A DNA stretch of 64,000 nucleotides from Candidatus Latescibacterota bacterium (GTDB lineage: Bacteria; Latescibacterota; UBA2968; UBA8231): assembly GCA_965204725.1 (NCBI GenBank), contig OZ242005.1:3040001-3104000 (forward strand), read 5' to 3'. Positions 1 to 64,000 of this stretch are shown here, in pieces. Below the pieces are notes generated by a model. The model saw nothing but the letters and a program-made list of their open reading frames with translations. It was not told where the DNA came from and did not search any database. The position numbers and the translations under genes are program-made. The number at the start of each line of letters is the position of its first letter. The first letter of the stretch is position 1.

Positions 1-97
1 TTGAAGGCACTACGGCCCGTGCCCGGTGCGGGTGCTCGCCGCTTGCGACGAGCCCCCCTGAGTGCCGCACACCCCAGCCCTGTATCCCTTTCGACCC

Positions 98-1396
98 ATG
101 ACGACCCTGTCCCGCTACGTGCTCAAAGAGCACGGCTGGCCCTTCGCGCTCGGCTTCGCGCTGATCCTCTTCATTCTGCTGGTCGACGTCGTATTGCAGA
201 CGATGGACCAAGTGCTGAGCAAGGGATTGACGCTGCTGGCCGCCCTCCAGCTTTTGCTCTTCAACTTGGCCTGGATCGTGGCTTTGGCCGTGCCGATGGC
301 CGTCCTCATCGCCGTGCTCATGGCCTTTGCCCGCCTCGCCGCCGACGGGGAAATCGTCGCGGCCAAAGCCTGTGGGGTGAGCTTTTGGCTGCTGCTGCGG
401 CCCGTGCTGGGGGCCGCTTTTCTGCTCACGCTGCTGATGGTCTTTTTTAACGACCAGATCCTCCCAGACTGGAACCACCAAGCCCGCGTCCTGTCGTCGA
501 GCTTGCAGCGAACCAAGGCGGCCTTAGTACTGCGGGAAAAGGAAGGGGTTTTCATCCCGAACTTGGGCGATTACCACCTGCTCATCCGCGAGATCGCCCC
601 AGAGACCAACGAGTTGGCCGGCATTGCACTCTACGACGCTTCGCGCCCCGGGCCGCCGGTGATTTTACACGCTCCTAGGGGGCGCATCGCGCTGTTGGGC
701 GATGGGGCGTACATCCGCTTAGAACTGGAGGAAGGCCATGTCCAGCGCGTCGAAGCCGGCCCAGAGGAACGCTTTTTCTACGGCACCTTTGCCCGCCAAG
801 TGCTGCACATTAAGGACGAGCGCCGCCGGTATGAACACCGCCCTTCGTCCTACCGCAGCGATCGCGAGCTAAACATCGCCGCCATGCGTCGCTTGGTGGT
901 AGAGCGTCGCCGCGAGCAGGAGCGCGCCTACGGCCGCGTCGATTCGATTGCCGCGCACTACCTCGCACTCCACCAAAGCCAATTCGCCGACTCGACAGCG
1001 GACGAGCTAGCGCGAGCAGGGCAACAGGCGACCGAGGCTCTGCGCCGCCAGTGGCAACACATAGACCGCCGCACGGGGCGGATCAACGAGTACTTGGTCG
1101 AAATTCACAAGAAGCTGTCCATCCCGGCCGCCTGCTTGGTCTTTGCGCTGGTCGGCGCCCCATTGGGCGCGCTCATTCGCCGGCGCGGCGCGGCCGTTTC
1201 CGTTGGGATCAGCCTGTTCTTCTTTTGGATCTATTGGATGTTCCTCATCGGCGGTGAGGAGCTCGCTGACCGCGGCTATATTGCGCCGCCTTTGGCGATG
1301 TGGGCGCCCAATTTGGTCTTTGCCCTCGCCGGATGGGGGCTGTTGCGGGTGGTCGCGTACGACCGCGCCGGCCGCCGACGGACGAAAAAGACCTGA
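98..1396 (+). CDS. lptF: LPS export ABC transporter permease LptF (YjgP/YjgQ family)
   Basis: TLSRYVLKE start, 3 N-terminal and 3 C-terminal TM segments, 'LAADGEIVAAKACGVS' and 'EIHKKLSIPAACLVFALVGAPLG' family motifs; paired with lptG. ATG at 98 preferred over 62. Confidence 0.9.
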   Translation: MTTLSRYVLKEHGWPFALGFALILFILLVDVVLQTMDQVLSKGLTLLAALQLLLFNLAWIVALAVPMAVLIAVLMAFARLAADGEIVAAKACGVSFWLLLRPVLGAAFLLTLLMVFFNDQILPDWNHQARVLSSSLQRTKAALVLREKEGVFIPNLGDYHLLIREIAPETNELAGIALYDASRPGPPVILHAPRGRIALLGDGAYIRLELEEGHVQRVEAGPEERFFYGTFARQVLHIKDERRRYEHRPSSYRSDRELNIAAMRRLVVERRREQERAYGRVDSIAAHYLALHQSQFADSTADELARAGQQATEALRRQWQHIDRRTGRINEYLVEIHKKLSIPAACLVFALVGAPLGALIRRRGAAVSVGISLFFFWIYWMFLIGGEELADRGYIAPPLAMWAPNLVFALAGWGLLRVVAYDRAGRRRTKKT

Positions 1397-1397
1397 G

Positions 1398-2471
1398 ATG
1401 CGCACACTCGACCTCTATCTAACGCGCCGCTTTCTGGCGTGTCTGGGGATCGCCGTGGTCAGCCTGTTGCTCATTGCGGTGATCATCAACCTCACCGAAA
1501 ACATCGACACGTTTATCGACTTTAAGGCCCACCCCAAGCAGATTTTGCTCTACTACGTCTATCGGGTGCCGTACTGGCTCATCCTGACTCTGCCCATCGC
1601 CGCGCTGCTCGGCGCGCTCTTTGCCCTGACCAGCTTGGCGCGCCAAAACGAAATCATCGCCATGAAGGCCACCGGCATTAGCCTATATCGCCTGCTGGCC
1701 CCGGTCTTGGTATGCGCGCTCGCCGTTGCGGTCGCGGCCTTTTTCTTCACCGACTGGGTGGTCCCGTCCGCGACCTATCGGTACAATCAAATCAGCAACG
1801 AGATTAAGTCCTATCACCGCAGCGACGGCTCCCGCCGCCAAGTCCTGCTCCAAGACGCGGGCGACCAGTTCGTGTACGCCCGCAGCTACGATGCAGGGCG
1901 GCAACGCGCCGACGAAGTGTCTTGGGAGCGGCTGCGCGGCTACATTCCGCTGGAGCGTGCCGTGGCCGAGCGCATGGAGTGGCGGGAGGGCACTTGGGTG
2001 CTCCGCAAAGGCCGCCGCTTTCGCTTTGCTGCGGGCCAAGCCGTGGCGACTTCTTCCTTCGATACGCTGTCCCTGCCGAGCTTGTCGTTGCTCCCCAGCG
2101 ACTTTGCCCGCCAGCAGAAGGATCCCGAGGAAATGAATTACGCCGAGCTGGCCGACTACATCGCCCGCGCCACGCTCAACGGGGAGGACGCCACGCGCCA
2201 GCGAGTCGATTTGCACCTGAAAATATCCTTTCCCCTGACCAGCTTTATCATCATCGTCCTCGGCGCGACCCTCGGCGCCAACGCCCGCCGCACGGGCCTA
2301 GCCAATTGCTTCGGCTTGGGGTGCCTGTTCTGCTTTGCTTATTACGGTTGTGTCAAGGCCGGCCAAGCACTCGGTTGGAATCAATTGCTCGCGCCTTGGT
2401 TGGGCGCGTGGATAGCCAACTTGTTGTTTGCGGCCTTGGCCTTGGTCCTGCTGTGGCGCGCCCACAAATAA
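1398..2471 (+). CDS. lptG: LPS export ABC transporter permease LptG
   Basis: MRTLDLYL start 1 nt after the lptF stop; 'LARQNEIIAMKATGISLYRL', 'PEEMNYAEL', 'KISFPL' motifs. Confidence 0.9.
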   Translation: MRTLDLYLTRRFLACLGIAVVSLLLIAVIINLTENIDTFIDFKAHPKQILLYYVYRVPYWLILTLPIAALLGALFALTSLARQNEIIAMKATGISLYRLLAPVLVCALAVAVAAFFFTDWVVPSATYRYNQISNEIKSYHRSDGSRRQVLLQDAGDQFVYARSYDAGRQRADEVSWERLRGYIPLERAVAERMEWREGTWVLRKGRRFRFAAGQAVATSSFDTLSLPSLSLLPSDFARQQKDPEEMNYAELADYIARATLNGEDATRQRVDLHLKISFPLTSFIIIVLGATLGANARRTGLANCFGLGCLFCFAYYGCVKAGQALGWNQLLAPWLGAWIANLLFAALALVLLWRAHK

Positions 2472-2503
2472 AAAGGCCGTTCGCCCGTCGACGAACGGCC
2501 CTT
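2470..2503 (-). terminator. Intrinsic terminator between convergent genes
   Basis: 9-bp stem GGCCGTTCG (2475-2483)/CGAACGGCC (2492-2500); the A-run at 2470-2474 gives a U-tract on the minus strand. Confidence 0.7.
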
Positions 2504-2526
2504 GGGGAGACTCGGATTGGAATTGC

Positions 2527-3522
2527 TCAGCTAATGCCTTGCTCTAAATGGTAGATTTTGAGCTTGAGTGAGGCCGAGCGAGATTTCCAATTTTCTAGCA
2601 GGGCGGCCGCTTGCTGCCCTGCTTGACCGTCGAGTCTCCCACTGAACCCAACTAATAGCGGCGCTAGACGGGCGACCTTGTCTTCAGACGCCCCGGAGGT
2701 GAGTCGCTCAAAGTGGCCGATTAGGTCGGCGTCCAACGGCGTGTCGGCTCGCTGGGCGATCCCGCGCAGGAAGCGGGCGTGGGTCCGGGCAAAGGCCGCG
2801 TCCTCGCCGCACTTGCTGAGCAGGTGGCGCAGCAGTTTGGCCGCTGGCGCCGCTTGGAGGACTTCAGTGGCTATCCGCGCCGCCTGTTGCCAGACGCTGG
2901 AGGTCGCAGCCATGGTTTGGGGTTGCCCCGCCTCCACGAAGAGGGAAAAGAGCGGGATCTGCGGCAAGTGCGCCAAGACCGCGCGCAAGAGGCTCTCGTT
3001 GGGGCCGCACTTGAGGAGGCAGTCGATTGTATAGGGTATCATAGAGGGATGGGTGCGGCGAATTTTGTCGAGGAGTACGGCCGCGACGTCGGCTGGGAGG
3101 CCCGCGGCCAGTGCTGCGGTGATCGGCGCGAGGGTTTGGCGGCTGATTGGCACGCCCTGCGCCGCCTCGCGGACGACCGCCCGCTCCTTGCTGGTTAGGA
3201 ATTGGGCCACTTCATCGCACTGACGCAACGCTTGCACCAAGGCCGCAGCGAGGCGAGGGTCGGGCTCTTGGTGCGCCAGTCGCACGATCCGGCGCAGCAT
3301 GCGGAGCGAAGCCAGCCAAGAGCGGTCATGGCTCAAGGCGTCGATGGCCGCCAGCCGTCGGCTGTCGCCCGAGTCCTCGGCGATGGTCAAGAGCTGGTCC
3401 AAATCGTCCGTGCTGAGCGCCAGCCGGTGCGGTTGAGCCGGTTCGCCTTGGAGCAATTGGTCCAGCGATGTTTCGGCGACCGGCGTCGCTTCTTCGCGCC
3501 AGTCGCGGATGTCCAAAACCAT
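2527..3522 (-). CDS. Hypothetical alpha-helical (HEAT/ARM-like) protein
   Basis: Long Leu/Ala-rich ORF with 'RRLAAIDALS' and 'VVREAAQG' HEAT-like segments; ATG 3522 preceded by AAGGGG. Confidence 0.6.
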   Translation of the reverse strand: MVLDIRDWREEATPVAETSLDQLLQGEPAQPHRLALSTDDLDQLLTIAEDSGDSRRLAAIDALSHDRSWLASLRMLRRIVRLAHQEPDPRLAAALVQALRQCDEVAQFLTSKERAVVREAAQGVPISRQTLAPITAALAAGLPADVAAVLLDKIRRTHPSMIPYTIDCLLKCGPNESLLRAVLAHLPQIPLFSLFVEAGQPQTMAATSSVWQQAARIATEVLQAAPAAKLLRHLLSKCGEDAAFARTHARFLRGIAQRADTPLDADLIGHFERLTSGASEDKVARLAPLLVGFSGRLDGQAGQQAAALLENWKSRSASLKLKIYHLEQGIS

Positions 3523-3715
3523 GTTTTTGACCCCTTTGCTGTGCCAAAAATGCGCGGCTGGCACAGCTAGCCATTAGCAGAAACAGAAACTGCTCTGCTC
3601 TAATGCGAGAGACGAAAAAGTAAGGGGAAGGGGTTGAAAATTTACCGCGGGCTTCTCAAACGTATAACCCGCCCCGCGATAAAGCAAGCGAAAATATTGC
3701 CCGCTCTTTGCAGCA

Positions 3716-4165
3716 TTATGGGGACGCGCCGGTGATCGCTAGGCTGAAAGGATCGGATTCGTCCGCCAAGCGCACGTGTAAGACCCAATCGCCGTCAATC
3801 GCGACCTCGATTTCGCGCCGCACCCGAATTCCGTCTGTCGTGCGCGGCACGAGTACCAAGTCGAATTCCACTGCTAGACCGGCTGGCAGCACCCCGTCCG
3901 AAACCTCTGTGCGCTGGCCGGCCGGTACGCGGGTGCGCACGATCCGCGGCGCGTCCGCATCGGTCTCGTTGAGGTACGCTACTTCGAGATCGTAGGCTGT
4001 GTGGTTAGCGACCGAGACGGTCCCGTCCCGACCAGTGGGTTCGGGGGAGACCGGTGCCGGCGGGGCGGTAGGGCCTGTGCCGCCGCAGCCGCTGAGCAGC
4101 CAAGCGGCTAGCAAGAGCGCGGCTTTTACTGCGCCGCGACGCGGATCAATGCTTGGGCGATCCAT
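3716..4165 (-). CDS. Putative lipoprotein, beta-rich, unknown function
   Basis: Hydrophobic stretch ending in lipobox LSGC, Pro-rich linker, beta-strand-like domain; overlaps the selA 3' end; start uncertain. Confidence 0.65.
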   Translation of the reverse strand: MDRPSIDPRRGAVKAALLLAAWLLSGCGGTGPTAPPAPVSPEPTGRDGTVSVANHTAYDLEVAYLNETDADAPRIVRTRVPAGQRTEVSDGVLPAGLAVEFDLVLVPRTTDGIRVRREIEVAIDGDWVLHVRLADESDPFSLAITGASP

Positions 4166-5508
4166 TCCACCTCGTCGTCCTGCACGGTGCGCATGTCGAG
4201 CAGGAGCTGGTCGCGGGCGATGCGACCAATTACCCCCTGCCGCCTGAGCTGCCGCCCTAGCCGCTCGACCCGGGCCGCGTCCGGCTGGAGGGCCACGGCC
4301 CGGCTGGGGATCTCGGCTAGGGGCAGCGAGCCGCTGCCGGCTTGGGCCAGCGATTCGACCACTTTGAGGCGGAGCGCATGGCAGGCCGCCTCGGGCAGGA
4401 GGGACCGGAGCTTCTGAGCACGCGCCTCCAAGGTCTCAACGGACGCCCGCAGCATCGCCAGCACGGGCAGGGCATGCGTTAGCTCGTCCGGCGGCCGGCG
4501 ATAAAGCGACAACACAGCTTCGAGCGCGGCGTAGATCAGCTTGTCGCAGCGCAGGGCGCGCATCAGCGGATTTTGGCGCACTTGCTCCAGATAGGGACGC
4601 TGGCCGGCGATGATACCTGCTTGCGGCCCGCCCAGCACCTTGTCGCCGCTAAAGCTGACTACGGCCGCCCCGGCCTCGAGACTCGCGGCGACTACCGGCT
4701 CGGGCGGTAGCCCCCACTGCTCCAGATCGACCACAGCACCGCTCCCTAAGTCGTGAACCAGCGGCACTCCCGCACACCGGCTCAGGGCGGCCAAGTCCTT
4801 TAGGCGTACTTCGGCCGTAAAGCCTTGGACCCTGTAGTTGCTCGGATGCACCACTAAAATGGCCCCGGTTTCTGAGCCGATGGCGCGCTCGTAGTCGCGC
4901 AAATGCGTACGATTCGTCGTGCCGACCTCGCGCAGTTTGGCGCCGCTGGCCGCGATGACGTCGGGCAGGCGGAACGAGCCGCCGATCTCGACCTGTTGCC
5001 CCCGCGAAACCACCACTTCCCGTCCCCGCGCCAAGGTGTCGAGCAGCAGGAGCACGGCGGCCGCGTTGTTGTTGACTACAGCGGCTGCTTCCGCGGCGGT
5101 CGCCGAGCATATAAGGGCCTCGACGTGCTGGCCGCGGTCGCCGCGTTGGCCCGCCTCCAACTCGAATTCGAGGTTGCAATAGCCAGTGGCTACTCGGGCG
5201 ATGGCCTCTTGGGCCGTTTGGGGCAGGGGCGCCCGGCCCAAGCCGGTGTGCAGCACCACGCCGGTGGCATTGACGACGCGATGCAGCCGGGGCGCGGCTT
5301 CCCGCTCAATGCAGCGGCGCACGGCCCGCTCAACCCGCAAGCCCAAGGCCGCCCGCTCCTCGGCCACAGTGCCTTCCCGCACTTGGCAACGCACATCCGC
5401 AATGCAGCGGCGCACCTGCTCGACGACATAGGTGCGGTCGTATTCTCGCAACAGGTCGGCGACCTGTTTGAGGATCTGATCTACCGAGGGCAGCCTAGCT
5501 TCATTCAT
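4126..5508 (-). CDS. selA: L-seryl-tRNA(Sec) selenium transferase
   Basis: LPSVD start, 'VVNATGVVLHTGLGRAPL', 'VNNNAAAV', 'EVGTTNRTH', PLP-lysine motif 'FSGDKVLGGPQAG'. Confidence 0.97.
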   Translation of the reverse strand: MNEARLPSVDQILKQVADLLREYDRTYVVEQVRRCIADVRCQVREGTVAEERAALGLRVERAVRRCIEREAAPRLHRVVNATGVVLHTGLGRAPLPQTAQEAIARVATGYCNLEFELEAGQRGDRGQHVEALICSATAAEAAAVVNNNAAAVLLLLDTLARGREVVVSRGQQVEIGGSFRLPDVIAASGAKLREVGTTNRTHLRDYERAIGSETGAILVVHPSNYRVQGFTAEVRLKDLAALSRCAGVPLVHDLGSGAVVDLEQWGLPPEPVVAASLEAGAAVVSFSGDKVLGGPQAGIIAGQRPYLEQVRQNPLMRALRCDKLIYAALEAVLSLYRRPPDELTHALPVLAMLRASVETLEARAQKLRSLLPEAACHALRLKVVESLAQAGSGSLPLAEIPSRAVALQPDAARVERLGRQLRRQGVIGRIARDQLLLDMRTVQDDEVEWIAQALIRVAAQ

Positions 5509-5626
5509 GGGGGCGAAGTATAGGTTGCCCCTTTGTCGCCAGCAAGTAGCCTTTGCGCTATAACCTCAATAGCCTTATACTTGCAAAACCCCTCCCCCTG
5601 TTGTCCAATTCCGAATATCTACGTCT

Positions 5627-7633
5627 ATGTCGCGCCCGGTCTATATCCTGGTGGCGCTGCTTTTGTGTGCTTTTGCAATTGACGCCGCCGAGCGCAAGAG
5701 TCCCAGCGTCCATCTGGTCAAACGAGGGGATACGCTCTCTGAGATTGCCGCGCGCTACCGAGTCTCGCGGGAGCAAATCAAGCACTGGAACAAGCTCTCC
5801 AGCAGCAAGATATACGCTGGTCAGCGCCTCAAAGTTGGGCCGCCAGCGCGAAGCGGCGATTGGTATCGCGTTCGGCGCGGTGACACGCTCTTGAAAATCG
5901 CTCGACAGTTCGCCGTCCCGGTCCATGCGCTCAAGGCAATCAACCGCCTCGATGGGGACGTCATCCACGTGGGCCAAAAGCTCCGCTTGCAAGCGGCCGC
6001 CCCTGTTCGGAGTGCCCCGGCTGACGACCAAGACGAAGAGCCGCGCGAATACACGGTTCGCGCCGGCGACACGCTGTCGAAAATCGCCCTGCGATTTGAC
6101 GTCGGCTTGGGTTTTCTACGCCAGCTCAACCAACTCAAAAGCGACCTCATTCGGCCCGGGCAAAAGCTGCGCCTGCGCGCTTCGCGGTTAGAAGAGGCTG
6201 TCCACGTGGTGCAAGAGGGCGAAACCCTGACCGAGATCGCCCGACGCTACCGAGTTTCGGTTAGCCAGTTGCAGCACCTCAATGCCTTGGTCGGCGACCG
6301 GATTCTCATCGGGCAGAAGCTCCGCCTCAAAGACGCGGAGAGCACGGTACACATCGTGGAGCGGGGGGACGCGCTGTGGGAAATTGCCCGTGCGTACGGC
6401 GTCAGCGTCTATCGCCTCAAAATTCTCAACGGCCTTCGGTCAAACCGCATCTACCCAGGGCAAAAACTCAAGCTCTACCCAGACGGGAAGCTCGAGCCGA
6501 GTGCCGCGCCCACGAGCGGGCCGCGGCTGGCCACATACGTGGTTCAACGGGGCGATTACCTCGCGCAGATCGCCCGCCTGCACCAGATGAGCGTGGCTGA
6601 AATCACCCGCATCAACAAACTCAAGAGGAACGCCGTCATCCATCCGGGCGACCAGCTCAAGGTGCGCCCTATGCGCTGGGTGGAATTGTCTGAGATTGAT
6701 TGGGACGACCTGCAGATCCGCCGCGCAGACACGCCGAAAATCGCATCCGGCAACGGCCCGTACTACTTCTCCCGGCCCCGCAATACGCGCCAGCCGAGCA
6801 AGACCTATTACGAGGAGCATCCAAGCTCGCCGCGCCAGACCTATCGCCAAGCCATGCGCTTGTGGCGGGAATTTGAGCGCAAGGTCGGGCGCATGGGGCG
6901 CTTGAGCTCCCGGTTGGAAGGCTGGCACATCGTCCTCGACCCGGGGCACGGAGGGCTCGATCCGGGCGCGGTGGTTTCCACCCGCGACGGCAACGGCAAA
7001 AGGCTCTATGTAGTTGAGGACGAGTACGTCTTCGACATCGCGCTGCGGGTCTATGTCTTGGTGCGCTTGCATGGCGCCCACGCGACCATGACGCTACTCA
7101 GTCCCAACCACCTAATCCGCCAAAACGAGCCGCCGACCCAGACCTTTGTCAACGAAAAGAACGAAGTGTACAACTTGGCTGCTTATAACCAGACCAATAA
7201 GCTCAGTGCTTGGCCGCGCGGCAGCAATCTTTCGACTCGGGTGCGCATTGCCCGTCAGGCTTTTGCCAACGCGCCGCGGGGCCGGCGCATCTTTATCTCC
7301 TTCCACGCCGATGTCGAACCCAAGGCCCCCGAAGCACCGCTGGTTTTATACTACAAAAGCAGCAGAAGTGGAAGGGTAGATCGCGTCTCGCGCCAATTCG
7401 CCCGCTCCCTGCTCCCGGCCTTAGGGGCTGGCGCCCGCGTCCGCGGGCAGGGGCTAGGGGTCTTGCGCAACAACCCCGCGGACGTCAAGGTCCTCATCGA
7501 GCTGCGCAACATGGCGTACCGGGACCACGTCTGGGCCTTGCGCTTTGAGGATCTGCGCCACCGCGATGCCGAAAAAGTGGTACGCGGCCTCCTCGACCAC
7601 GCAGCACGTACCACGCTCCGCGCTGGCTACTAA
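5627..7633 (+). CDS. Secreted N-acetylmuramoyl-L-alanine amidase (Amidase_3) with six LysM domains
   Basis: Signal peptide; six 'Y/HxVxxGD/ExLxxIA' LysM repeats; Zn-ligand motifs 'LDPGHGG', 'VEDE', 'FISFHAD', 'VLIEL'. Confidence 0.9.
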   Translation: MSRPVYILVALLLCAFAIDAAERKSPSVHLVKRGDTLSEIAARYRVSREQIKHWNKLSSSKIYAGQRLKVGPPARSGDWYRVRRGDTLLKIARQFAVPVHALKAINRLDGDVIHVGQKLRLQAAAPVRSAPADDQDEEPREYTVRAGDTLSKIALRFDVGLGFLRQLNQLKSDLIRPGQKLRLRASRLEEAVHVVQEGETLTEIARRYRVSVSQLQHLNALVGDRILIGQKLRLKDAESTVHIVERGDALWEIARAYGVSVYRLKILNGLRSNRIYPGQKLKLYPDGKLEPSAAPTSGPRLATYVVQRGDYLAQIARLHQMSVAEITRINKLKRNAVIHPGDQLKVRPMRWVELSEIDWDDLQIRRADTPKIASGNGPYYFSRPRNTRQPSKTYYEEHPSSPRQTYRQAMRLWREFERKVGRMGRLSSRLEGWHIVLDPGHGGLDPGAVVSTRDGNGKRLYVVEDEYVFDIALRVYVLVRLHGAHATMTLLSPNHLIRQNEPPTQTFVNEKNEVYNLAAYNQTNKLSAWPRGSNLSTRVRIARQAFANAPRGRRIFISFHADVEPKAPEAPLVLYYKSSRSGRVDRVSRQFARSLLPALGAGARVRGQGLGVLRNNPADVKVLIELRNMAYRDHVWALRFEDLRHRDAEKVVRGLLDHAARTTLRAGY

Positions 7634-7635
7634 AC

Positions 7636-7676
7636 ACAAAAAAGCTCCAGAAGTGTTCGTTCTGGAGCTTTTTTGT
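7636..7676. terminator. Bidirectional intrinsic terminator
   Basis: Perfect 17-bp inverted repeat ACAAAAAAGCTCCAGAA/TTCTGGAGCTTTTTTGT between convergent genes. Confidence 0.9.
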
Positions 7677-7695
7677 TGGTTTGTGCTGTGTAGTG

Positions 7696-7947
7696 CTAAA
7701 AAGGCCGTTCCTCAATCAGCCGTTTGGCGGCCTTGCGCACGACTTCGGGTTCGAGGCCAGCCAGCTCGCACCAAGGATCGATCCTAGAGCTTTCGACAAA
7801 GGCCATCTCCGGGGTGCCATCTGGGGTTTCCACGACCTCATCCATCTTGGATATTTCGCGTAAAGTACTGAGAATCATAGCATTAGCAAGGCGGCGATAA
7901 GCCATCGCAATGCGTTCCACTTGAGCACTATCCCGATCTGTTCTCAT
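7696..7947 (-). CDS. Small (83 aa) helical hypothetical protein
   Basis: ATG 7947 with strong AGGAGG RBS; ends at the bidirectional terminator. Confidence 0.7.
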   Translation of the reverse strand: MRTDRDSAQVERIAMAYRRLANAMILSTLREISKMDEVVETPDGTPEMAFVESSRIDPWCELAGLEPEVVRKAAKRLIEERPF

Positions 7948-8194
7948 AGCACCTCCTGCGGGGTTAAGGGTAGCTGAGATGCGGTAATAAGCAATGAGTT
8001 TAGGGCACTGCACTTCGTCTAAAGGCTTCCTTCCTTTCTAATGACAAAAAAGTAGTGTTTGCCGTCTGACTATCTATGACTATCTATATAGTAAGAAATT
8101 TTCGCGCAAAATTTTGAAAAAAAATAACCTGAGCGAAAAAAAAACCATCGCCCCTAGCGGCGCGGCGGCTATGCTATTCGTAACTCTTTTTTTT

Positions 8195-9220
8195 CTATAC
8201 GGTTAGCGGTTCTTCCCGCCGCACGGAGCGCCCCTCGGCAGCCGCCCGGTAGAGTCGGTAAATCCACTCTAGCGTCTCCAAAGCCTCCCGTCCGAGCGAA
8301 TGAGGAGTGCCAGCACTCGCTAGGCCACGCAAGAAATCGGCCCACTCCAGCTCCCACGAGCGATCCTCGTCCGGGTAGTCAAAGCACTCGCGGTCCGGTG
8401 CGCCGCCTCGAGGGTTGCGTCGCCCCACGATGGCGCGTTCCGGCCCGTAGGACCCCCCTAAACCCTCGGCACAGACATAGCCATCGCGCCCGAAAACCTC
8501 AAAGCTGAAGAGGTTTTTCCACTGGGTCCAACTCGCGTGTAGCGAGGCGATCTGTCCGGTGGCCGTGCGAAAGAGTCCGTAGGCGTTGTCCTCCACGGGC
8601 GAGTCCCAAAAATGGGTCTCGGCATAGCCTGTGACTTCGGCAAAGTCCCCCAAGAGCCACTTGGCCAAGTCGATTAGATGCGCCCCTTGGTCTAAAAGCT
8701 CGCCGCCGCCCGCCTTCTCGGGATGGGTCCGCCACTCGCGGTCGTAGCCGGGCCGCCCGCCGTGGCCATAGCGCGCCCGGATGCTCAGCAGCGGGCCGAT
8801 CTCGCCCGCAGTGCAAACTGTGTGCAGCTTTTGGATGGCCGGGTGATAGCGGTGGTTGTAGCCAACCTTGAGTACGCGCCCGCTCCGCTCGGCCGCTGCC
8901 ACGGCCGGCCGGGCTTCACGCGGGTTGCGCCCTAGCGGCTTTTCGCACAAGACGTGTTTGCCGGCCAAGAGGGCGGCGGTGCTGATGGGGGCCAATGCGT
9001 CGTGCGTCGTCGAAACCACCGCGACGTCAATATCGGCCGCGATGAGCTCTTCCCGCGAGGCGGCCACGGCCGCTCCACAGGCCGCGGCTAGTTCGGCCGC
9101 AGCGGCCGTGCGATCGTCGTAGATTAGGGCCACTGTGGACGCGGGATGAGCGTGGGCCGTGGCCGCCCGCCGCTGCCCCACGCGACCCGCACCGACGATC
9201 CCTACCTTGTACATACTCAT
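8195..9220 (-). CDS. Gfo/Idh/MocA family oxidoreductase
   Basis: GIVGAGRVG Rossmann motif, 'GKHVLCEKP', 'GGGELLDQGAHLID'. Confidence 0.93.
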   Translation of the reverse strand: MSMYKVGIVGAGRVGQRRAATAHAHPASTVALIYDDRTAAAAELAAACGAAVAASREELIAADIDVAVVSTTHDALAPISTAALLAGKHVLCEKPLGRNPREARPAVAAAERSGRVLKVGYNHRYHPAIQKLHTVCTAGEIGPLLSIRARYGHGGRPGYDREWRTHPEKAGGGELLDQGAHLIDLAKWLLGDFAEVTGYAETHFWDSPVEDNAYGLFRTATGQIASLHASWTQWKNLFSFEVFGRDGYVCAEGLGGSYGPERAIVGRRNPRGGAPDRECFDYPDEDRSWELEWADFLRGLASAGTPHSLGREALETLEWIYRLYRAAAEGRSVRREEPLTV

Positions 9221-10051
9221 TCAGTCCTCCGGTCGTGATACGCGCCGCACCGCAAAGGTCTCCGTGCCCATGATCGCCTCGACATTGAGGGTTTCCCAAG
9301 GGTCCCAAACCGCCGACAGCAACCGCCCCGTCAGCCCGTCTGAGCGCGCCGAGGCCAGATAGACTGCCAGCGCGGCCGCTCGCTCGCCCGTAGCGTCGCC
9401 TTCGCGCAGCAGGTGCTGGTCCCGCTCCCGTTCCTCCGCGCTCACGGCCGCGCCGGCCGCTAGCCGTTGGTCGAGCATCCGCGTGTTGACCGCGCCGGGG
9501 GCCATGGCGTTGACGTCAATGCCGTATTCGGCCACTTCTCCAGCCAAGTTTTCGCTAAAGCGCACGACGCCGGCTTTGGCGGCACTATACGCGCTAAAGA
9601 AGGGCCGCGGCCCCACCGCACCGCCGCCCGAGAGGTTGATGATCTTGCCGTAGCGCTGGGCGATCATGGCTGGCAAGACCTTGCGGGTGCAATAGAAGCA
9701 GCCGCCGAGATTGACCTGCACCACTTGCATCCAAGCGTCTGGATCAACGTCTTCTACTCGTCCTATAGGCCCCTGAATTCCCGCATTGTTGACCAGCACA
9801 TCAACGCCGCCCCAAGCTGCGAGCACTTGCCCAATGGCCGCCTCTACTTCCGCCCGCCGCCCCACATCCGCTCGCAGTTTCAACGCCGGCCGGCCTTGGT
9901 CTGCCAACAGCGCGGCGGTCTCGTCCAGCTCTGCTCCGGTGCGGGCCAAAACCGCTACGTGCGCTCCCTCTCGGGCCAAGGCCAAGGCAATGGCTCGACC
10001 AATGCCGCGTCCCCCGCCAGTCACTAGGCAACGCCGGCCTATCAGTTCCAT
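9221..10051 (-). CDS. Short-chain dehydrogenase/reductase (SDR)
   Basis: TGGGRGIG, NNAG, catalytic YSAAK; ATG 10051 with AAGGAG RBS. Confidence 0.93.
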   Translation of the reverse strand: MELIGRRCLVTGGGRGIGRAIALALAREGAHVAVLARTGAELDETAALLADQGRPALKLRADVGRRAEVEAAIGQVLAAWGGVDVLVNNAGIQGPIGRVEDVDPDAWMQVVQVNLGGCFYCTRKVLPAMIAQRYGKIINLSGGGAVGPRPFFSAYSAAKAGVVRFSENLAGEVAEYGIDVNAMAPGAVNTRMLDQRLAAGAAVSAEERERDQHLLREGDATGERAAALAVYLASARSDGLTGRLLSAVWDPWETLNVEAIMGTETFAVRRVSRPED

Positions 10052-10180
10052 ATCGCGCTCCTTCGTCGCCCGAGCAAATATGCGATGCGCGCTCGATCTT
10101 GCCAAAGGCCAACAGGCCCGTCGTTGACCTAGTATACCATTTATCCTAAATTGACTTGCATCCATTAGAGAGCCTATTCG

Positions 10181-11629
10181 ATGTCCCTGCCCAGCACTGC
10201 ATCCGACCTCAAAGCACTCTGCCTCCACATCAACGCCCATTGTCCCGCCGGTGGCCTTTTTGAAGGCGACCGCACTCATCTACACCCGGACAGCAATCTA
10301 CCTTGGCGCATTGCCCCAGAGCCTTTCTGGCTCTCGCCGGCGCAACACCGCTACCTAGACCAACTCGGCGGGGTCCTACATCAGTTTTACAGGGCCTGCA
10401 ACCAGCTCTACCACCAGAGCGTCAAGGGCGTTGAGCCGCCTTGGATTCACGAGTACTTAGACTTGGGCAAACCGAGTGCCGTACGCGAAATGGGCCGCTG
10501 GAATCGCATCAAGTCCCAGTTGCCCTTGGTCATCCGTCCAGACCTCCTACTCACCGAGGACGGCTTCAAACTGGTCGAGCTCGACGCCATCCCCGGCGGC
10601 ATGGGATTCACCGCCCAAATCTCGGAGGTCTATGATGACCTCGGCTACGACATTATCGGCGGTGCCCGCGGCCTGATCGACCCATTCTACGAAGCCATGG
10701 CCGCGGCCGCCAAGGTAGCCGAGCCGCATTTCGCCCTCTTCGTCTCGGACGAGTCCGCGGCCTATCGCCGAGAAATGGAATGGCTGGTTGAGTGCTTGCA
10801 GGCGGCCGGCAAACCGGCCCGCAGTGCCCACCCACGCGAGGCTCGCTTTGACGAAAACGGCCTCTTCCTCCAAGGTGCGGACGAGCCGGCCCCGTGGCGC
10901 ATTGACGCAGCCTATCGCTTTTTCGAGTTGTTCGACCTCAAAAATATCCCCAAGGCCGAGCTTTTTGCTTACTTCACCAAGAAAAACGCCCTGTGCTTGA
11001 CGCCGCCGCCAAAGGCATATCTCGAAGAAAAGCTCTGGCTGGCCCTCTACCACCATCCCGCGCTCAAATCCTATTGGCATCGCGCCTTGGGCAAGGAGCC
11101 TTTTGCCGCTTTGGGCAGCCTGATCCCGCGCTCTTGGATTGTAGATGCGCGGCCGCTGCCGCCCCACGCCATCATTCCCGGCCTCGACATTGGCGGCCAA
11201 CCCGTCAACGACTGGCAGCAGCTCAAGCAGCTAACCAAGAAGCAGCGCGAGCTCGTGCTCAAGCCCTCGGGTTTTTCCAACCTAGCCTATGAGAGCAAGG
11301 GCGTGTCCATCGGCCACGACCTATCCGAAGCCGAGTGGGCCGAGCGCGTACAAGAGGCCCTAGATCGCTTTGCCTATCAGCCCTATGTTTTGCAGGAATT
11401 CCACAAGGCCGCCCGCCGCAGGGTGCGCTACTACGACTTTGACCGCGACGAGGTCGTGCCCATGCGGGGCCGAGTGATGCTGCGTCCTTATTACTATGTC
11501 ATTGGCGACGCGCCGCGGCTGTGCGGCATCCAAGCCCTCGTATTCCCGGCCGACAAGAAGATCCTACACGGCATGGTTGACGCTGCGATTATGCCTTGTG
11601 CGGCGTCCGCGGAAAAATCCCCCTTCTAA
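10181..11629 (+). CDS. ATP-grasp-like amide ligase (glutathionylspermidine synthase / circularly permuted ATP-grasp type), substrate unknown
   Basis: 'RPDLLLTEDGFKLVELDAIPGG', 'LVLKPSGFS...SKGVSIG', 'YVLQEF' resemble ATP-grasp motifs. Confidence 0.65.
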   Translation: MSLPSTASDLKALCLHINAHCPAGGLFEGDRTHLHPDSNLPWRIAPEPFWLSPAQHRYLDQLGGVLHQFYRACNQLYHQSVKGVEPPWIHEYLDLGKPSAVREMGRWNRIKSQLPLVIRPDLLLTEDGFKLVELDAIPGGMGFTAQISEVYDDLGYDIIGGARGLIDPFYEAMAAAAKVAEPHFALFVSDESAAYRREMEWLVECLQAAGKPARSAHPREARFDENGLFLQGADEPAPWRIDAAYRFFELFDLKNIPKAELFAYFTKKNALCLTPPPKAYLEEKLWLALYHHPALKSYWHRALGKEPFAALGSLIPRSWIVDARPLPPHAIIPGLDIGGQPVNDWQQLKQLTKKQRELVLKPSGFSNLAYESKGVSIGHDLSEAEWAERVQEALDRFAYQPYVLQEFHKAARRRVRYYDFDRDEVVPMRGRVMLRPYYYVIGDAPRLCGIQALVFPADKKILHGMVDAAIMPCAASAEKSPF

Positions 11630-11634
11630 GCACC

Positions 11635-12684
11635 GTGCTTTCCCTAGACGAAAAACTAACCCACCTCGAAGAAATTCTGCGCCCCATGGGCCAAGTGCTG
11701 GTCGGTTATTCGGGCGGGGTCGATAGTGCCACGCTAGCGGTGGCGGCTCAGCGGGTCTTGGGCGAGGGGGCCATCTGCGTCACTGCAGACTCTGAAAGCT
11801 ATGCCACTGGCGAGTTGGAGAAGGCCGCCGAGATCACTCGCGAGTTCGGCATCCGCCACGAGGTGGTCAAGACCCGCGAGCTAGCCAACCCCGACTACGC
11901 AAAAAACGCGCCCAACCGCTGCTACTACTGCAAGCAAGAGCTCTTCACCCACATGGAGCAGCTCGCGCACACCCTCAATATCAACTACATCCTCTACGGC
12001 CAAAACGCCGACGACATCGGCGATTTCCGGCCCGGGGCCGCGGCAGCCCGCGAACGCGGCGTCCACGCGCCCCTAGCCGAAGCGGGCCTGACGAAGGACG
12101 ATGTGCGCACCCTAGCCAAGCGCTGGGGGTTGGCCGTGTGGGACCGCCCGGCCATGGCTTGCCTCTCGTCGCGCTTCCCCTACGGCACGCCGGTCACCGC
12201 CGAGGGCCTGCGCCAAATCGACTGCGCCGAGCGCTATCTGCGCACGGTCTGTGGCTTTGAGCAAGTCCGCGCCCGCCATCACGAGACGCTGTCGCGCATC
12301 GAGTTGCCCGCTGAGGACTTGACGCGCCTATTGAGCAACCCGGATGGGTGCCGGTCTTTGGTGGAACGCTTGCGGGAGATTGGCTACCTGCAAACCACGG
12401 CCGATCTGTGCGGCTTCCGCTCCGGCAGCATGAACGAGGCTCTGCTCACCATCGCTGACTCCGGTGCCGACGAGCCGCTCTTTGCGCGAGTCAATCCGCT
12501 GCTCGCAGCGCATTCGCTCCTGCCGGCCGCGTACGAGCAGCGCGACCTCATGCTCGTCCTGCGCTTGCCGGCAAAAGCCATCGCCCGCCTCGCCTCGCCC
12601 CCGCTGCGGTCGGCCCTAGTGGCTGCGCTCGCAGACTTGGGCTTCCGCTATATTGCCCTCGACTTAGACCCCTTGGACAGATGA
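11635..12684 (+). CDS. larE: ATP-dependent sulfur transferase LarE family, with duplicated C-terminal domain
   Basis: PP-loop SGGVDS, 'NRCYYCK', 'DFRPG', 'ACLSSRFPYG', 'GFRSGSMN'; GTG start 11635. Confidence 0.9.
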   Translation: MLSLDEKLTHLEEILRPMGQVLVGYSGGVDSATLAVAAQRVLGEGAICVTADSESYATGELEKAAEITREFGIRHEVVKTRELANPDYAKNAPNRCYYCKQELFTHMEQLAHTLNINYILYGQNADDIGDFRPGAAAARERGVHAPLAEAGLTKDDVRTLAKRWGLAVWDRPAMACLSSRFPYGTPVTAEGLRQIDCAERYLRTVCGFEQVRARHHETLSRIELPAEDLTRLLSNPDGCRSLVERLREIGYLQTTADLCGFRSGSMNEALLTIADSGADEPLFARVNPLLAAHSLLPAAYEQRDLMLVLRLPAKAIARLASPPLRSALVAALADLGFRYIALDLDPLDR

Positions 12685-13220
12685 AACGCGAAATCGCGCT
12701 GTTCGGGTCGCAGTGCCTCCGCCAGACCTGTGCCGAGGTCTTAGGGGTGGATGACGCCATCCGCGCCCTCGTCGCCGACCTCTTCGACTCCATGTACGCC
12801 GCGGCCGGGGTCGGGCTGGCCGCCCCGCAGATTGGCGTCCTCAAGCGGGTCTGCGTGGTTGACGTAGCCATCCATCAGCCGAGCCGCCAACCCGTGGCCT
12901 TAATCAACCCCAAGATCACCAGCCGCGAGGGCGAGCAAATCGGCGAGGAGGGGTGTCTGAGCTTTCCCGATCTGTACGGCGACGTCAAGCGCTACGCTTG
13001 GGTCGAAGTCGAGGCCCTTGGTCTCGATGGCCAGCCCTTCAAAACCGCGGGCGACGGCTTTTACGCCCGCGCCCTCCAGCACGAAATTGACCACCTCGAC
13101 GGCAAGCTCTTCATCGATTACCTCAGCCCGCTCAAACGCCAACTCATGCGCGGCGCACTCAAGCGGTTAAAAAAAGAGAGTGCCGCGCAGGTCCAAGCCT
13201 CGGCCATTGACAGCATTTAG
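12681..13220 (+). CDS. def: Peptide deformylase
   Basis: GVGLAAPQ, EGCLS, QHEIDHL motifs. Confidence 0.97.
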   Translation: MKREIALFGSQCLRQTCAEVLGVDDAIRALVADLFDSMYAAAGVGLAAPQIGVLKRVCVVDVAIHQPSRQPVALINPKITSREGEQIGEEGCLSFPDLYGDVKRYAWVEVEALGLDGQPFKTAGDGFYARALQHEIDHLDGKLFIDYLSPLKRQLMRGALKRLKKESAAQVQASAIDSI

Positions 13221-13235
13221 TCCGGCTCTTACCTT
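13207..13235 (+). promoter_or_regulatory. Sigma70 promoter for tRNA-Asp
   Basis: TTGACA (13207-13212), 17-bp spacer, TACCTT (13230-13235), about 22 nt upstream of the tRNA. Confidence 0.75.
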
Positions 13236-13257
13236 AGTTTTTAGTTGTCAAGTGAAT

Positions 13258-13334
13258 GGGGGCGTAGTTCAGTTGGTTAGAACGTCGGCCTGTCACGCCG
13301 AAGGTCGCGAGTTCGAGTCTCGTCGTCCCCGCCA
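13258..13334 (+). tRNA. tRNA-Asp (GTC)
   Basis: 77-nt cloverleaf: D-arm AGTTCAGTTGGTTAGAAC, anticodon arm TCGGC-CTGTCAC-GCCGA, GTTCGAG T-loop, encoded 3' CCA. Confidence 0.98.
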
Positions 13335-13342
13335 TTTTATCT

Positions 13343-13386
13343 AGCTCCTTTAGCGCGCTTTACGCGCTTGAGGAGCTTTTCTTTTG
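13343..13386 (+). terminator. Intrinsic terminator after tRNA-Asp
   Basis: AGCTCCTTTAGCGCG/CGCGCTTGAGGAGCT stem followed by TTTCTTTT. Confidence 0.8.
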
Positions 13387-13405
13387 CTTACTAGAAAGGT
13401 ACAAA

Positions 13406-14320
13406 ATGCAAGAGCGCGTCCGCGAAATTCTAAGCTGGTATGGCAGCGACAACCCCGGCACCTTGACCAACTTGGCTCGCCTACTCAACCACGGTGCGCT
13501 CGGGGGCACGGGCAAGCTAGTCATCCTGCCCGTAGATCAGGGCGTCGAGCACGGACCCGGGCGCAGCTTTGCCCCCAATCCGCCCGCGTACGATCCGCGC
13601 TATCACTTTGAACTGGCCATTGCCGCTGGCCTCAGTGCATACGCCGCCCCGCTCGGGTTTCTCGAAGCCGGTGTGCGCGACTTTGCCGGCGATTTGCCGC
13701 TAATCCTCAAACTCAACAACCGCGAAAACCTGCACGCTGATGCAGACCCCACCCAGTCGCTTACTGGCTCCATTGACGCCGCCCTGCGCTTGGGTTGCGT
13801 TGGCATCGGCTACACGGTCTATCCGGGTTCGGCCCTGCGGCAAGAGATGTACGAAAAGCTGCAAGCCCTAGCAGAAGAGGCCAAGCGGTGCGGTTTGGTC
13901 GTGGTGGTCTGGTCCTATCCGCGCGGCACGGACTTGAGCAAGGACGGGGAGACCGGGCTCGACGTCACCGCGTACGCCGCCCAAATCGCCGCCCAGCTAG
14001 GGGCCCATATCATCAAGGTCAAACCGCCTACGGCCCACATTGAGCAGAGCGAAGCCCGGCCGGCCTATTCGGAGGTGCCGGCCAGCACCTTGGCCGAGCG
14101 CGTCCGCCACGTGGTGCAAGCGGCGTTCAATGGGCGGCGCGTGGTGATCTTTTCTGGAGGCCCGGCCAAGGGCGACGAGGAAATCATCGAGGAAATCACT
14201 GGCATCCGCGGCGGCGGCGGCTTTGGCTCCATTATCGGCCGCAACGCTTTCCAGCGAGAGCGCGGACCGGCTTTGGACCTGTTGCAGCGCATTGTGGCGA
14301 CCTACGCGGCTAAAGCCTGA
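13406..14320 (+). CDS. fbaB: Class I fructose-bisphosphate aldolase (FbaB/DhnA family)
   Basis: 'ILPVDQGVEHGP', 'WSYPRG', Schiff-base 'AHIIKVK', 'GSIIGRNAFQR'. Confidence 0.93.
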   Translation: MQERVREILSWYGSDNPGTLTNLARLLNHGALGGTGKLVILPVDQGVEHGPGRSFAPNPPAYDPRYHFELAIAAGLSAYAAPLGFLEAGVRDFAGDLPLILKLNNRENLHADADPTQSLTGSIDAALRLGCVGIGYTVYPGSALRQEMYEKLQALAEEAKRCGLVVVVWSYPRGTDLSKDGETGLDVTAYAAQIAAQLGAHIIKVKPPTAHIEQSEARPAYSEVPASTLAERVRHVVQAAFNGRRVVIFSGGPAKGDEEIIEEITGIRGGGGFGSIIGRNAFQRERGPALDLLQRIVATYAAKA

Positions 14321-14323
14321 AAA

Positions 14324-15718
14324 TCACAGCGATTGCAAAAAGGCGATGAGCGCATCGCGGTCGGCCGCGTCGAGCTGACGCACGAATTCTCGCGCTTTCT
14401 CGGCCTCGCCGCCGTGAAACATAATGGCTTCCATCAGCGTCCTCGCTCGGCCATCGTGGAGGTACGCGGGAATACCATTGACTGTGGCCGTCAGCCCAAT
14501 CCCCCACAGCGGCGGGGTGCGCCACTCGCGGCCATCGGCGTCAAAGTCGGGCCGCTCATCGGCCAATTCCTCCCCCATGTCGTGTAGCAGCAAGTCTGTA
14601 TAGGGGTGGATGGTTTGGTTGGCCAAGGCCGCAATCTCGTGGCGGCCCGTCTGCAAGGTGGGAAGATGGCAGCCCGAGCACTGGGCTTCCACAAAAAGTG
14701 CTTCGCCGCGCAACACCTGCGGATCGTCGATATTGCGGCGCGCCGGCACCGCCAACGTCTGCACGTAAAAGGTGTTGATCTCCAGCGTTTCTCGGCTGAT
14801 TTCGGGGTCGTCCGCACGGCCATCCACCTGCGGCTGACCGGCGGTGGATTCCACGGGAAAATAGGGGCTGGTGATACCCATATCCTGCTGATAGGCCCGG
14901 GCGACTTGCTGCAATAGGTCGGGGTTGTTGGCCTTGTGGCCGAAGCGGCCTAATTCGGTCTGTTGGGTGCGAAAGTTATAGACCCAGTTGGGGCGGCCGG
15001 AGAGGCCATCCCCGTCGCGGTCGCCGGGATCGGCCCGCGCCACAATCGTCTCTTCGGCAATGGCGGCGAGCAAACCGCGCCCAAATACCGGCGGTGCCAT
15101 GCGCGGCGAGAAGAGCACACCGGCTGGCAAGGGCTGATAGGCATCGACTATTTCGTACTGGGGGAAGCGCAGCGAATAGGCTTGGCCATCGGCGAAATAG
15201 CGGGTTTCTTCAAAGTAGGTCAGGTCAATCCGCGCTTCAGGCTCCACCCCGAACACGGCGCGGTCGCCGATTTGCTCGCCAAACCCCGGCACGGGCTGAG
15301 GCCCACCGGGCACTTGGGGATTGAACCCCGGGAGGCTGACCCGCATGAGCATGGAGCCAATGAACGGGGCGTCGATGCCAAACCCATCGCGGCCGCGGCC
15401 ATCGCGGGCGTGGCAACCGACGCACGAGGTCTGATTGAACACCGGCCCCAGCCCATGCCCCACCTCGGCCGGTGCGGTGACAAAAACCTGTTCAAAGGCC
15501 GCATCGCCCGCCAAGAAGCGTTCCAACTCCAAGCCGTCCAGCGCCGGGATGGGGTTTTCAAACGCCGTGCTGCTGGCGTCGAACACCGTGGCCGCTCCAC
15601 CGGATAGCAGGCGGTCGTCCGGTGCGGGCGTCGGCCCTAGCCCAGCGCGGTCGTCGCCGCAGTGGGCTAGGGCACCGAGGAGAAGTGGATAGAGTGCGGA
15701 TGTACGGGTTCGGACCAT
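14324..15718 (-). CDS. Di-heme oxidoreductase family lipoprotein (DHOR/DUF1111)
   Basis: Lipobox-like LAHC; two CxxCH motifs (CVGCH, CSGCH); 'PYTDLLLHDMG', 'WRTPPLWGIG', 'YLHDGRARTL'. Confidence 0.92.
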   Translation of the reverse strand: MVRTRTSALYPLLLGALAHCGDDRAGLGPTPAPDDRLLSGGAATVFDASSTAFENPIPALDGLELERFLAGDAAFEQVFVTAPAEVGHGLGPVFNQTSCVGCHARDGRGRDGFGIDAPFIGSMLMRVSLPGFNPQVPGGPQPVPGFGEQIGDRAVFGVEPEARIDLTYFEETRYFADGQAYSLRFPQYEIVDAYQPLPAGVLFSPRMAPPVFGRGLLAAIAEETIVARADPGDRDGDGLSGRPNWVYNFRTQQTELGRFGHKANNPDLLQQVARAYQQDMGITSPYFPVESTAGQPQVDGRADDPEISRETLEINTFYVQTLAVPARRNIDDPQVLRGEALFVEAQCSGCHLPTLQTGRHEIAALANQTIHPYTDLLLHDMGEELADERPDFDADGREWRTPPLWGIGLTATVNGIPAYLHDGRARTLMEAIMFHGGEAEKAREFVRQLDAADRDALIAFLQSL

Positions 15719-15749
15719 TTTCCTCTACTCTAGGCGAGGCCGGGCGGGT

Positions 15750-16832
15750 TTAACTCCCCAACACCAGCGGCAGGATATCCTCCTCTAAGGTCCGCTGAAT
15801 GCGGGCCACCGCCGCCTGCGCCGTTTCGATTTGGTCCCGATCGGAGGAAATGGCGTCGCGGAAGGGCTGCTCAATGCGGCCAATCTCGTCGATGGCGGCC
15901 TCGATTTCCCGTTTGAGCCGCTGATCTAGAGCGGCGTCGGTCTGGCTGATGAACTCGTCCAAGCCTCGGCCGGGGCCTGCGTAGTCGCCGGTATAGACGT
16001 TTTGGACGCTGCGGATGTTGTTTTGGAAATCGGCGATGGAATTGAAGCTGAACTGGGATTCGACCAAGCGGGGGTCTTCCTCGACGAAGGGGTCGGCGAT
16101 TTTGCCGTTGGCCACCTCGTCGCAGATGCCGATCATGCCGTTGACCATCTCTTGGACCGCCGACTGGGCAGACGGATAGACATCGCTGCCATTGCCGGCG
16201 TCGCGCACCTTCTGGCCGAAGTTGCCCCCAGCGGCAACCCAGCTCGTGTGTAGGGCACTCGCCGTGGCCTTGAGGTCTTGCGTGGTGGCAATCAGGTAAG
16301 CGAACTCGCGCTCGGTCAATTCGGCAGCGGTCTTACTGCGCCCTTCGCCAAAAAGCAGGTACTCAATGGTGTGGAAGCCCTTGAGCGTCCCGTCCAGCCC
16401 ACCCACGTACTCCGCGGTCAAGTCGTCGTTGCTGGCCAGAACCCCATCGAGGTCGCTGTGATTGACCGGCCAACTATCCAGCGACGGATCGTAGCCGTTG
16501 AAATCCACCGGCCCAAAGAGGAATCCCTCGCTGGCTTCCCAAGGGATGCGCGTGGCCACCCAAGCGTCTTGGGCGGCACTGAGGTTTGCATCCGTCGGAC
16601 CGGCGCGCAGGGCCTCGACCGCGGCCAAAAGCTCCCCGGCCCGCTCGTCGAGATCCGCGTAGGTGGCAATGATGACCTTGTCGGTGAAGTCATTCAGGAT
16701 CGGCGAAAAATCGAACGATTCGGACGGGCCGACCGCGGTCTCGTCGTCATCGCCACAGCCGGCGAACAGCAGTACGCTGCAAGTGGCTAGCCCAAGTCCT
16801 AACCGCAGATATGAAGAGAAGATGGTTCGCAT
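15750..16832 (-). CDS. Imelysin-like (peptidase M75; IrpA/LruB type) iron-regulated lipoprotein
   Basis: Lipobox FAGC; 'WEASEGFLFGP', 'DSWP', GFHTIEYLLF (GxHxxE) motif; AGGAG RBS. Confidence 0.92.
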   Translation of the reverse strand: MRTIFSSYLRLGLGLATCSVLLFAGCGDDDETAVGPSESFDFSPILNDFTDKVIIATYADLDERAGELLAAVEALRAGPTDANLSAAQDAWVATRIPWEASEGFLFGPVDFNGYDPSLDSWPVNHSDLDGVLASNDDLTAEYVGGLDGTLKGFHTIEYLLFGEGRSKTAAELTEREFAYLIATTQDLKATASALHTSWVAAGGNFGQKVRDAGNGSDVYPSAQSAVQEMVNGMIGICDEVANGKIADPFVEEDPRLVESQFSFNSIADFQNNIRSVQNVYTGDYAGPGRGLDEFISQTDAALDQRLKREIEAAIDEIGRIEQPFRDAISSDRDQIETAQAAVARIQRTLEEDILPLVLGS

Positions 16833-16886
16833 GATGAATAGCTCCTTTTGGCGGAATTGAAAGCACGGCCGCAAGCGGCCCAGCTT

Positions 16887-18173
16887 TCAGAATTGAAACC
16901 CCAGCCCAATAGTCAGGGTATTTTCGTCGTTAAAGTGATCGGCCCCTAGCCGCCGCATGGCGTAGTCGGCTTTGAGCACCACGGTCTCTTCCATGTTATA
17001 GTTCGCGCCCAAGGTATAGACCGTGCGCTCAAAGCGCGGGTTGTCAAAGGTCTGCGTCGGGACCGCAAAGCACGGGCTATCAAAGGTCTGCGCCGGGACC
17101 TTGGCCATGGTATCGTATTGGTCGAAGCGAAAAAACACGTCTAGCCGAGCGCGTGGTTGGGCCACCAGCGAGGGCAGCAGATCCCAGCCGACTTCGACAA
17201 ACGCCGCGTACGCCCCTTCGGCCACTGGCGAGCGCAATACGTCTAAATTGTTGGAGAGCGTACGGTTGCACGCACTGACAACGGCTGCATTTTGCAGGTG
17301 CCCACGCAGGTAGAGCCCGCGCGCACGCAGGCGGCCCCAATTCAGTGCTCCGTGCAGGTCGAAAATGGAGACGTGCGCGTCCGTCCCCTCCATGTCGGGC
17401 TTGGGCCGATTGTCGGCGCTATCGCCGCGGTAGCCAGAAACGCCCAGCACGAGCTGCGGCGCGACTTGGTAATCCAAGCGGGCGACGCCGGCCATGTTGG
17501 TCGCCTGAATGGTTTCAAAGCGCTTTTGTTGGCCGCCGACAATCCAGTGCTGGCTGCTAAATCCGGTGGCGTCCAACCCGTTGACTAGCTGTAGTTGGTA
17601 CGACCAGCCTCGGTAGTGCCCGGACAGCTCCACGCCGGTTTCGTGCCAGAGGCTGGGGATGACGGATGTTTCGGCTTCTGACCGCCGCGTGCCGAAGAAG
17701 TCGGTTGGCTGGAAGTAGTGGCTCAAATAGCCTACGGCTACGTAGAAATGCCCCAAGCGCACAGCAAGGGCGTCGCTGAATTTCTTGGCGACGGCCAACT
17801 CCTCGACGATGACTTCGCCCCCTTTTTCTATTTCCTGCTCAAATTCGCCAAACTCTTCAAATTCCAATTCCAGCGCGGCCCCGGCCCCGCCGTGTTCAAA
17901 CTCGACTTCGGCCTCCAGTTCGACGTCTTTGAGTAGCTCGACTTTTAGCTCCAGCGCGAGGCGGGTGACGTCGATGATGGCGCGGCTGTCCGGTGGGGAA
18001 CCATGGGGGCCGCTCTTTTGGTCTGGCCCATAATCGAAGTGGGAGTACATCAGCTCGCCGTAGCCCTCTATGTGGAGAGGCGTTTTTCGCGCTGTCTCAG
18101 AATTCGCTGTCGAGCAGGCGATTAGGAGCAGGACAGACGCGGCGATAAACGGCTGAGAAAGCATGGAGCGCAT
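16887..18173 (-). CDS. Outer-membrane beta-barrel protein associated with the imelysin/DHOR cluster
   Basis: Signal peptide; 'EVEFEHGG', 'IEKGGEV', 'IPSLWHETG'; C-terminal GLGFQF barrel signal. Confidence 0.85.
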   Translation of the reverse strand: MRSMLSQPFIAASVLLLIACSTANSETARKTPLHIEGYGELMYSHFDYGPDQKSGPHGSPPDSRAIIDVTRLALELKVELLKDVELEAEVEFEHGGAGAALELEFEEFGEFEQEIEKGGEVIVEELAVAKKFSDALAVRLGHFYVAVGYLSHYFQPTDFFGTRRSEAETSVIPSLWHETGVELSGHYRGWSYQLQLVNGLDATGFSSQHWIVGGQQKRFETIQATNMAGVARLDYQVAPQLVLGVSGYRGDSADNRPKPDMEGTDAHVSIFDLHGALNWGRLRARGLYLRGHLQNAAVVSACNRTLSNNLDVLRSPVAEGAYAAFVEVGWDLLPSLVAQPRARLDVFFRFDQYDTMAKVPAQTFDSPCFAVPTQTFDNPRFERTVYTLGANYNMEETVVLKADYAMRRLGADHFNDENTLTIGLGFQF

Positions 18174-18203
18174 CCGGTCTCGGTTGTTAGTTATACAGAC
18201 AAC

Positions 18204-18251
18204 ACAGATGATTACTGCATAAAAATAATGTTATCTAATATAATCATCTGT
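18204..18251. promoter_or_regulatory. AT-rich operator candidate (Fur-like) upstream of the iron-uptake operon
   Basis: 11-bp inverted repeat ACAGATGATTA/TAATCATCTGT around AATAATGTTATCTAATA, resembling GATAAT hexamer arrays. Confidence 0.5.
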
Positions 18252-18338
18252 TTCATATATCAAACATTCGTATAGGATATGCTATTGCCGTTTGCTTGTC
18301 AATGGAAATTTTTGCGGGAGGAGTGGGACTTTGGCCCG

Positions 18339-19361
18339 CTAAGCTGGGTCAATTCCCTTTAGGTCGAGCTCGTGTTTGTGGTGGCAGGCGGCCCGATGCG
18401 ACTCGCCCTCCAGCGCGGGCCTCTGCTCGCTGCACACCTCGCTTTTGTAGCGGCAGCGCGGCGCGAACGCACACCCTCGGTCGCCAGCCGGCGTCGGTTC
18501 ACCCGCCTCGCTGACGTCTTCGTCGTCCTCCATCCACGAGGCGTGGGGGTCCGGCGCGGGCGCGGCTTCTAGCAATATGGCCGTATAGGGGTGTTGGGGT
18601 TGGGTAAAGAGGGTTTCGGTTGCGGCTTGTTCCACGATTCGGCCTTGGTACATGACGGCCACTTCGTCGCAGAGATAGCGCACCACGCTCAGGTCGTGGG
18701 CAATAAAGAGCAAGGTGAGGTTGAGGTCGGCCCGCAGTTGGCGGAGCAAGTTGAGAATCTGCGCTTGCACGCTGACGTCGAGCGCGGAGACGGGTTCGTC
18801 GGCCACGATGAGCGACGGGCTCAAGGCCAAGGCGCGGGCAATGCCGATGCGCTGCCGCTGGCCGCCCGAGAAGGCGTGTGGATAGCGGCGCGCATATCGG
18901 GGGTCTAGCCCCACCCGCTCCATCAGCTCACGCACGCGCTCGTGGCTGTCGTGCGCCGACCAGCCATAAGCCCGCAGCGGCTCGGCGATTAGGTCGCGCA
19001 CCGGCATCCGCGGATTTAGCGACGAGTACGGGTCTTGGAAAATCATCTGCATCTGCCGGCGGGCTTGAACGACTTGGCGGCGACCGAGCTGGGCCATATC
19101 TACGACCTGCGTACTCTGTTGCCGAAAGAGGATCTCCCCGGCGGTTGGGTCTAGGGCGCGGAGAATCATCCGCCCGGTGGTGGTCTTGCCGCAACCGCTC
19201 TCGCCAACCAGCCCCAAAATTTTGCCCTCAACGAGCGCGAAGCTCACGCCATCTACGGCCTTTACCCACCCCGTCTGCCGCTGTAAAAGCCCCCGGCGCA
19301 CGGGAAAGTACTTTTTTAACCCCCGCACTTGCAGGAGGACGTCCTCGGCCCCTTTAGGCAT
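18339..19361 (-). CDS. Oligopeptide/dipeptide ABC transporter ATP-binding subunit (OppF/DppF-like)
   Basis: [26 protein letters not shown]-terminal Cys-containing oligo_HPY domain. Confidence 0.93.
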
Positions 19362-20370
19362 TGGGCGAGTCTCCTTCTTGGGTGTACATAAAACAACGGG
19401 CGCGATGGTGCGGCCCCATCTCTGCGGCCGCGGGCATGTGCTGCTCGCAGATGGGCCCGACCTTTTTCGCGCAGCGGGTGTGGAAAGGACACCCTTCGGG
19501 CAGGGCGTATGCGCTAGGAACGCTGCCCTCAATCGGCTCGACGCGCCGGCGTGTGCCCGTCAGGCTGGGGATGGATTGCAACAGGGCCGCCGTATAAGGG
19601 TGCGCCGGGCGGTCGAAAATTGCGGCTACCGGCCCCTCTTCGACGATCCGCCCCATGTACATCACATAGACGTATTCGACCGTGTGCGCGATCACGCCCA
19701 GATCGTGGGTAATCAGCATGAGTGCCAGCCCCAACTCGCGCTGGAGCCGCTGGATCAGCTTGAGCACCCGCGCCTGCACGGTCACGTCGAGGGCCGTAGT
19801 CGGCTCGTCGGCGATCAACAGCCGCGGATTGCTCGCCAGCGCCATGGCGATCATCGCCCGCTGGCGCATCCCGCCCGAAAGCTGGAAGGGATAGTCGGCG
19901 GCGCGGTCCTGCGGATCGGGGATGCCGACCAAGTGCAACAGCTCCACGACCCGCTGCTGCGTTGCTTCTGGGGATAGCTCGTCGTGGAGTTGGATCATCT
20001 CGGCGATTTGGTTGCCAATCGTGTGAACCGGCGAGAACGCAGTCATAGGCTCTTGGAAGATCATGGAAATGTCGCCGCCGCGGATCTGATGCATTTCGTC
20101 GCTGTGCGCGGCGAGCGCGGCGAGGTCCAGCTCGCGCTCGTCCAGCTTGCGGCGGTAGCGGATATGGCCGCTGGTAATCTCGGCTGCGGGCGGCAAAATC
20201 CGCAGCAGGGCGTTGGACGTCATGGTCTTACCGCACCCGCTTTCGCCGACGATGCCCACGGCTTGGCCGGTGTTGATGCGGAAGCTAACGCCGTTGAGCG
20301 GCCGCACCACGCCCTCGTCGCGGGTGATGCGGACGCTTAGGTCGTGGACGTCGAGGAGGGGAGGGGTCAT
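19354..20370 (-). CDS. Oligopeptide/dipeptide ABC transporter ATP-binding subunit (OppD/DppD-like)
   Basis: [29 protein letters not shown]...GCPFHTRC. Confidence 0.93.
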   Translation of the reverse strand: MTPPLLDVHDLSVRITRDEGVVRPLNGVSFRINTGQAVGIVGESGCGKTMTSNALLRILPPAAEITSGHIRYRRKLDERELDLAALAAHSDEMHQIRGGDISMIFQEPMTAFSPVHTIGNQIAEMIQLHDELSPEATQQRVVELLHLVGIPDPQDRAADYPFQLSGGMRQRAMIAMALASNPRLLIADEPTTALDVTVQARVLKLIQRLQRELGLALMLITHDLGVIAHTVEYVYVMYMGRIVEEGPVAAIFDRPAHPYTAALLQSIPSLTGTRRRVEPIEGSVPSAYALPEGCPFHTRCAKKVGPICEQHMPAAAEMGPHHRARCFMYTQEGDSPNA

Positions 20371-20465
20371 AAGCAGCTAAGCGGTTTCAAATGTATCGCA
20401 TCTGCAACAAATTAACCATGAATAGCGTATTTGACAAAATTCCCTAAAAATGTGAATTTGTGTAG

Positions 20466-21296
20466 ATGGAATATACTTCTTCCTCGGAGCAGCCCATCGG
20501 CCGACGAAGGCTCGCAGCCGTAATACGGGCCGCCAACGATATTATCAAAATTGACGATGTCGCGGCCACGCTTGCCATCGGCCGGCTCGCAGCCGCCAAG
20601 CTCCTCTCCCGATGGGCAGGCCAAGGCTGGTTGCGCCGCGTCGGTCGAGGCTCCTATATCCCCGTGCCTATGGACTCACTCGACAGCCAACATGTACTCG
20701 AAGATCCTTGGGTGCTTGTTCCCGCCCTTTTCACTCCGGCCTATATCGGGGGCTGGACAGCCGCTGAGCACTGGGACCTTACCGAGCAGTTGTTCCGCGA
20801 CATCATCATCCTGACGGCGCAGACCGTACGCGAAAAGCGTCAGGTCCGCCACGGAGCGCACTTTGCGCTGTACCACGTTCAAGAACGCAAAATTTTCGGC
20901 ACGAAGCCCGTTTGGCGCGGCCGTTCCAAAGTGCTGCTGTCGGATGTTCACCGGACCGTGATCGACATGCTGGACAATCCCTCCTTGGGAGGCGGAATTC
21001 AACACGTGTCCGATTGCTTGGATGCGTACCTGAAACGCCCCGATCGCAGCGATGATACGCTCACGGCCTACGCCGAGAGGCTTGGCAACGGAGCCGTATT
21101 CAAGCGCCTCGGCTTTTTGGCCGACCAACATTCCGACGCTGCCCATATCGCCGATGTCTGCCGAGCGCGTCTGACAGCAGGTAACGCTAAGCTCGATACC
21201 ACCCTCAGATGCTCCCGTCTGATTTCCAAATGGTGCCTCTGGGTCCCGTCAATTCCTGCAAAAGAACGTCACCCCTTGCCCCGACACGGGGCGTGA
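20466..21296 (+). CDS. Type IV toxin-antitoxin AbiEi-family antitoxin / transcriptional regulator (no toxin adjacent)
   Basis: N-terminal wHTH 'LSRWAGQGWLRRVGRGSY', 'YIGGWTAAEHWDLTEQ', 'SDVHRTVIDMLDNP..GGG', 'VFKRLGFL', 'WCLWVP'. Confidence 0.85.
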   Translation: MEYTSSSEQPIGRRRLAAVIRAANDIIKIDDVAATLAIGRLAAAKLLSRWAGQGWLRRVGRGSYIPVPMDSLDSQHVLEDPWVLVPALFTPAYIGGWTAAEHWDLTEQLFRDIIILTAQTVREKRQVRHGAHFALYHVQERKIFGTKPVWRGRSKVLLSDVHRTVIDMLDNPSLGGGIQHVSDCLDAYLKRPDRSDDTLTAYAERLGNGAVFKRLGFLADQHSDAAHIADVCRARLTAGNAKLDTTLRCSRLISKWCLWVPSIPAKERHPLPRHGA

Positions 21297-21310
21297 ATCG
21301 CACTGCGACT

Positions 21311-22270
21311 ATGGAACGCCTACGCAGGATCATGCGGCATAACGACGCTGGGATCGCCTTGTCGGCGGGGTTGCTGTTTGTGGGATGTGCGCTCAGTTCG
21401 GAGAGCTTTTTGTCCGCGTACAACCTCTTCAATATCTCGCGGATCGTCGCGTTCTCCGTGTTGGTGGCGCTGGCTCAGGCCGTGGTGCTGGTCGCCGGGG
21501 GGATGAACCTATCCGTCGGGGCCATCGGCGGCTTGGCGACCATTGCCACCGGGTACTGCATTCAGGTGTTGGGGCTGCCGGGGTGGTTGGCGGCGTTGGT
21601 GGCATTGGGCATCGGAGGCGCGGCCGGGTGGGTCAATGGGGTCATCATCACGCGGCTGCAGATCAATTCCTTTATCGCCACGCTGGCGACGCTTTTTGTC
21701 TTTACGGGCCTAGTGCATGGGTTTTCCGAAGGCTACGCCTATACGGACATACCGCGGGCGTTCACGTTTTTGGGACGGCAGAAGTTTTTGGGGCTGTCGA
21801 ATTTGTTCTGGACGATGGGGCTGGTGCTGCTGGCGACGCACTACGCATTCCGGCACACGGTGTTTGGGCGGCGGCTGTTGGCGACCGGGGGGAACCAAGA
21901 AGCGGCTAGGCTGGCCGGGATCCATACCGAGCGGATGATCCTGCTGTCGCACGTGCTGTCGGGCGGAGTGGGTGCGCTGGCCGCGGTGTTGTGGGTGTCG
22001 CGGATGGGCTCGGCGCAACCGGCGACGGGCAAGGACTGGCTCATAACCAGCTTTGCGGTGGCCATTGTCGGGGGAACCGGGCTGTCGGGCGGGCGCATCT
22101 CAGCACTGGGCCTGCTGCTGGGAGCGGTCATCATCGTCCTCATCAAGAATGGCTTGGTGATGCTGGAGGCCAACGTCTATTACGAGCAGGCGTTTTTGGG
22201 GTCGATCATCTTGTTGGCCGTAGTAGTGAGCCGGGTGCGGGATTTGTATGGCGGGCGAGGCGGGGGGTAA
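21311..22270 (+). CDS. Sugar ABC transporter permease (RbsC-like, BPD_transp_2)
   Basis: Multi-TM; 'GGMNLSVGA', 'SFIATLAT', 'FGRRLLATGGNQEAARLAGI', 'AIVGGTGLSGG'. Confidence 0.9.
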   Translation: MERLRRIMRHNDAGIALSAGLLFVGCALSSESFLSAYNLFNISRIVAFSVLVALAQAVVLVAGGMNLSVGAIGGLATIATGYCIQVLGLPGWLAALVALGIGGAAGWVNGVIITRLQINSFIATLATLFVFTGLVHGFSEGYAYTDIPRAFTFLGRQKFLGLSNLFWTMGLVLLATHYAFRHTVFGRRLLATGGNQEAARLAGIHTERMILLSHVLSGGVGALAAVLWVSRMGSAQPATGKDWLITSFAVAIVGGTGLSGGRISALGLLLGAVIIVLIKNGLVMLEANVYYEQAFLGSIILLAVVVSRVRDLYGGRGGG

Positions 22271-22318
22271 GGTCGGTAGTCTGGTGCAATCTCAGCGACG
22301 GCCGGCATTGACGCGGAC

Positions 22319-22455
22319 CTTACTACACGACACCAGCGGCCAACCTGCCAAGGATCGAGGGCATCTTGCCCTCGTCAAGGGCGGGACGCCCTCGATCCCG
22401 GACACAGCGGCAACACCAAAAAAGGCGGACTCAAAGCAAATGTCGCGTACTTAAG
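22319..22455. mobile_element. MITE copy 1 (137 bp) with 9-bp target-site duplication
   Basis: Ends CTTACTACACG...GTACTTAAG; flanked by GACGCGGAC at 22310-22318 and 22456-22464; 47-bp palindromic core 22352-22398 shared with the copy at 47662. Confidence 0.8.
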
Positions 22456-22514
22456 GACGCGGACTCTCTTCGCAATCGGCGCGTGGAACACTTTGGAGAC
22501 ACAAGGAGGAAGCC

Positions 22515-23435
22515 GTGAAGGTTCTCGTTACTGGTGCCGCGGGTTTTATAGGGTATCACCTGTCGCGCCGCCTGCTGGAAACCGGCCATGACGTGGTTGC
22601 CATAGACAAGGTCCACTCGAACGAAAGGCTGGACATCTTGGTGCAGTACGAGAATTTCGAGTTTCGGCATGGCAGCATCGCCGACGTTTCCTTCTCTCAG
22701 GAGGTCGGAGAGGTTGATTACATCGTTCACCTAGCCGCTTTGGCAGATGTTCGGAAATCGATTGGGCGTCCATATATCCAAGTACAACAGGACGTCCTTG
22801 GACATATCAATCTGCTTGAATACGCAAAAACGTTGGCAGGGCTGAAGCGGATGGTCTTCACCAGTTCTAGTTTAGTGTACGGGGTCGGCGGCGGGTTTTC
22901 CGAGACATCCCCTACCATGCCGATTTCGCCTTATGGGGTGTCCAAACTAAACAACGAAAACATGAACACCTGTTACAGTCACCTATACGGCTTCCCGATC
23001 ACCAGCCTCCGGCTCTTCACGGTGTACGGCACATATAGCAGGGCTGATATGGCGACTTGGAGATTTACTGAGAACATCTCCTTGGGCAGGCCGATCACCC
23101 TATTTAATAACGGGTTGAACAAAATAGACTTCGTCTATGTCAGCGACGTCGTGGAGGCCATACTGCGGGCCATGTTCGACTCGAAATCGACCGGACACGA
23201 CGTTTACAATGTCGGCACGGGCACCAGCGTTTCGGTCTTAGAGGTAGTGCGTATTATTGAAGATATACTCGGCAAAACTGCAACGCTGGAGACTACACCA
23301 GCACAACCCGGGGATGTCGCGGTAACTTGTGCGGATATTACAAAGATCAAACGGGATTTGGGCTATGCCCCAAAGATCGATGTCACCAACGGCCTGCGGA
23401 TGTTTTCCGACTGGTTGATTGACAGGTTGAATTGA
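22515..23435 (+). CDS. NAD-dependent epimerase (UDP-glucuronate 4-epimerase-like)
   Basis: TGAAGFIG, HLAA, SSSLVYG, YGVSK, LRLFTVYG, QPGDV; visibly more AT-rich than neighbours. Confidence 0.9.
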   Translation: MKVLVTGAAGFIGYHLSRRLLETGHDVVAIDKVHSNERLDILVQYENFEFRHGSIADVSFSQEVGEVDYIVHLAALADVRKSIGRPYIQVQQDVLGHINLLEYAKTLAGLKRMVFTSSSLVYGVGGGFSETSPTMPISPYGVSKLNNENMNTCYSHLYGFPITSLRLFTVYGTYSRADMATWRFTENISLGRPITLFNNGLNKIDFVYVSDVVEAILRAMFDSKSTGHDVYNVGTGTSVSVLEVVRIIEDILGKTATLETTPAQPGDVAVTCADITKIKRDLGYAPKIDVTNGLRMFSDWLIDRLN

Positions 23436-23486
23436 CGAAGGAGAGCTTGCTATCGTGCCCACGCGGTCCTGTATGCTGCACAGCCA

Positions 23487-26327
23487 CTACTCCTCGCCCA
23501 ATTCCCCCGCTTCCTCTGGATAAAGCACGACCCGCACGTAGCGGTCCATGTTGAAATAGTTCTGCGCAGCCTGCTGCACCGCCTCCGCCGTTAGTGAATC
23601 GACCAATGCTGGGTACTGAATCAGCCGCCGCGGATCGACCCCGTTGAAGTCGAGCGACGCCAGAGACCCGACCCAGAAGCTGTTTTCCTTGAGATCGATT
23701 TCGCGCTGACGCTGGCGCATTTCCTTGACCTTGTCGATGTAGAGATCGGTGGTGCCGACAGTTTTTAAGCTGTCGATCTGCTCAAAGATCACCTGCGTCA
23801 ACTCCTCGACGCGCTCGGGATCGCTGCCAAAGGTGATGGAGATGCGGTATTCCTCGTCCGGGTAGCGGGCGCTGCTGCTGCTGATCCATACCCCATAGGT
23901 GCCGCCCAAGTCCTCGCGCAATACCTCGCGCAGCTTGATTTGCAACACCGAGGTCATGGCCCTGAGTCCGAGGTTGTTTTTCCAGCCGTCGTATTCAAAG
24001 GGGCCGGTGAAAATCAGCCGCGATTGGCTCTTGGGTTCGATGCCGCGATAGACTGCTTTGTCGATCACGCCCGCCGGGGCCTCAATGCCGACATCGCGCC
24101 AAGCCTCCTCCCGCTCGGTGGCCGGCAGGCCGCCCAAGTAGGTACACACCAGCGGCTCCATGGCTTCAAGGGTGAAGTTGCCGACGAAGAAAAACGAGAA
24201 GTCGCCGGCGTCGGCAAAGCGGTCTTGGTACACGGCCATGGACGCGGCCAAGTCCATCTCGTCGAGCAACTCCAGCGACCAAGGGCGCGCCCGGTGGTGA
24301 TACTGCGCCATAGTGACCGCAATGGTATCGCTGAAGGCGGTCTCTGGGCGCGCACTGCGGTTTTGGATGGAGCCTTTCATGCGCGTCTGGTAGGCTTGGA
24401 AGGCCGTGCTGTCCGGCCGCGGCGCGGTGAAGAAGGCGTAGATCAGCTCGAACAGGGTTTGGACATCTTCGGGCGAGGCCGATCCTGAAAGGCCCTCCCG
24501 CAAGTTGCTGATCCACGGCGCGACCCGCACCACTTTGCCAGCCAGTTTCTTCTCTAGTTCGATCTTGTCAAACGGCCCCACGCCGCCTTCGCTCACCACC
24601 GAGGCCGCTGTCGAGGCCGCCACGTAGTCGGCGTCGGGTACCAGCGAGTGCCCGCCGGGGCTATAGGCCCTAAAGAGGATCTCGTCGTTTTTGAAGTCCG
24701 TTGGCTTCAGGCACACTCGGATGCCGTTGGCGAGGGTCCACCAAGTCACGCCGATCTCGGGGATTTGGTTGCGGGCGACGATTGCGGCTGGGGCCGGCAC
24801 CTGCGCCACGAGCGGCTCGTCGGACACCTCGTCCGCGTACGGCGCGATCTCTTGCTGAGCCACCGCCGCGAAGATCGCCCGCAGATCGCGCTCGTTGGGC
24901 ACGGCAATGCCCTCTTGCTCAGGGGCCTCCACGGCGATCACCCGGTTTTTTTCGCTCGTCCACTCGCTAGCCAGCGCGTTGACCTCGGCCAGCGCGATGC
25001 CGGGCAGCAGGTCTTGGTAGAGCTGGTACTCTTTGGCAATGCCGGGAATGGCCTCGTCGGTCAGCAGGTGGCGCACGTATTCGGCGGCAAAACGGCTCGA
25101 CTGCTGCTTGTCGCGCTCGCGGTAGGACTGCTCCATGCCGCGCAGCATTTCCTTTTTCTCGCGCTCCAGTTCAGAGGCGGTGAAGCCAAACTCCCGCACC
25201 CGCGCGGCTTCGAGCAGCAAGGCTTCAAGCCCAGCGTCGAAACCGTTGTTTTGCACACCCGCGCCGAGGATAAAAAACTCCTTGGAGCGCAACCAGCGCC
25301 CTTGCCCGGAATAGGCCCCCAAAAAGGGCGGCTCGGGTCGCTTGGTTAGCTCGTGCAGGCGCTGGTTGAACATCTGGTGATAGAGGGCCTCGATCAGCGA
25401 GCGGCGGTACGCGCTCACCGTCCCTTGGGGCCGCACATCCATCTTGTAGTAGATGCTGACGCTGTTGTACGTGGCCTCTGGGTCAGTGGCAATGGCGAAG
25501 AGCGTCTCCTCGTGGTCGGGCACGGGGAACACGGTGCGGTCGCGGGGGCTTGCGGCCGCGGGGATGCGCGCAAAATAGTCCTGCACTAGGGCCTCTAGGG
25601 CCGCCGGATCAAGGTCGCCGACGGCCACAAGACCCATCAGGTCGGGCCGGTACCAAGTGCGGTAAAAGCGGCGCAGGGCCTCGTGCTGAAAGGTGTCGAG
25701 CACGGCTTTCTGGCCGATGGGTAAGCGCGTGGCGTAGCGCGAGTCCTTTAGGAGGATGGGCAATTGCTCGTCGAACATGCGCCGCTGCGCGCCGCGCCCC
25801 AGCCGCCACTCTTCGACGACCACGCCGCGTTCTTTGTCGATCTCCTCGGGCTCAAAGCTGATCTGGTGCGCCCAGTCTTCCAAAATTTGGAAGGCCGTTT
25901 CCACCACTTCGGCACTGTCGGTGGGCACTGTCAGCATGTACACGGTTTCGTCGAAGCTGGTGTAAGCATTCAGGTCCGGCCCAAAGCGCATGCCGATTAG
26001 CTCTAGGTAGTCAACTAGCTCCTGCTTGGCAAAGTTTTTGGTCCCGTTGAAGGCCATGTGCTCGACAAAGTGCGCCAACCCCCGCTGGTCTTCGTCCTCT
26101 AGCACGGATCCGGCATTGACGACCAGCCGCAGCTCGACCCGGTTTTCGGGCTTTTGGTTTTTGCGGATGACGTAGCGCAGACCGTTGTCGAGCTGGCCGA
26201 CGGTCGCAAGTGAATCAATGGGTAGCTCCTCCTCGGTCGCGGCTCGTTGTGCCGGCGTTGGCGTCGTACTGACGCAGGCACCTAGCAGCACTGAAAACGC
26301 GAATAGCAACAGCACAAGTCGTCTCAT
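23487..26327 (-). CDS. M16 family zinc peptidase (PqqL-like), lipoprotein
   Basis: Lipobox LGAC; inverted zinc motif HFVEH; 'NAYTSFDETVY'; second half with 'TLANGIRV' and 'LREDLGGTY'. Confidence 0.93.
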   Translation of the reverse strand: MRRLVLLLFAFSVLLGACVSTTPTPAQRAATEEELPIDSLATVGQLDNGLRYVIRKNQKPENRVELRLVVNAGSVLEDEDQRGLAHFVEHMAFNGTKNFAKQELVDYLELIGMRFGPDLNAYTSFDETVYMLTVPTDSAEVVETAFQILEDWAHQISFEPEEIDKERGVVVEEWRLGRGAQRRMFDEQLPILLKDSRYATRLPIGQKAVLDTFQHEALRRFYRTWYRPDLMGLVAVGDLDPAALEALVQDYFARIPAAASPRDRTVFPVPDHEETLFAIATDPEATYNSVSIYYKMDVRPQGTVSAYRRSLIEALYHQMFNQRLHELTKRPEPPFLGAYSGQGRWLRSKEFFILGAGVQNNGFDAGLEALLLEAARVREFGFTASELEREKKEMLRGMEQSYRERDKQQSSRFAAEYVRHLLTDEAIPGIAKEYQLYQDLLPGIALAEVNALASEWTSEKNRVIAVEAPEQEGIAVPNERDLRAIFAAVAQQEIAPYADEVSDEPLVAQVPAPAAIVARNQIPEIGVTWWTLANGIRVCLKPTDFKNDEILFRAYSPGGHSLVPDADYVAASTAASVVSEGGVGPFDKIELEKKLAGKVVRVAPWISNLREGLSGSASPEDVQTLFELIYAFFTAPRPDSTAFQAYQTRMKGSIQNRSARPETAFSDTIAVTMAQYHHRARPWSLELLDEMDLAASMAVYQDRFADAGDFSFFFVGNFTLEAMEPLVCTYLGGLPATEREEAWRDVGIEAPAGVIDKAVYRGIEPKSQSRLIFTGPFEYDGWKNNLGLRAMTSVLQIKLREVLREDLGGTYGVWISSSSARYPDEEYRISITFGSDPERVEELTQVIFEQIDSLKTVGTTDLYIDKVKEMRQRQREIDLKENSFWVGSLASLDFNGVDPRRLIQYPALVDSLTAEAVQQAAQNYFNMDRYVRVVLYPEEAGELGEE

Positions 26328-26360
26328 TGAGAACTCCTTAATGGGTCGATAGCCGATGTA

Positions 26361-27389
26361 TTAACTCAGGCGCGACCAGTCGAAGACCACGCCGAGGTAC
26401 TCCTCTTTGTTGGCGATAAGGCCATCGTACATTTGCTGGCAGTCGGCCGGGGAGGCTAGGTGGGTGAGCAGCGGCTCGACGACGAGCTGGCCGGCGGCGA
26501 TCCACGCTGCGATCTGGCGGTAATTGGCGTCGAGATCGCGGCTGCGCTCGGTGGCGTGCTGGGGCCAGCGCCATTCGAGGGCGCCGATCATGCGGATCGC
26601 CTCTAGGTGGATGCGCAGCAGCATGGGCGTCGCGTCGAAGTGGGCCGGGGCGCGCGGACTGCCGAGGAGGATGAGCTCGCCGTGGCGGGCCACGCACATC
26701 GCGGTTTGGGCGATGACTTCGCTGATACCAATGGCCTCGACGCCGATGCGAGCACCCGTGCCGCTGGTCCAGTCGCGCACCGCTTCTTCTAGATCGTCGC
26801 GGCTGGGGTTGACGGTGCGCTCAATGCCGCAGGCACGCGCTTGGCGCAGGCGCAGCTCGGACAGATCCGCGAGCATGACGTCGGCCCCGGCCAAGCCGAA
26901 GAGCTGGGCGGCGAAGTTGCCCACGAGGCCGCCGCCGACCACGAGCACGGTGTCGCCGGGCTGGGCGCTGGCCGAGCGCAAGGCCGAGATGCTGACGCCG
27001 GCCATGCGCGCAAACACGAGGTGCTGGCCGGGGGCTTCGCGTGAGACCGGCAGCACCATGCGCCGGGCATCGGCCTTGACGATGGAAGCGTGGCGGGCAA
27101 AGGACAACACGCGGTCGCCCGGTTGGACGCCGGAGACAGCGTCTCCGACCTGTAGCACTTGGCCGAGGTTGCCGTAGCCCGTGTGGCGGGGATACTGACC
27201 GGCGTCGCCGAAGGGCATCTGCTTGACGAGGCCGGTAAAGCCCGCGCCTTCGGTGCCGGCGCTGACGATGGAGTATTCGGTTGCTATGAGTACTTCGTGG
27301 GAGTGCAGGCAGTCGTCGAGGTCGGTTTCTGCAACCTCAATTCGCCCCGGCTCGACGACGGTGAGTTCGCGGGTTCGCACGGCGGTCAA
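26361..27389 (-). CDS. MDR-superfamily (zinc-binding alcohol dehydrogenase-like) oxidoreductase
   Basis: 'SIVSAGTE', GroES-like fold 'GQVLQVGDAV...PGDRV', GGGLVG NAD motif; TTG start with GGAGG RBS. Confidence 0.85.
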   Translation of the reverse strand: MTAVRTRELTVVEPGRIEVAETDLDDCLHSHEVLIATEYSIVSAGTEGAGFTGLVKQMPFGDAGQYPRHTGYGNLGQVLQVGDAVSGVQPGDRVLSFARHASIVKADARRMVLPVSREAPGQHLVFARMAGVSISALRSASAQPGDTVLVVGGGLVGNFAAQLFGLAGADVMLADLSELRLRQARACGIERTVNPSRDDLEEAVRDWTSGTGARIGVEAIGISEVIAQTAMCVARHGELILLGSPRAPAHFDATPMLLRIHLEAIRMIGALEWRWPQHATERSRDLDANYRQIAAWIAAGQLVVEPLLTHLASPADCQQMYDGLIANKEEYLGVVFDWSRLS

Positions 27390-27447
27390 TCCTCCTTAGA
27401 GCAAGTGCGAGAATAAAGGGCCTTTGCGGAAGCAGCGTCAAGCCAGC

Positions 27448-27477
27448 TTGACGAATAACGCCGCCCTTCTCTATCAT
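27448..27477 (+). promoter_or_regulatory. Putative sigma70 promoter for the mltF-HK operon
   Basis: TTGACG, 18-bp spacer, TATCAT. Confidence 0.45.
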
Positions 27478-27529
27478 TCATTACGCCCCCAAAGGTCGTC
27501 GTCCCAATCCACCGCAAGTTTACCGCTAG

Positions 27530-29662
27530 ATGCCCAATGCACGAACACCCATGAGGCGCGGTGCGTTGTTCCGCACTCGCCTGCTGCTGTCCGCAGGGCT
27601 TGTTGCCTTGGCGGCCTTGGTGCCCTGCTGCCAACCGGCCGCCCCGCCCGCTTCACCGCCCCCCCAATACACCGGCGATCTGCCGGTATTGCAGAAGCAC
27701 GGCAAGTTGCGGGTCATCGTTCCCGCAGCGTCGATTGCCCACATTCCCAAGGCGGCCGAACCGGTGACCATCGACTACGACCTCGCCGAGGGCTTGGCCG
27801 AGGCACTCAAGCTAGATCTGGTCTTGGTAAAGGCCGAAAGTTATGCCGAGATGGTCGAGAAACTCCTCGGCGGCGAAGGCGACGTCGTCGCGGCGAGCCT
27901 GACGATTACGCCAGCGCGGCAGGAGCAAGCGGCGTTTTCCGTGCCGTATCTCTATGTAGATGAATATCTGATTACCGCGGCCGGCGACAGCCTACCAGCG
28001 GCGATTGAGGATTTGGCCGGAATGACAATCGGCGTCCGGCGCTCCAGCTCGCACTACCAGACCCTGTTGGCTATTCAGCGCCAAGTGCCATCGTTGCGCC
28101 TACATGACGCACCGGAAAAGCTCGGCCTCGAACCCCTCGTCGAAGGGATCGTCCGCGGCGAATACACCGCAACGGTCGCCGACGGGCATGTGTGGCGGGC
28201 GGTGGCATGCTACTACGATAGCATGGTCACGCCCTTGGTGCTGGCCGAAAATCGCCCGATTGCCCTGATGATGCGGCCCGACGACGTGCAGCTCAAAACC
28301 CAGGTCGATGAATACCTACTCGCCCGGCATTTTACGCACCAGCCCCAACATGCCTTTACCGACGATTTGCCCGGCTTAAAAGAGCGGCGGCGGCTGCGCA
28401 TGATCACGCGCAACAACGCGATGACCTATTTCATCCATCGCGGCCGGCAGGTGGGCTTTGAATACGAGTTGATCAAGGAATTTGCCAACCGGCACGACCT
28501 GCGGCTCGATATCGTCATCCCGGAAAGCCACGCCGATCTGCTGGCGTATTTGAACGAAGGCAAGGGCGACGTGGTGGCCGCGGCCATGACCATCACAGAG
28601 GAGCGACGGGCGCAGGCGGCGTTTACCCGGCCTTATAACGAGGTAGAAGAGCTGGTGGTAGTGCGCGCAGCGGAGGATTCCGTGGCCAGCCTTGCGGATT
28701 TGGCCGGGCGCACGGTCCACGTGCGGCCCAGTTCTTCTTTTTACACGACCCTGATGGCCCTCGCCGATTCCATAACGGGTTTGCAGATCGCGCCCTTGCC
28801 CGACTCCCTCGAAACCGAGGACATCCTAGCCGGCGTTGAGGAAGGGCGATACGACATTACCCTATGCGACTCCAATTTGCTCGACGTGGAGCTCGCCTAC
28901 GGCCGTCAGCTCAAGGCGGCCTTTAGCATCAAGCCGACCTCTTTGGGATGGGCGGTGCGCGCGGACAATCCGGCCTTGCTGGCGGCGCTCAACCAGTACG
29001 TCCAAGCGGAAAAAGGGGGCTTGTTTTTTAACGTGATGAAGAAGCGGTACTTCAAAAACAAGCGCACCATCGCCCAAGCGAAGGATTCGCTGCGGGTCGA
29101 TTTGAGCGGCCGCCTGTCGCCTTATGACGAGTTGGTCAAAAAATACGCTCGCCAGTACGGCCAAGATTGGCGCTTGATTACCGCGCAGATGTACCAAGAA
29201 TCCAAATTCAATCCACAGGCCACGAGCTGGGTCGGCGCGCGCGGGCTGATGCAGATCATGCCGGGCACCGGGCGCGAGTTGGGATTTACCGATCTACACG
29301 ATCCCGAAGAGAATATCCACGCCGGGGTAAAATATATGGCTTGGCTGGTCGACCGCTTTGATCCGAAAATCCCCATAGATGAGCGGATGCGCTTTGCGTT
29401 GGCCGCCTACAATGTCGGGTACGGGCACGTGCTCGACGCCCGCCGCTTGGCCCGCGAAAATGGGTGGAATCCCGACCAGTGGTTTGGCCACGTGGAACAG
29501 GCGATGAAGCTGCTTGCCAAGCCGGCGTACTACAAACGGGCGCGCTACGGTTTCTGTCGCGGCGGCCAACCCGTGCATTACGTGAGCAATGTTCAGAGCT
29601 TCTACGACGCCTACGTCGGGGTGCTGACTATGGTCAGGGTCCCGGGCCGAGCGAGCCTCTGA
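27530..29662 (+). CDS. mltF: MltF-like lytic transglycosylase with two tandem substrate-binding (SBP_bac_3) domains
   Basis: Two 'GDVVAA(S/A)(L/M)TIT..R' SBP modules; SLT motifs QMYQES, GLMQIMP, AAYNVG. Start may be 27551. Confidence 0.85.
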   Translation: MPNARTPMRRGALFRTRLLLSAGLVALAALVPCCQPAAPPASPPPQYTGDLPVLQKHGKLRVIVPAASIAHIPKAAEPVTIDYDLAEGLAEALKLDLVLVKAESYAEMVEKLLGGEGDVVAASLTITPARQEQAAFSVPYLYVDEYLITAAGDSLPAAIEDLAGMTIGVRRSSSHYQTLLAIQRQVPSLRLHDAPEKLGLEPLVEGIVRGEYTATVADGHVWRAVACYYDSMVTPLVLAENRPIALMMRPDDVQLKTQVDEYLLARHFTHQPQHAFTDDLPGLKERRRLRMITRNNAMTYFIHRGRQVGFEYELIKEFANRHDLRLDIVIPESHADLLAYLNEGKGDVVAAAMTITEERRAQAAFTRPYNEVEELVVVRAAEDSVASLADLAGRTVHVRPSSSFYTTLMALADSITGLQIAPLPDSLETEDILAGVEEGRYDITLCDSNLLDVELAYGRQLKAAFSIKPTSLGWAVRADNPALLAALNQYVQAEKGGLFFNVMKKRYFKNKRTIAQAKDSLRVDLSGRLSPYDELVKKYARQYGQDWRLITAQMYQESKFNPQATSWVGARGLMQIMPGTGRELGFTDLHDPEENIHAGVKYMAWLVDRFDPKIPIDERMRFALAAYNVGYGHVLDARRLARENGWNPDQWFGHVEQAMKLLAKPAYYKRARYGFCRGGQPVHYVSNVQSFYDAYVGVLTMVRVPGRASL

Positions 29663-29695
29663 GCGAGCACACAGCTGAGGAGCATAGAAGGCGGG

Positions 29696-31759
29696 ATGGC
29701 CGAGCCTAAGCTGCGATTCCCGGCGCGGAAGTTGGCGGTGCTCAGGCCGGGTTATTTGGCGTTGCTGTTTGTGGTGCTGGCCTTGGTGTTGGGGGCGTTC
29801 GCGCTCTACGGCCTGCGGCAGTCGCAGCAATCGACCTTAGCGGTGCTAGAGCGCGGGGCGCGGTCGCTGGCCGAAGCGGTTTCTCGCGCTGAGGAAAACG
29901 TCCTCCGCGCCGAAGGCGACATGGAAGAGTTGGTTGAGGAGCGGCTGCTGGACAACGCCCGGCTGTTGGCCGAGTTGGGACCGGCGCCGGCGTTTTCCGA
30001 CACCTTGTTGGAGCGGCTCGCGGCCGACAACGCCCTCGACCAAGTCGATGTGTTCGACGCGGCCGGCCGGTTGGTCGCGTCGAGTGGCGTCGTTGATGCG
30101 GCCGCGCTGGCGGAATGGCGGCGCGCGCTCGCGCCGCTGCTGGCCGGCGCGGACGAGGCCCTGCTATTTGAGCTAGACGACCAGCTTTTTGCCGTGGCCG
30201 TGGCCGTGCGGGGCGGGGGTGCGGTGATCGTGCGGGCGGCGGCCGAGCGGATTCGCTCGGGGGCTGGTCGGCTGATTCAAGAGATCGGCGCCAACCCAGA
30301 CATTGTGTACATGGCGTTGCAAGACCGGCTGGGCCTGTTGGCCGCCTCGCACGATTTGGTCTTGCTCGAAAGCATTACCGGCGACGCATTTCTCGAGACC
30401 GCTCTAACGCGCAATGCGGTCGCCTCGCGCCTCGTCGAGTTTGAGGGCGAGGAGATCTTTGAGGTCGTCATTCCCTTCGCGCCCCAAGGGACGACGCTGG
30501 GGCTTTTGCGGATTGGCCTCTCGCTCGACGAGCTGCGGGCCCAGAAGCAGCGCGGTCGGCTGCAAGTGGCGTTGCTGGTGCTCCTGCTCCTGATATTGGG
30601 GGCCGTGGGCACCGGGGCGGTAATCGTGCGGCAAAACTTGGCCCTGCTCAGCGATGCGTACGCGAATATACAGACTTATAGCAGCCGCATCTTGGCGCAG
30701 ATGACGGACGCGGTGGTCGCCACAGATCCGGCTGGGGCCATTGAGGTCTTTAACCAAGCGGCCGAGGCCCTGTTCGGGGTTGAGGGCGCGCAGGTGCGGG
30801 GGCAGAACCTGCGAGAGGTATGGCCGCACGAGGCCGTGGACCGGGCCTTGGCCGGCGAAGAACTGGTGGGCTTGGCCTGTCGCTCGGCCGATGCTCGGGG
30901 CCGCGAGCGGGCCTTGTCGCTGTCGAGCGCACAGGTGTACAAGGCCAGCGGCGAGGTGGAGACCATCGTCTTGGTGATTCAAGATCTAAGCGAGAAGGTG
31001 GCCATGGAGGCCGATCTGCAGCGGCGCGACCGCTTGGCCTCTATGGGGGCACTGGCCTCGGGCGTGGCCCACGAAGTACGCAACCCCCTCAACGCCATCA
31101 GCGTAATCGTGCAGCGGCTGCGGCGCGAGTTCACGCCGCGCACCGACGAGGGCGAATACCGCCAGCTAACCCAAGTCGTCGCTGGCGAGGTCGAGCGGGT
31201 CAATCGCATCATCGAGCAGTTCCTAGCACTGACGCGCCCGCCCGCGCTTGCAAAGACGCGCGTCGATCTAGCGTCAATTTTGGCGCGAGCGGCCGAGACG
31301 GTTGAGCCGCAAATCCTCGCGGCCGGGCTGCGGCTGGAGCGGGATTTTGCCGGCGTGGGCGCGATCCAAGCCGATGCGGATCAGTTGCACCAAGCGTTGC
31401 TCAACTTGCTGGTCAACGCGCTGGAGGCCACGGACGAGGGGCACATCCGGCTAGCGGCTCAGTCGCGGCCGGCCGACTGGGTAGAGATCGAGGTGGCCGA
31501 TACCGGCTCGGGCATCCCGGCCGCCGATGCCGAGCGAATTTTCGACCTATATTTTACGACAAAGGCCGCCGGCACCGGGCTGGGTTTGAGCTTGGTTCAC
31601 CGCATCGTCTCAGAGCACGGGGGGCGCGTTGAAGTACAAAGCACCCCCGGCGCGGGGACGCGATTTGTCGTTCTATTGCCGAGGGGATTGGCCGAGGCTG
31701 GCGCGGCGGTTGAGGCCGGGCGAATGGCGGGTATATTACGGGGCGAACAAAATCAATAG
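29696..31759 (+). CDS. Membrane sensor histidine kinase with PAS domain (ZraS/AtoS-like)
   Basis: Two TM segments, PAS, H-box AHEVRNPLN, N-box NLLVNA, G1 DTGSGI, F-box FDLYFTTK, G2 GTGLGL. Confidence 0.93.
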   Translation: MAEPKLRFPARKLAVLRPGYLALLFVVLALVLGAFALYGLRQSQQSTLAVLERGARSLAEAVSRAEENVLRAEGDMEELVEERLLDNARLLAELGPAPAFSDTLLERLAADNALDQVDVFDAAGRLVASSGVVDAAALAEWRRALAPLLAGADEALLFELDDQLFAVAVAVRGGGAVIVRAAAERIRSGAGRLIQEIGANPDIVYMALQDRLGLLAASHDLVLLESITGDAFLETALTRNAVASRLVEFEGEEIFEVVIPFAPQGTTLGLLRIGLSLDELRAQKQRGRLQVALLVLLLLILGAVGTGAVIVRQNLALLSDAYANIQTYSSRILAQMTDAVVATDPAGAIEVFNQAAEALFGVEGAQVRGQNLREVWPHEAVDRALAGEELVGLACRSADARGRERALSLSSAQVYKASGEVETIVLVIQDLSEKVAMEADLQRRDRLASMGALASGVAHEVRNPLNAISVIVQRLRREFTPRTDEGEYRQLTQVVAGEVERVNRIIEQFLALTRPPALAKTRVDLASILARAAETVEPQILAAGLRLERDFAGVGAIQADADQLHQALLNLLVNALEATDEGHIRLAAQSRPADWVEIEVADTGSGIPAADAERIFDLYFTTKAAGTGLGLSLVHRIVSEHGGRVEVQSTPGAGTRFVVLLPRGLAEAGAAVEAGRMAGILRGEQNQ

Positions 31760-33443
31760 GCGATGGCAAGGGCTGCATGATCCGGCGCGTTACTATTAGG
31801 AAATTCAAGCGTTTTCGCGCACAGACGTGCGAGTTGGCCGAGTCCGTGGTGCTCGCCGGTCCCAACAATGCCGGAAAATCTACGCTGCTACAGGCGATTG
31901 CGACGTGGAAGCTCGGGCTCGACCGCTGGTTAGTTCAGCGCGAAGGAGGCCGAGCGGTCCGGCGGTCCGGCGTGGCGATAACCCGCGCCGATTTTACAGC
32001 CGTGCCGTTGCGCGAGATGAATCTATTGTGGGAGGGGCGGAAGGTCACCGGCCCGCGCGGTATGTCGGGGACGCGGCGGCTGATCGAGATCGTCGTGGAG
32101 GGCGGAACAGGCGAGGAGGAGTGGACGTGTGGGATCGAATTCCAGTACTCCAATCCCGAAGTGGTCCATGTGCGTCCGCTGCGGGCCAAAGATCTCGACC
32201 CGGCGGACATCCGGGCGTTCCCCCCTCCGGCGGCCCGGGCCCTCGACATCGTCCACGTCCCGCCGCTCGCCGGTATTGAGCGCGACGAGCCGCGGCGCGA
32301 CCGGGGGATGCAAGATCTGCTCGTGGGTCAGGGGCGTCCGGGCGAGATTTTGCGGAACCTGTTGTGGGAAATTTCCGAGAACAGCAAAGAGGACTGGCGG
32401 CAGCTCGCCGAACATATCCGCATACTCTTTCAAATCGAAGTGCTCGCGCCGTCGTATGCCCCGGCCCAACCGTACATCGTCTGCGAATACCGCGAGCCGG
32501 GCCGCGATAGGCCCCTCGATTTGTCCAACGCCGGTAGCGGTACGCTCCAAGTGCTCCTGTTGCTGGCCTTCCTCTACGCCCGCCCGGCGGCCGTAATTTT
32601 GCTCGACGAGCCGGACGCCCATCAGCACGTCATCTTGCAAAGGCAGGTGTACGACCTGATTCGCAAGGTGGCCCGCCAACGCGGCGGCCAAGTGCTCATC
32701 GCCACGCATTCCGAGGTCGTCCTCGACGCGACTGAGCCGACGCGGGTGCTCGGATTTTTTGGTGAATCGCCCCGTCCACTCGTCGATGAAGACCAGCGCA
32801 ACCAACTCCGCGAAGCCCTCAAGCGCCTGACCACCACGGATCTCCTATTGGGCCGCGAAGTCGGCGCGGTGCTTTATGTCGAGAGCGAGACCGACGAGCG
32901 GATTTTGGGCGAGTGGGCGCGCATGCTCGATCATCCGGCGCAGGGCTTTTTGAAGCGGCCGTTTGTGCGCTCGCTCGGCGGTCGCAGTCTGCGCGAAGCC
33001 CGGGCGCACTTCTTCGCCATGCAGGCCGCCTTTCCCGGGCTGCCGGGCCTGTGCCTGCTCGATGGCGACAACCGCGACGAGCCGGACGCGGAGCTGACCC
33101 GTACCGGCTTGGTCGTCTTGCGCTGGCGTCGCTACGAGATTGAGAACTACCTGTTGCAGCCCGAGGCGATCAAGCGGTTCGCCAACTTCCCCTTGGCAGA
33201 AGAGGCGTTTTGGCGCCAGGTCCCGCGCGGGACGGACCTATTTGGGGATCACGTCTCGCTGGTGCGCGTCAAGGCAAGCGACGAATTCCTCGTGCCACTG
33301 CTGGCCGAGATGGGCCGGCCCACACCCAAGCGAGACTTGTATCTGCTGGCCGCCCAGATGCGGCCCGACGAAATCCACCCCGAAGTAGTGGAAAAGCTAG
33401 ATAGGGTGGCAGCACTCGGCGCGGAGTAGCAGGCAACGCGATT
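31690..33443. mobile_element. Inserted single-gene cassette flanked by 9-bp direct repeat GAGGGGATT
   Basis: GAGGGGATT at 31681-31689 and 33444-33452; removal restores an overlapping HK-RR junction; no transposase or terminal inverted repeats seen. Confidence 0.65.
31777..33429 (+). CDS. OLD-like ABC-family ATPase with C-terminal TOPRIM-like nuclease domain (candidate defence protein)
   Basis: Walker A GPNNAGKS, signature LSNAGSG, Walker B LLDEPDAH, ATHS; TOPRIM-like LYVESETD, LLDGD, YEIENYL. Confidence 0.82.
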   Translation: MIRRVTIRKFKRFRAQTCELAESVVLAGPNNAGKSTLLQAIATWKLGLDRWLVQREGGRAVRRSGVAITRADFTAVPLREMNLLWEGRKVTGPRGMSGTRRLIEIVVEGGTGEEEWTCGIEFQYSNPEVVHVRPLRAKDLDPADIRAFPPPAARALDIVHVPPLAGIERDEPRRDRGMQDLLVGQGRPGEILRNLLWEISENSKEDWRQLAEHIRILFQIEVLAPSYAPAQPYIVCEYREPGRDRPLDLSNAGSGTLQVLLLLAFLYARPAAVILLDEPDAHQHVILQRQVYDLIRKVARQRGGQVLIATHSEVVLDATEPTRVLGFFGESPRPLVDEDQRNQLREALKRLTTTDLLLGREVGAVLYVESETDERILGEWARMLDHPAQGFLKRPFVRSLGGRSLREARAHFFAMQAAFPGLPGLCLLDGDNRDEPDAELTRTGLVVLRWRRYEIENYLLQPEAIKRFANFPLAEEAFWRQVPRGTDLFGDHVSLVRVKASDEFLVPLLAEMGRPTPKRDLYLLAAQMRPDEIHPEVVEKLDRVAALGAE

Positions 33444-33457
33444 GAGGGGATTTTGCA

Positions 33458-34804
33458 ATGGCTGGCGAGACCATTCTGATCATTGACGACGAGGCCGCGC
33501 AGCGCGAGGCCGTGGGCGGCTACCTGCGCAAACGGGGGTTTGCGGTCTTACAGGCCGCGAACGGGCGCGAGGGCTTGGCCCTATTGCAGGACCGGGTGAT
33601 TGACTTGATCATCACGGATTTGCGGATGCCAGAACTGGACGGGATGGGCGTACTCGCCGCGGCCCGTGCGATCAACCCCGCGATTGGGGTCGTCATGGCG
33701 ACGGCTTTTGGCACGGTGGATGGCGCGGTTGACGCCATGCAGGAAGGGGCCTTCTACTACCTGCAAAAGCCGATTGATCTCGACGTACTCGACCGGCTCG
33801 TCGATCGCGCCTTGGAGCAGCGGCACCGCATCTCGGAAAACGAACTCCTCCGCGAGCAGATCGGGGAGCGGGTGCCCTTTGGCGGTATCATGGGCTGCTC
33901 GCCAGCCATTGAAGAGGCCCTCAACGTGGTGGCGCGGGCCGCGCCGAGCCGGGCTACTGTGCTGTTGCACGGCGAGTCGGGCACCGGCAAGGAGCTGATG
34001 GCGCGCGCCGTACACGAGGCCAGCCCCCGAGCCGGCCGCCCCTTTGTGGCCGTCAACTGCGCCGCCCTCAACAAGGGCTTGATCGAAAGCGAGTTGTTCG
34101 GGCACGAGAAGGGGGCCTTTACCGGGGCGGATGCCCGGCGCACGGGCCGCTTTGAGCAGGCCGATGGCGGCACCTTGTTCCTCGACGAATTGGCCGAAAT
34201 CCCCCTCGATGTACAGGTCAAACTTTTGCGCGTCTTGCAGGAGCGCACAATCGAGCGGGTCGGCAGCGGCGTTGCGATCGCGGTGGATGTGCGGCTGATC
34301 GGGGCGACGAATCGAGACTTGGCGACGCTAGTCGCGCACGGGGCATTCCGCGAGGATTTGTTTTACCGGCTCAACGTCGTGGCGGTGGACCTGCCGCCGC
34401 TGCGGCAGCGCAAAGGCGACATTCCCCTGCTCGTCAACCACTTTCTCGCCCGCTATGCCGCAGAAAACGATAAGGCCGTCGGCGAGATCTCCAAAGAGGC
34501 GTTGGAACTGCTGACGCGCTATGCCTACCCCGGCAATGTGCGCGAGCTGCAAAACATCGTCGAGCGTGCGGTGGTCATGGCCCGGGGCGCGGTGGTGACG
34601 TGCGCGGACTTGCCCGCTGAAGTGCAAGAAGCCGCGCCGGCGCCCGTTGCGGACACCTTGCCCGCGCAAGTGGAGGAATTGGAAAAGAAGGCCATTGCCC
34701 AAGCCTTGGAGCGGGCTGGCGGCGTCCAGAGCCGAGCGGCCGAGTTGCTGGGGCTGACCGAGCGCAACCTGCGCTACAAGCTCAAGAAGTACGGGCTGAA
34801 ATAG
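33458..34804 (+). CDS. Sigma54-dependent response regulator (NtrC/ZraR/AtoC family)
   Basis: Receiver IDDE...TDLRMP; GESGTGKE, GAFTGA, FLDE, YPGNVREL; Fis-type HTH. Confidence 0.95.
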   Translation: MAGETILIIDDEAAQREAVGGYLRKRGFAVLQAANGREGLALLQDRVIDLIITDLRMPELDGMGVLAAARAINPAIGVVMATAFGTVDGAVDAMQEGAFYYLQKPIDLDVLDRLVDRALEQRHRISENELLREQIGERVPFGGIMGCSPAIEEALNVVARAAPSRATVLLHGESGTGKELMARAVHEASPRAGRPFVAVNCAALNKGLIESELFGHEKGAFTGADARRTGRFEQADGGTLFLDELAEIPLDVQVKLLRVLQERTIERVGSGVAIAVDVRLIGATNRDLATLVAHGAFREDLFYRLNVVAVDLPPLRQRKGDIPLLVNHFLARYAAENDKAVGEISKEALELLTRYAYPGNVRELQNIVERAVVMARGAVVTCADLPAEVQEAAPAPVADTLPAQVEELEKKAIAQALERAGGVQSRAAELLGLTERNLRYKLKKYGLK

Positions 34805-34805
34805 C

Positions 34806-35945
34806 TCAAAAGCCGAACTGGATGCCCGCAGAGTACGCATGGGCGTCTGCGCTGTAGAACGCATCGTTGGACGCCACGGTGCGGTAGAGCCACTCCAATT
34901 CGAGGGCCATGGCGCGGAACGGGGTGCGGTCTAGGTACAAGGTGCGCCCGAGCCCCAAGCGCGCGGTGTGGCGCGTTTCCGCCGTGGATTTCCCCGTGAC
35001 AACGCCGGCGAGGTCGTAGGCTGGCCGCTGGTGGTAGAGGCGGCTTTCTCGCTGGACGGAGGCGGCGAGCTCGCAGTTTAAGGGCACCAAGTACTTCAGG
35101 GTCGCACTCCACTGATCCCCCCCATAGCTGTAGCGGTCTTCAAAGAGTTCGTCTGGGTCGTACCAGTGGGTCTTGAATGGGGCCTTAGCCTCGTAGAGTT
35201 CCCATTGGGCCTTAGCAAAGAGTTCGTCTGGGTCGTACCAGAATCTATCGGCCTTGCGGCTCTGGCCGGCGAGGATGCCTTGGTGATGCCACGCTAGCTG
35301 CAACCCGAGGTTGGGGCCGAGGGATTGGGCGGCCTTGAGGCGGGTGCCCCATAAGAGCGGGTTGCGGCTGAGCTGAGCGAGTTCCTGCCGATAGGACTTA
35401 AGGCCCAATTCGCCGTTTAACTGCAAGGTGGTGCGGCTGGGCAGGTAGTGGCTTAGCTGCGCGTCGAGGCGCTGTTCGAGGTAGTTGTAAGCGGCGGCGT
35501 TGAGAAAGTTTTGGTAGCTGAGTGTGTAGTCGAAGCGGCAGATCAGCTCCGAGTGTAGATACGGCTCCAAGCTGGCGAAGGCTCGGCCGGCGGCAAAGTC
35601 GCGGTAGTCGTAGAGCGGGCGGTCCAAGCGCAGGCTCAGGGCCGCGCCGGCAAAGAACAGCCCGGCCGCGCCCAAGGAGTGGGCATAGCTCGCGCCCAAG
35701 CGGTGGACGTGATTGAAAAGGTCGGCGTTTTCCCTGAATACGTTGGCGTTGCCCGAGTAGTACCAGCTCAAGTCCTCGCCGAGCTGGTAGTCGAAGTCGA
35801 TATAGGCCGACTGGATCAGGTCGCTGCGCGGGCGGGCGGTGAGAAAAACGTTGTCCGTATAGGTAGTGTACAGGTCGGCGTTGAGTTCGACTTGGGCCTC
35901 GGCGGCCGAAATCAGCGCGATTAGACAGACGAGTAGATGTCTCAT
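34806..35945 (-). CDS. Putative outer-membrane beta-barrel protein
   Basis: Signal peptide AEA-Q; 'YTDNVF', alternating aromatic strands, C-terminal AGIQFGF; overlaps the upstream gene stop. Confidence 0.75.
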   Translation of the reverse strand: MRHLLVCLIALISAAEAQVELNADLYTTYTDNVFLTARPRSDLIQSAYIDFDYQLGEDLSWYYSGNANVFRENADLFNHVHRLGASYAHSLGAAGLFFAGAALSLRLDRPLYDYRDFAAGRAFASLEPYLHSELICRFDYTLSYQNFLNAAAYNYLEQRLDAQLSHYLPSRTTLQLNGELGLKSYRQELAQLSRNPLLWGTRLKAAQSLGPNLGLQLAWHHQGILAGQSRKADRFWYDPDELFAKAQWELYEAKAPFKTHWYDPDELFEDRYSYGGDQWSATLKYLVPLNCELAASVQRESRLYHQRPAYDLAGVVTGKSTAETRHTARLGLGRTLYLDRTPFRAMALELEWLYRTVASNDAFYSADAHAYSAGIQFGF

Positions 35946-36634
35946 TTGCCCTCCTTCTTCTTGTGCTTCTTGGGATCGTCTTTTTTGAGATGCAGGGGTA
36001 CGCGGCGTTTGAGGCGTTTGGGGGCGAGGTCGCGGACGCGCTCGTCTGGGTGCCGCAAGAGGCGGCGCAACAGGCGGGCGTCGTCAATGCCGTCGCCGTC
36101 CTCGTCCAAGAAGAAATCCATCCGCCGTTTTAGCGCGTGTAGCCGCTGGTGCAGCCGCTTGAGCGGGTCGTGCATGCCGTCGCCATCGGCGTCGCGGAAT
36201 TGCTTGACTTGGTGCCGGCGCTCTTCAAAGACGCGGCCAAAGCGATAGCCCAACAGCCCGTGCGGGCCGTACTCTGCGCCGGTTATATCGTTTGTGCGGT
36301 CACCATTGAAATCGACGACGTTGTCGATGAAGCCGTCGTCGTCTGCGTCGCGGAAGCGCCCGTCGAGGTCGTTTACGCCGTCTCCGTCTGCGTCGCGGAA
36401 GCGGTCGTTTACGCCGTCGTCGTCTGCGTCTAAAAAGGGGAAGTGGTGGGGATAGGGCTGGCCGTTGAGGTCGTTTACGCCGTCTCCGTCTGCGTCGCGG
36501 AAGCGGTCGTTTACGCCGTCGCGGTCGGCATCGACATAGCCGACAACGGGCGCGGGAGACGCGCCTTCCGGCCCGGATTGGGCGCGTGCGGAACAGGCTA
36601 GCAGGGCACTGGCCACGATGGCGATGACGACCAT
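35942..36634 (-). CDS. Secreted protein with eight DxDxDG-type calcium-binding repeats and basic C-terminus
   Basis: Signal peptide ARA-Q; DADRDGVND, DADGDGVND x2, DADDDGVND, DADDDGFID, DFNGDRTND, DADGDGMHD, DEDGDGIDD. Confidence 0.8.
   Translation of the reverse strand: MVVIAIVASALLACSARAQSGPEGASPAPVVGYVDADRDGVNDRFRDADGDGVNDLNGQPYPHHFPFLDADDDGVNDRFRDADGDGVNDLDGRFRDADDDGFIDNVVDFNGDRTNDITGAEYGPHGLLGYRFGRVFEERRHQVKQFRDADGDGMHDPLKRLHQRLHALKRRMDFFLDEDGDGIDDARLLRRLLRHPDERVRDLAPKRLKRRVPLHLKKDDPKKHKKKEGK
36345..36540. repeat. Intragenic repeats encoding RFRDADxDGVND units
   Basis: Near-identical GTCGTTTACGCCGTC...GTCTGCGTCGCGGAAGCG blocks recur several times. Confidence 0.85.
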
Positions 36635-36705
36635 GGTTTCCTCGATATGCTCGCAAGCAACAGCCAACGCCCGGAAGCGCCCGAGCGCTGGCTATTGCTT
36701 TGTCG

Positions 36706-37548
36706 TTACTGGCCGAAGGAGTTCTTGACGCGACCCCAGCTCGTCTGCTCGACCGCTGTGGCTTTGCCCGCAGCCGCTGTCTTGGTCGTCTCGGCCGCTT
36801 CTTGGCTGCCGCGATCGGTCTTGATTTGTTCGAGCGTTGCGAGTTGATCGGCGGTCAGAATGGCCTCAAAGCCGGTCCAGTACTGGTCGCGGAGGGCTTG
36901 CTTCTGCTCGCGTAGGTCCTCTTTGAGCACTTGGACTTGCTCGGCTTGGTCTTCGCTCAGGCCGAGCGGGTTCTCGATGGCCGCGAGGGTTTCGCGCTGC
37001 TCGTCAGTTAGGATGGCTTCAAAGCTGGTGCGGAACTCTTCCTTGGTCAGGTCCTGCTCCTTGAGAGCTTGGATCTGCTCCTTCTGGTCTGCGCTCAGGC
37101 CGAGGTCGGGTCGGTTGGGCCGATTGGCCCTGCGGTGTTCGAGGGCCTCGCGCTGCTCATCGGTTAGGATGGCCGCAAAACTGGTGCGGTACTCTGCTTT
37201 GGTCAGGTCCTGCTCCTTGAGAGCTCGGATTTGCTCGGCTTGGTCTTCGCTCAAGCCGAGCGGGTTCTCGATGGCCGCGAGGGTTTCGCGCTGCTCGTCG
37301 GTTAGGATGGCCGCAAAATCGGTGCGGTACTGGTCGCCGAGAGCCTGCCGTTGCGCCCGTAGGTCCTCTTTGAGGGTTTGGACCTGCGCGAGCTGGTCTT
37401 CGCTCAAGCCGAGTTGCTCGATCCACGAGCCTCGGTGCTCGCGGTGCTTGCCGTGCTTGCCTTTGGCACCCCAGCCTTTTGCCGAGGTGTCCATGGCCGC
37501 CGTGGCGACCAAAATCAGCGCGGCTGCGATGCCCCATGTTGCCTTCAT
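36706..37548 (-). CDS. Periplasmic Spy/CpxP/ZraP-like protein with four LTxxQ repeat units and C-terminal TAVEQTSWGRVK tail
   Basis: Signal peptide; four 'LGLS(E/A)DQ...AILT(D/A)(E/D)Q' units; AGGAGG RBS before ATG 37548. Confidence 0.8.
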   Translation of the reverse strand: MKATWGIAAALILVATAAMDTSAKGWGAKGKHGKHREHRGSWIEQLGLSEDQLAQVQTLKEDLRAQRQALGDQYRTDFAAILTDEQRETLAAIENPLGLSEDQAEQIRALKEQDLTKAEYRTSFAAILTDEQREALEHRRANRPNRPDLGLSADQKEQIQALKEQDLTKEEFRTSFEAILTDEQRETLAAIENPLGLSEDQAEQVQVLKEDLREQKQALRDQYWTGFEAILTADQLATLEQIKTDRGSQEAAETTKTAAAGKATAVEQTSWGRVKNSFGQ

Positions 37549-37613
37549 GATGCTCCTCCTTGCATGAGATAAGTGTAATGCCCAACGCGCATTGTTGGGT
37601 CGCACTGTGTTAA

Positions 37614-37629
37614 AGCAATATCTGTGCCA
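37614..37629 (-). promoter_or_regulatory. Sigma54 (-24/-12) promoter of the Spy-like operon
   Basis: Minus strand TGGCAC-AGATA-TTGCT, full consensus, about 65 nt upstream of the ATG. Confidence 0.9.
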
Positions 37630-37716
37630 CAAGAGAGCATTTTTCTGCAAAATGTCGCTTTACCAGTGGGCGAGCGCCTTGCGCCGTTGCCAAAACACGG
37701 CCGGCCCGCTTGGGTG

Positions 37717-37824
37717 AATTCGACCAGATGGTCGAAAGAGATCGTTCTTAAAATGACGTAACATTATGTTTTTATGTAACCTGTAATCCTTTCGACCAAG
37801 GCCAAAAATTCGACCAGATGGTCG
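37717..37824. promoter_or_regulatory. Paired palindromic sites, candidate upstream activator sequences
   Basis: AATTCGACCAGATGGTCG at 37717-37734 and 37807-37824 (90-bp period); half-site TTCGACCA at 37791-37798. Confidence 0.6.
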
Positions 37825-37869
37825 CGGGTAAAACGGCGCGGGTGCGCGGATGCAGGCTCAAGCCGTAAT

Positions 37870-39252
37870 CTACCCCCGTCCAAACACCCGCGCCGGCAGA
37901 TACGTAGCCAACTCCGGCACGAACCACAGCCCCACCAACAGCAGCACCTGAATCGCGATAAAGGGCACGACCCCCCTATAGATCTGCGGCGTACTGATCT
38001 CTGGGGGGGCGACGCCGCGCAAGTAAAAGAGCGAGAAGCCAAACGGAGGCGTCAGAAAAGAGGTCTGCAAATTTAGGGCGATCATCACGCCCAACCACAC
38101 TGGATCCAAGCCCATCGCCAAGAGGACCGGGCCGACGATGGGGACGACGACGAAAATTATTTCAAAGAAGTCGAGAAAGAAGCCGAGCAAAAACATCACG
38201 GCCATCACCAGCGCGAAGGAGCCGAGTACGCCGCCGGTCGCCTCATGAGTCAGAAAGCGCTCGACGGCTTCGTCGCCCCCGTAGCCGCGAAAGACCAGCG
38301 AAAACACGCTCGCACCAATGAGGATGATAAAGACCATGGCGTTGATCTCGGTGGTGGTGCGCATGGCTTCTTTGAGGGCGTCGCGGTTGAAGTGCCCCTT
38401 GGCCATTGCCAAGAGCATGGCACCCACCGCGCCGACCGAAGCGGCCTCGGTCGGCGTGGCCACCCCGAAGAGGATGGAGCCGAGCACCCCGCCGATGAGG
38501 ACGAGGGGCGGCACGAGGGCCGCGCCGAGGCGGGCGAGGAAGGCCGCGCTGAAGGGCTCGCGCTCCTCGGCCGGCACGGAGGCTGGCTTGAGGAGGCCGA
38601 GGCCGATTATATAGAGGATATAGAGACTCATCAGCACGAGACCGGGCAAGAGCGCGCCCATAAAGAGGTCGCCGACCGACACGGAGACCGGGGCGAAATT
38701 GCCCATTTTGAGCTGGGCCTGCTGATGAGCCGAGGAGACGACATCGCCGAGGATGACGAGCACAATACTGGGCGGGATGATCTGGCCGAGCGTCCCCGAG
38801 GCGCAGATGATGCCGGTGGCAACCGCTGGGGAGTACGCACGCTTGAGCATGGCCGGCAGCGAAATGAGCCCCATGGTGACGACCGTCGCGCCGACGATGC
38901 CAGTGGAGGCCGCCAACAACCCCCCGACGAGGCACACCGAAATCCCCAGCCCCCCGCACAAGCGGCCGCAGAGTTGCGCCATGGTTTCGAGCAGGTTCTC
39001 GGCAATTTTTGAGCGTTCCAGCACGACTCCCATAAAAACGAAGAGCGGCACGGCCATCAGGGTCTCGTTGGCCATGATGCCGTAGATGCGGGCCGGCAAA
39101 GCCGAGAGAAAGGCCGCGTCAAAGTGGCCGGTGAGGACGCCGAGGCCGGCAAAGCCGAGGGCCGTACCCGCGAGGCAAAAGGCCACCGGGAAGCCGGATA
39201 GCAGCACCGCGAAGGTGCAGAAAACCATGGCCAGCGGCGCGAGTTCGCTCAT
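37870..39252 (-). CDS. dctM: TRAP transporter large permease
   Basis: 'GFPVAFCL', 'AVPLFVFMG', 'SGTLGQIIPPS', 'ATPTEAA', 'SFLTPPFG'. Confidence 0.93.
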   Translation of the reverse strand: MSELAPLAMVFCTFAVLLSGFPVAFCLAGTALGFAGLGVLTGHFDAAFLSALPARIYGIMANETLMAVPLFVFMGVVLERSKIAENLLETMAQLCGRLCGGLGISVCLVGGLLAASTGIVGATVVTMGLISLPAMLKRAYSPAVATGIICASGTLGQIIPPSIVLVILGDVVSSAHQQAQLKMGNFAPVSVSVGDLFMGALLPGLVLMSLYILYIIGLGLLKPASVPAEEREPFSAAFLARLGAALVPPLVLIGGVLGSILFGVATPTEAASVGAVGAMLLAMAKGHFNRDALKEAMRTTTEINAMVFIILIGASVFSLVFRGYGGDEAVERFLTHEATGGVLGSFALVMAVMFLLGFFLDFFEIIFVVVPIVGPVLLAMGLDPVWLGVMIALNLQTSFLTPPFGFSLFYLRGVAPPEISTPQIYRGVVPFIAIQVLLLVGLWFVPELATYLPARVFGRG

Positions 39253-39740
39253 GGGGCGCGGAGGGTTTGGACGCTGTGGTACGCGATGGCTAGGGCTTGC
39301 AAAAACAGCAGCAAGAAGCACAGGGGAATGGCGGTTTTGAGCAGATAGACCGCCTCCAAGCCGCCGCCGTCTTGGGACCCTTCGAGCACGGCCCAAGAGT
39401 CGGCGACAAAGGGCAGCGACTGGTAGAACAGCACCGAGCAGCAGGGGATCAGCAGCAGCAAGCTGCCCAAGAGGTTGACCAGTGCCTTGCGCCGGACGCC
39501 CAAGGGCCGGTAGAGAATATCGACGCGGACGTGCTCGTCGCGGGCGAGGGTGTAGCCGGCCGCGAGGAGGAAGGTAAAGGCGTGCATGTACAGGGCTATT
39601 TCCTGCATCCAGACCCAGCCGCGACCAAAGAGGTAGCGCAAGACCACGATGACAAAAGTCACCAAGACCATGCCCAGCGTCAGCCAAGGCACTGTGTGGG
39701 CGATGAAGCGGTTGAGGCGTTCCATGCGGGCGTTAGCCAA
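39249..39740 (-). CDS. dctQ: TRAP transporter small permease
   Basis: Four TMs, 'VVLRYLF', 'EHVRVDILY'. Start may be ATG 39725. Confidence 0.9.
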   Translation of the reverse strand: MANARMERLNRFIAHTVPWLTLGMVLVTFVIVVLRYLFGRGWVWMQEIALYMHAFTFLLAAGYTLARDEHVRVDILYRPLGVRRKALVNLLGSLLLLIPCCSVLFYQSLPFVADSWAVLEGSQDGGGLEAVYLLKTAIPLCFLLLFLQALAIAYHSVQTLRAP

Positions 39741-40860
39741 AGGTCAGGGCGCGTGCTTGGGTATAGGCTTGCTCGGAGATGCGCGTGTACGCGATGGAGT
39801 TTTTGCGGAAGGCGTCAAACGAGCGATAGACCCGGCTGGAAAAGGGGTCTTGGCCCGCTATTTCGGCTACGACTTCGGCCGCTACTTTGCCGATTTGCGC
39901 CAAGAGCTCGTCGGGGAAGCGCCGAAGCTGAACGCCGTGTTCGTCCACCAAGGTCTTGAGGGCGTGGCTGTTGCGCGCGGTGAACTCGCTGAGCATGTCG
40001 TCGTTGGCCGCTTGGCAGGCATATACGACGACGGCTTGGAGCTCGGCCGGGAGGGCTTCTAAGGCTTGCTTGTTGACCATGCACTCTAGCGTCGTCCCCG
40101 GCTCGTGCCAGCCCGGCCAGTAGTAGTATTGGGCGGCTTGGTGCAGCCCAAAGGCGAGATCGTTGTACGGGCCGACCCATTCGGTGGCGTCGATGGCCCC
40201 GGTCTTGAGGGCTTGGAAGATCTCGCCGCCGGGCAGCGCTTTGACCGTGACTTCGAGGCGGCGCAGGACCTCGCCGCCCAAACCCGGCATCCGCATGACC
40301 AAGCCGGAGAAGTCGGCTAGGGAGTTGATTTCGCGGTTGAACCAACCGCCCATCTGCACCCCTGTGTTGCCGATGGGAAAGGCCCGGAGGTTGAAGGGCG
40401 CGTAGAGCTCGTCCCACAGGCTCTGGCCGCCGCCATAGCGCAGCCAGCCGTTGATCTCGGCCGCGTTTAGGCCAAAGGGAACGGCCGAGAAAAATTGGGT
40501 CGCCTCGTGCTTGCCCTTCCAGTAGTAAGCGGCCGCGTGGCCCATCTCGGCAGTGCCGCCGGATACCGCGTCGAATACGCCCGAGGCCGGCACCAACTCG
40601 CCCGCGCCGTACACCTTGACTTGCAGGCGTCCCCCGGACAGGGCCGCTATGCTGTGGGCGAGGTTGTTGGCCCCGGTGCCCAAGGCCGGAAAGTCCTTGG
40701 GCCACGTGGTGACCATCTTCCACTTGAAATGCTGTTGGGATTGGACGGCCGGGGCCGCTTGCTGTTGGTCGCTCTGGCCACAGGCGGCCAAGCCGCCGGC
40801 CGCTAGCAGGGGGGCGCGTTGCAGAAAGGAGCGGCGCGAGCGTGGGGCAGAATTGTCCAT
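39733..40860 (-). CDS. dctP: TRAP substrate-binding protein (TakP-like), Tat-exported lipoprotein
   Basis: SRRSFL twin-arginine and LAAC lipobox; 'WKMVTTWP', 'GNTGVQMGGWF', 'EWVGPYND', 'YWPGWHEP'. Confidence 0.92.
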   Translation of the reverse strand: MDNSAPRSRRSFLQRAPLLAAGGLAACGQSDQQQAAPAVQSQQHFKWKMVTTWPKDFPALGTGANNLAHSIAALSGGRLQVKVYGAGELVPASGVFDAVSGGTAEMGHAAAYYWKGKHEATQFFSAVPFGLNAAEINGWLRYGGGQSLWDELYAPFNLRAFPIGNTGVQMGGWFNREINSLADFSGLVMRMPGLGGEVLRRLEVTVKALPGGEIFQALKTGAIDATEWVGPYNDLAFGLHQAAQYYYWPGWHEPGTTLECMVNKQALEALPAELQAVVVYACQAANDDMLSEFTARNSHALKTLVDEHGVQLRRFPDELLAQIGKVAAEVVAEIAGQDPFSSRVYRSFDAFRKNSIAYTRISEQAYTQARALTFG

Positions 40861-40865
40861 GAACC

Positions 40866-41546
40866 TCAGCTTTTGTTGAGTAGGTGGCAGGAGCCGTCGT
40901 CTTGGCCGACGACCACGAGGTGGGTCAGGCCGACAAAAAGCCCGTTTTCTACGACCCCGGGCAAGGCGTTGAGCCAGTGCTCGGTGGCGCGGGCGTCGTC
41001 GATCCCGGCGGGAAAACGAGCGTCGATGACGTAGTTGCCGTTGTCGGTGACATAAGGGATGTTCGGGGCGCGCAAGCGCAAGGCCGGGGCGAGGCCCCGC
41101 TCTTTGAGGCCCCGGGCGATGAGGGGATGGGACCAAGGGACCACCTCGACCGGCAGCGGGGCCTTGGTGCCGAGCCGATCGACGAGCTTGGATGGGTCGG
41201 CGACAATGATCTGACGCCCGGTGATGGAGGCGACGACTTTCTCGCGCAGGAGCGCACCGCCTAGGCCCTTGATTAAGTTGAGGCTGGGATCGACTTCGTC
41301 GGCCCCGTCGATGGTCAAATTGACGCGGGCCACCTCGGCGAGCGTCGTCAGCTCGATGTCGAGGGCGCGGGCCAAGGCGGCCGTGGCGGCTGAGGTGGGG
41401 ATGGCCTTAACCGCCAGCCCGGTCGCGACGCGCTCCCCGAGGGCGCGAATGGCCCATTCGGCGGTCGAGCCCGTGCCCAACCCCACGATCATACCGGCTT
41501 CAATGTACTCGGCGGCGCAACGGCCGGCGGCTTCTTTTGGCGTCAT
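40866..41546 (-). CDS. rpiA: Ribose-5-phosphate isomerase A
   Basis: GLGTGST, DGADEVD, IKGLGGALLREK, TDNGN. Confidence 0.97.
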   Translation of the reverse strand: MTPKEAAGRCAAEYIEAGMIVGLGTGSTAEWAIRALGERVATGLAVKAIPTSAATAALARALDIELTTLAEVARVNLTIDGADEVDPSLNLIKGLGGALLREKVVASITGRQIIVADPSKLVDRLGTKAPLPVEVVPWSHPLIARGLKERGLAPALRLRAPNIPYVTDNGNYVIDARFPAGIDDARATEHWLNALPGVVENGLFVGLTHLVVVGQDDGSCHLLNKS

Positions 41547-41557
41547 CTGCTATCAAT

Positions 41558-42025
41558 TCACAGGCGCGTACAATAGTGGATCTGGCGGGCGACTTCCTCA
41601 AAGCCGAGGTGGGGATACAAGTGCGAGCCGATGGGGTTTTGCGCCAGCGTCTCGATCTTGGCGCACTCCATACCCGCGGCGCGCAGGTGCGCCAAGCCGT
41701 GCTCTAGGAGTTGGCGGCCTAGGCCCTCGCCTTGGCGGTGCGGCAGGACGGCGATGTTGGGTATCCCGCCGATTTTGCTCTCGCGGTCGATGCGCGTGGT
41801 AATGTAGCCAACTACTTCGCCGCCTTCCTCCCACACAAAGACGCCGCTCGCCCGCTCGCCGGCCACGTCGTCGTCGATGTGGCGCAGCTTGCGAAATTGC
41901 CAGTCGCGTCCGCCAATTAGCCCAAAGCGCTGCTCGATGTTGTGGTCGATGGATACCCCGGGGAAGCAAACTGCCGTAATGTGCTTGAGTGCGGGCAAGT
42001 CCGCTGGGCGATAGGGGCGAATCAC
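41558..42025 (-). CDS. GNAT family N-acetyltransferase
   Basis: IRPY start, 'NIAVLPHRQGEGLGRQLL', 'LYPHLGF'; GTG 42025 just after the upstream stop. Confidence 0.88.
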   Translation of the reverse strand: MIRPYRPADLPALKHITAVCFPGVSIDHNIEQRFGLIGGRDWQFRKLRHIDDDVAGERASGVFVWEEGGEVVGYITTRIDRESKIGGIPNIAVLPHRQGEGLGRQLLEHGLAHLRAAGMECAKIETLAQNPIGSHLYPHLGFEEVARQIHYCTRL

Positions 42026-42030
42026 GGGGA

Positions 42031-45000
42031 TTAGCTTCCGGCGGATGCGGAGACCTGCAACAGGGCTGGGTCCGGGGCGGTCTCGCGCCCGGCGAGCAGC
42101 TCGGCGGCCCGCTTTTTGGCCGCCTCCATTTTGGGTTGCCGGACGCCGCGGTAGCCGCGCACCTCCTCGGGCAGGGACAGGACTTGCACCCAGGTGTGGT
42201 ACTCTTCTGCGGAGTGCGGAGAAAAATCGGCGACTAGGCTTTCGTACCAAGCGGCAAAGTCGCGCTCCTCGCGGTGCCACCACGAAGCGCCGAGCCGGCG
42301 GAAAAACCGCATGCGGGCAATCCACTTCAGGGGCCTATCGCCTAGCTTGAGCTCGGGGCGAAAGTCGCGGCCAAACAGGCGCAGGTGCGGCCGGTTTAGG
42401 TGGCGGTAGTGGATGCGGTCGCCGCGGCTCGGATCGATGTTGTAGCGGCGGCGGTCGCGGCGGTACTTCTCGGGGCAGGTCAGCAGGTGGGCCACGTAGA
42501 TTTCGTCCTTGATGGCGAGGACCTTGGCGAGTTGGTAGATAACCGCACGGGTGGCCGCGAAATCGCGCTCGGCCTCGTCTTTGGCCTGCACGGCGAGCAC
42601 TTGGCGGATGTAGCGGTCGGCGTACGCGAGGTCTTCGTACTGGATCAGGTCGTACACCCGCACGGCGAAGTGCCGGCGCGCCGTGGCGATGGGCGTCTCG
42701 CGGATGCGTTGGCGGTAGGCCGCGGCCACGCGCTGGCCCCGCGTCTGGGCCAGCAGGGCGGCTTTGTCGGCGACGAGCTCGGCGTAGCTCAGGGGTTTTT
42801 CTGCGACCGGGAAGTGGTTCGGATCAAGCGCGAGGCATCGCCCCATGTTAAAGGCTTTGAGGTTGGTGTCGAGGTCGCGGCGCACGGCCTGAGAAATGGC
42901 CCAGAGCAAGGTGTCTAGCTCTAGGGAGAGCAACCCGCGTTGGAAGGCCACGCCGAGCATCATGATGTTGGCGTAGAGCTTGTTGCCCAAGTAGTGCTCG
43001 CAGATGCGGAAGAGATCCGCGCCGAAGTACGCGTCTGGGCGGGTGTGGTGGCGGATTAGGTCGGCCTGATCTTCGGCCGAGAAGTCGTCTTGGCCGATGA
43101 GGGTGTCGATCGTGGCGGTCTTGGCGGTGTTGACGACAGCGGCGGTGCGCTCTGGATGGGCGATGCGGTAGCGGCCTTGGGGTTCGAGGCCCCGCGCCGC
43201 TTCGAGTACGTCGAGCCCGAGGAGCAAGTCGGCCTTGCCGCAGGGAATCAGGGGGGAGACCGGGGTGCCCTTGGGCGCGTAGCTCAAGTGCGAATACACC
43301 GAGCCGTTGCGGATGGCCAGCCCCTTCTTGTTGGTCAGCCGCACCTCGTAGCCCTGCCGCACGCCGGCTTGGGCCAGCACCGAGGCCACCACGTTGACGC
43401 CCATGCCGCCGACGCCGGCGATGTAGGTGTACCATACATCGGCGAGGGTGCGGTGGGCGGGCGCGGGCAACTGGCCGACGTCAATGGGCGGGGTCGAGAC
43501 GGTGGGGGGGGCTTGGCGATAGATGGTGATCTCCTCAAAGGAAGGGCAGGTTTTGTCGCCGTCGCCGACTTCGACCCGGGTGCAGGCGCCGTCGGCAACG
43601 CAGGCGGAAGGGTCGATGGCGATCTTGGGGCCGTACTCGGTGGCGGGCGCGACCGTCAGGCCGCTACACCCGGTGGCCCGAGTGCATTCGAGGCAGTACT
43701 CGCAGACGTCTTCGCTGATGTTGATGTGCTTTTCGACCGGCAGGAAGCCCCGTTCCTTTGCGATCGCGCTTTGGTGCGCCCGCTCGCGGCGATGGTAGGT
43801 GATGCCGCATTCCTTGTCGGCGATGATGATTTTGACCCCGTCGCGGAGCAAGGTTGCGCGGACGAGGGCGTCGTAATTTTGGCGTTGGGAGGGGTCCATG
43901 CGGGCGATAAAGGTCGGCGAGTCGCCCGCTAGCCCGACGACGGTCTTTTCAATGTCTTGGGCAAAGGTCGGCTTGCCCAAGACGTCCACATCGACGCCCG
44001 GGGTGGGCTGATGCCCGGTCATGGCCGTGGTCTTGTTGTCGAGGATGATGTACGTGATGTCTTGGCCGTTTTTGATGGAGTCGGAAATGGCGATCATGCC
44101 GGTGTGGAAAAAGGTTGAGTCCCCCATAAAGACGAGCTGTTTGTTGTCGATAAAGGGGTCGATACCCGCGCCGGTGCCACCGCCCAAGCCCATGCCGGAA
44201 AGATTGTGCATCAGCTCGGAAAACGGCGCGTACTTGAGCATGGAGTAGCAGCCGATGTCGCCGTGAAAGACCAAATCTACCGGGGCTTGGCCGTCAGCCG
44301 GGGCCGCTAGATCGGCCGCCACTTTCTTGAGTACGCTGGCCGAGTCGCGGTGGGGGCACCCCGGGCAAAAAGAGGGCGCCCGCGGTGGAACGACCGGGGC
44401 CGCGGACACCGGGGCCAAGGTGGCGAGTTCGGCTCGTAGTTTATCGCGGTCAATGGGTAGATCGGCATCCAGCGCAGCGAAGAGGCGGGATAGGGCTTGG
44501 ACGATGAGCGAAGGGTGCAGGCCGTGGACATCGGGAAAGCCCGGGGCATTGCCCGGAAAGTGCTTGCCCCACAGCGCGGGGCCGAGGTCTTGTTGCCGCG
44601 CTAACTCGGCGGCGATCTGCGGCTCGATAAAGGGCCGCTTTTCCTCGACCACGCAGAAGGCTTGGACGCAATCGGCAAAGCGCGCGATTACCTGGGGATC
44701 GACTGGGTAGGTAATGCCGAGCTTGAGGATGGGGAAATGCCCGGTTAGCCCGAGGATGTGCAGGGCGTGTTCGAGATAGGTATAGGCCAAGCCGGAAGTG
44801 ATAAAGCCCAGCGGCTTGGGCGTCGCGCTGGGCGGATAGAGGATTTGGTTGATGCCCGCCTCCCACGCGAGTTGCCACAGGTGGGGGTAACGCTGGTGAA
44901 CGACTTCGCGCTCTTTGTGCGCCGTGGCCGGCGGGATGATGACGCGGTCGTCCGAGCAAATGGTGCTGGTGTCGAGCGCGATGCGCTGCTTGCGATTGAG

Positions 45001-45585
45001 GGGGGCAAAGCGGTTGGGATGGACGGTGACGCTGCCGCCGCCGTCGGCTTGGTTGGAGGTGACCAGATAGGTCAGGTAGAGCCGCGAGCGCCGCGACAAC
45101 TCAAAGCCTTGCCCGATCCAGTCTTTGATTTCCTGAAAGGTCGCGGGCTCGAGAACCGGCATGTAGAGATGCTGCGACAGAAAGCGCGAGTCGGCCGGTA
45201 CTTGGGTCCCCTCGGACCAGGTGTCGTCGCCCACGGCGACTAAGGCACCCCCGCTGGGCGAAGCGCCGACCATGTTGCCGAGGGCCAACCCGTCAGCCGC
45301 CACGTGCAGGCCGACGCTCTTCATTACCGCTAAGGCGCGGATGCCCTCCATCTGCGAGCCGTTGAGGCGGGCCGCGGCGAGGGCTTCGTTGTTGGCGATC
45401 TGAGCGACGATACCGCGCTCGTTAAAGAGGTCCTTGTTGTTTTCGAGGGTCTCGAAAAGCTCGGCCAAGGGCGAGCCGGGATACCCGGTAATGACGCCGA
45501 CTTGGCTTTCTAAGGCACCCTTAACGATCAGTTCGTTGCCGGTGTAAATGCCCGTGCCTTGTTCGAGTGAGAAGCGGGGATCCAT
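42031..45585 (-). CDS. Indolepyruvate:ferredoxin oxidoreductase family, fused alpha-beta single chain
   Basis: GYPGSP, FCPGCPHR, GDIGCY, TPP motif GDSTFFH...LDN, ferredoxin Cys cluster, 'AGVGGMGV' beta domain, C-terminal 'LPEEVRGY'. Confidence 0.92.
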   Translation of the reverse strand: MDPRFSLEQGTGIYTGNELIVKGALESQVGVITGYPGSPLAELFETLENNKDLFNERGIVAQIANNEALAAARLNGSQMEGIRALAVMKSVGLHVAADGLALGNMVGASPSGGALVAVGDDTWSEGTQVPADSRFLSQHLYMPVLEPATFQEIKDWIGQGFELSRRSRLYLTYLVTSNQADGGGSVTVHPNRFAPLNRKQRIALDTSTICSDDRVIIPPATAHKEREVVHQRYPHLWQLAWEAGINQILYPPSATPKPLGFITSGLAYTYLEHALHILGLTGHFPILKLGITYPVDPQVIARFADCVQAFCVVEEKRPFIEPQIAAELARQQDLGPALWGKHFPGNAPGFPDVHGLHPSLIVQALSRLFAALDADLPIDRDKLRAELATLAPVSAAPVVPPRAPSFCPGCPHRDSASVLKKVAADLAAPADGQAPVDLVFHGDIGCYSMLKYAPFSELMHNLSGMGLGGGTGAGIDPFIDNKQLVFMGDSTFFHTGMIAISDSIKNGQDITYIILDNKTTAMTGHQPTPGVDVDVLGKPTFAQDIEKTVVGLAGDSPTFIARMDPSQRQNYDALVRATLLRDGVKIIIADKECGITYHRRERAHQSAIAKERGFLPVEKHINISEDVCEYCLECTRATGCSGLTVAPATEYGPKIAIDPSACVADGACTRVEVGDGDKTCPSFEEITIYRQAPPTVSTPPIDVGQLPAPAHRTLADVWYTYIAGVGGMGVNVVASVLAQAGVRQGYEVRLTNKKGLAIRNGSVYSHLSYAPKGTPVSPLIPCGKADLLLGLDVLEAARGLEPQGRYRIAHPERTAAVVNTAKTATIDTLIGQDDFSAEDQADLIRHHTRPDAYFGADLFRICEHYLGNKLYANIMMLGVAFQRGLLSLELDTLLWAISQAVRRDLDTNLKAFNMGRCLALDPNHFPVAEKPLSYAELVADKAALLAQTRGQRVAAAYRQRIRETPIATARRHFAVRVYDLIQYEDLAYADRYIRQVLAVQAKDEAERDFAATRAVIYQLAKVLAIKDEIYVAHLLTCPEKYRRDRRRYNIDPSRGDRIHYRHLNRPHLRLFGRDFRPELKLGDRPLKWIARMRFFRRLGASWWHREERDFAAWYESLVADFSPHSAEEYHTWVQVLSLPEEVRGYRGVRQPKMEAAKKRAAELLAGRETAPDPALLQVSASAGS

Positions 45586-45618
45586 GGGTCTATCTGAGCG
45601 TTGGGAATAAGTGCCAAC

Positions 45619-45646
45619 ATAGTACGAGGTATGGGGTGGTTGTCAA
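45619..45646 (-). promoter_or_regulatory. Sigma70 promoter upstream of the oxidoreductase operon
   Basis: Minus strand TTGACA, 16-bp spacer, TACTAT, 34 nt upstream of the ATG. Confidence 0.7.
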
Positions 45647-45673
45647 GTCGGCGCTTGCATCGGCCCGGCGGCC

Positions 45674-46210
45674 TCACGCTGGGTCCTCGAGCCAGTAGCG
45701 TTGGTATTCCTCCAAGAACGCCAGGGTCTGTAGGTCGGCCATGCGGTCGGGGAAGAGCACGCCGTCGAGATGGTCGATTTCGTGCTGGAGGACCCGGGCG
45801 AAAAGCCCCTCTGCTGCGAGCGTCATCGCACTACCTTTGCGGTCGTAGCCCCGGACTTCAACGGCTGCGGACCGCGGGACGACGCCGCGCAGTTGGGGAA
45901 TGCTCAAGCAGCCTTCCCAGCCCTCTAGGCACTCCGGCGACCGGGCGGCATACTGCGGATTGAAGAGCACGGTCAGTGGGATGGCGGCCTCGTCTTGGGG
46001 GTCGGCTTGGGGCGTGCCGAGGACGATCAGCCGCAGGGGTTCAAAGACTTGCGGCGCGGCCAAGCCAATGCCCTCGTAGTCGATCATGGTCTCGATCATG
46101 TCGTCGATTAAGCGCTGCATCGGGGGGCTTTGCATCTGGGCAGCGGGAATTTCTGCGGCGCGTTGGCGCAGCACCGGATGCCCCATCCGCGACACCTTGC
46201 GAATGGCCAT
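45674..46210 (-). CDS. def: Peptide deformylase (second paralog)
   Basis: GIGLAAPQ, EGCLS, QHEIDHL. Confidence 0.96.
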   Translation of the reverse strand: MAIRKVSRMGHPVLRQRAAEIPAAQMQSPPMQRLIDDMIETMIDYEGIGLAAPQVFEPLRLIVLGTPQADPQDEAAIPLTVLFNPQYAARSPECLEGWEGCLSIPQLRGVVPRSAAVEVRGYDRKGSAMTLAAEGLFARVLQHEIDHLDGVLFPDRMADLQTLAFLEEYQRYWLEDPA

Positions 46211-46214
46211 GGCG

Positions 46215-46799
46215 TTACGGCGCTTGGGACGCCGCCGAAAGGCAACAGCGGAAGCCGACTAAATCGAGGCGGTAATCGGGGCCGAGGAACCGCCCGTAGC
46301 GGGCGTCGGCCCGGGCTAGATTGATGTTGTGAAAAAAGGAGCCGCCGCGCACGACCCGCCAGCGCTCGGAGCGCGCATACCAAGATGCGGTCCACTCCCA
46401 AGCGTTGCCGATCATGTCATAGACCCCGTAGTCGTTGGTGCAGCGTTCATAGGTGCCGCTGGGCGCAAGGCCCGGCCCGCGCTGCCAGACCCCAGCAACG
46501 GCAAAGCGCGTATTGCAGCGCCCCGGCTCGAATTCCGCGCCATAGGAGTACGCGAAGTTTTGCGGCCCAGTGCAGGCTTTCTGCCATTCCTGTTCGGTAC
46601 ACAGCCGCTTGCCCTGCGCTGTGCAGAGCGATTCCGCTTCGCCCCAAGTGACGTCAACCTGGGGGAGAGCACCGCGCTGGTTGGGGTACTCGTACAGGTC
46701 GATGTAGAAGGCGTCATCGATCTGTACCATGCCTTCCACGTCGGACGCGGCTCGCGCTGGCAAGGCGAGCAAAAGGCAGAGGGCTAAGCGCTTGTCCAT
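46215..46799 (-). CDS. Secreted FGE-sulfatase (SUMF1/EgtB/PvdO family) domain protein
   Basis: Signal peptide; 'KRLCTEQEW', 'GVYDMIGNAWEW', 'VVRGGSF', 'GFRCC'. Confidence 0.9.
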   Translation of the reverse strand: MDKRLALCLLLALPARAASDVEGMVQIDDAFYIDLYEYPNQRGALPQVDVTWGEAESLCTAQGKRLCTEQEWQKACTGPQNFAYSYGAEFEPGRCNTRFAVAGVWQRGPGLAPSGTYERCTNDYGVYDMIGNAWEWTASWYARSERWRVVRGGSFFHNINLARADARYGRFLGPDYRLDLVGFRCCLSAASQAP

Positions 46800-46805
46800 G
46801 GCGGC

Positions 46806-47600
46806 TCATTCCGCAAATTGTACCGCGCCAAAGCGGGCGGGGTGGTGAAAGCCGCGCTGGTAGGTCTCGCTCCAAGCCGTGTACTCGGTTTGTTCGTGGT
46901 AGTGCTGGCGGAGCGCGTCTGCGTCTGGGAGGTCGTTTAGGCGGCTTTTTAGCGCGCGCCCGGCCTTGCGTTCGATGCGGTAGAGATTGAGTCGCCAGAC
47001 ATCGCCTACGGCCGGGTATCCACCGCCGGTGACGCTATCGGCTAGAGCGGCCCAAGGAATGGCGATTTCCGCGGTCCAGCCCCAGTCGAGCGAGAGCGAG
47101 TCGTTTACTGTGCCGTGGGCTTGGACCGCTGTTTTAAGCCCGGCTATATCCCAGTCTTTGGACGAGTGCCACTCGGGCGAGATCGAATAAATCAGCAAAT
47201 CGACGACTACGTTGTGTGGGTTGACCTCCAGCTCTAGGTAGCGTTTGCCGTCGCCATCGGGGTCGATGAAGATCTCCACGACTTCCTCGTCCCATAGCGG
47301 ATCGTCTTCCTCTGTGGAAATAGCCCACATGTCTGCATCTTGACAGACGAAAGCAAAGTAAAAATAGTCGCTATCCCACAGCATCTTCGCCCGCGTGGGA
47401 AAGAGCACCTCGTCATACTCGTTGAGGATGCGCTCAAAGTGGTTGATTTGCTGCGCCCGTTCCCACGAGAATTCGTCCAGTTTGCCATCGACGACGACCG
47501 GTTTGAGGGCGCGTTGTACTGCGTACTGCGCCGACAGCCCTACTTGGGCGGACGCTGCAAGGGGGAGGGCGGCGAGCATCAGGATTGTCAGGAAGTGCAT
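46806..47600 (-). CDS. Secreted carbohydrate-binding family 9-like (DOMON-like) protein
   Basis: Signal peptide; 'VVDGKLDE.SW', 'KMLWD', 'EVVEIFIDP', 'WTAEIAIPW', 'WRLNLYR'. Confidence 0.85.
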   Translation of the reverse strand: MHFLTILMLAALPLAASAQVGLSAQYAVQRALKPVVVDGKLDEFSWERAQQINHFERILNEYDEVLFPTRAKMLWDSDYFYFAFVCQDADMWAISTEEDDPLWDEEVVEIFIDPDGDGKRYLELEVNPHNVVVDLLIYSISPEWHSSKDWDIAGLKTAVQAHGTVNDSLSLDWGWTAEIAIPWAALADSVTGGGYPAVGDVWRLNLYRIERKAGRALKSRLNDLPDADALRQHYHEQTEYTAWSETYQRGFHHPARFGAVQFAE

Positions 47601-47661
47601 AGCATAATTCTCCTTTTTAGAGGGCTGAATATACGAAAATCGCTCGGGCTGACCAAAAATG

Positions 47662-47747
47662 CTTACTACACGCTGTCTTTCTAAGGATCGAGGGCATCTT
47701 GCCCTCGTCGAGGGCGGGACGCCCTCGATCCAAGACGCTGTACTTAG
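47662..47747. mobile_element. MITE copy 2 (86 bp) with 9-bp target-site duplication
   Basis: Ends CTTACTACACG...GTACTTAG; flanked by CCAAAAATG at 47653-47661 and 47748-47756; core 47685-47731 matches copy 1 at 46 of 47 nt. Confidence 0.85.
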
Positions 47748-47756
47748 CCAAAAATG

Positions 47757-47792
47757 TAAAAGGGACGCTGCCAAGCTGGCACCGCCCCTTTA
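47757..47792 (-). terminator. Probable terminator of the amtB-glnK-porin operon
   Basis: Stem AAAGGGACGCTGCCA/TGGCACCGCCCCTTT with two mismatches, short U-tract on the minus strand. Confidence 0.55.
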
Positions 47793-47814
47793 GTCCCGCT
47801 GCTACAGACCCGGC

Positions 47815-48462
47815 TTAGAAGCTCCTGCCAAAGACGAGGAAGGAGCTTTCTCTGTTTGGATTGAGGATGTACGAGGCGAAGTAATCGCCCTTGCCCATGT
47901 TGAGGCCGACGCTGACCAAGGCCGGGTCGGTATCTGTGGTGTAAACCCCGTTGCCAAAGCCGGCGGTGACGCTGACGGCGGTCTCTTCCATCTCGCCCAA
48001 GTCGTAGGTCGCTTCCACCCAGAACGAATCGTCGGGGTCGCCGGAGAAGTTGAAGGCCGCTAGGGCACTCAAGGGCATGCCGTCGAGGGCGAGAGACGCG
48101 CTGATCTCGAGGATGTGTACTGCGTCGTCGTTGCTGAAGCTGAAGAACGAGTCGTCTTCGGTCAGGCCCGGGAAGTAGTAGTCGGTCAGGGTAATCCCGA
48201 TGGGACCGGAAGAAAAACTGGCGTAGAGGTCGTTCTCGTTGGCACCGCCGTCGGTGATGGCCCACGACGACCACGCGCCGATTTCGATGTTGCCGTGGCT
48301 GATGGACATGCCCGGCTGGACGCTGACGGCGTTGCCAAAGTCCGTGCCGCGCCACACATAGCGGTTGACTACGTCGGCGCCAAAGCCAACCCCGGCATCG
48401 GCCGGAACGGCGGCTAAAGCCAGCGCAAAGAGAAGGGGTACGGCAAAAAGCAAGCGGTTCAT
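47815..48462 (-). CDS. Outer-membrane porin-like protein (TorF/TIGR02001-like)
   Basis: Signal peptide; 'VNRYVWRG', 'VQPG', 'GAWSS', 'ENDLY', 'TDYYFP'; C-terminal F; AAGGAG RBS. Confidence 0.75.
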   Translation of the reverse strand: MNRLLFAVPLLFALALAAVPADAGVGFGADVVNRYVWRGTDFGNAVSVQPGMSISHGNIEIGAWSSWAITDGGANENDLYASFSSGPIGITLTDYYFPGLTEDDSFFSFSNDDAVHILEISASLALDGMPLSALAAFNFSGDPDDSFWVEATYDLGEMEETAVSVTAGFGNGVYTTDTDPALVSVGLNMGKGDYFASYILNPNRESSFLVFGRSF

Positions 48463-48563
48463 TAAGGTCTCCTTAATGGATTGAGGTGTACTGCGTCGAG
48501 TGATAGTAAGGTAAGATAAGAGATGGGGCCGGAACAACCAAAGGGTGCGCCGGCCCCTTGCTA

Positions 48564-48902
48564 TCACAGGGCGCTTTCGCCCGTCTCGCCAGTGCGGATG
48601 CGCACGGCCTCTTGGATGGGCGAGGCAAAGACCTTACCGTCGCCGACCTTGCCGGACTTGGCCGCCTCGACGATGGTGTGGATCGCCTGCTCGTGGTCTG
48701 CGTCCTTGACGACGACCTCGACTTTGACCTTGGGGACGAAATCAATGCGGTACTCGGCGCCGCGATAGACCTCGCGATGGCCGCGCTGGCGACCAAAGCC
48801 CCGCACTTCGGTTACGGACATGCCGGCGATGCCCCGTTCGCCCAGAGCCTTCTGCACGTCCTCAAGGACCGATGGCCGGAGAAATGCTTCAATTTTATAC
48901 AT
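48564..48902 (-). CDS. glnK: P-II nitrogen regulator
   Basis: 112 aa; GFGRQRG, YRGAEY T-loop, GKVGDGKVF, RIRTGETG; adjacent to amtB. Confidence 0.95.
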   Translation of the reverse strand: MYKIEAFLRPSVLEDVQKALGERGIAGMSVTEVRGFGRQRGHREVYRGAEYRIDFVPKVKVEVVVKDADHEQAIHTIVEAAKSGKVGDGKVFASPIQEAVRIRTGETGESAL

Positions 48903-48919
48903 CGTTGTTCTCCCTTCGC

Positions 48920-50266
48920 TTAGTTGTTGATGTGCTGGAAATCCGCGTACGCGGGCTGGCCGTGCTCACTGAGGTCGAGACCCTCGTCTTCTTCCTCCTC
49001 GTCGACGCGGAACCCGAGTGTCGCCTTGACGATGATCGCGAGGACCAAGGAAAAGACAAAGGCGAAGAGGGCATACGACAGAGTGCCCAATAGCTGGGTG
49101 CCCACGCTGTGGTCGGCGTTGGTGCTGAACAGCCCGACCGCGACCGTACCCCAGATGCCGCAGATGCCGTGAACGGAGATGGCACCAACCGGATCGTCGA
49201 TTTGGATGCGGTCGATAAAGACAATGGCAAAAACGACGATGACCCCGGCGAGCAGCCCAATCCAAATCGCCCCCCCCCAAGTGACCACATCGGCCCCAGC
49301 CGTGATGCCCACAAGCCCGGCGAGGATGCCGTTGAGAGCCATGGTGATGTCGGGCTTCTTGAGATAGATATAAGAAGTGAAAATCGAGGCCATGCAGCCG
49401 GCCGCAGCGGCGAGGGTCGTGGTGACGAAAACCAGCGATACGGCCGCCGGGTCGGCGCTGAGCACTGAGCCGCCGTTGAAGCCGAACCAGCCGAGCCAGA
49501 GCAGGAAGACGCCGATGGTTGACAGCGGCATGCTGTGCCCGAGGATGGGCCTGATTTCTCCATTGACGTACTTGCCCTTGCGCGCCCCTAGCACCAAGAC
49601 AGCGGCGAGGGCCGAGAAGCCGCCAAAGGCGTGGACGACCGACGAGCCGGCGAAATCGTAGAAACCGAGGTCGTCGAGCCAGCCGGCACCCCACTTCCAA
49701 GAGCCGGCTATGGTGTAGCCAAAGGCCACCAAAATAGCGGCGTAGAGCATAAAGCCCGACAGCTTGACGCGCTCGGCCACCGCACCGGAGACGATGGTCG
49801 CGGCGGTCGCGGCGAACATGGCTTGGAAGATGAAGTCCGACCAGTAGGTGTAATCGGCGTATTGATTGGTCAGGTTGGCCACGTCGTTGTCAAAGCCGAT
49901 CCACCCCTTGAGGGCCAACACATCGGCGATGAGCCAATCGTCGCCCGGATACATAATGTTGAAGCCGCACAAGGCGTAGGTGAGGACGCCGGCCGAGATG
50001 ATAAAGAGGTTCTTAAAGAGGATGTTGACCGTGTTCTTCTGCCGGGTCAGGCCGGATTCGAGCGTGGCAAAGCCCAAGTGCATGATGAAGACCAAGACGG
50101 CGGCCATGAGAATCCACAGGTTGTCCACCATGAATTTGGGATAGGCCAAGGGCATGGCCTTGAAGGCTTCTACGGTGTTGAAATCCCCGGCTGAAGCCCA
50201 AGTGGTCGCCCCGAGGACCCCGGCACAGATCCACAAGAGCGAAAGACGGTTGCGAAAAACAGGCAT
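48920..50266 (-). CDS. amtB: Ammonium transporter
   Basis: 'FQAMFAATAATIVSGAVAER', 'DFAGSSVVH', 'LWLGWFGFNGGS', 'IDDPVGAISVHG', 'GLDLSEHG'. Confidence 0.97.
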   Translation of the reverse strand: MPVFRNRLSLLWICAGVLGATTWASAGDFNTVEAFKAMPLAYPKFMVDNLWILMAAVLVFIMHLGFATLESGLTRQKNTVNILFKNLFIISAGVLTYALCGFNIMYPGDDWLIADVLALKGWIGFDNDVANLTNQYADYTYWSDFIFQAMFAATAATIVSGAVAERVKLSGFMLYAAILVAFGYTIAGSWKWGAGWLDDLGFYDFAGSSVVHAFGGFSALAAVLVLGARKGKYVNGEIRPILGHSMPLSTIGVFLLWLGWFGFNGGSVLSADPAAVSLVFVTTTLAAAAGCMASIFTSYIYLKKPDITMALNGILAGLVGITAGADVVTWGGAIWIGLLAGVIVVFAIVFIDRIQIDDPVGAISVHGICGIWGTVAVGLFSTNADHSVGTQLLGTLSYALFAFVFSLVLAIIVKATLGFRVDEEEEDEGLDLSEHGQPAYADFQHINN

Positions 50267-50373
50267 GGGCAATCCCTTCCCTTTAGTGGTTAGCCGCCGA
50301 CGGTGGGACTAATCACTAATGAATGAAGTATGAGGAGGCGTCTGGGCGACGCCTCGTGGATGCCAACGCATAA

Positions 50374-50389
50374 TGCAAGAAATGTGCCA
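50374..50389 (-). promoter_or_regulatory. Sigma54 promoter of amtB-glnK
   Basis: Minus strand TGGCAC-ATTTC-TTGCA, full consensus. Confidence 0.9.
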
Positions 50390-50479
50390 AGTGGATTGGG
50401 CGCGGATACTTCAGAATTGTAGCTTATTGTAAATTCGGGAGTTAGAAAAAATAACAATAAAGAGGGGGACGAGGTGGGC

Positions 50480-50530
50480 ATAAGCTACAAAATTGAAACA
50501 GTAGGAATAAACAACAATTTTGTAGCTTAT
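50480..50530. promoter_or_regulatory. 16-bp perfect inverted repeat, candidate activator-binding site
   Basis: ATAAGCTACAAAATTG (50480-50495)/CAATTTTGTAGCTTAT (50515-50530); third TTGTAGCTTAT at 50417-50427. Confidence 0.65.
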
Positions 50531-50534
50531 ATGG

Positions 50535-52088
50535 CTATTTCTTGTAATTTTTCGGGCAGATGTCCAGTTTTTGGATGCGATACGAGAAAATGCGAGTCGT
50601 GGTGCCGAGGGCGCGGGCGGCCTTGGCCATATTGCCGCGGGCGTTTTTGAGGGCCTCGATGACGATTTCTCGTTCATAAGCCCGCATCATCGTCTCAAAC
50701 GAGCCGGCGACCGGCGTTCCAGTCGCGTCCGCCGTTTGCAGGGAAGGGGGCAGGTGGTGGCCGTGGATGACGCCGTCGTTGCTGAGAATGATCGCCCGTT
50801 CAATGCAGTTTTCCAACTCGCGCACGTTGCCCGGCCAGTGGTAGCTCATCATCATGTCAATGGCGGGCGTAGAGATGCGGTACATCTCCACGCCGTGCTG
50901 GCGAGAGTACTTTTCGAGGAAGTGGTCGGCGAGTTGGAGGACGTCGGATTTGCGCTCGCGCAAGGGCGGAATGAAAATGGGAAAGACATTGAGTCGGTAG
51001 AAGAGATCCTCGCGGAAGGCCCCCTCGGCCATGGCTTTTTCCAAGTCGATGTGGGTCGCCGCGACGACGCGGACATCAATCGCTATAGGACCGCGGCCGC
51101 CGAGGCGCTCGACCTCGCGGTTTTGCAACACGCGGAGCAGCTTGACTTGGGTGCCGAGGCTGAGCTCGCCGATTTCATCGAGGAAGATCGTCCCGCCGCG
51201 GGCGCGCTCAAACCGGCCGGCTTTGCTCGTCGAGGCCCCGGTGTACGCGCCGCGCTCGTGGCCGAATAACTCGGCTTCGACCAAGGTCTCCGGCAGGGCC
51301 GCAACATGCACTTTGACAAAGGGCTTGTCGGCACGTAAGCTGTTGTAATGTATGGCATCTGCGGCAAGTTCCTTACCCGTACCGCTCGCGCCGCGCAACA
51401 GGACCGTGGCGTCGCTGGAGGCCACTTGGCCGATGAGCTGGCCCACCTCCTGCATGGGTCGGGAGTTGCCGATGAGATTGGCGGGGTGGAAGCGCGCGCG
51501 GAGTTCCTTTTGCAGGCGCAAGTTTTCGTCGAGCAGCTCGGTTTGCTCGGCGCGGGCGCGTTGTCGGGCGGCGACCGATTGGCCGATCATGGCGGATATG
51601 ATGGACAGCAGGCGCACGGTATCTTGCAGGCTTTCGTTGTTCTTATAAGGAATATCAACGCTAATGGTGCCTACTACCCGCTGCTGCTGGAGGATCGGTA
51701 CGCAAATAAACGAGGTCTGGCTCTTGGCCGCGCTGCCGCGGGCGCCGGTGCGGTTGAGGAAGAGAGGCTCGCTGCTGATGCGCGGCACGATCACGGGTTT
51801 GCCAGATTCTACGACCTTGCCGGTGACGCCTTCGCCGACGTCGTAACGGCCTCGCTTGATTTCCGATTTCGAGAGTCCATAAGCCACGTCGATGGAGACT
51901 TCGGCGGCCGCTTGGCTCAAGAGGCTGACTGTTCCCAAGCTCATGTCGAGTTGGTCGCACATGAGCTTGAGAATGGCGTTGAGTGCCTCCTCAAACTCGG
52001 TCGTCGAGCCTAGTATTTGCCCGATGCTGTGCAAGATGGAGATCTGTTGTTGCGCTCTGGCGGTCGGTGAGATGGACATTTGAGGCAT
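50535..52088 (-). CDS. GAF-domain sigma54 activator (NifA-like architecture)
   Basis: N-terminal GAF ('GEGVTGKV', 'EPLFLNRTG', 'SFICVPI'), GASGTGKE, GAYTGA, WPGNVRELEN, HTH. Confidence 0.92.
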   Translation of the reverse strand: MPQMSISPTARAQQQISILHSIGQILGSTTEFEEALNAILKLMCDQLDMSLGTVSLLSQAAAEVSIDVAYGLSKSEIKRGRYDVGEGVTGKVVESGKPVIVPRISSEPLFLNRTGARGSAAKSQTSFICVPILQQQRVVGTISVDIPYKNNESLQDTVRLLSIISAMIGQSVAARQRARAEQTELLDENLRLQKELRARFHPANLIGNSRPMQEVGQLIGQVASSDATVLLRGASGTGKELAADAIHYNSLRADKPFVKVHVAALPETLVEAELFGHERGAYTGASTSKAGRFERARGGTIFLDEIGELSLGTQVKLLRVLQNREVERLGGRGPIAIDVRVVAATHIDLEKAMAEGAFREDLFYRLNVFPIFIPPLRERKSDVLQLADHFLEKYSRQHGVEMYRISTPAIDMMMSYHWPGNVRELENCIERAIILSNDGVIHGHHLPPSLQTADATGTPVAGSFETMMRAYEREIVIEALKNARGNMAKAARALGTTTRIFSYRIQKLDICPKNYKK

Positions 52089-52236
52089 CCTGTTCTACGA
52101 CGTTTTTGTCGTTAATATGGATAAAAGCAACATTTTTGTAAATGTAGAAAAACGAAAAATCGGCCAAAATACCGGGGTACGCGCCGAGAGGGGCGTCATT
52201 TTAGTCCATAATAAACGAGGCATCGTACATTGTTGT

Positions 52237-52252
52237 AGCATAAACTATGCCA
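52237..52252 (-). promoter_or_regulatory. Probable sigma54 promoter of the NifA-like gene
   Basis: Minus strand TGGCAT-AGTTT-ATGCT with correct GG-N10-GC spacing. Confidence 0.6.
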
Positions 52253-52362
52253 TCGCAGGCTAGCGGGTCCGCGGGCAGATCATTGCCGTAACGCATCAAC
52301 TCGGTTATTATTCTGCAATGAGAATTTCTGAAGTCAGCAAACAGAGGTCGTGAGAGGTTGGC

Positions 52363-53136
52363 ATGAGTCGAGATATGACCGACCTATTAAATGAATGGTC
52401 TTTCGATCCAGAGGCGAATGTGCGGAAAGTGTCGGGTAGGGACGGGGTTGCAAAGATCCAGATTCGGGTGGACCAAGGGGCCTTTCAGGGCATTTTGCAG
52501 CTAAACCTCGACGGCCGGCCCGACGGTCGCCGGCCCCACGGGCGGGACTTTGCCCTCGATTACTACCATGACGAACTAAAAAAATACCGCCGCCAGCACG
52601 GGGGCAGCGACGAGGGCTTCGCACTCGACGAAGCGGCTTGCCACGAGCTTTTTGACGAAGGGAGCCGCTTGTACAAGCGCTACGCCTTTCTGCTCCAACT
52701 ACACGACTACCGGCGGGTCGTGCGCGATACCGAGCGCAATATGGTGCTCTTCCGGTTTGTCAATCGCTATGCCGAGGACGAAGAGGACCGCGACAATCTG
52801 GAGAAATGGTGGCCTTATCTCTTGCGCATCAACGGCGTAGCCCGGGCCATGATCGCCATCGGCAACCAAGACTACGACCGGGCGTTGGCCGTCGTGCAGG
52901 GGACCCGCGACCAGATTGGCACGTGGCCCGAGGTGGAGGCCGAGGAGTTCTACATCGAGCGCGAGCGTTCAGAAGCCGCGCTCGAAGAGCTGGAGCAGGA
53001 AATTTTGCAAAAGAGACCGCTGAGCCAAAAGGAGCAGCTAGAGCGCTGGCTACAAGAAGCGGTCGATAGCGAAGAATTTGAAAAAGCCGCGCTCTTGCGC
53101 GACGAACTCAAGAAGTTGCGGGAAGGCGAAGGCTGA
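52363..53136 (+). CDS. Conserved hypothetical protein with C-terminal UvrB/UvrC coiled-coil motif
   Basis: 'LDGRPDGRRPHG', 'YRRVVRDTERN', C-terminal 'LQEAVDSEEFEKAALLRDEL'. Confidence 0.85.
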   Translation: MSRDMTDLLNEWSFDPEANVRKVSGRDGVAKIQIRVDQGAFQGILQLNLDGRPDGRRPHGRDFALDYYHDELKKYRRQHGGSDEGFALDEAACHELFDEGSRLYKRYAFLLQLHDYRRVVRDTERNMVLFRFVNRYAEDEEDRDNLEKWWPYLLRINGVARAMIAIGNQDYDRALAVVQGTRDQIGTWPEVEAEEFYIERERSEAALEELEQEILQKRPLSQKEQLERWLQEAVDSEEFEKAALLRDELKKLREGEG

Positions 53137-53209
53137 GCCGCGTACTGATCCCACCGAATTGCGGTCCGCTGCCCGCGCTAGGGCAGCGGACTCTGCAATC
53201 CTTGCAATC

Positions 53210-54082
53210 CTAGTAAAACTCCGTCTCATCCACCAACGCGAGCAGCGACTGGTAGCGAGTCGGGTGGCGGAGCTTGCTCAGGGCGCGTTCCTTGAGCTGG
53301 CGCACGCGCTCCCGCGTCAGGCCCATCAACCCGCCGATCTGCTCCAAGGTCAGAGCTTGGCTGCCATCGAGACCGAAGTAGAGGCGAATGATGCGCAACT
53401 CGCGATCTTCGAGGCTGGCGAGGGCTTCCTCTAAATGGGCGCGGGCCGAGCTTTGCAGGACGTCGCTGTCGGGCGTCTCCTGATTGTCGTCGGCGAGGAG
53501 GCTGAGCAGGCTGCGGTCGTCGTCGTCCTCAAAGGACTCGTCGAGCGAACGCACCGAGCGGGCGCTGAGCATGGTGTCGAGCACTTCCTCGCTCGGCATG
53601 CCGAGCTCTGCGGCGATTTCCTCGACATCCGGCTCGCTCTCGCGACCTTGGCCCAGCTTGCGCACGGCGCGCGAAATGTCCTTGAGCAGGCTGAGCTTGT
53701 TCAGAGGCAGGCGCACGGTGCGAGCGTGCTCGGCGATGGTCTGCAAGATGGACTGCTTGATCCACCACACGGCGTACGAGATAAACTTGTATCCCTTGGT
53801 GCCGTCGAAGCGCTCGGCAGCGGTCAGCAAACCTACGTTGCCCGCGCTGATTAGGTCCTCTAGCGAGAGACCGCGGTTTTGGTAATTTTTGGCCACATCG
53901 ATGACGAAGCGCAGGTTGGCTTGAACCAACTCGTCGCGGGCGACCATGTCGCCGTCTTGGATCCGCGCCGACAGCTCGACTTCCCGCTGGCGGCTCAGCG
54001 GCCTAGAATCGGCGATGTCGTCGAAGTAGAGGCGCAGCGTGTTGTCCTCGTCATTTAGGGCTTCTTGGATCGCGTAAGCCAT
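53210..54082 (-). CDS. Sigma70-family factor, group 2-like (lacks region 1.1)
   Basis: 'LVQANLRFV', 'DLISAGNVGL', 'KFISYAVWWIKQ', 'LTRERVRQLKERAL'; GGGAGG RBS before ATG 54082. Confidence 0.93.
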   Translation of the reverse strand: MAYAIQEALNDEDNTLRLYFDDIADSRPLSRQREVELSARIQDGDMVARDELVQANLRFVIDVAKNYQNRGLSLEDLISAGNVGLLTAAERFDGTKGYKFISYAVWWIKQSILQTIAEHARTVRLPLNKLSLLKDISRAVRKLGQGRESEPDVEEIAAELGMPSEEVLDTMLSARSVRSLDESFEDDDDRSLLSLLADDNQETPDSDVLQSSARAHLEEALASLEDRELRIIRLYFGLDGSQALTLEQIGGLMGLTRERVRQLKERALSKLRHPTRYQSLLALVDETEFY

Positions 54083-54397
54083 GGCGAAACCTCCCTTGGG
54101 TAATGGGTCAGCAGGTGCAAATTTTTGCACTCGATTGCAACCACTTTGGCCTTGTATCCCGCAAGGCACTCGAATTGCACGAGTTAGAAGCGTCCGGCTT
54201 TAGCTGCTTAAAGTGCAAAATTTGCATTCCTATCGTTTCGGTGCGGGGTTGCAAAGCGTCCCCGCGTTGTTGTGTGCTTAGTCCGACTGGATTGTTTGCT
54301 CTGCATTAACAAACAGTTAAGGTCGCTGGAGGGGGGTGAAGCATCCTCCCGATGCGCGGCTGGCGACCGGCACTCTTTTCGACTCGCGTACTATATA

Positions 54398-54413
54398 AGC
54401 AAATCCAATGCCA
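54398..54413 (-). promoter_or_regulatory. Sigma54 promoter upstream of the sigma factor gene
   Basis: Minus strand TGGCAT-TGGAT-TTGCT, with an AT-rich tract (about 54430-54470) just upstream. Confidence 0.8.
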
Positions 54414-54592
54414 CACTGGGTTGCCTACTAGCTAAAGTACTGTAAATTATTTATTTACGAAAAATGAACTACTGGGAGAGGATCGCGGCGAGAGGCCGGG
54501 CAAGGGCAAAAGTGCAAAAAATGCAGAAGTCGCCTAAAATTGACGAGTGAGCCGTTGACTGGGCACCGGGTCGGCAACGGCGAATAGAGCGT

Positions 54593-55957
54593 TCACTTCG
54601 TCGTGATGTTGTACCGCTTGATCTTGTACTGAAGGGAGCGGACGCTAATGCCCAAAATGGCGGCCGCTTCGCGCCGGTTGCCCGTGAGGCGTTGGAGGGT
54701 CTGGCGGATGAGCTCGGCTTCGGCCTCTTGTAGAGAAGAGCCGAGGGCCATTGAGAACTGCCCGGGGCCATCGGCCAGCGCGCCGAGCGGACCGGGCAGG
54801 TGCTCGGGGAGAATGACCGCAGCCGACGTGGTGACCACCAGCCGCTGGAGCAGGTTGCGCAACTGGCGCACATTGCCCGGCCAATCGTAGGCGATGAGGC
54901 CCTCCATGGCTTCCGGGCTGATTTTTTTAGCAGGCTTGTTCTGAGCACGGCAGGTTTCGTCGAGGCACATTTCGACTAAGACCGGGATGTCTTCCCGCCG
55001 TTGGCGCAGGGGGGGGATGTCAATGGGGATCACGTTAAGGCGGTAGTACAGGTCTTCGCGGAAGCGGCCTGTTGCTACTGCGTCTTCGAGGTTGCGGTTG
55101 GTCGCGGCGATGATGCGCACATCGGCGCGGTGGACCTGCGGATCCCCGAGCGGTTGGAACTCGTGGGACTCTAGGACGCGCAATAGCTCGACCTGATTTT
55201 TGTGCGGCACCTCGCCGATTTCGTCGAGGAAGAGGGTCCCCTTCTCGGCGAGGGTGAACCGGCCGGGCCGGTCGGCGTGGGCGCTGGTAAAGGCGCCGCG
55301 CTTGTGGCCGAACAACTCGCTGGCAAAAAGCTCTTCGGTAAAGCCGCCGCAGTTGACGGCCACAAAGGGCGCATCGCGGCGTTTGCTGCGGTCGTGGATA
55401 GCGCGTGCGACGAGATCCTTGCCGACGCCGGTCTCGCCGCGCAAGAGCACCGGCACATCCGCTTCGGCCACTTGTTTGATTGTGGCCGCGGCCTCCTGCA
55501 TGGCCGGGCTGCGGCGCACGAGGCGACGGAACGGGGCTTCTTTTTCGAGGCGGTTGTGGAGTTTGCGGTTTTCGACGACGAGTTCAAAGCGATCGAGGGC
55601 GCGGGCGACTACGAGGCGCAGGTGGTCTAGATCGACGGGTTTGGTCACTACGTCGTACGCGCCTTTGCGCATGGCTTCAACCGCGGTGTGAACATTATCG
55701 TGGGCCGTGAGTATGATGCACAAGGTGCCGGGGTGGTGCTGGCCGACCGCCTGCAAAAGCTGGATCCCAGCGGGCCCCGGCATCTGCAAGTCGAGAATCG
55801 CCAAGTGGAAATTGTCGGCTTTCAGCATCCGGCGCACTTGGGCACCGTCCGCAGCGGTTTCAACGGCATAACCGGGTTTTTGTAGGGCCTCTTGTAGCCC
55901 TTCGCGAATAAAGAGCGATTGATCGGCGATGAGGATGTTGGCCTGGAGTTGGGGCAT
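54593..55957 (-). CDS. Sigma54-dependent response regulator (AtoC/NtrC family)
   Basis: Receiver with ILDLQMP; GETGVGKD, GAFTSA, WPGNVRQL, Fis HTH 'GNRREAAAILGIS'. Confidence 0.93.
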   Translation of the reverse strand: MPQLQANILIADQSLFIREGLQEALQKPGYAVETAADGAQVRRMLKADNFHLAILDLQMPGPAGIQLLQAVGQHHPGTLCIILTAHDNVHTAVEAMRKGAYDVVTKPVDLDHLRLVVARALDRFELVVENRKLHNRLEKEAPFRRLVRRSPAMQEAAATIKQVAEADVPVLLRGETGVGKDLVARAIHDRSKRRDAPFVAVNCGGFTEELFASELFGHKRGAFTSAHADRPGRFTLAEKGTLFLDEIGEVPHKNQVELLRVLESHEFQPLGDPQVHRADVRIIAATNRNLEDAVATGRFREDLYYRLNVIPIDIPPLRQRREDIPVLVEMCLDETCRAQNKPAKKISPEAMEGLIAYDWPGNVRQLRNLLQRLVVTTSAAVILPEHLPGPLGALADGPGQFSMALGSSLQEAEAELIRQTLQRLTGNRREAAAILGISVRSLQYKIKRYNITTK

Positions 55958-56001
55958 GAGCGCTGGTTGACAGGGATGGCAAGAGGACTAGCTTTTCCTG
56001 C

Positions 56002-56730
56002 ATGGAGAATAAGCAAAACGTCGCCGAACACAAGAGGCGCAACCGCGACATGTTCAACGCCATTGCGCGGCGCTACGACTTGCTCAACCACCTCCTCAGC
56101 GGCGGTGTAGATGTGTACTGGCGGCGGCGCGCCCTCAACTGTGCGCTGAAGGCGGCCCCGCAGCGCGTCTTGGATCTGGCTACTGGCACCGGCGACTTTG
56201 CCCTCGCGGCCACCCGCTTAAAACCGCAGCAAGTCGTTGGTATTGACGTGGCCGTTGAGATGCTGCGGCTAGGAGCGGCCAAGGTGGCGGCCAAGGGACC
56301 GGCCACTCGCATTGAGCTGTTAGTCGGCGACGCCGAGCAGTTGCCGTTTCAGAATAGTACCTTCGATATGGTGACCGGGGCCTTTGGGGTGCGCAATTTT
56401 GGCCACATTCCGAGCGGCTTGGCCGAGGCCCACCGCGTCCTCAAGCCCGGCGGTCAGCTCTTGGTACTCGACTTCTGCGAGCCTACGACGCCGCTGTTTC
56501 GGCAGTTGTACGGGTTCTACTTCCACAAAGTGCTGCCCCTGATCGGCGGCCTCGTTTCCGGCCAGCGCCGAGCCTACGCCTACCTGCCGCGCTCGGTGGG
56601 GGCCTTTCCCCAGGGGTCGGCCTTTGTCGAATTGCTCGTCGCGGCCGGTTTCAGCCAGACGCGCTACACGCCCATGACTTGGGGGATTGCCGCGGTGTAC
56701 CAAGGCGTCAAAGGGCCGGTTGACGAATAG
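56002..56730 (-). other. No feature on minus strand; see plus-strand menG call
   Basis: Minus-strand ORFs here are shadows of the plus-strand methyltransferase. Confidence 0.1.
56002..56730 (+). CDS. menG: Demethylmenaquinone methyltransferase (UbiE/MenG)
   Basis: 'MFNAIARRYDLLNHLLSGG', LDLATGTGD, 'GDAEQLPF', 'FGVRN', 'AYAYLPRSV'. Confidence 0.94.
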   Translation: MENKQNVAEHKRRNRDMFNAIARRYDLLNHLLSGGVDVYWRRRALNCALKAAPQRVLDLATGTGDFALAATRLKPQQVVGIDVAVEMLRLGAAKVAAKGPATRIELLVGDAEQLPFQNSTFDMVTGAFGVRNFGHIPSGLAEAHRVLKPGGQLLVLDFCEPTTPLFRQLYGFYFHKVLPLIGGLVSGQRRAYAYLPRSVGAFPQGSAFVELLVAAGFSQTRYTPMTWGIAAVYQGVKGPVDE

Positions 56731-56748
56731 GATACCCATTGCGTAGTT

Positions 56749-57897
56749 ATGTACGAAACGCGGGAGAAACAAGTGATTTACGACGACCTTATTGGCCGCG
56801 CTGGCCTCGGCGATATCTACCATAAAGTGCTGGCTGGGCAGCGCTTGAGCGCAGACGATGGCCTGCGCCTGTACGCCTGCGATGAGCTGCCCATCTTGGG
56901 CTATCTGGCCAATATCGTCCGCGAGCGCACCAGCGGCGATTCCGCGTTCTACGTGCGCAACCAGCACATCAACTACACCAACATCTGCAACAAGCTCTGC
57001 AAGTTCTGCTCCTTTTATGTCAAGCCCAAAGACGAGCGCGGTTACGTGTTGGCACCCGAGCAGGTCGCCGCGCGGGTCTCCGAGTACGATCAGGCCCCGA
57101 TCACCGAGCTCCACATGGTCGGCGGCGTCAACCCCAAGCTGCCCTATCAATACTATCTCAATGTCTTGCGGGCGATGAAGCAAGCCCGGCCGGCCGCGCA
57201 TCTGAAGGCCTTCACCATGATTGAGATCGCCCAGATTCAGCGCATCGCCAAAAAGCCGCTCGAAGCGGTCTTTGCCGACCTAAAGGAGGCCGGGCTGGAG
57301 TCGCTGCCCGGCGGCGGGGCCGAAGTCTTTAGCGATCGGGTCCAAGGCGACCTTTTCTGGACCAAGGCGGATTCCGAGGAATGGCTGAACATCGCTCAGG
57401 TGGCGCACCGAGCCGGCCTGCCCTCCAACGCCACCATGCTCTATGGTCACATCGAAAACACCGAGGAGAAGGTCTATCACCTCGTGCGGCTGCGCGAAGT
57501 GCAGGACGAGACCGGCGGCTTCCTCTGCTACATCCCGCTTTCCTTCCACCCCGAGCGCACCGAGTTGGAGCACTTGCCCGGGCCTACGGGCTGCCTCGAT
57601 CTCAAGGAAATCGCCGTGGGGCGGCTGATGCTCGACAACTTCCCCCACGTCAAGACCTTCTGGATTATGAATACCATTGAGATTTCGCAGGCCGCGCTCT
57701 GGTACGGGGCCGACGATATCGACGGCACGGTCATGGACTACGAAATCACCCGCAAAAGTTTCACCGCGACCGAGCAGCGGCTGACGCAGGCCGAGCTCGT
57801 GCAGCGCATCGTCGAGGCCGGGCGTCAGCCCATCGAGCGCGACTCCCTCTACAATATCGTCGCCGATACCCCGGCCTTGCTGGCGGCGGCCGGATAG
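56749..57897 (+). CDS. mqnE: Aminofutalosine synthase (radical SAM)
   Basis: INYTNICNKLCKFC, 'ELHMVGG', 'HLKAFT', 'PGGGAEVF', 'GADDIDGT'. Confidence 0.9.
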   Translation: MYETREKQVIYDDLIGRAGLGDIYHKVLAGQRLSADDGLRLYACDELPILGYLANIVRERTSGDSAFYVRNQHINYTNICNKLCKFCSFYVKPKDERGYVLAPEQVAARVSEYDQAPITELHMVGGVNPKLPYQYYLNVLRAMKQARPAAHLKAFTMIEIAQIQRIAKKPLEAVFADLKEAGLESLPGGGAEVFSDRVQGDLFWTKADSEEWLNIAQVAHRAGLPSNATMLYGHIENTEEKVYHLVRLREVQDETGGFLCYIPLSFHPERTELEHLPGPTGCLDLKEIAVGRLMLDNFPHVKTFWIMNTIEISQAALWYGADDIDGTVMDYEITRKSFTATEQRLTQAELVQRIVEAGRQPIERDSLYNIVADTPALLAAAG

Positions 57898-59042
57898 TGC
57901 CCGTGATCGCCGATATTGCCGAAAAGGTCTATGCCGGCGAGCGACTCGCGCTCGCGGATGCCCGCCGCCTGTTCGCGCACCCCAACCTCGCCGAGCTGGG
58001 GATGCTGGCGCATTGGGTGCGCCGGCAAAAACACCCCGAGCCAGTGGTCACGTACAACGTCGGGCGCAACATCAACTACACCAATGTCTGCTGGGTCAAG
58101 TGCGACTTTTGCGCCTTCTACCGGCCGCCTAAGTCTAGCGAGGGCTATGTCCTGTCCGACGAGCACATATTTGCCAAAATCGACGAGTTGGTGGCCTTTG
58201 GCGGCGACGAGCCCAAGTCCTGCGAGATCCTCATGCAAGGCGGTCTCAACCCCAAGCTGCGTCTCGATTACTACGAACAGTTGCTCTCGGCCATCAGAGA
58301 CCGCTATCCCCAAGTGCAACTACACTGTCTGTCGGCCACGGAAATCATCTACATCGCGCACCTGTCGCGGCTATCGCTAGCCGCGACCATTCGCCGCCTG
58401 CGCGACGCGGGGCTGGATTCGATCCCCGGGGCCGGGGCTGAGATCCTCAACGACGAGGTGCGCGACATTATCGGCTTTCGCAAGGACCGCACCGAGGAGT
58501 GGCTGGAAGTGCATCGCGTCGCGCACGAGCTGGGGATGCCGACTACGGCCACGATGATGTACGGCCACGTGGAGACGGTCGAACACCGCCTAGAACACCT
58601 AGACCGCCTGCGGCAGCTACAGAACGAACGCGGCGGCTTCACCGCCTTCATTGCTTGGAACTTCCAGCCCGACCACACGGACTTGGGGGCGGACGCGGCC
58701 CGCTGGAACGGTGTCAAAGCGACCGGGTACGACCACCTGCGCACGGTGGCCGTAGCGCGGCTTTTCCTCGACAACATCCCCAGCCTACAGGCCTCGTGGG
58801 TGACCCAAGGGCCTAAAATCGCCCAAGTCAGCTTGCGCTACGGAGTCAACGACTTCGGCAGCACCATGCTCGAAGAAAACGTCGTCAGTGCGGCCGGCAC
58901 CCGCCACACCAACGAGATGGGCTTGGATGCCATGGAACGGCTAATCCGCGACGCTGGCTTTGCGCCGCGCCGGCGCAACACGCGCTACGAGCCGGTGGCT
59001 TCACCCTGTAGGCTCAACGCTTTGCCAGCCATTGCCGGCTAA
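57897..59042 (+). CDS. mqnC: Cyclic dehypoxanthinyl futalosine synthase (radical SAM)
   Basis: RNINYTNVCWVKCDFCAFYR, 'ILMQGG', 'QASWVTQG', 'NDFGSTMLEENVVSAAG'. Confidence 0.92.
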   Translation: MPVIADIAEKVYAGERLALADARRLFAHPNLAELGMLAHWVRRQKHPEPVVTYNVGRNINYTNVCWVKCDFCAFYRPPKSSEGYVLSDEHIFAKIDELVAFGGDEPKSCEILMQGGLNPKLRLDYYEQLLSAIRDRYPQVQLHCLSATEIIYIAHLSRLSLAATIRRLRDAGLDSIPGAGAEILNDEVRDIIGFRKDRTEEWLEVHRVAHELGMPTTATMMYGHVETVEHRLEHLDRLRQLQNERGGFTAFIAWNFQPDHTDLGADAARWNGVKATGYDHLRTVAVARLFLDNIPSLQASWVTQGPKIAQVSLRYGVNDFGSTMLEENVVSAAGTRHTNEMGLDAMERLIRDAGFAPRRRNTRYEPVASPCRLNALPAIAG

Positions 59043-59102
59043 ACAGGGCCGCTGGTCCCAGCCCTTGCCACGCGCCACGCGCCATCCCCAAGGAGATTTT
59101 CT

Positions 59103-59897
59103 ATGAAGCCGCGCTTGGGCGCGGTCCCGTACCTCAACACGCGGCCCCTCGTCGGTGCCCTCGAGCGCGAGCCCGCGCCTTTCGCGCTGAGTTATTCGGT
59201 GCCCTCGCACTGCGCCAAGGCCCTGGCGGCTGGCGCCATCGACGTGGGGATCATTCCCGCGATCGAATACGCCCGCAGCGTTTGCCCCTACTGGATCGTC
59301 CCCGATATAGCCATTGGTTCGCAGGGTCCGGTGCTGACGGTGCGCCTCTTTTGCCGCCGTCCGCTGCCGCAGATCAAGCGCGTCGCCTTGGCCACCTGTT
59401 CCCGCACTTCAGTCGCTTTGTTGTCCATTCTACTGCGCGAAAAATTCGCGCTCGCTCCCCAGCTAATCGAAATGCCGCCCGATTTGGAGGCCATGCTGGA
59501 GTGTGCTGACGCGGCCCTGCTCATCGGCGATCGGGTCTTCCCGCACTTGGACCGAGACTTGGAGAGCTTGGACTTGGGGCGAGAATGGACGGCCATGACC
59601 GATTTGCCCTTTGTCTTTGCCTTTTGGGCGGGCCGCCCGCAGGCCCTTAGCCCCGCCCAAGTCCAACAATTGCAGTGGGCCAAAGGGCAGGGGGTATGCC
59701 AAGTGCCGTCTATCGCCCAAGCGTACAGCCGAGAATGCGGCGGCTCGCCCGAGTTCTACGAGCGCTACCTGACCCACCACATCCGCTTTGATTTGGACGA
59801 GGCCGCCCAAGCCGGGTTGCGGCTGTTCTATCGGTTGGCTCACCGCCACGGCCTGATCGGCGTGGTCCCTCAACTGCGCTTTTATCCAGCGGTCTGA
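59103..59897 (+). CDS. mqnA: Chorismate dehydratase (futalosine pathway)
   Basis: 'VPYLNTRPL', 'SRTSVALL', 'ALLIGD', 'DLGREW...LPFVFAFW'. Confidence 0.92.
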   Translation: MKPRLGAVPYLNTRPLVGALEREPAPFALSYSVPSHCAKALAAGAIDVGIIPAIEYARSVCPYWIVPDIAIGSQGPVLTVRLFCRRPLPQIKRVALATCSRTSVALLSILLREKFALAPQLIEMPPDLEAMLECADAALLIGDRVFPHLDRDLESLDLGREWTAMTDLPFVFAFWAGRPQALSPAQVQQLQWAKGQGVCQVPSIAQAYSRECGGSPEFYERYLTHHIRFDLDEAAQAGLRLFYRLAHRHGLIGVVPQLRFYPAV

Positions 59898-59907
59898 CGA
59901 GGGCGCG

Positions 59908-60795
59908 ATGGCTTTCTTGCCGACGATTGCGGTGTACGGCCGCATGATCAAATTCTCCCACAGCGTCTTTGCCCTGCCCTTTGCCTTTAGCGGTGCCTTG
60001 CTGGCCGCGGTCGGCACGGGTATCACCCCGGCCCAGATCGGCTGGATCGCGCTGGCGATGGTGGGGGCACGTAGCGCGGCCATGGGTTTTAATCGCCTCG
60101 TTGACCGCCATCTCGACGCGGCCAATCCCCGCACCCAAAACCGCGAACTGCCGCAAGGTGCGGTCTCGCCTCAGGCCGTGGGGTTGTTCGTGGTTCTGTC
60201 GGCCTTGGTCTTGGTCTTGGCAGCGCACCAACTCAACCCGTTGTGCTTATACCTGTCGCCGCTAGTTTTGGCCGTGCTCTTGTTCTATTCGCTAACCAAG
60301 CGCTTCACTTGGGCCTCTCACTTGGTTTTGGGGTTGAGTTTGGGCGGGGCGCCGCTGGGCGCGTGGATTGCGGTCACTGGGGGGGTTGACCTCGTCCCGC
60401 TCCTGCTCTGCTTGGGGGTGCTGGTTTGGGTGGCCGGCTTTGACATCATCTACGCTTGCCAAGACCGCGCCTTTGACATCCGGGCCGGACTCCATTCCAT
60501 CCCGGTCCGCTTTGGCATTGCCCGCGCCCTATCCATGGCCCGCGCCTTGCACCTATTGTTCGTGGTGCTGCTCGTGCTCGTGGGTCGCACGGCCGGCTTG
60601 AGCCTGTTGTATTGGTTGGGCGTCGCAGTGGTCGCCGGCTTGCTGGTGTACGAGCACCGGCTGGTGCGGGCCGACGACCTGTCCCGCTTGAGCACGGCCT
60701 TTATGACGGTCAACAGCGCGGTCAGCCTGATCTATTTTGCCGCGATCTGGGCCGATCTGCTCGTCTTTGGCGAGGGAGAATTGCTGCGCTTGTGA
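59908..60795 (+). CDS. mqnP: UbiA-like polyprenyltransferase of the futalosine pathway (MqnP)
   Basis: 'IKFSHSVFALPFA', 'NRLVDRHLDAANPRT', 'YSLTKRFT', 'GFDIIYACQD'; in the mqn operon. Confidence 0.88.
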   Translation: MAFLPTIAVYGRMIKFSHSVFALPFAFSGALLAAVGTGITPAQIGWIALAMVGARSAAMGFNRLVDRHLDAANPRTQNRELPQGAVSPQAVGLFVVLSALVLVLAAHQLNPLCLYLSPLVLAVLLFYSLTKRFTWASHLVLGLSLGGAPLGAWIAVTGGVDLVPLLLCLGVLVWVAGFDIIYACQDRAFDIRAGLHSIPVRFGIARALSMARALHLLFVVLLVLVGRTAGLSLLYWLGVAVVAGLLVYEHRLVRADDLSRLSTAFMTVNSAVSLIYFAAIWADLLVFGEGELLRL

Positions 60796-60845
60796 CGGGC
60801 GAGTGGTCTAGGCGCTAGACAAGCGGTCCGATGAGGAGAAAATCC

Positions 60846-62516
60846 ATGAACATCAATGCGACTATTATCGATCAGAGGGTATCGGGTATTGTTGACGAGT
60901 ACCCCGAATGGCTACCGCAAGGGAACGACATCAACCAAAAGAAGTCGGCGGCCTTTGTGCTCCTGTGTATGTCAACGTGCCTTGAAATGACGCTTGCAGA
61001 CAGTGCCGAGTTGCTTACTGAAGGAGGAAACGATGCCGGCGTTGATGGGCTTCACGTGGGCGAGGTTGAAGATGGTGATTTTCTCGTCACGATTTTCCAA
61101 GGCAAATACAAAGTCAAGGACCTAAGCGGCCAGGCAAACTTCCCGGAAAACGACGTGCAAAAAGCGGTGGATACCGTGCGGATATTGTTTGATCCCAATA
61201 GGAATGTCGCGCTAAATAAAAAAATAGCTCCTAAAATTGAGGAAATTCGCTCGTTGATCCGCGATGCGTATATTCCCAATGTGCGGGTAATTCTTTGCAA
61301 TAACGGAGATCGGTGGACATCACAAGCAGATAGTTGGGTAACTGACGCCGAAGAGCAGTACGGCGACAAAGTGAAGTTCCTCCACTTCAACCACGATTCC
61401 ATCGTCCGTATCTTACAGCGCAGCAAACAGGTGGATACCACCCTGACGCTTAGTGGGCAAGCCATTGTAGAAGATATGAACTACATGCGCGTTTTGGTCG
61501 GGCGCGTTTCCGTGCAAGAGATCCAACGACTGTTTAACGATCACGGAGACAGCCTGCTAGAGCGCAATATCCGCCGTTACCTCGGGCTTCACACCAATCG
61601 CGGCAACACCGCCATTCACGAGACGCTTTGCGATCCAAACAAATCCGACAAATTCTACTTCTACAACAACGGCATTACCGCAGTCTGCGACCGATTCGAT
61701 TACAACGCTTTTCAGCAATCAGACTACCAAGTGCAACTCAAGAATATACAGGTGATTAACGGGGGGCAGACCTGCAAGACGATTCAAGAAACACTCAATG
61801 GAATTTTGCCCAACCTGTGCGGCGAGTCAGCGTATCTGTTGATTCGCGTTTACCAGTTGGCCGATACCCATAAAGGGTTCGTCCAAGACATCACCTACGC
61901 GACCAACAGTCAAAACCCAGTGGATCTCAGAGATTTGCGATCTAACGATGAGATGCAGAAGCGGTTGGAGTTGGGCTTGTCTGGGCTGGGCTATACGTAC
62001 AAACGCCAGCGGGAGGAAGGGGGAGGGGGGGCGTCGGTTATCACGAGTTCGATTATGGCTGAAGCCGTGCTCGCAATCTGGCGAGAAAGACCGCACCAAG
62101 CCAAATTTCGCCGCAAAGAACACTTTGGCAAACTGTACGAGGATATCTTTGAGCAACTCAATGCGGCTCAGGCATTGCTTGCGGTCTTGATTTTCAGGGC
62201 GGTCGAAAACAAAAGGAAACGTCCGACAACGACCACGCCGCCGGACTTTCTACCCTATTCGTCTCACTACATCGCCATGTTGATCGGGCGCACACTCCTC
62301 AAGGATAAGGATACCCCCCTCGATCAGGTTTCCCATCGAAACATTCAGGAACTCTTAAAGGCACTTGAGGACGATCAAGCCCAATACCATGCGGATGCCG
62401 TCCAAGCGCTGGAAAACGCGCTAACGGCTTGCTACGGAGACCGAGATGTTTCGCTCCAGCAGTTGTCGGCGACCTTCCGGCGCGGCGACCTACTCGAAAT
62501 GCTCGACGACACCTAG
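60846..62516 (+). CDS. AIPR family (abortive infection phage resistance) protein
   Basis: 'NDAGVDG', 'FQGKY', 'LLERNIRRYLG', 'FYFYNNGIT', 'QVINGGQT', 'ATNSQNPV'; more AT-rich than neighbours; GAGGAG RBS before ATG 60846. Confidence 0.9.
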   Translation: MNINATIIDQRVSGIVDEYPEWLPQGNDINQKKSAAFVLLCMSTCLEMTLADSAELLTEGGNDAGVDGLHVGEVEDGDFLVTIFQGKYKVKDLSGQANFPENDVQKAVDTVRILFDPNRNVALNKKIAPKIEEIRSLIRDAYIPNVRVILCNNGDRWTSQADSWVTDAEEQYGDKVKFLHFNHDSIVRILQRSKQVDTTLTLSGQAIVEDMNYMRVLVGRVSVQEIQRLFNDHGDSLLERNIRRYLGLHTNRGNTAIHETLCDPNKSDKFYFYNNGITAVCDRFDYNAFQQSDYQVQLKNIQVINGGQTCKTIQETLNGILPNLCGESAYLLIRVYQLADTHKGFVQDITYATNSQNPVDLRDLRSNDEMQKRLELGLSGLGYTYKRQREEGGGGASVITSSIMAEAVLAIWRERPHQAKFRRKEHFGKLYEDIFEQLNAAQALLAVLIFRAVENKRKRPTTTTPPDFLPYSSHYIAMLIGRTLLKDKDTPLDQVSHRNIQELLKALEDDQAQYHADAVQALENALTACYGDRDVSLQQLSATFRRGDLLEMLDDT

Positions 62517-62530
62517 CCGATGGTCGAGCG

Positions 62531-64000
62531 ATGAGCGTAAGAGAGGATGTACGCGCCGCGCTTGCGGCCATACCACAGGGCAATTTTGCTGCGGCCGCGC
62601 AAGACTTGCTCGCTGTTCTCGGTTATCAGAGCGAGCGCACCTTGCCCGGGCAGACAGACTTCATGGCGCAGTTTCCCGCCCCGAAGGCAAACACGAAGAC
62701 CGAGCAAGCATTTGGCGAGTGCGTCCAATCCGTGCAACTCGTCTTTCAGGTGACGAGCGATGAAATCGCCGCGGCCAATCAGCCAGCCGCTTCCTTCGAC
62801 GCGGGGCAGCAGCAGAGCTTTATCTTCTTCGCTGTCGCGCTCAAGGAAGCAAGCTATGCTCGCGGCCAGTACGCGCAGTTCACCCGCGCGATCAACAAGC
62901 GTCTGCGCCAACCCGCTGTCGTTTTGTTTAAGACCACCGACCATCGGCTCACCTTGGCGTTTGTGCATCGCCGCGAGCACAAGCGCGCTGGCAAGCGGGA
63001 CGTGCTGGGCCATGTGTCCCTGATCCGGGAGATTGCCCCGGCCGACCCGCACCGCGCCCATCTGGACATCCTCGCCGAATTGGCCTTGCCCAATCTGCTG
63101 GCGTGGATGGACGCCCGCGCCAAGCCGCACAATTTTGACGGACTGCTGGCCGCTTGGTTGGACAAACTGGACACCGAAGAACTCAACCGGCGGTTTTACC
63201 GCGACTTGTTCGGCTGGTTTAAGCGGGCGGTCCAAGAGGCCAAGTTTCCCACTGATCAGGCCCGAACCCGGCCGGCCGAGGAGCACGTTATCCGCCTCAT
63301 CACGCGCCTGTTATTCGTTTGGTTTATCAAGGAAAAGGGACTGATTGCCGAGGACCTATTCATTGAGGCGCGCGTTAAAAACTTGCTAAAAAGCTACGAC
63401 CGAGACGCGGGCGATTCGTACTATCGGGCGGTGCTGCAAAACCTATTTTTCGCCACCCTGAACACCGAGATTGGCAAGCGCGGTTTTAGCCAAGTAGAGA
63501 AACCTACGCACCGCAACTTTTCGCTGTATCGCTACAAACGGGAAATCAGCGACCCCAACGCGCTTTTGGCCCTGTTCGCCCAAACGCCCTTTATCAACGG
63601 CGGTTTGTTCGATTGCTTGGACAGCGAGGAGGCGACGCGAGATGGCGGCTATCGGATCGATTGCTTCTCCGATAGGCATTACAAAAAGTTGAGCATCCCC
63701 AACCGGCTATTTTTTGCCGACGACGGGCTGATTACGCTGTTCAACCACTACAAGTTCACGGTCGAAGAAAACACGCCCATAGAGCAGGAGGTCGCTCTAG
63801 ACCCGGAGTTGCTCGGCAAGGTTTTTGAGAATTTATTGGCGGCCTACAACCCGGAGACGCGTGCGACAGCGCGCAAGCAAACGGGCTCCTACTACACGCC
63901 CCGCGCCGTGGTGGACTACATGGTAGATGAGGCGTTGGTGGCAGTGCTGGCCGAAAAGGCGCAGCCCGACGATGGCGACGCAGCGTACTGGCAAGCGCGT
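62531..64000 (+). CDS. Type IIG (Eco57I-like) restriction-modification enzyme, truncated by window end
   Basis: Hand translation from ATG 62531 (MSVREDVRAA...) is open to the edge: 'IRLITRLLFVWFIKEKGL', 'LQNLFFATLN', 'PFINGGLF', 'YKFTVEENTP', 'LDPELLGKVFENLLA', 'RKQTGSYYTP'. Not in the ORF track. Confidence 0.9.
   Translation, partial: MSVREDVRAALAAIPQGNFAAAAQDLLAVLGYQSERTLPGQTDFMAQFPAPKANTKTEQAFGECVQSVQLVFQVTSDEIAAANQPAASFDAGQQQSFIFFAVALKEASYARGQYAQFTRAINKRLRQPAVVLFKTTDHRLTLAFVHRREHKRAGKRDVLGHVSLIREIAPADPHRAHLDILAELALPNLLAWMDARAKPHNFDGLLAAWLDKLDTEELNRRFYRDLFGWFKRAVQEAKFPTDQARTRPAEEHVIRLITRLLFVWFIKEKGLIAEDLFIEARVKNLLKSYDRDAGDSYYRAVLQNLFFATLNTEIGKRGFSQVEKPTHRNFSLYRYKREISDPNALLALFAQTPFINGGLFDCLDSEEATRDGGYRIDCFSDRHYKKLSIPNRLFFADDGLITLFNHYKFTVEENTPIEQEVALDPELLGKVFENLLAAYNPETRATARKQTGSYYTPRAVVDYMVDEALVAVLAEKAQPDDGDAAYWQAR

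Follow-up and report, generated by a model that had tools for sequence, protein, structure and literature searches.

A 1.7-kb cassette carrying an OLD-family gene is the most plausible explanation for the gene that separates a sensor kinase from its response regulator at positions 31777-33429 of the window, by which we mean the whole 64-kb stretch of Latescibacterota DNA analysed here. The cassette was quite probably inserted into an AtoS/AtoC-like two-component operon with a target duplication of at least 66 bp that spared both neighbouring genes, and its product is likely a defence effector. A preliminary description, made from the letters of the DNA, had proposed that a lone ATPase-TOPRIM gene was inserted at the kinase-regulator junction. 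That proposal is essentially right, except that the alignments indicate a longer duplication and an insertion point inside the regulator gene.

The locus and its duplicated target

The three genes are arranged on the + strand, as are all features given below, in the layout originally described. A sensor histidine kinase of the AtoS/ZraS type (29696-31759; 687 aa; PAS-HisKA-HATPase_c by Pfam and NCBIfam) is followed by the gene for the OLD-family protein (31777-33429; 550 aa) and by an intact NtrC/AtoC-type sigma-54-dependent response regulator (33458-34804; 448 aa; Pfam and NCBIfam). The neighbourhood in the window is of a housekeeping kind, with an alcohol dehydrogenase, a solute-binding/SLT protein, the two-component system and a TRAP transporter, and includes no defence island. 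The GC content of the window is 62%. Sponge metagenomes are among the runs that contain the studied stretch, and the host bacterium is sponge-associated.

The 9-bp sequence GAGGGGATT has two exact occurrences in the 64 kb, at 31681-31689 and at 33444-33452, as had been reported. The left copy corresponds to the Shine-Dalgarno region of the regulator in empty sites, and the right copy serves the regulator as its working Shine-Dalgarno region, with the ATG following 5 nt later at 33458. The 9-mer by itself is weak, with two or more matches found in 6 of 100 shuffles of the window, and 22 families of chance direct repeats of 10-20 nt are present within 2.1 kb around the ATPase gene. It gains meaning because relatives show a longer duplication. 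In the genome that holds the window (G000), gapped local alignment pairs 31658-31703 with 33436-33467 at a score reached in 2 of 300 shuffles. In the congener G019 the left copy of the flank repeat measures 65 bp and the right copy, which has lost 15 bp, 48 bp, and in the congener G003 23 bp remain; neither score was reached in any of 300 shuffles. Judged by these alignments, the 9-bp repeat is the best-preserved core of a longer target duplication. A duplication had been correctly recognised in the preliminary description, but not its extent. Instead of a 9-bp copy of the ribosome-binding site, the duplicated target covers at least 66 bp, comprising the kinase 3′ end, the stop codon, the ribosome-binding site of the regulator and 14 nt from the start of its coding sequence. 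Likewise, the multiple alignment with occupied and empty relatives moves the insertion point from the ribosome-binding site, where it had been placed, to codon 5 of the regulator, 14 nt into the gene.

The two copies have aged differently in G000. The left copy (31658-31707), delimited by local alignment and by a multiple alignment that included six empty sites besides G019 and G003, retains an intact kinase 3′ end; decay has affected the remainder (31690-31707; stop, spacer and start of the regulator), where a 1-nt deletion has abolished the kinase stop. The right copy (33436-33471), delimited by local and multiple alignment, contains a remnant of the kinase 3′ end with 15 bp deleted, the ribosome-binding site, a spacer in which TGA has become TGC and the regulator start (14 nt). 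The last 23 residues of the kinase in G000 are a read-through tail produced by the insertion. This tail had been called cassette-derived, which does not hold for its first six or so residues, encoded by the decayed left copy, but does hold for the remainder, encoded by the cassette promoter and leader. The claim that neither neighbour was broken is borne out by the kinase 3′ end and the regulator, both of which are intact in G000.

The cassette between the two copies (31708-33435; 1728 bp) consists of a promoter-like site, a 39-nt leader, the ATPase ORF and about 6 nt past its stop, its right end being defined by the start of the right duplication copy. A motif scan of the 5.8 kb from 29400 to 35200 gave a single sigma-70-like site, the possible promoter noted earlier (TTGAGG-16-TATATT at 31710-31737). 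Four genomes retain TTGA and TATATT(ACGGGG), with variation in the spacer and in the last two bases of the -35 element. The ATPase gene is the single ORF of the cassette. No transposase or integrase was detected in the cassette or among the scanned ORFs of the window and related loci, and none of 19 inverted-repeat pairs had arms at both insert ends, in agreement with the one-gene cassette first described.

Empty and occupied sites in relatives

An empty site in relatives, which had been proposed as a check, was found in 11 congeners (G022, G045, G011, G020, G007, G018, G015, G017, G016, G009 and G024), where kinase and regulator are direct neighbours and the repeat is present once. The junction in these genomes, …CCGAGGGGATTTTGA[A/G]ATGGCT…, is essentially one base apart (TGA versus TGC in G000) from the one that had been reconstructed by removing the insert. 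The proposal thereby survived the refuting condition that had been stated for it. The overlap of kinase and regulator postulated in that reconstruction was not found, as the kinase ends in …LLPRGF, at a position equivalent to 31690-31692, and its TGA lies 1 nt ahead of the regulator ATG. All of the distant operons, with 68-75% kinase identity (G018, G015, G017, G016 and G024), are empty. Because these outgroups are empty, the ATPase is not a native operon member. A native origin would require that the 9-bp repeat be a chance purine-rich match and that the genomes devoid of the ATPase had deleted it. The non-significance of the 9-mer alone would suit such an origin, as would a deletion-prone locus: of 25 genomes with the upstream SLT gene, 14 are devoid of the entire two-component block. 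However, it is contradicted by the empty outgroups, by the multiple alignment and by the 65-bp flank repeat in G019, within which a decayed second copy of the regulator start codon lies upstream of the cassette. Furthermore, the nearest relatives of the gene sit in other contexts, in records titled with other phyla. We find a native origin scarcely credible.

Several observations bear on the number of insertions. The insert is found at the identical nucleotide in G019 and G003 (…GGAGAGA[C/T]-GGTTGA…, the hyphen marking the cassette boundary), and the left end GGTTGA is common to G000, G019, G003 and a copy at another locus in G007. The right copies of G000 and G019 have two derived changes in common, the 15-bp deletion and the TGA to TGC substitution, and both therefore go back to a single insertion event. 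The ATPase gene is intact in G019, where the kinase lacks residues 1-591 and the regulator match stops at residue 276, and in G046, which has lost both kinase and regulator as well as the genes at 34806-37650. The dN/dS values were 0.10-0.14 in all six pairs compared. By these measures, the ATPase gene is under purifying selection and outlasts the decaying two-component genes.

The occupied genomes are polyphyletic on the kinase, regulator and SLT trees, being scattered over three positions. G019 and the empty G007 are sisters, with SH-aLRT support of 97 (regulator tree) and 82 (SLT tree); G003 branches from within the empty genomes G045, G020 and G022; and G000 pairs with G046. Since the occupied genomes do not form one clade, a single insertion requires several clean losses or lateral spread. 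Instead of an old single insertion that was repeatedly and cleanly lost, the patchy distribution could reflect an occupied allele that spread laterally between species through homologous recombination in the kinase and regulator genes, perhaps with homing-like nuclease cutting of empty alleles, and the three separate places on the trees accord with this. Free-standing homing endonuclease genes have their own promoter and lie between conserved genes, and so does the cassette. However, the flanks adjacent to the cassette in G003 are of its own clade type (for example AGAGTGATCGC at the 3′ end of the kinase and GATAA within the regulator), and there is therefore no co-converted donor tract. Moreover, the nucleotide identities of the cassette track those of the regulator between genome pairs, as vertical descent predicts (87.7% versus 88.9% for G000-G003, 90.4% versus 90.8% for G019-G003 and 90.7% versus 89.9% for G000-G019). 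The OLD nucleases studied so far are described, in the available text of PMC10568477, as non-specific or nicking. Lateral spread of the allele seems rather unlikely to us.

Under the preferred explanation, the cassette, made up of the promoter-like site and the OLD-family gene, would have entered the regulator gene at nt 14 in an ancestor of several Latescibacterota species. As comparison with relatives shows, the left copy of the duplication completes the kinase, and the right copy supplies the regulator with its own ribosome-binding site and start. Both neighbours stay complete because the duplicated target holds the kinase end, the ribosome-binding site and the regulator start. In G000 the non-functional halves of both copies have since decayed, leaving the 9-bp repeat and the 23-residue kinase tail. 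The direct repeats would also permit clean loss at a later time through repeat recombination.

Flank repeats in the family and the route of insertion

The flanks of homologs, which the preliminary description had suggested searching for direct repeats, gave a divided result: long repeats do exist at a few loci, but about 97% of the family loci have no flank repeat. An upstream/downstream repeat score of at least 40 was obtained at 4 of 128 family loci and at 11 of 2439 control positions (Fisher p = 0.005), the controls being positions of the same spacing in the same loci of this gene family only, non-independent of each other and of the loci. The median flank score was 18-19, compared to 18 for cross-locus pairings (the upstream side of one locus with the downstream side of another) and 20 for the same-spacing controls. 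The four loci, which are independent, are L033 (the G019 locus), L106, L160 and L052, and there is one weaker case in addition. In L106, a repeat of 215 bp, 93% identical, involves the 3′ end of the upstream gene (809 aa); in L160, about 65 bp cover the first 23 or so codons of a downstream restriction-like gene; and in L052, 40 nt, 20 of them exact, involve the start of a downstream FAD monooxygenase. The independent insertions have no common terminal sequences. As far as alignments can tell, these recurrent long target duplications hint at an insertion route unexplained by known transposases or integrases.

Compared to integrase insertions into gene ends and to transposon target site duplications, the present insertions are similar in that direct repeats of the target flank the insert and the target genes are intact. 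They differ in the lack of an integrase or transposase, of terminal inverted repeats and of common terminal sequences. Furthermore, the target duplication made by transposases is usually 2-15 bp, and the duplications of 40-215 bp in this family are far longer and more variable. A transposon or insertion sequence was rejected on these grounds, the duplication at the present locus being at least 66 bp. The left end of the cassette reads GTTGAAG, which is the reason that an integron cassette was considered; about 6 nt separate the end of the ATPase ORF from the right boundary, which leaves little space for an attC site.

Direct repeats that contain the end of a target gene, in slightly differing copies, are the classic mark of integrase insertion into gene ends. 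The flank repeats fit this mark, and they could represent attL and attR if the insert were a cut-down integrative element or satellite, with a tyrosine or serine recombinase acting in trans to integrate a circle that carried the kinase-regulator junction. Extra DNA of low GC content is found directly 3′ of the ATPase gene in G003 (46%) and G046 (50%), compared to 62% for the window, in a manner resembling accretion at a hot spot, and three tyrosine recombinases (Phage_integrase matches) are encoded elsewhere in G000. However, none of these three matches falls inside the window coordinates and no recombinase is present among the scanned ORFs of related loci. The other long-repeat loci have unrelated targets and repeats of 40-215 bp, and would need a new attachment site each time. 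In addition, the low-GC DNA of G003 does not lie between two intact repeats but has taken the place of part of the right one. We judge such integration in trans to be distinctly unlikely.

For the insertion proposed here, a staggered break with fill-in or a replicative template switch may tentatively be suggested, because the target duplications are long and variable in length and no recombinase or defined ends are visible. No match to Ku was found in G000 (a 94% complete genome), which speaks against classical end-joining capture. A more daring reading, which we consider a very long shot, is that of a self-sufficient mobile defence gene that enters without a recombinase, often a short way (a few codons) into the gene that comes next in an operon, copies 40-215 bp of its target, leaves the neighbours rebuilt and can be cleanly removed. 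In the boldest versions of this reading, the gene's own ATPase-gated TOPRIM nickase would make wide staggered nicks, or the gene-sized unit would travel as a transcript copy.

The OLD-family protein and its probable role

The identity of the product as an ATPase-TOPRIM protein, given in the preliminary description, is supported by fold (Foldseek and a C-terminal model). The ATPase head (residues 1-351, approximately) matches Pfam AAA_21 (E 1.5e-22) and AAA_15, and its fold matches PtuA and SMC heads (Z 20-21). The AlphaFold2 models have pLDDT values of 93.3 (full length) and 89.6 (C-terminal). Among solved structures, the OLD protein of Thermus scotoductus (Ts OLD, 6p74) is matched best, by sequence profile, where the family profile reaches E 1.3e-17 (AriA is weaker at E 4e-8), as well as by Foldseek, where it ranks first for the full model (E 2.8e-12), with an identity to Ts OLD of only about 15%. 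Three helices in the model (176-184, 188-202 and 204-218) lie between ATPase strands and may correspond to the helical dimerisation domain that OLD proteins have inserted in the ATPase. Among 76 sequences, K34 and H311 are invariant and D277/E278 are conserved in at least 90%; a signature-like SxGxxQ motif is conserved, with G255 and Q258 invariant, as are the acidic residues E369, D373, D429, E454 and E456 of the C-terminal domain.

The C-terminal domain (residues 360-550, approximately) is covered by no Pfam or PADLOC model. A Pfam search with 187 residues returned only DUF6628 at E 0.039 and no DUF4435, and a sequence search against PDB chains returned no match at E up to 10. The fold search placed AriB (Z 10.2, 176 residues aligned, rmsd 4.0) and the C-terminal region of Burkholderia OLD (Bp OLD; Z 10.2, 168 aligned, rmsd 3.9) at the top, followed by the hypothetical protein PH0156 in third place (Z 8.2) and, in places 4-8, by Thermus OLD (7.4), GajA (7.2), chains of retrons Eco2 and Eco8 and a small Toprim protein (5.0), with a Z of at least 5 in only 7 of 48,161 chains. 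A TOPRIM fold is supported for the modelled domain, by fold only and at middling Z scores.

Compared to Class 1 OLD proteins (P2 Old, Ts OLD, Vibrio cholerae OLD and E. coli YbjD), the protein exhibits several common features. First, it is encoded by a single gene of about 550 aa. Second, no helicase (UvrD-like), retron or separate nuclease (AriB-type) partner adjoins it. Third, it combines an N-terminal ABC ATPase with a C-terminal TOPRIM fold, and its K34, E278 and H311 can be set beside the catalytic K34, E276 and H310 reported for Ts OLD in the available part of PMC7049728. It differs in its conserved SxGxxQ motif, the ABC signature of Class 1 being described as degenerate in that same part of the paper. 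Class 1 genes are described in the accessible text of PMC10568477 as lying away from other defence genes; the window copy has no defence neighbours, but 19 of 80 relatives lie inside BREX-related loci.

The PARIS system (AriA ATPase and AriB TOPRIM nuclease; Class 4 OLD) is similar in that AriA is among the top PADLOC matches, which are the AriA, NsnB, AriAB and MADS3 ATPases (AriA E 2e-23; fused AriAB E 1.9e-19), and AriB is joint best C-terminal fold match. However, both domains are on one 550-aa chain here and on two proteins in PARIS, and the AriA profile match is weaker than that to Ts OLD, the PADLOC matches covering mainly residues 238-344 (best stretch for AriAB, 251-344). Membership in PARIS was rejected on the single chain and the lack of DUF4435 in the C-terminal 187 residues.

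The gene moves between contexts. Relatives with 58-80% identity are found in MAGs labelled with many different phyla. DUF1156 and/or DUF499 genes of BREX-related systems flank the 19 of 80 family loci mentioned above, where AAA_21+DUF4276 and AAA_21+PIN pairs also adjoin the ATPase gene. Copies with 74.6-75.3% amino-acid identity in the congeners G004, G013, G014 and G010 likewise have a different context, between a DUF1156 and a DUF499 gene. A frameshifted copy in G007, with 87% nucleotide identity and the same left end, is at another locus while the kinase-regulator site is empty, and the neighbours of the ATPase gene in G046 and G007 differ from those in the window. The portion of PMC12839542 available to us lists DUF1156 and DUF499 as Type-1 BR components and describes embedded TOPRIM-linked OLD-ABC modules of BREX-related systems as 'backup effector' modules. 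The congener copies and the 19 of 80 relatives resemble these in their neighbours; the window copy differs in lying outside such a system, in a two-component operon and with its own promoter.

A role outside defence, as a regulatory or housekeeping ATPase of the OLD family or as a selfish gene of the addiction type whose loss is toxic, would be compatible with the housekeeping genes around the ATPase gene in the window. An archaeal OLD-family ATPase, Cran1, acts in cell-cycle progression and not in defence according to the available text of PMC12796447, and the Toprim domain of E. coli YbjD is dispensable for YbjD phenotypes according to that of PMC13261556. However, variable presence within one genus together with a spread across many phyla at 58-80% identity is typical of accessory defence genes, and the BREX-related surroundings and the top PADLOC matches also argue against a role outside defence, which we regard as unlikely. 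The protein is most likely a stand-alone anti-phage or anti-mobile-element effector, in view of family membership, gene context and selection. Its ATPase head would sense or gate, and its TOPRIM domain would cut DNA or tRNA.

The empty, occupied and decayed sites form a natural series in which a defence-type gene was placed in a working operon with its neighbours unharmed, and they indicate that the ATPase gene can outlive its host operon. If the route behind the long duplications is general, it would help to explain the small defence genes embedded in BREX-like and restriction operons. The family represents an uncharacterised, strongly conserved and predicted OLD-type nuclease, and is a reasonable candidate for functional testing.

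The kinase–regulator junction with and without the ATPase gene

Open reading frames and family matches bore out the layout of the locus given in the preliminary description: an AtoS/ZraS-like PAS-HisKA-HATPase_c kinase (29696-31759), an ATPase of 550 aa (31777-33429), and a sigma-54 response regulator of the NtrC/AtoC type (33458-34804). The direct repeat of 9 bp, GAGGGGATT, was confirmed at exactly the two positions described (31681-31689 and 33444-33452), with no further copy in the 64-kb window. At least two copies of the 9-mer occurred in 6 of 100 shuffles of the window, and the 2.1 kb around the ATPase gene hold 22 families of chance repeats of 10 to 20 nt. Taken alone, the 9-mer is therefore unremarkable, and the case depends on comparison with relatives. 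Downstream of the regulator lie two minus-strand reading frames with no Pfam match, 34806-35945 (379 aa) and 35942-36667 (241 aa), and a third with an LTXXQ motif (36706-37650).

The kinase protein was searched against 31 genomes of the genus, as alignment of the locus in relatives had been proposed, and 13 of these congeners gave a full-length match. The empty site, in which the regulator directly follows the kinase, was found in 11 (G022, G045, G011, G020, G007, G018, G015, G017, G016, G009, and G024). There the junction reads …CTGCCGAGGGGATTTTGA[A/G]ATGGCTGGAGAGACC…, the kinase ends in …LLPRGF and its stop codon, one base separates this stop from the regulator ATG, and the Shine-Dalgarno sequence is GAGGGGA. 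The junction previously reconstructed by deleting the cassette agrees with these empty sites, except that the right copy in the present genome (G000) has TGC where they have TGA. Distant orthologues (68-75% kinase identity) are also empty, and the ATPase is thus a derived insertion; this contradicts the case, raised earlier as a refutation, of an ATPase native to the operon in distant taxa. ATPase orthologues occupy the identical place in two congeners, G019 (91.7% amino acid identity) and G003 (91.3%). The empty site of G007 (locus L017, about 3490-3510) differs from the consensus at five of seven bases, having GCTTAAC between the Shine-Dalgarno sequence and ATG vs TTTTGA[A/G] elsewhere, and its kinase stop is TAA. 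This altered junction may be the scar of a cassette loss.

The left and right flanks of G000, G019, and G003 were aligned with six empty sites. The cassette starts with GGTTGA directly after …ATGGCTGGAGAGA[C/T], 14 nt into the regulator gene; the proposed insertion at the regulator ribosome-binding site was thus right as to the kinase–regulator junction and has to be moved to a point inside the gene. The left flank of G019 retains the end of the kinase and the TGA, followed by a decayed regulator start (ATG to AGG). Its right flank opens with the kinase 3′ end repeated (…GCCCGACGCGGGGACGCAATT) and, after a 15-bp deletion, continues through the ribosome-binding site into an intact regulator. 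Local alignment of the flanks gave repeats spanning 65 bp on the left and 48 bp on the right in G019 and 23 bp in G003, with scores reached in none of 300 shuffles each, and a repeat of 31658-31703 with 33436-33467 in G000, with a score reached in 2 of 300. These flank alignments indicate that the original event duplicated at least 66 bp of the target. The 9-bp repeat is real and is the best-preserved core in G000 of this longer duplication. The 15-bp deletion and a TGA to TGC change are common to G000 and G019, whose insertions therefore go back to one event. Overall, the earlier interpretation is supported with these corrections.

In the left copy of G000, a 1-nt deletion removed the kinase stop. 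The frame continues through the decayed copy and the cassette promoter to a TAG at 31757-31759, adding 23 residues beyond the HATPase_c domain (residues 560-663). In each of four runs, all from different studies, the contigs covering 29000-35500 carried the occupied form. Both junctions were bridged by the listed contigs in three of these runs; in the other, X5, they bridged the left junction as well as the right repeat. No excised form was present among the 15 joints listed (a further 32 lay outside these), a result uninformative on excision as contigs drop rare variants.

Cassette ends and history of the locus

A further copy of the cassette, frameshifted and with 87% nucleotide identity, is present at an unrelated locus of G007. 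Its homology spans 31708-33416 of the window; it begins at 31708, so the left end is the same at two different junctions. The promoter proposed earlier, TTGAGG-16-TATATT, was located at 31710-31737; no second sigma-70-like site was found in 29400-35200. G000, G019, G003, and G007 all keep its −35 TTGA and TATATTACGGGG but differ in the final two bases of the −35 and in the spacer. Promoter and leader do not form a repeated element in G000, which has no full match to them outside this site. No terminator-like site was found between the ATPase and the regulator. The cassette has no inverted repeats at its ends and no second reading frame with a family match, and the three tyrosine-recombinase genes of G000 all lie outside the window, which upholds the description of a cassette free of terminal inverted repeats, transposase, and integrase. 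A search of G000 (94% complete) for Ku (PF02735) gave no match.

The G007 copy (L088, 4250-8070) lies within a tandem array of minus-strand genes of 74-92 aa, each with a product that combines a coiled coil with a hydrophobic helix at the C-terminus (weak XhlA/DUF7310 matches); short sequence families around these genes have many copies in genomes across the genus. Long direct repeats around this copy were rejected as an insertion duplication, being paralogous small genes of the array. A kinase–regulator junction remnant beside it, matched by eye (GATTTTAAGATGG), was not significant, as 120 of 500 shuffles scored equal or higher. Directly after the ATPase, low-GC inserts (vs 62% GC in the window) occur in G003 (L003, 3154-3900; ~745 bp, 46% GC), with a minus-strand reading frame of 154 aa and no Pfam match, and in the congener G046 (L032, 7654-8410; 757 bp, 50% GC), with two small reading frames, one encoding a DUF7201-type coiled coil that ends in a hydrophobic tail. 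No similarity was seen between these inserts (best E 0.24) or between the small coiled-coil proteins close to the copies in G046 and G007 (E 1.1).

The block of 29663-37869, comprising the kinase, ATPase, regulator, and three minus-strand genes (34806-37650), varies in presence. It is absent in 14 of 25 congeners with the upstream SLT gene (27530-29662), in which this gene is followed directly by the TRAP transporter gene DctM (37870-39687); in G005 only DctM fragments matched, and G044 keeps only kinase residues 1-88. Genomes without the block are scattered over the SLT tree. In the kinase, regulator, and SLT trees, occupied genomes take three positions: G000 with G046, G019 as sister to the empty G007, and G003 among the empty G045, G020, G022, and G011. 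Such patchy occupancy could have arisen by lateral spread of the cassette through recombination in its flanks, which we consider improbable: between genome pairs, the identity of the cassette equals that of the adjacent regulator, and the immediate flanks of G003 are of the type of its own clade. These two observations favour one old insertion, after which the cassette would have been cleanly lost several times by way of the direct repeats.

A divergent OLD-family protein

The ATPase head matches Pfam AAA_21 and AAA_15, and the best PADLOC matches are the AriA, NsnB, AriAB, and MADS3 ATPases. An alignment of 76 family representatives (28-66% identity) was the basis of a full-length AlphaFold2 model with a mean pLDDT of 93.3. 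For this model, the top Foldseek match was the OLD protein of Thermus scotoductus (Ts OLD; 6p74; E 2.8e-12), ahead of PtuA and GajA, and the family profile also matched Ts OLD best (E 1.3e-17; AriA, 4e-8). For residues 1-351, the matches are to PtuA and SMC heads (Z 20-21).

The C-terminal domain matched nothing in Pfam by sequence except DUF6628 (E 0.039), and its profile gave 0 PDB matches at E up to 10. A structural check of this domain had been suggested, and a separate model of residues 335-550 (pLDDT 89.6) was aligned to 48,161 chains, only seven of which reached Z of at least 5. The predicted fold gave TOPRIM-type matches, led by AriB (8v46_D; Z 10.2, 176 residues, rmsd 4.0) and the Burkholderia OLD C-terminal region (6nk8_B; Z 10.2, 168 residues, rmsd 3.9). 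Then came the hypothetical protein PH0156 (2p62_B; Z 8.2, 163 residues, rmsd 4.2), Ts OLD (Z 7.4, 131 residues, rmsd 3.6), GajA (Z 7.2, 141 residues, rmsd 3.6), the retron Eco2 and Eco8 chains (Z 6.2; 166 and 168 residues; rmsd 5.2 and 4.5), and a small Toprim protein (Z 5.0, 93 residues, rmsd 3.4). In Foldseek, the domain matched Bp OLD best (E 8e-3). Conserved in the family alignment are K34, D277/E278, H311, E369, D373, D429, and E454-I-E456-N-Y458; K34, E276, and H310 of Ts OLD (PMC7049728) are the counterparts of K34, D277/E278, and H311. Like Class 1 OLD, the protein is encoded by a single gene, and its TOPRIM domain lies equally close to AriB and to OLD. It is filed as a predicted, divergent OLD-family nuclease. 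Outside the window, G000 has two more family members, both on the minus strand of C1 (938115-939530, 41% identity; 1859094-1860680, 37%), and similar paralogues are present in many congeners, as well as in another genus of the class.

Long duplications at a few family loci and a putative accessory function

Flanks of homologues had been suggested as a place to look for direct repeats. For 128 family loci, the 300 nt upstream of the reading frame were compared with the 300 nt downstream at a score threshold of 40, with same-spacing positions within the same loci, of this family only, as controls (n=2439). Four loci and 11 controls reached the threshold (Fisher p = 0.005, with neither loci nor positions independent). 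Long repeats exist at a few loci; most show none, the median being 18-19 vs 18 for cross-locus pairings (upstream with another locus's downstream) and 20 for the same-spacing controls. One of the four is G019. At L106, 215 bp (93% identical) repeat the 3′ end of an upstream gene of 809 aa, at whose stop the cassette starts. At L160, the repeat measures about 65 bp; its left copy reproduces, in decayed form, the downstream gene's first ~23 codons, and it overlaps the stop of the upstream gene in GTGA. At L052, 40 nt with 20 exact cover the start, encoding GxGxxG, of a gene for an FAD monooxygenase downstream. Below the threshold (score 33), L067 has decayed DUF499 N-termini on either side of the ATPase. 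Two gene identities found no support: a methyltransferase for the L160 downstream gene, which had no Pfam match and only weak NCBIfam matches of restriction-endonuclease type far below cut-off, and a "HerA-like" product for the 809-aa gene, read from a Walker-B-like motif, with no match in either database.

In G010 (L029, 8522-8606), and also in G014 and G004, a remnant of a DUF499 start (ATGGACCTTGGTATAAAG…) lies after the ATPase and before an AAA_21+DUF4276 pair. A 12-nt exact match suggests that this pair may have entered DUF499 a few codons in, with a like duplication.

Independent cassettes have no common terminal sequence and are near the size of the reading frame. The simplest reading is that they would insert without a recombinase, either at breaks with a wide stagger or through a replicative template switch, and that selection would then retain only those insertions in which the duplication restores the ends of the neighbouring genes. 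At the left junction, a match of 3-4 nt (AGA[C/T]) shared by the target and a flank of the G007 type would fit microhomology, as a single case. Nothing relevant on long target duplications around single defence genes was among the literature matches listed. The protein is a divergent relative of known OLD proteins; it is the mode of cassette insertion that is unusual.

The ATPase family comprises more than 120 clusters at 71-95% identity, and by tblastn 110 loci were retained in genomes and at least 503 in metagenomes. Its 80 loci in species-representative genomes (58-95% identity) lie in records titled Latescibacterota, Acidobacteria-type orders, Chloroflexota, Gemmatimonadota, Alpha- and Gammaproteobacteria, Binatia, Rhodothermales, and others, and the sequencing runs that contain the present stretch include sponge metagenomes, with no RNA run among the 24 listed. 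DUF1156 and/or DUF499 genes flank 19 of the 80 loci, and the same slot is often also occupied by AAA_21+DUF4276 or AAA_21/DUF3696+PIN pairs. According to a 2026 report (PMC12839542), "Type-1 BREX-related" systems include DUF1156 methyltransferases and DUF499, and TOPRIM-linked OLD-ABC modules embedded in BREX-related loci are backup effectors, in at least 1242 taxa. An archaeal OLD-family ATPase has been reported with a non-defence role (PMC12796447).

Among the four ATPase copies at this locus within the genus, dN/dS is 0.10-0.14. In G019, the kinase lacks residues 1-591 and the regulator match stops at residue 276, and the ATPase outlives both. In G046, both two-component genes and those of 34806-37650 are gone, and the ATPase (95% protein identity) lies directly between the SLT and TRAP transporter genes. 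Collectively, the distribution, gene context, dN/dS, and survival beyond its neighbours support a putative accessory function of this ATPase under selection, most plausibly defence.
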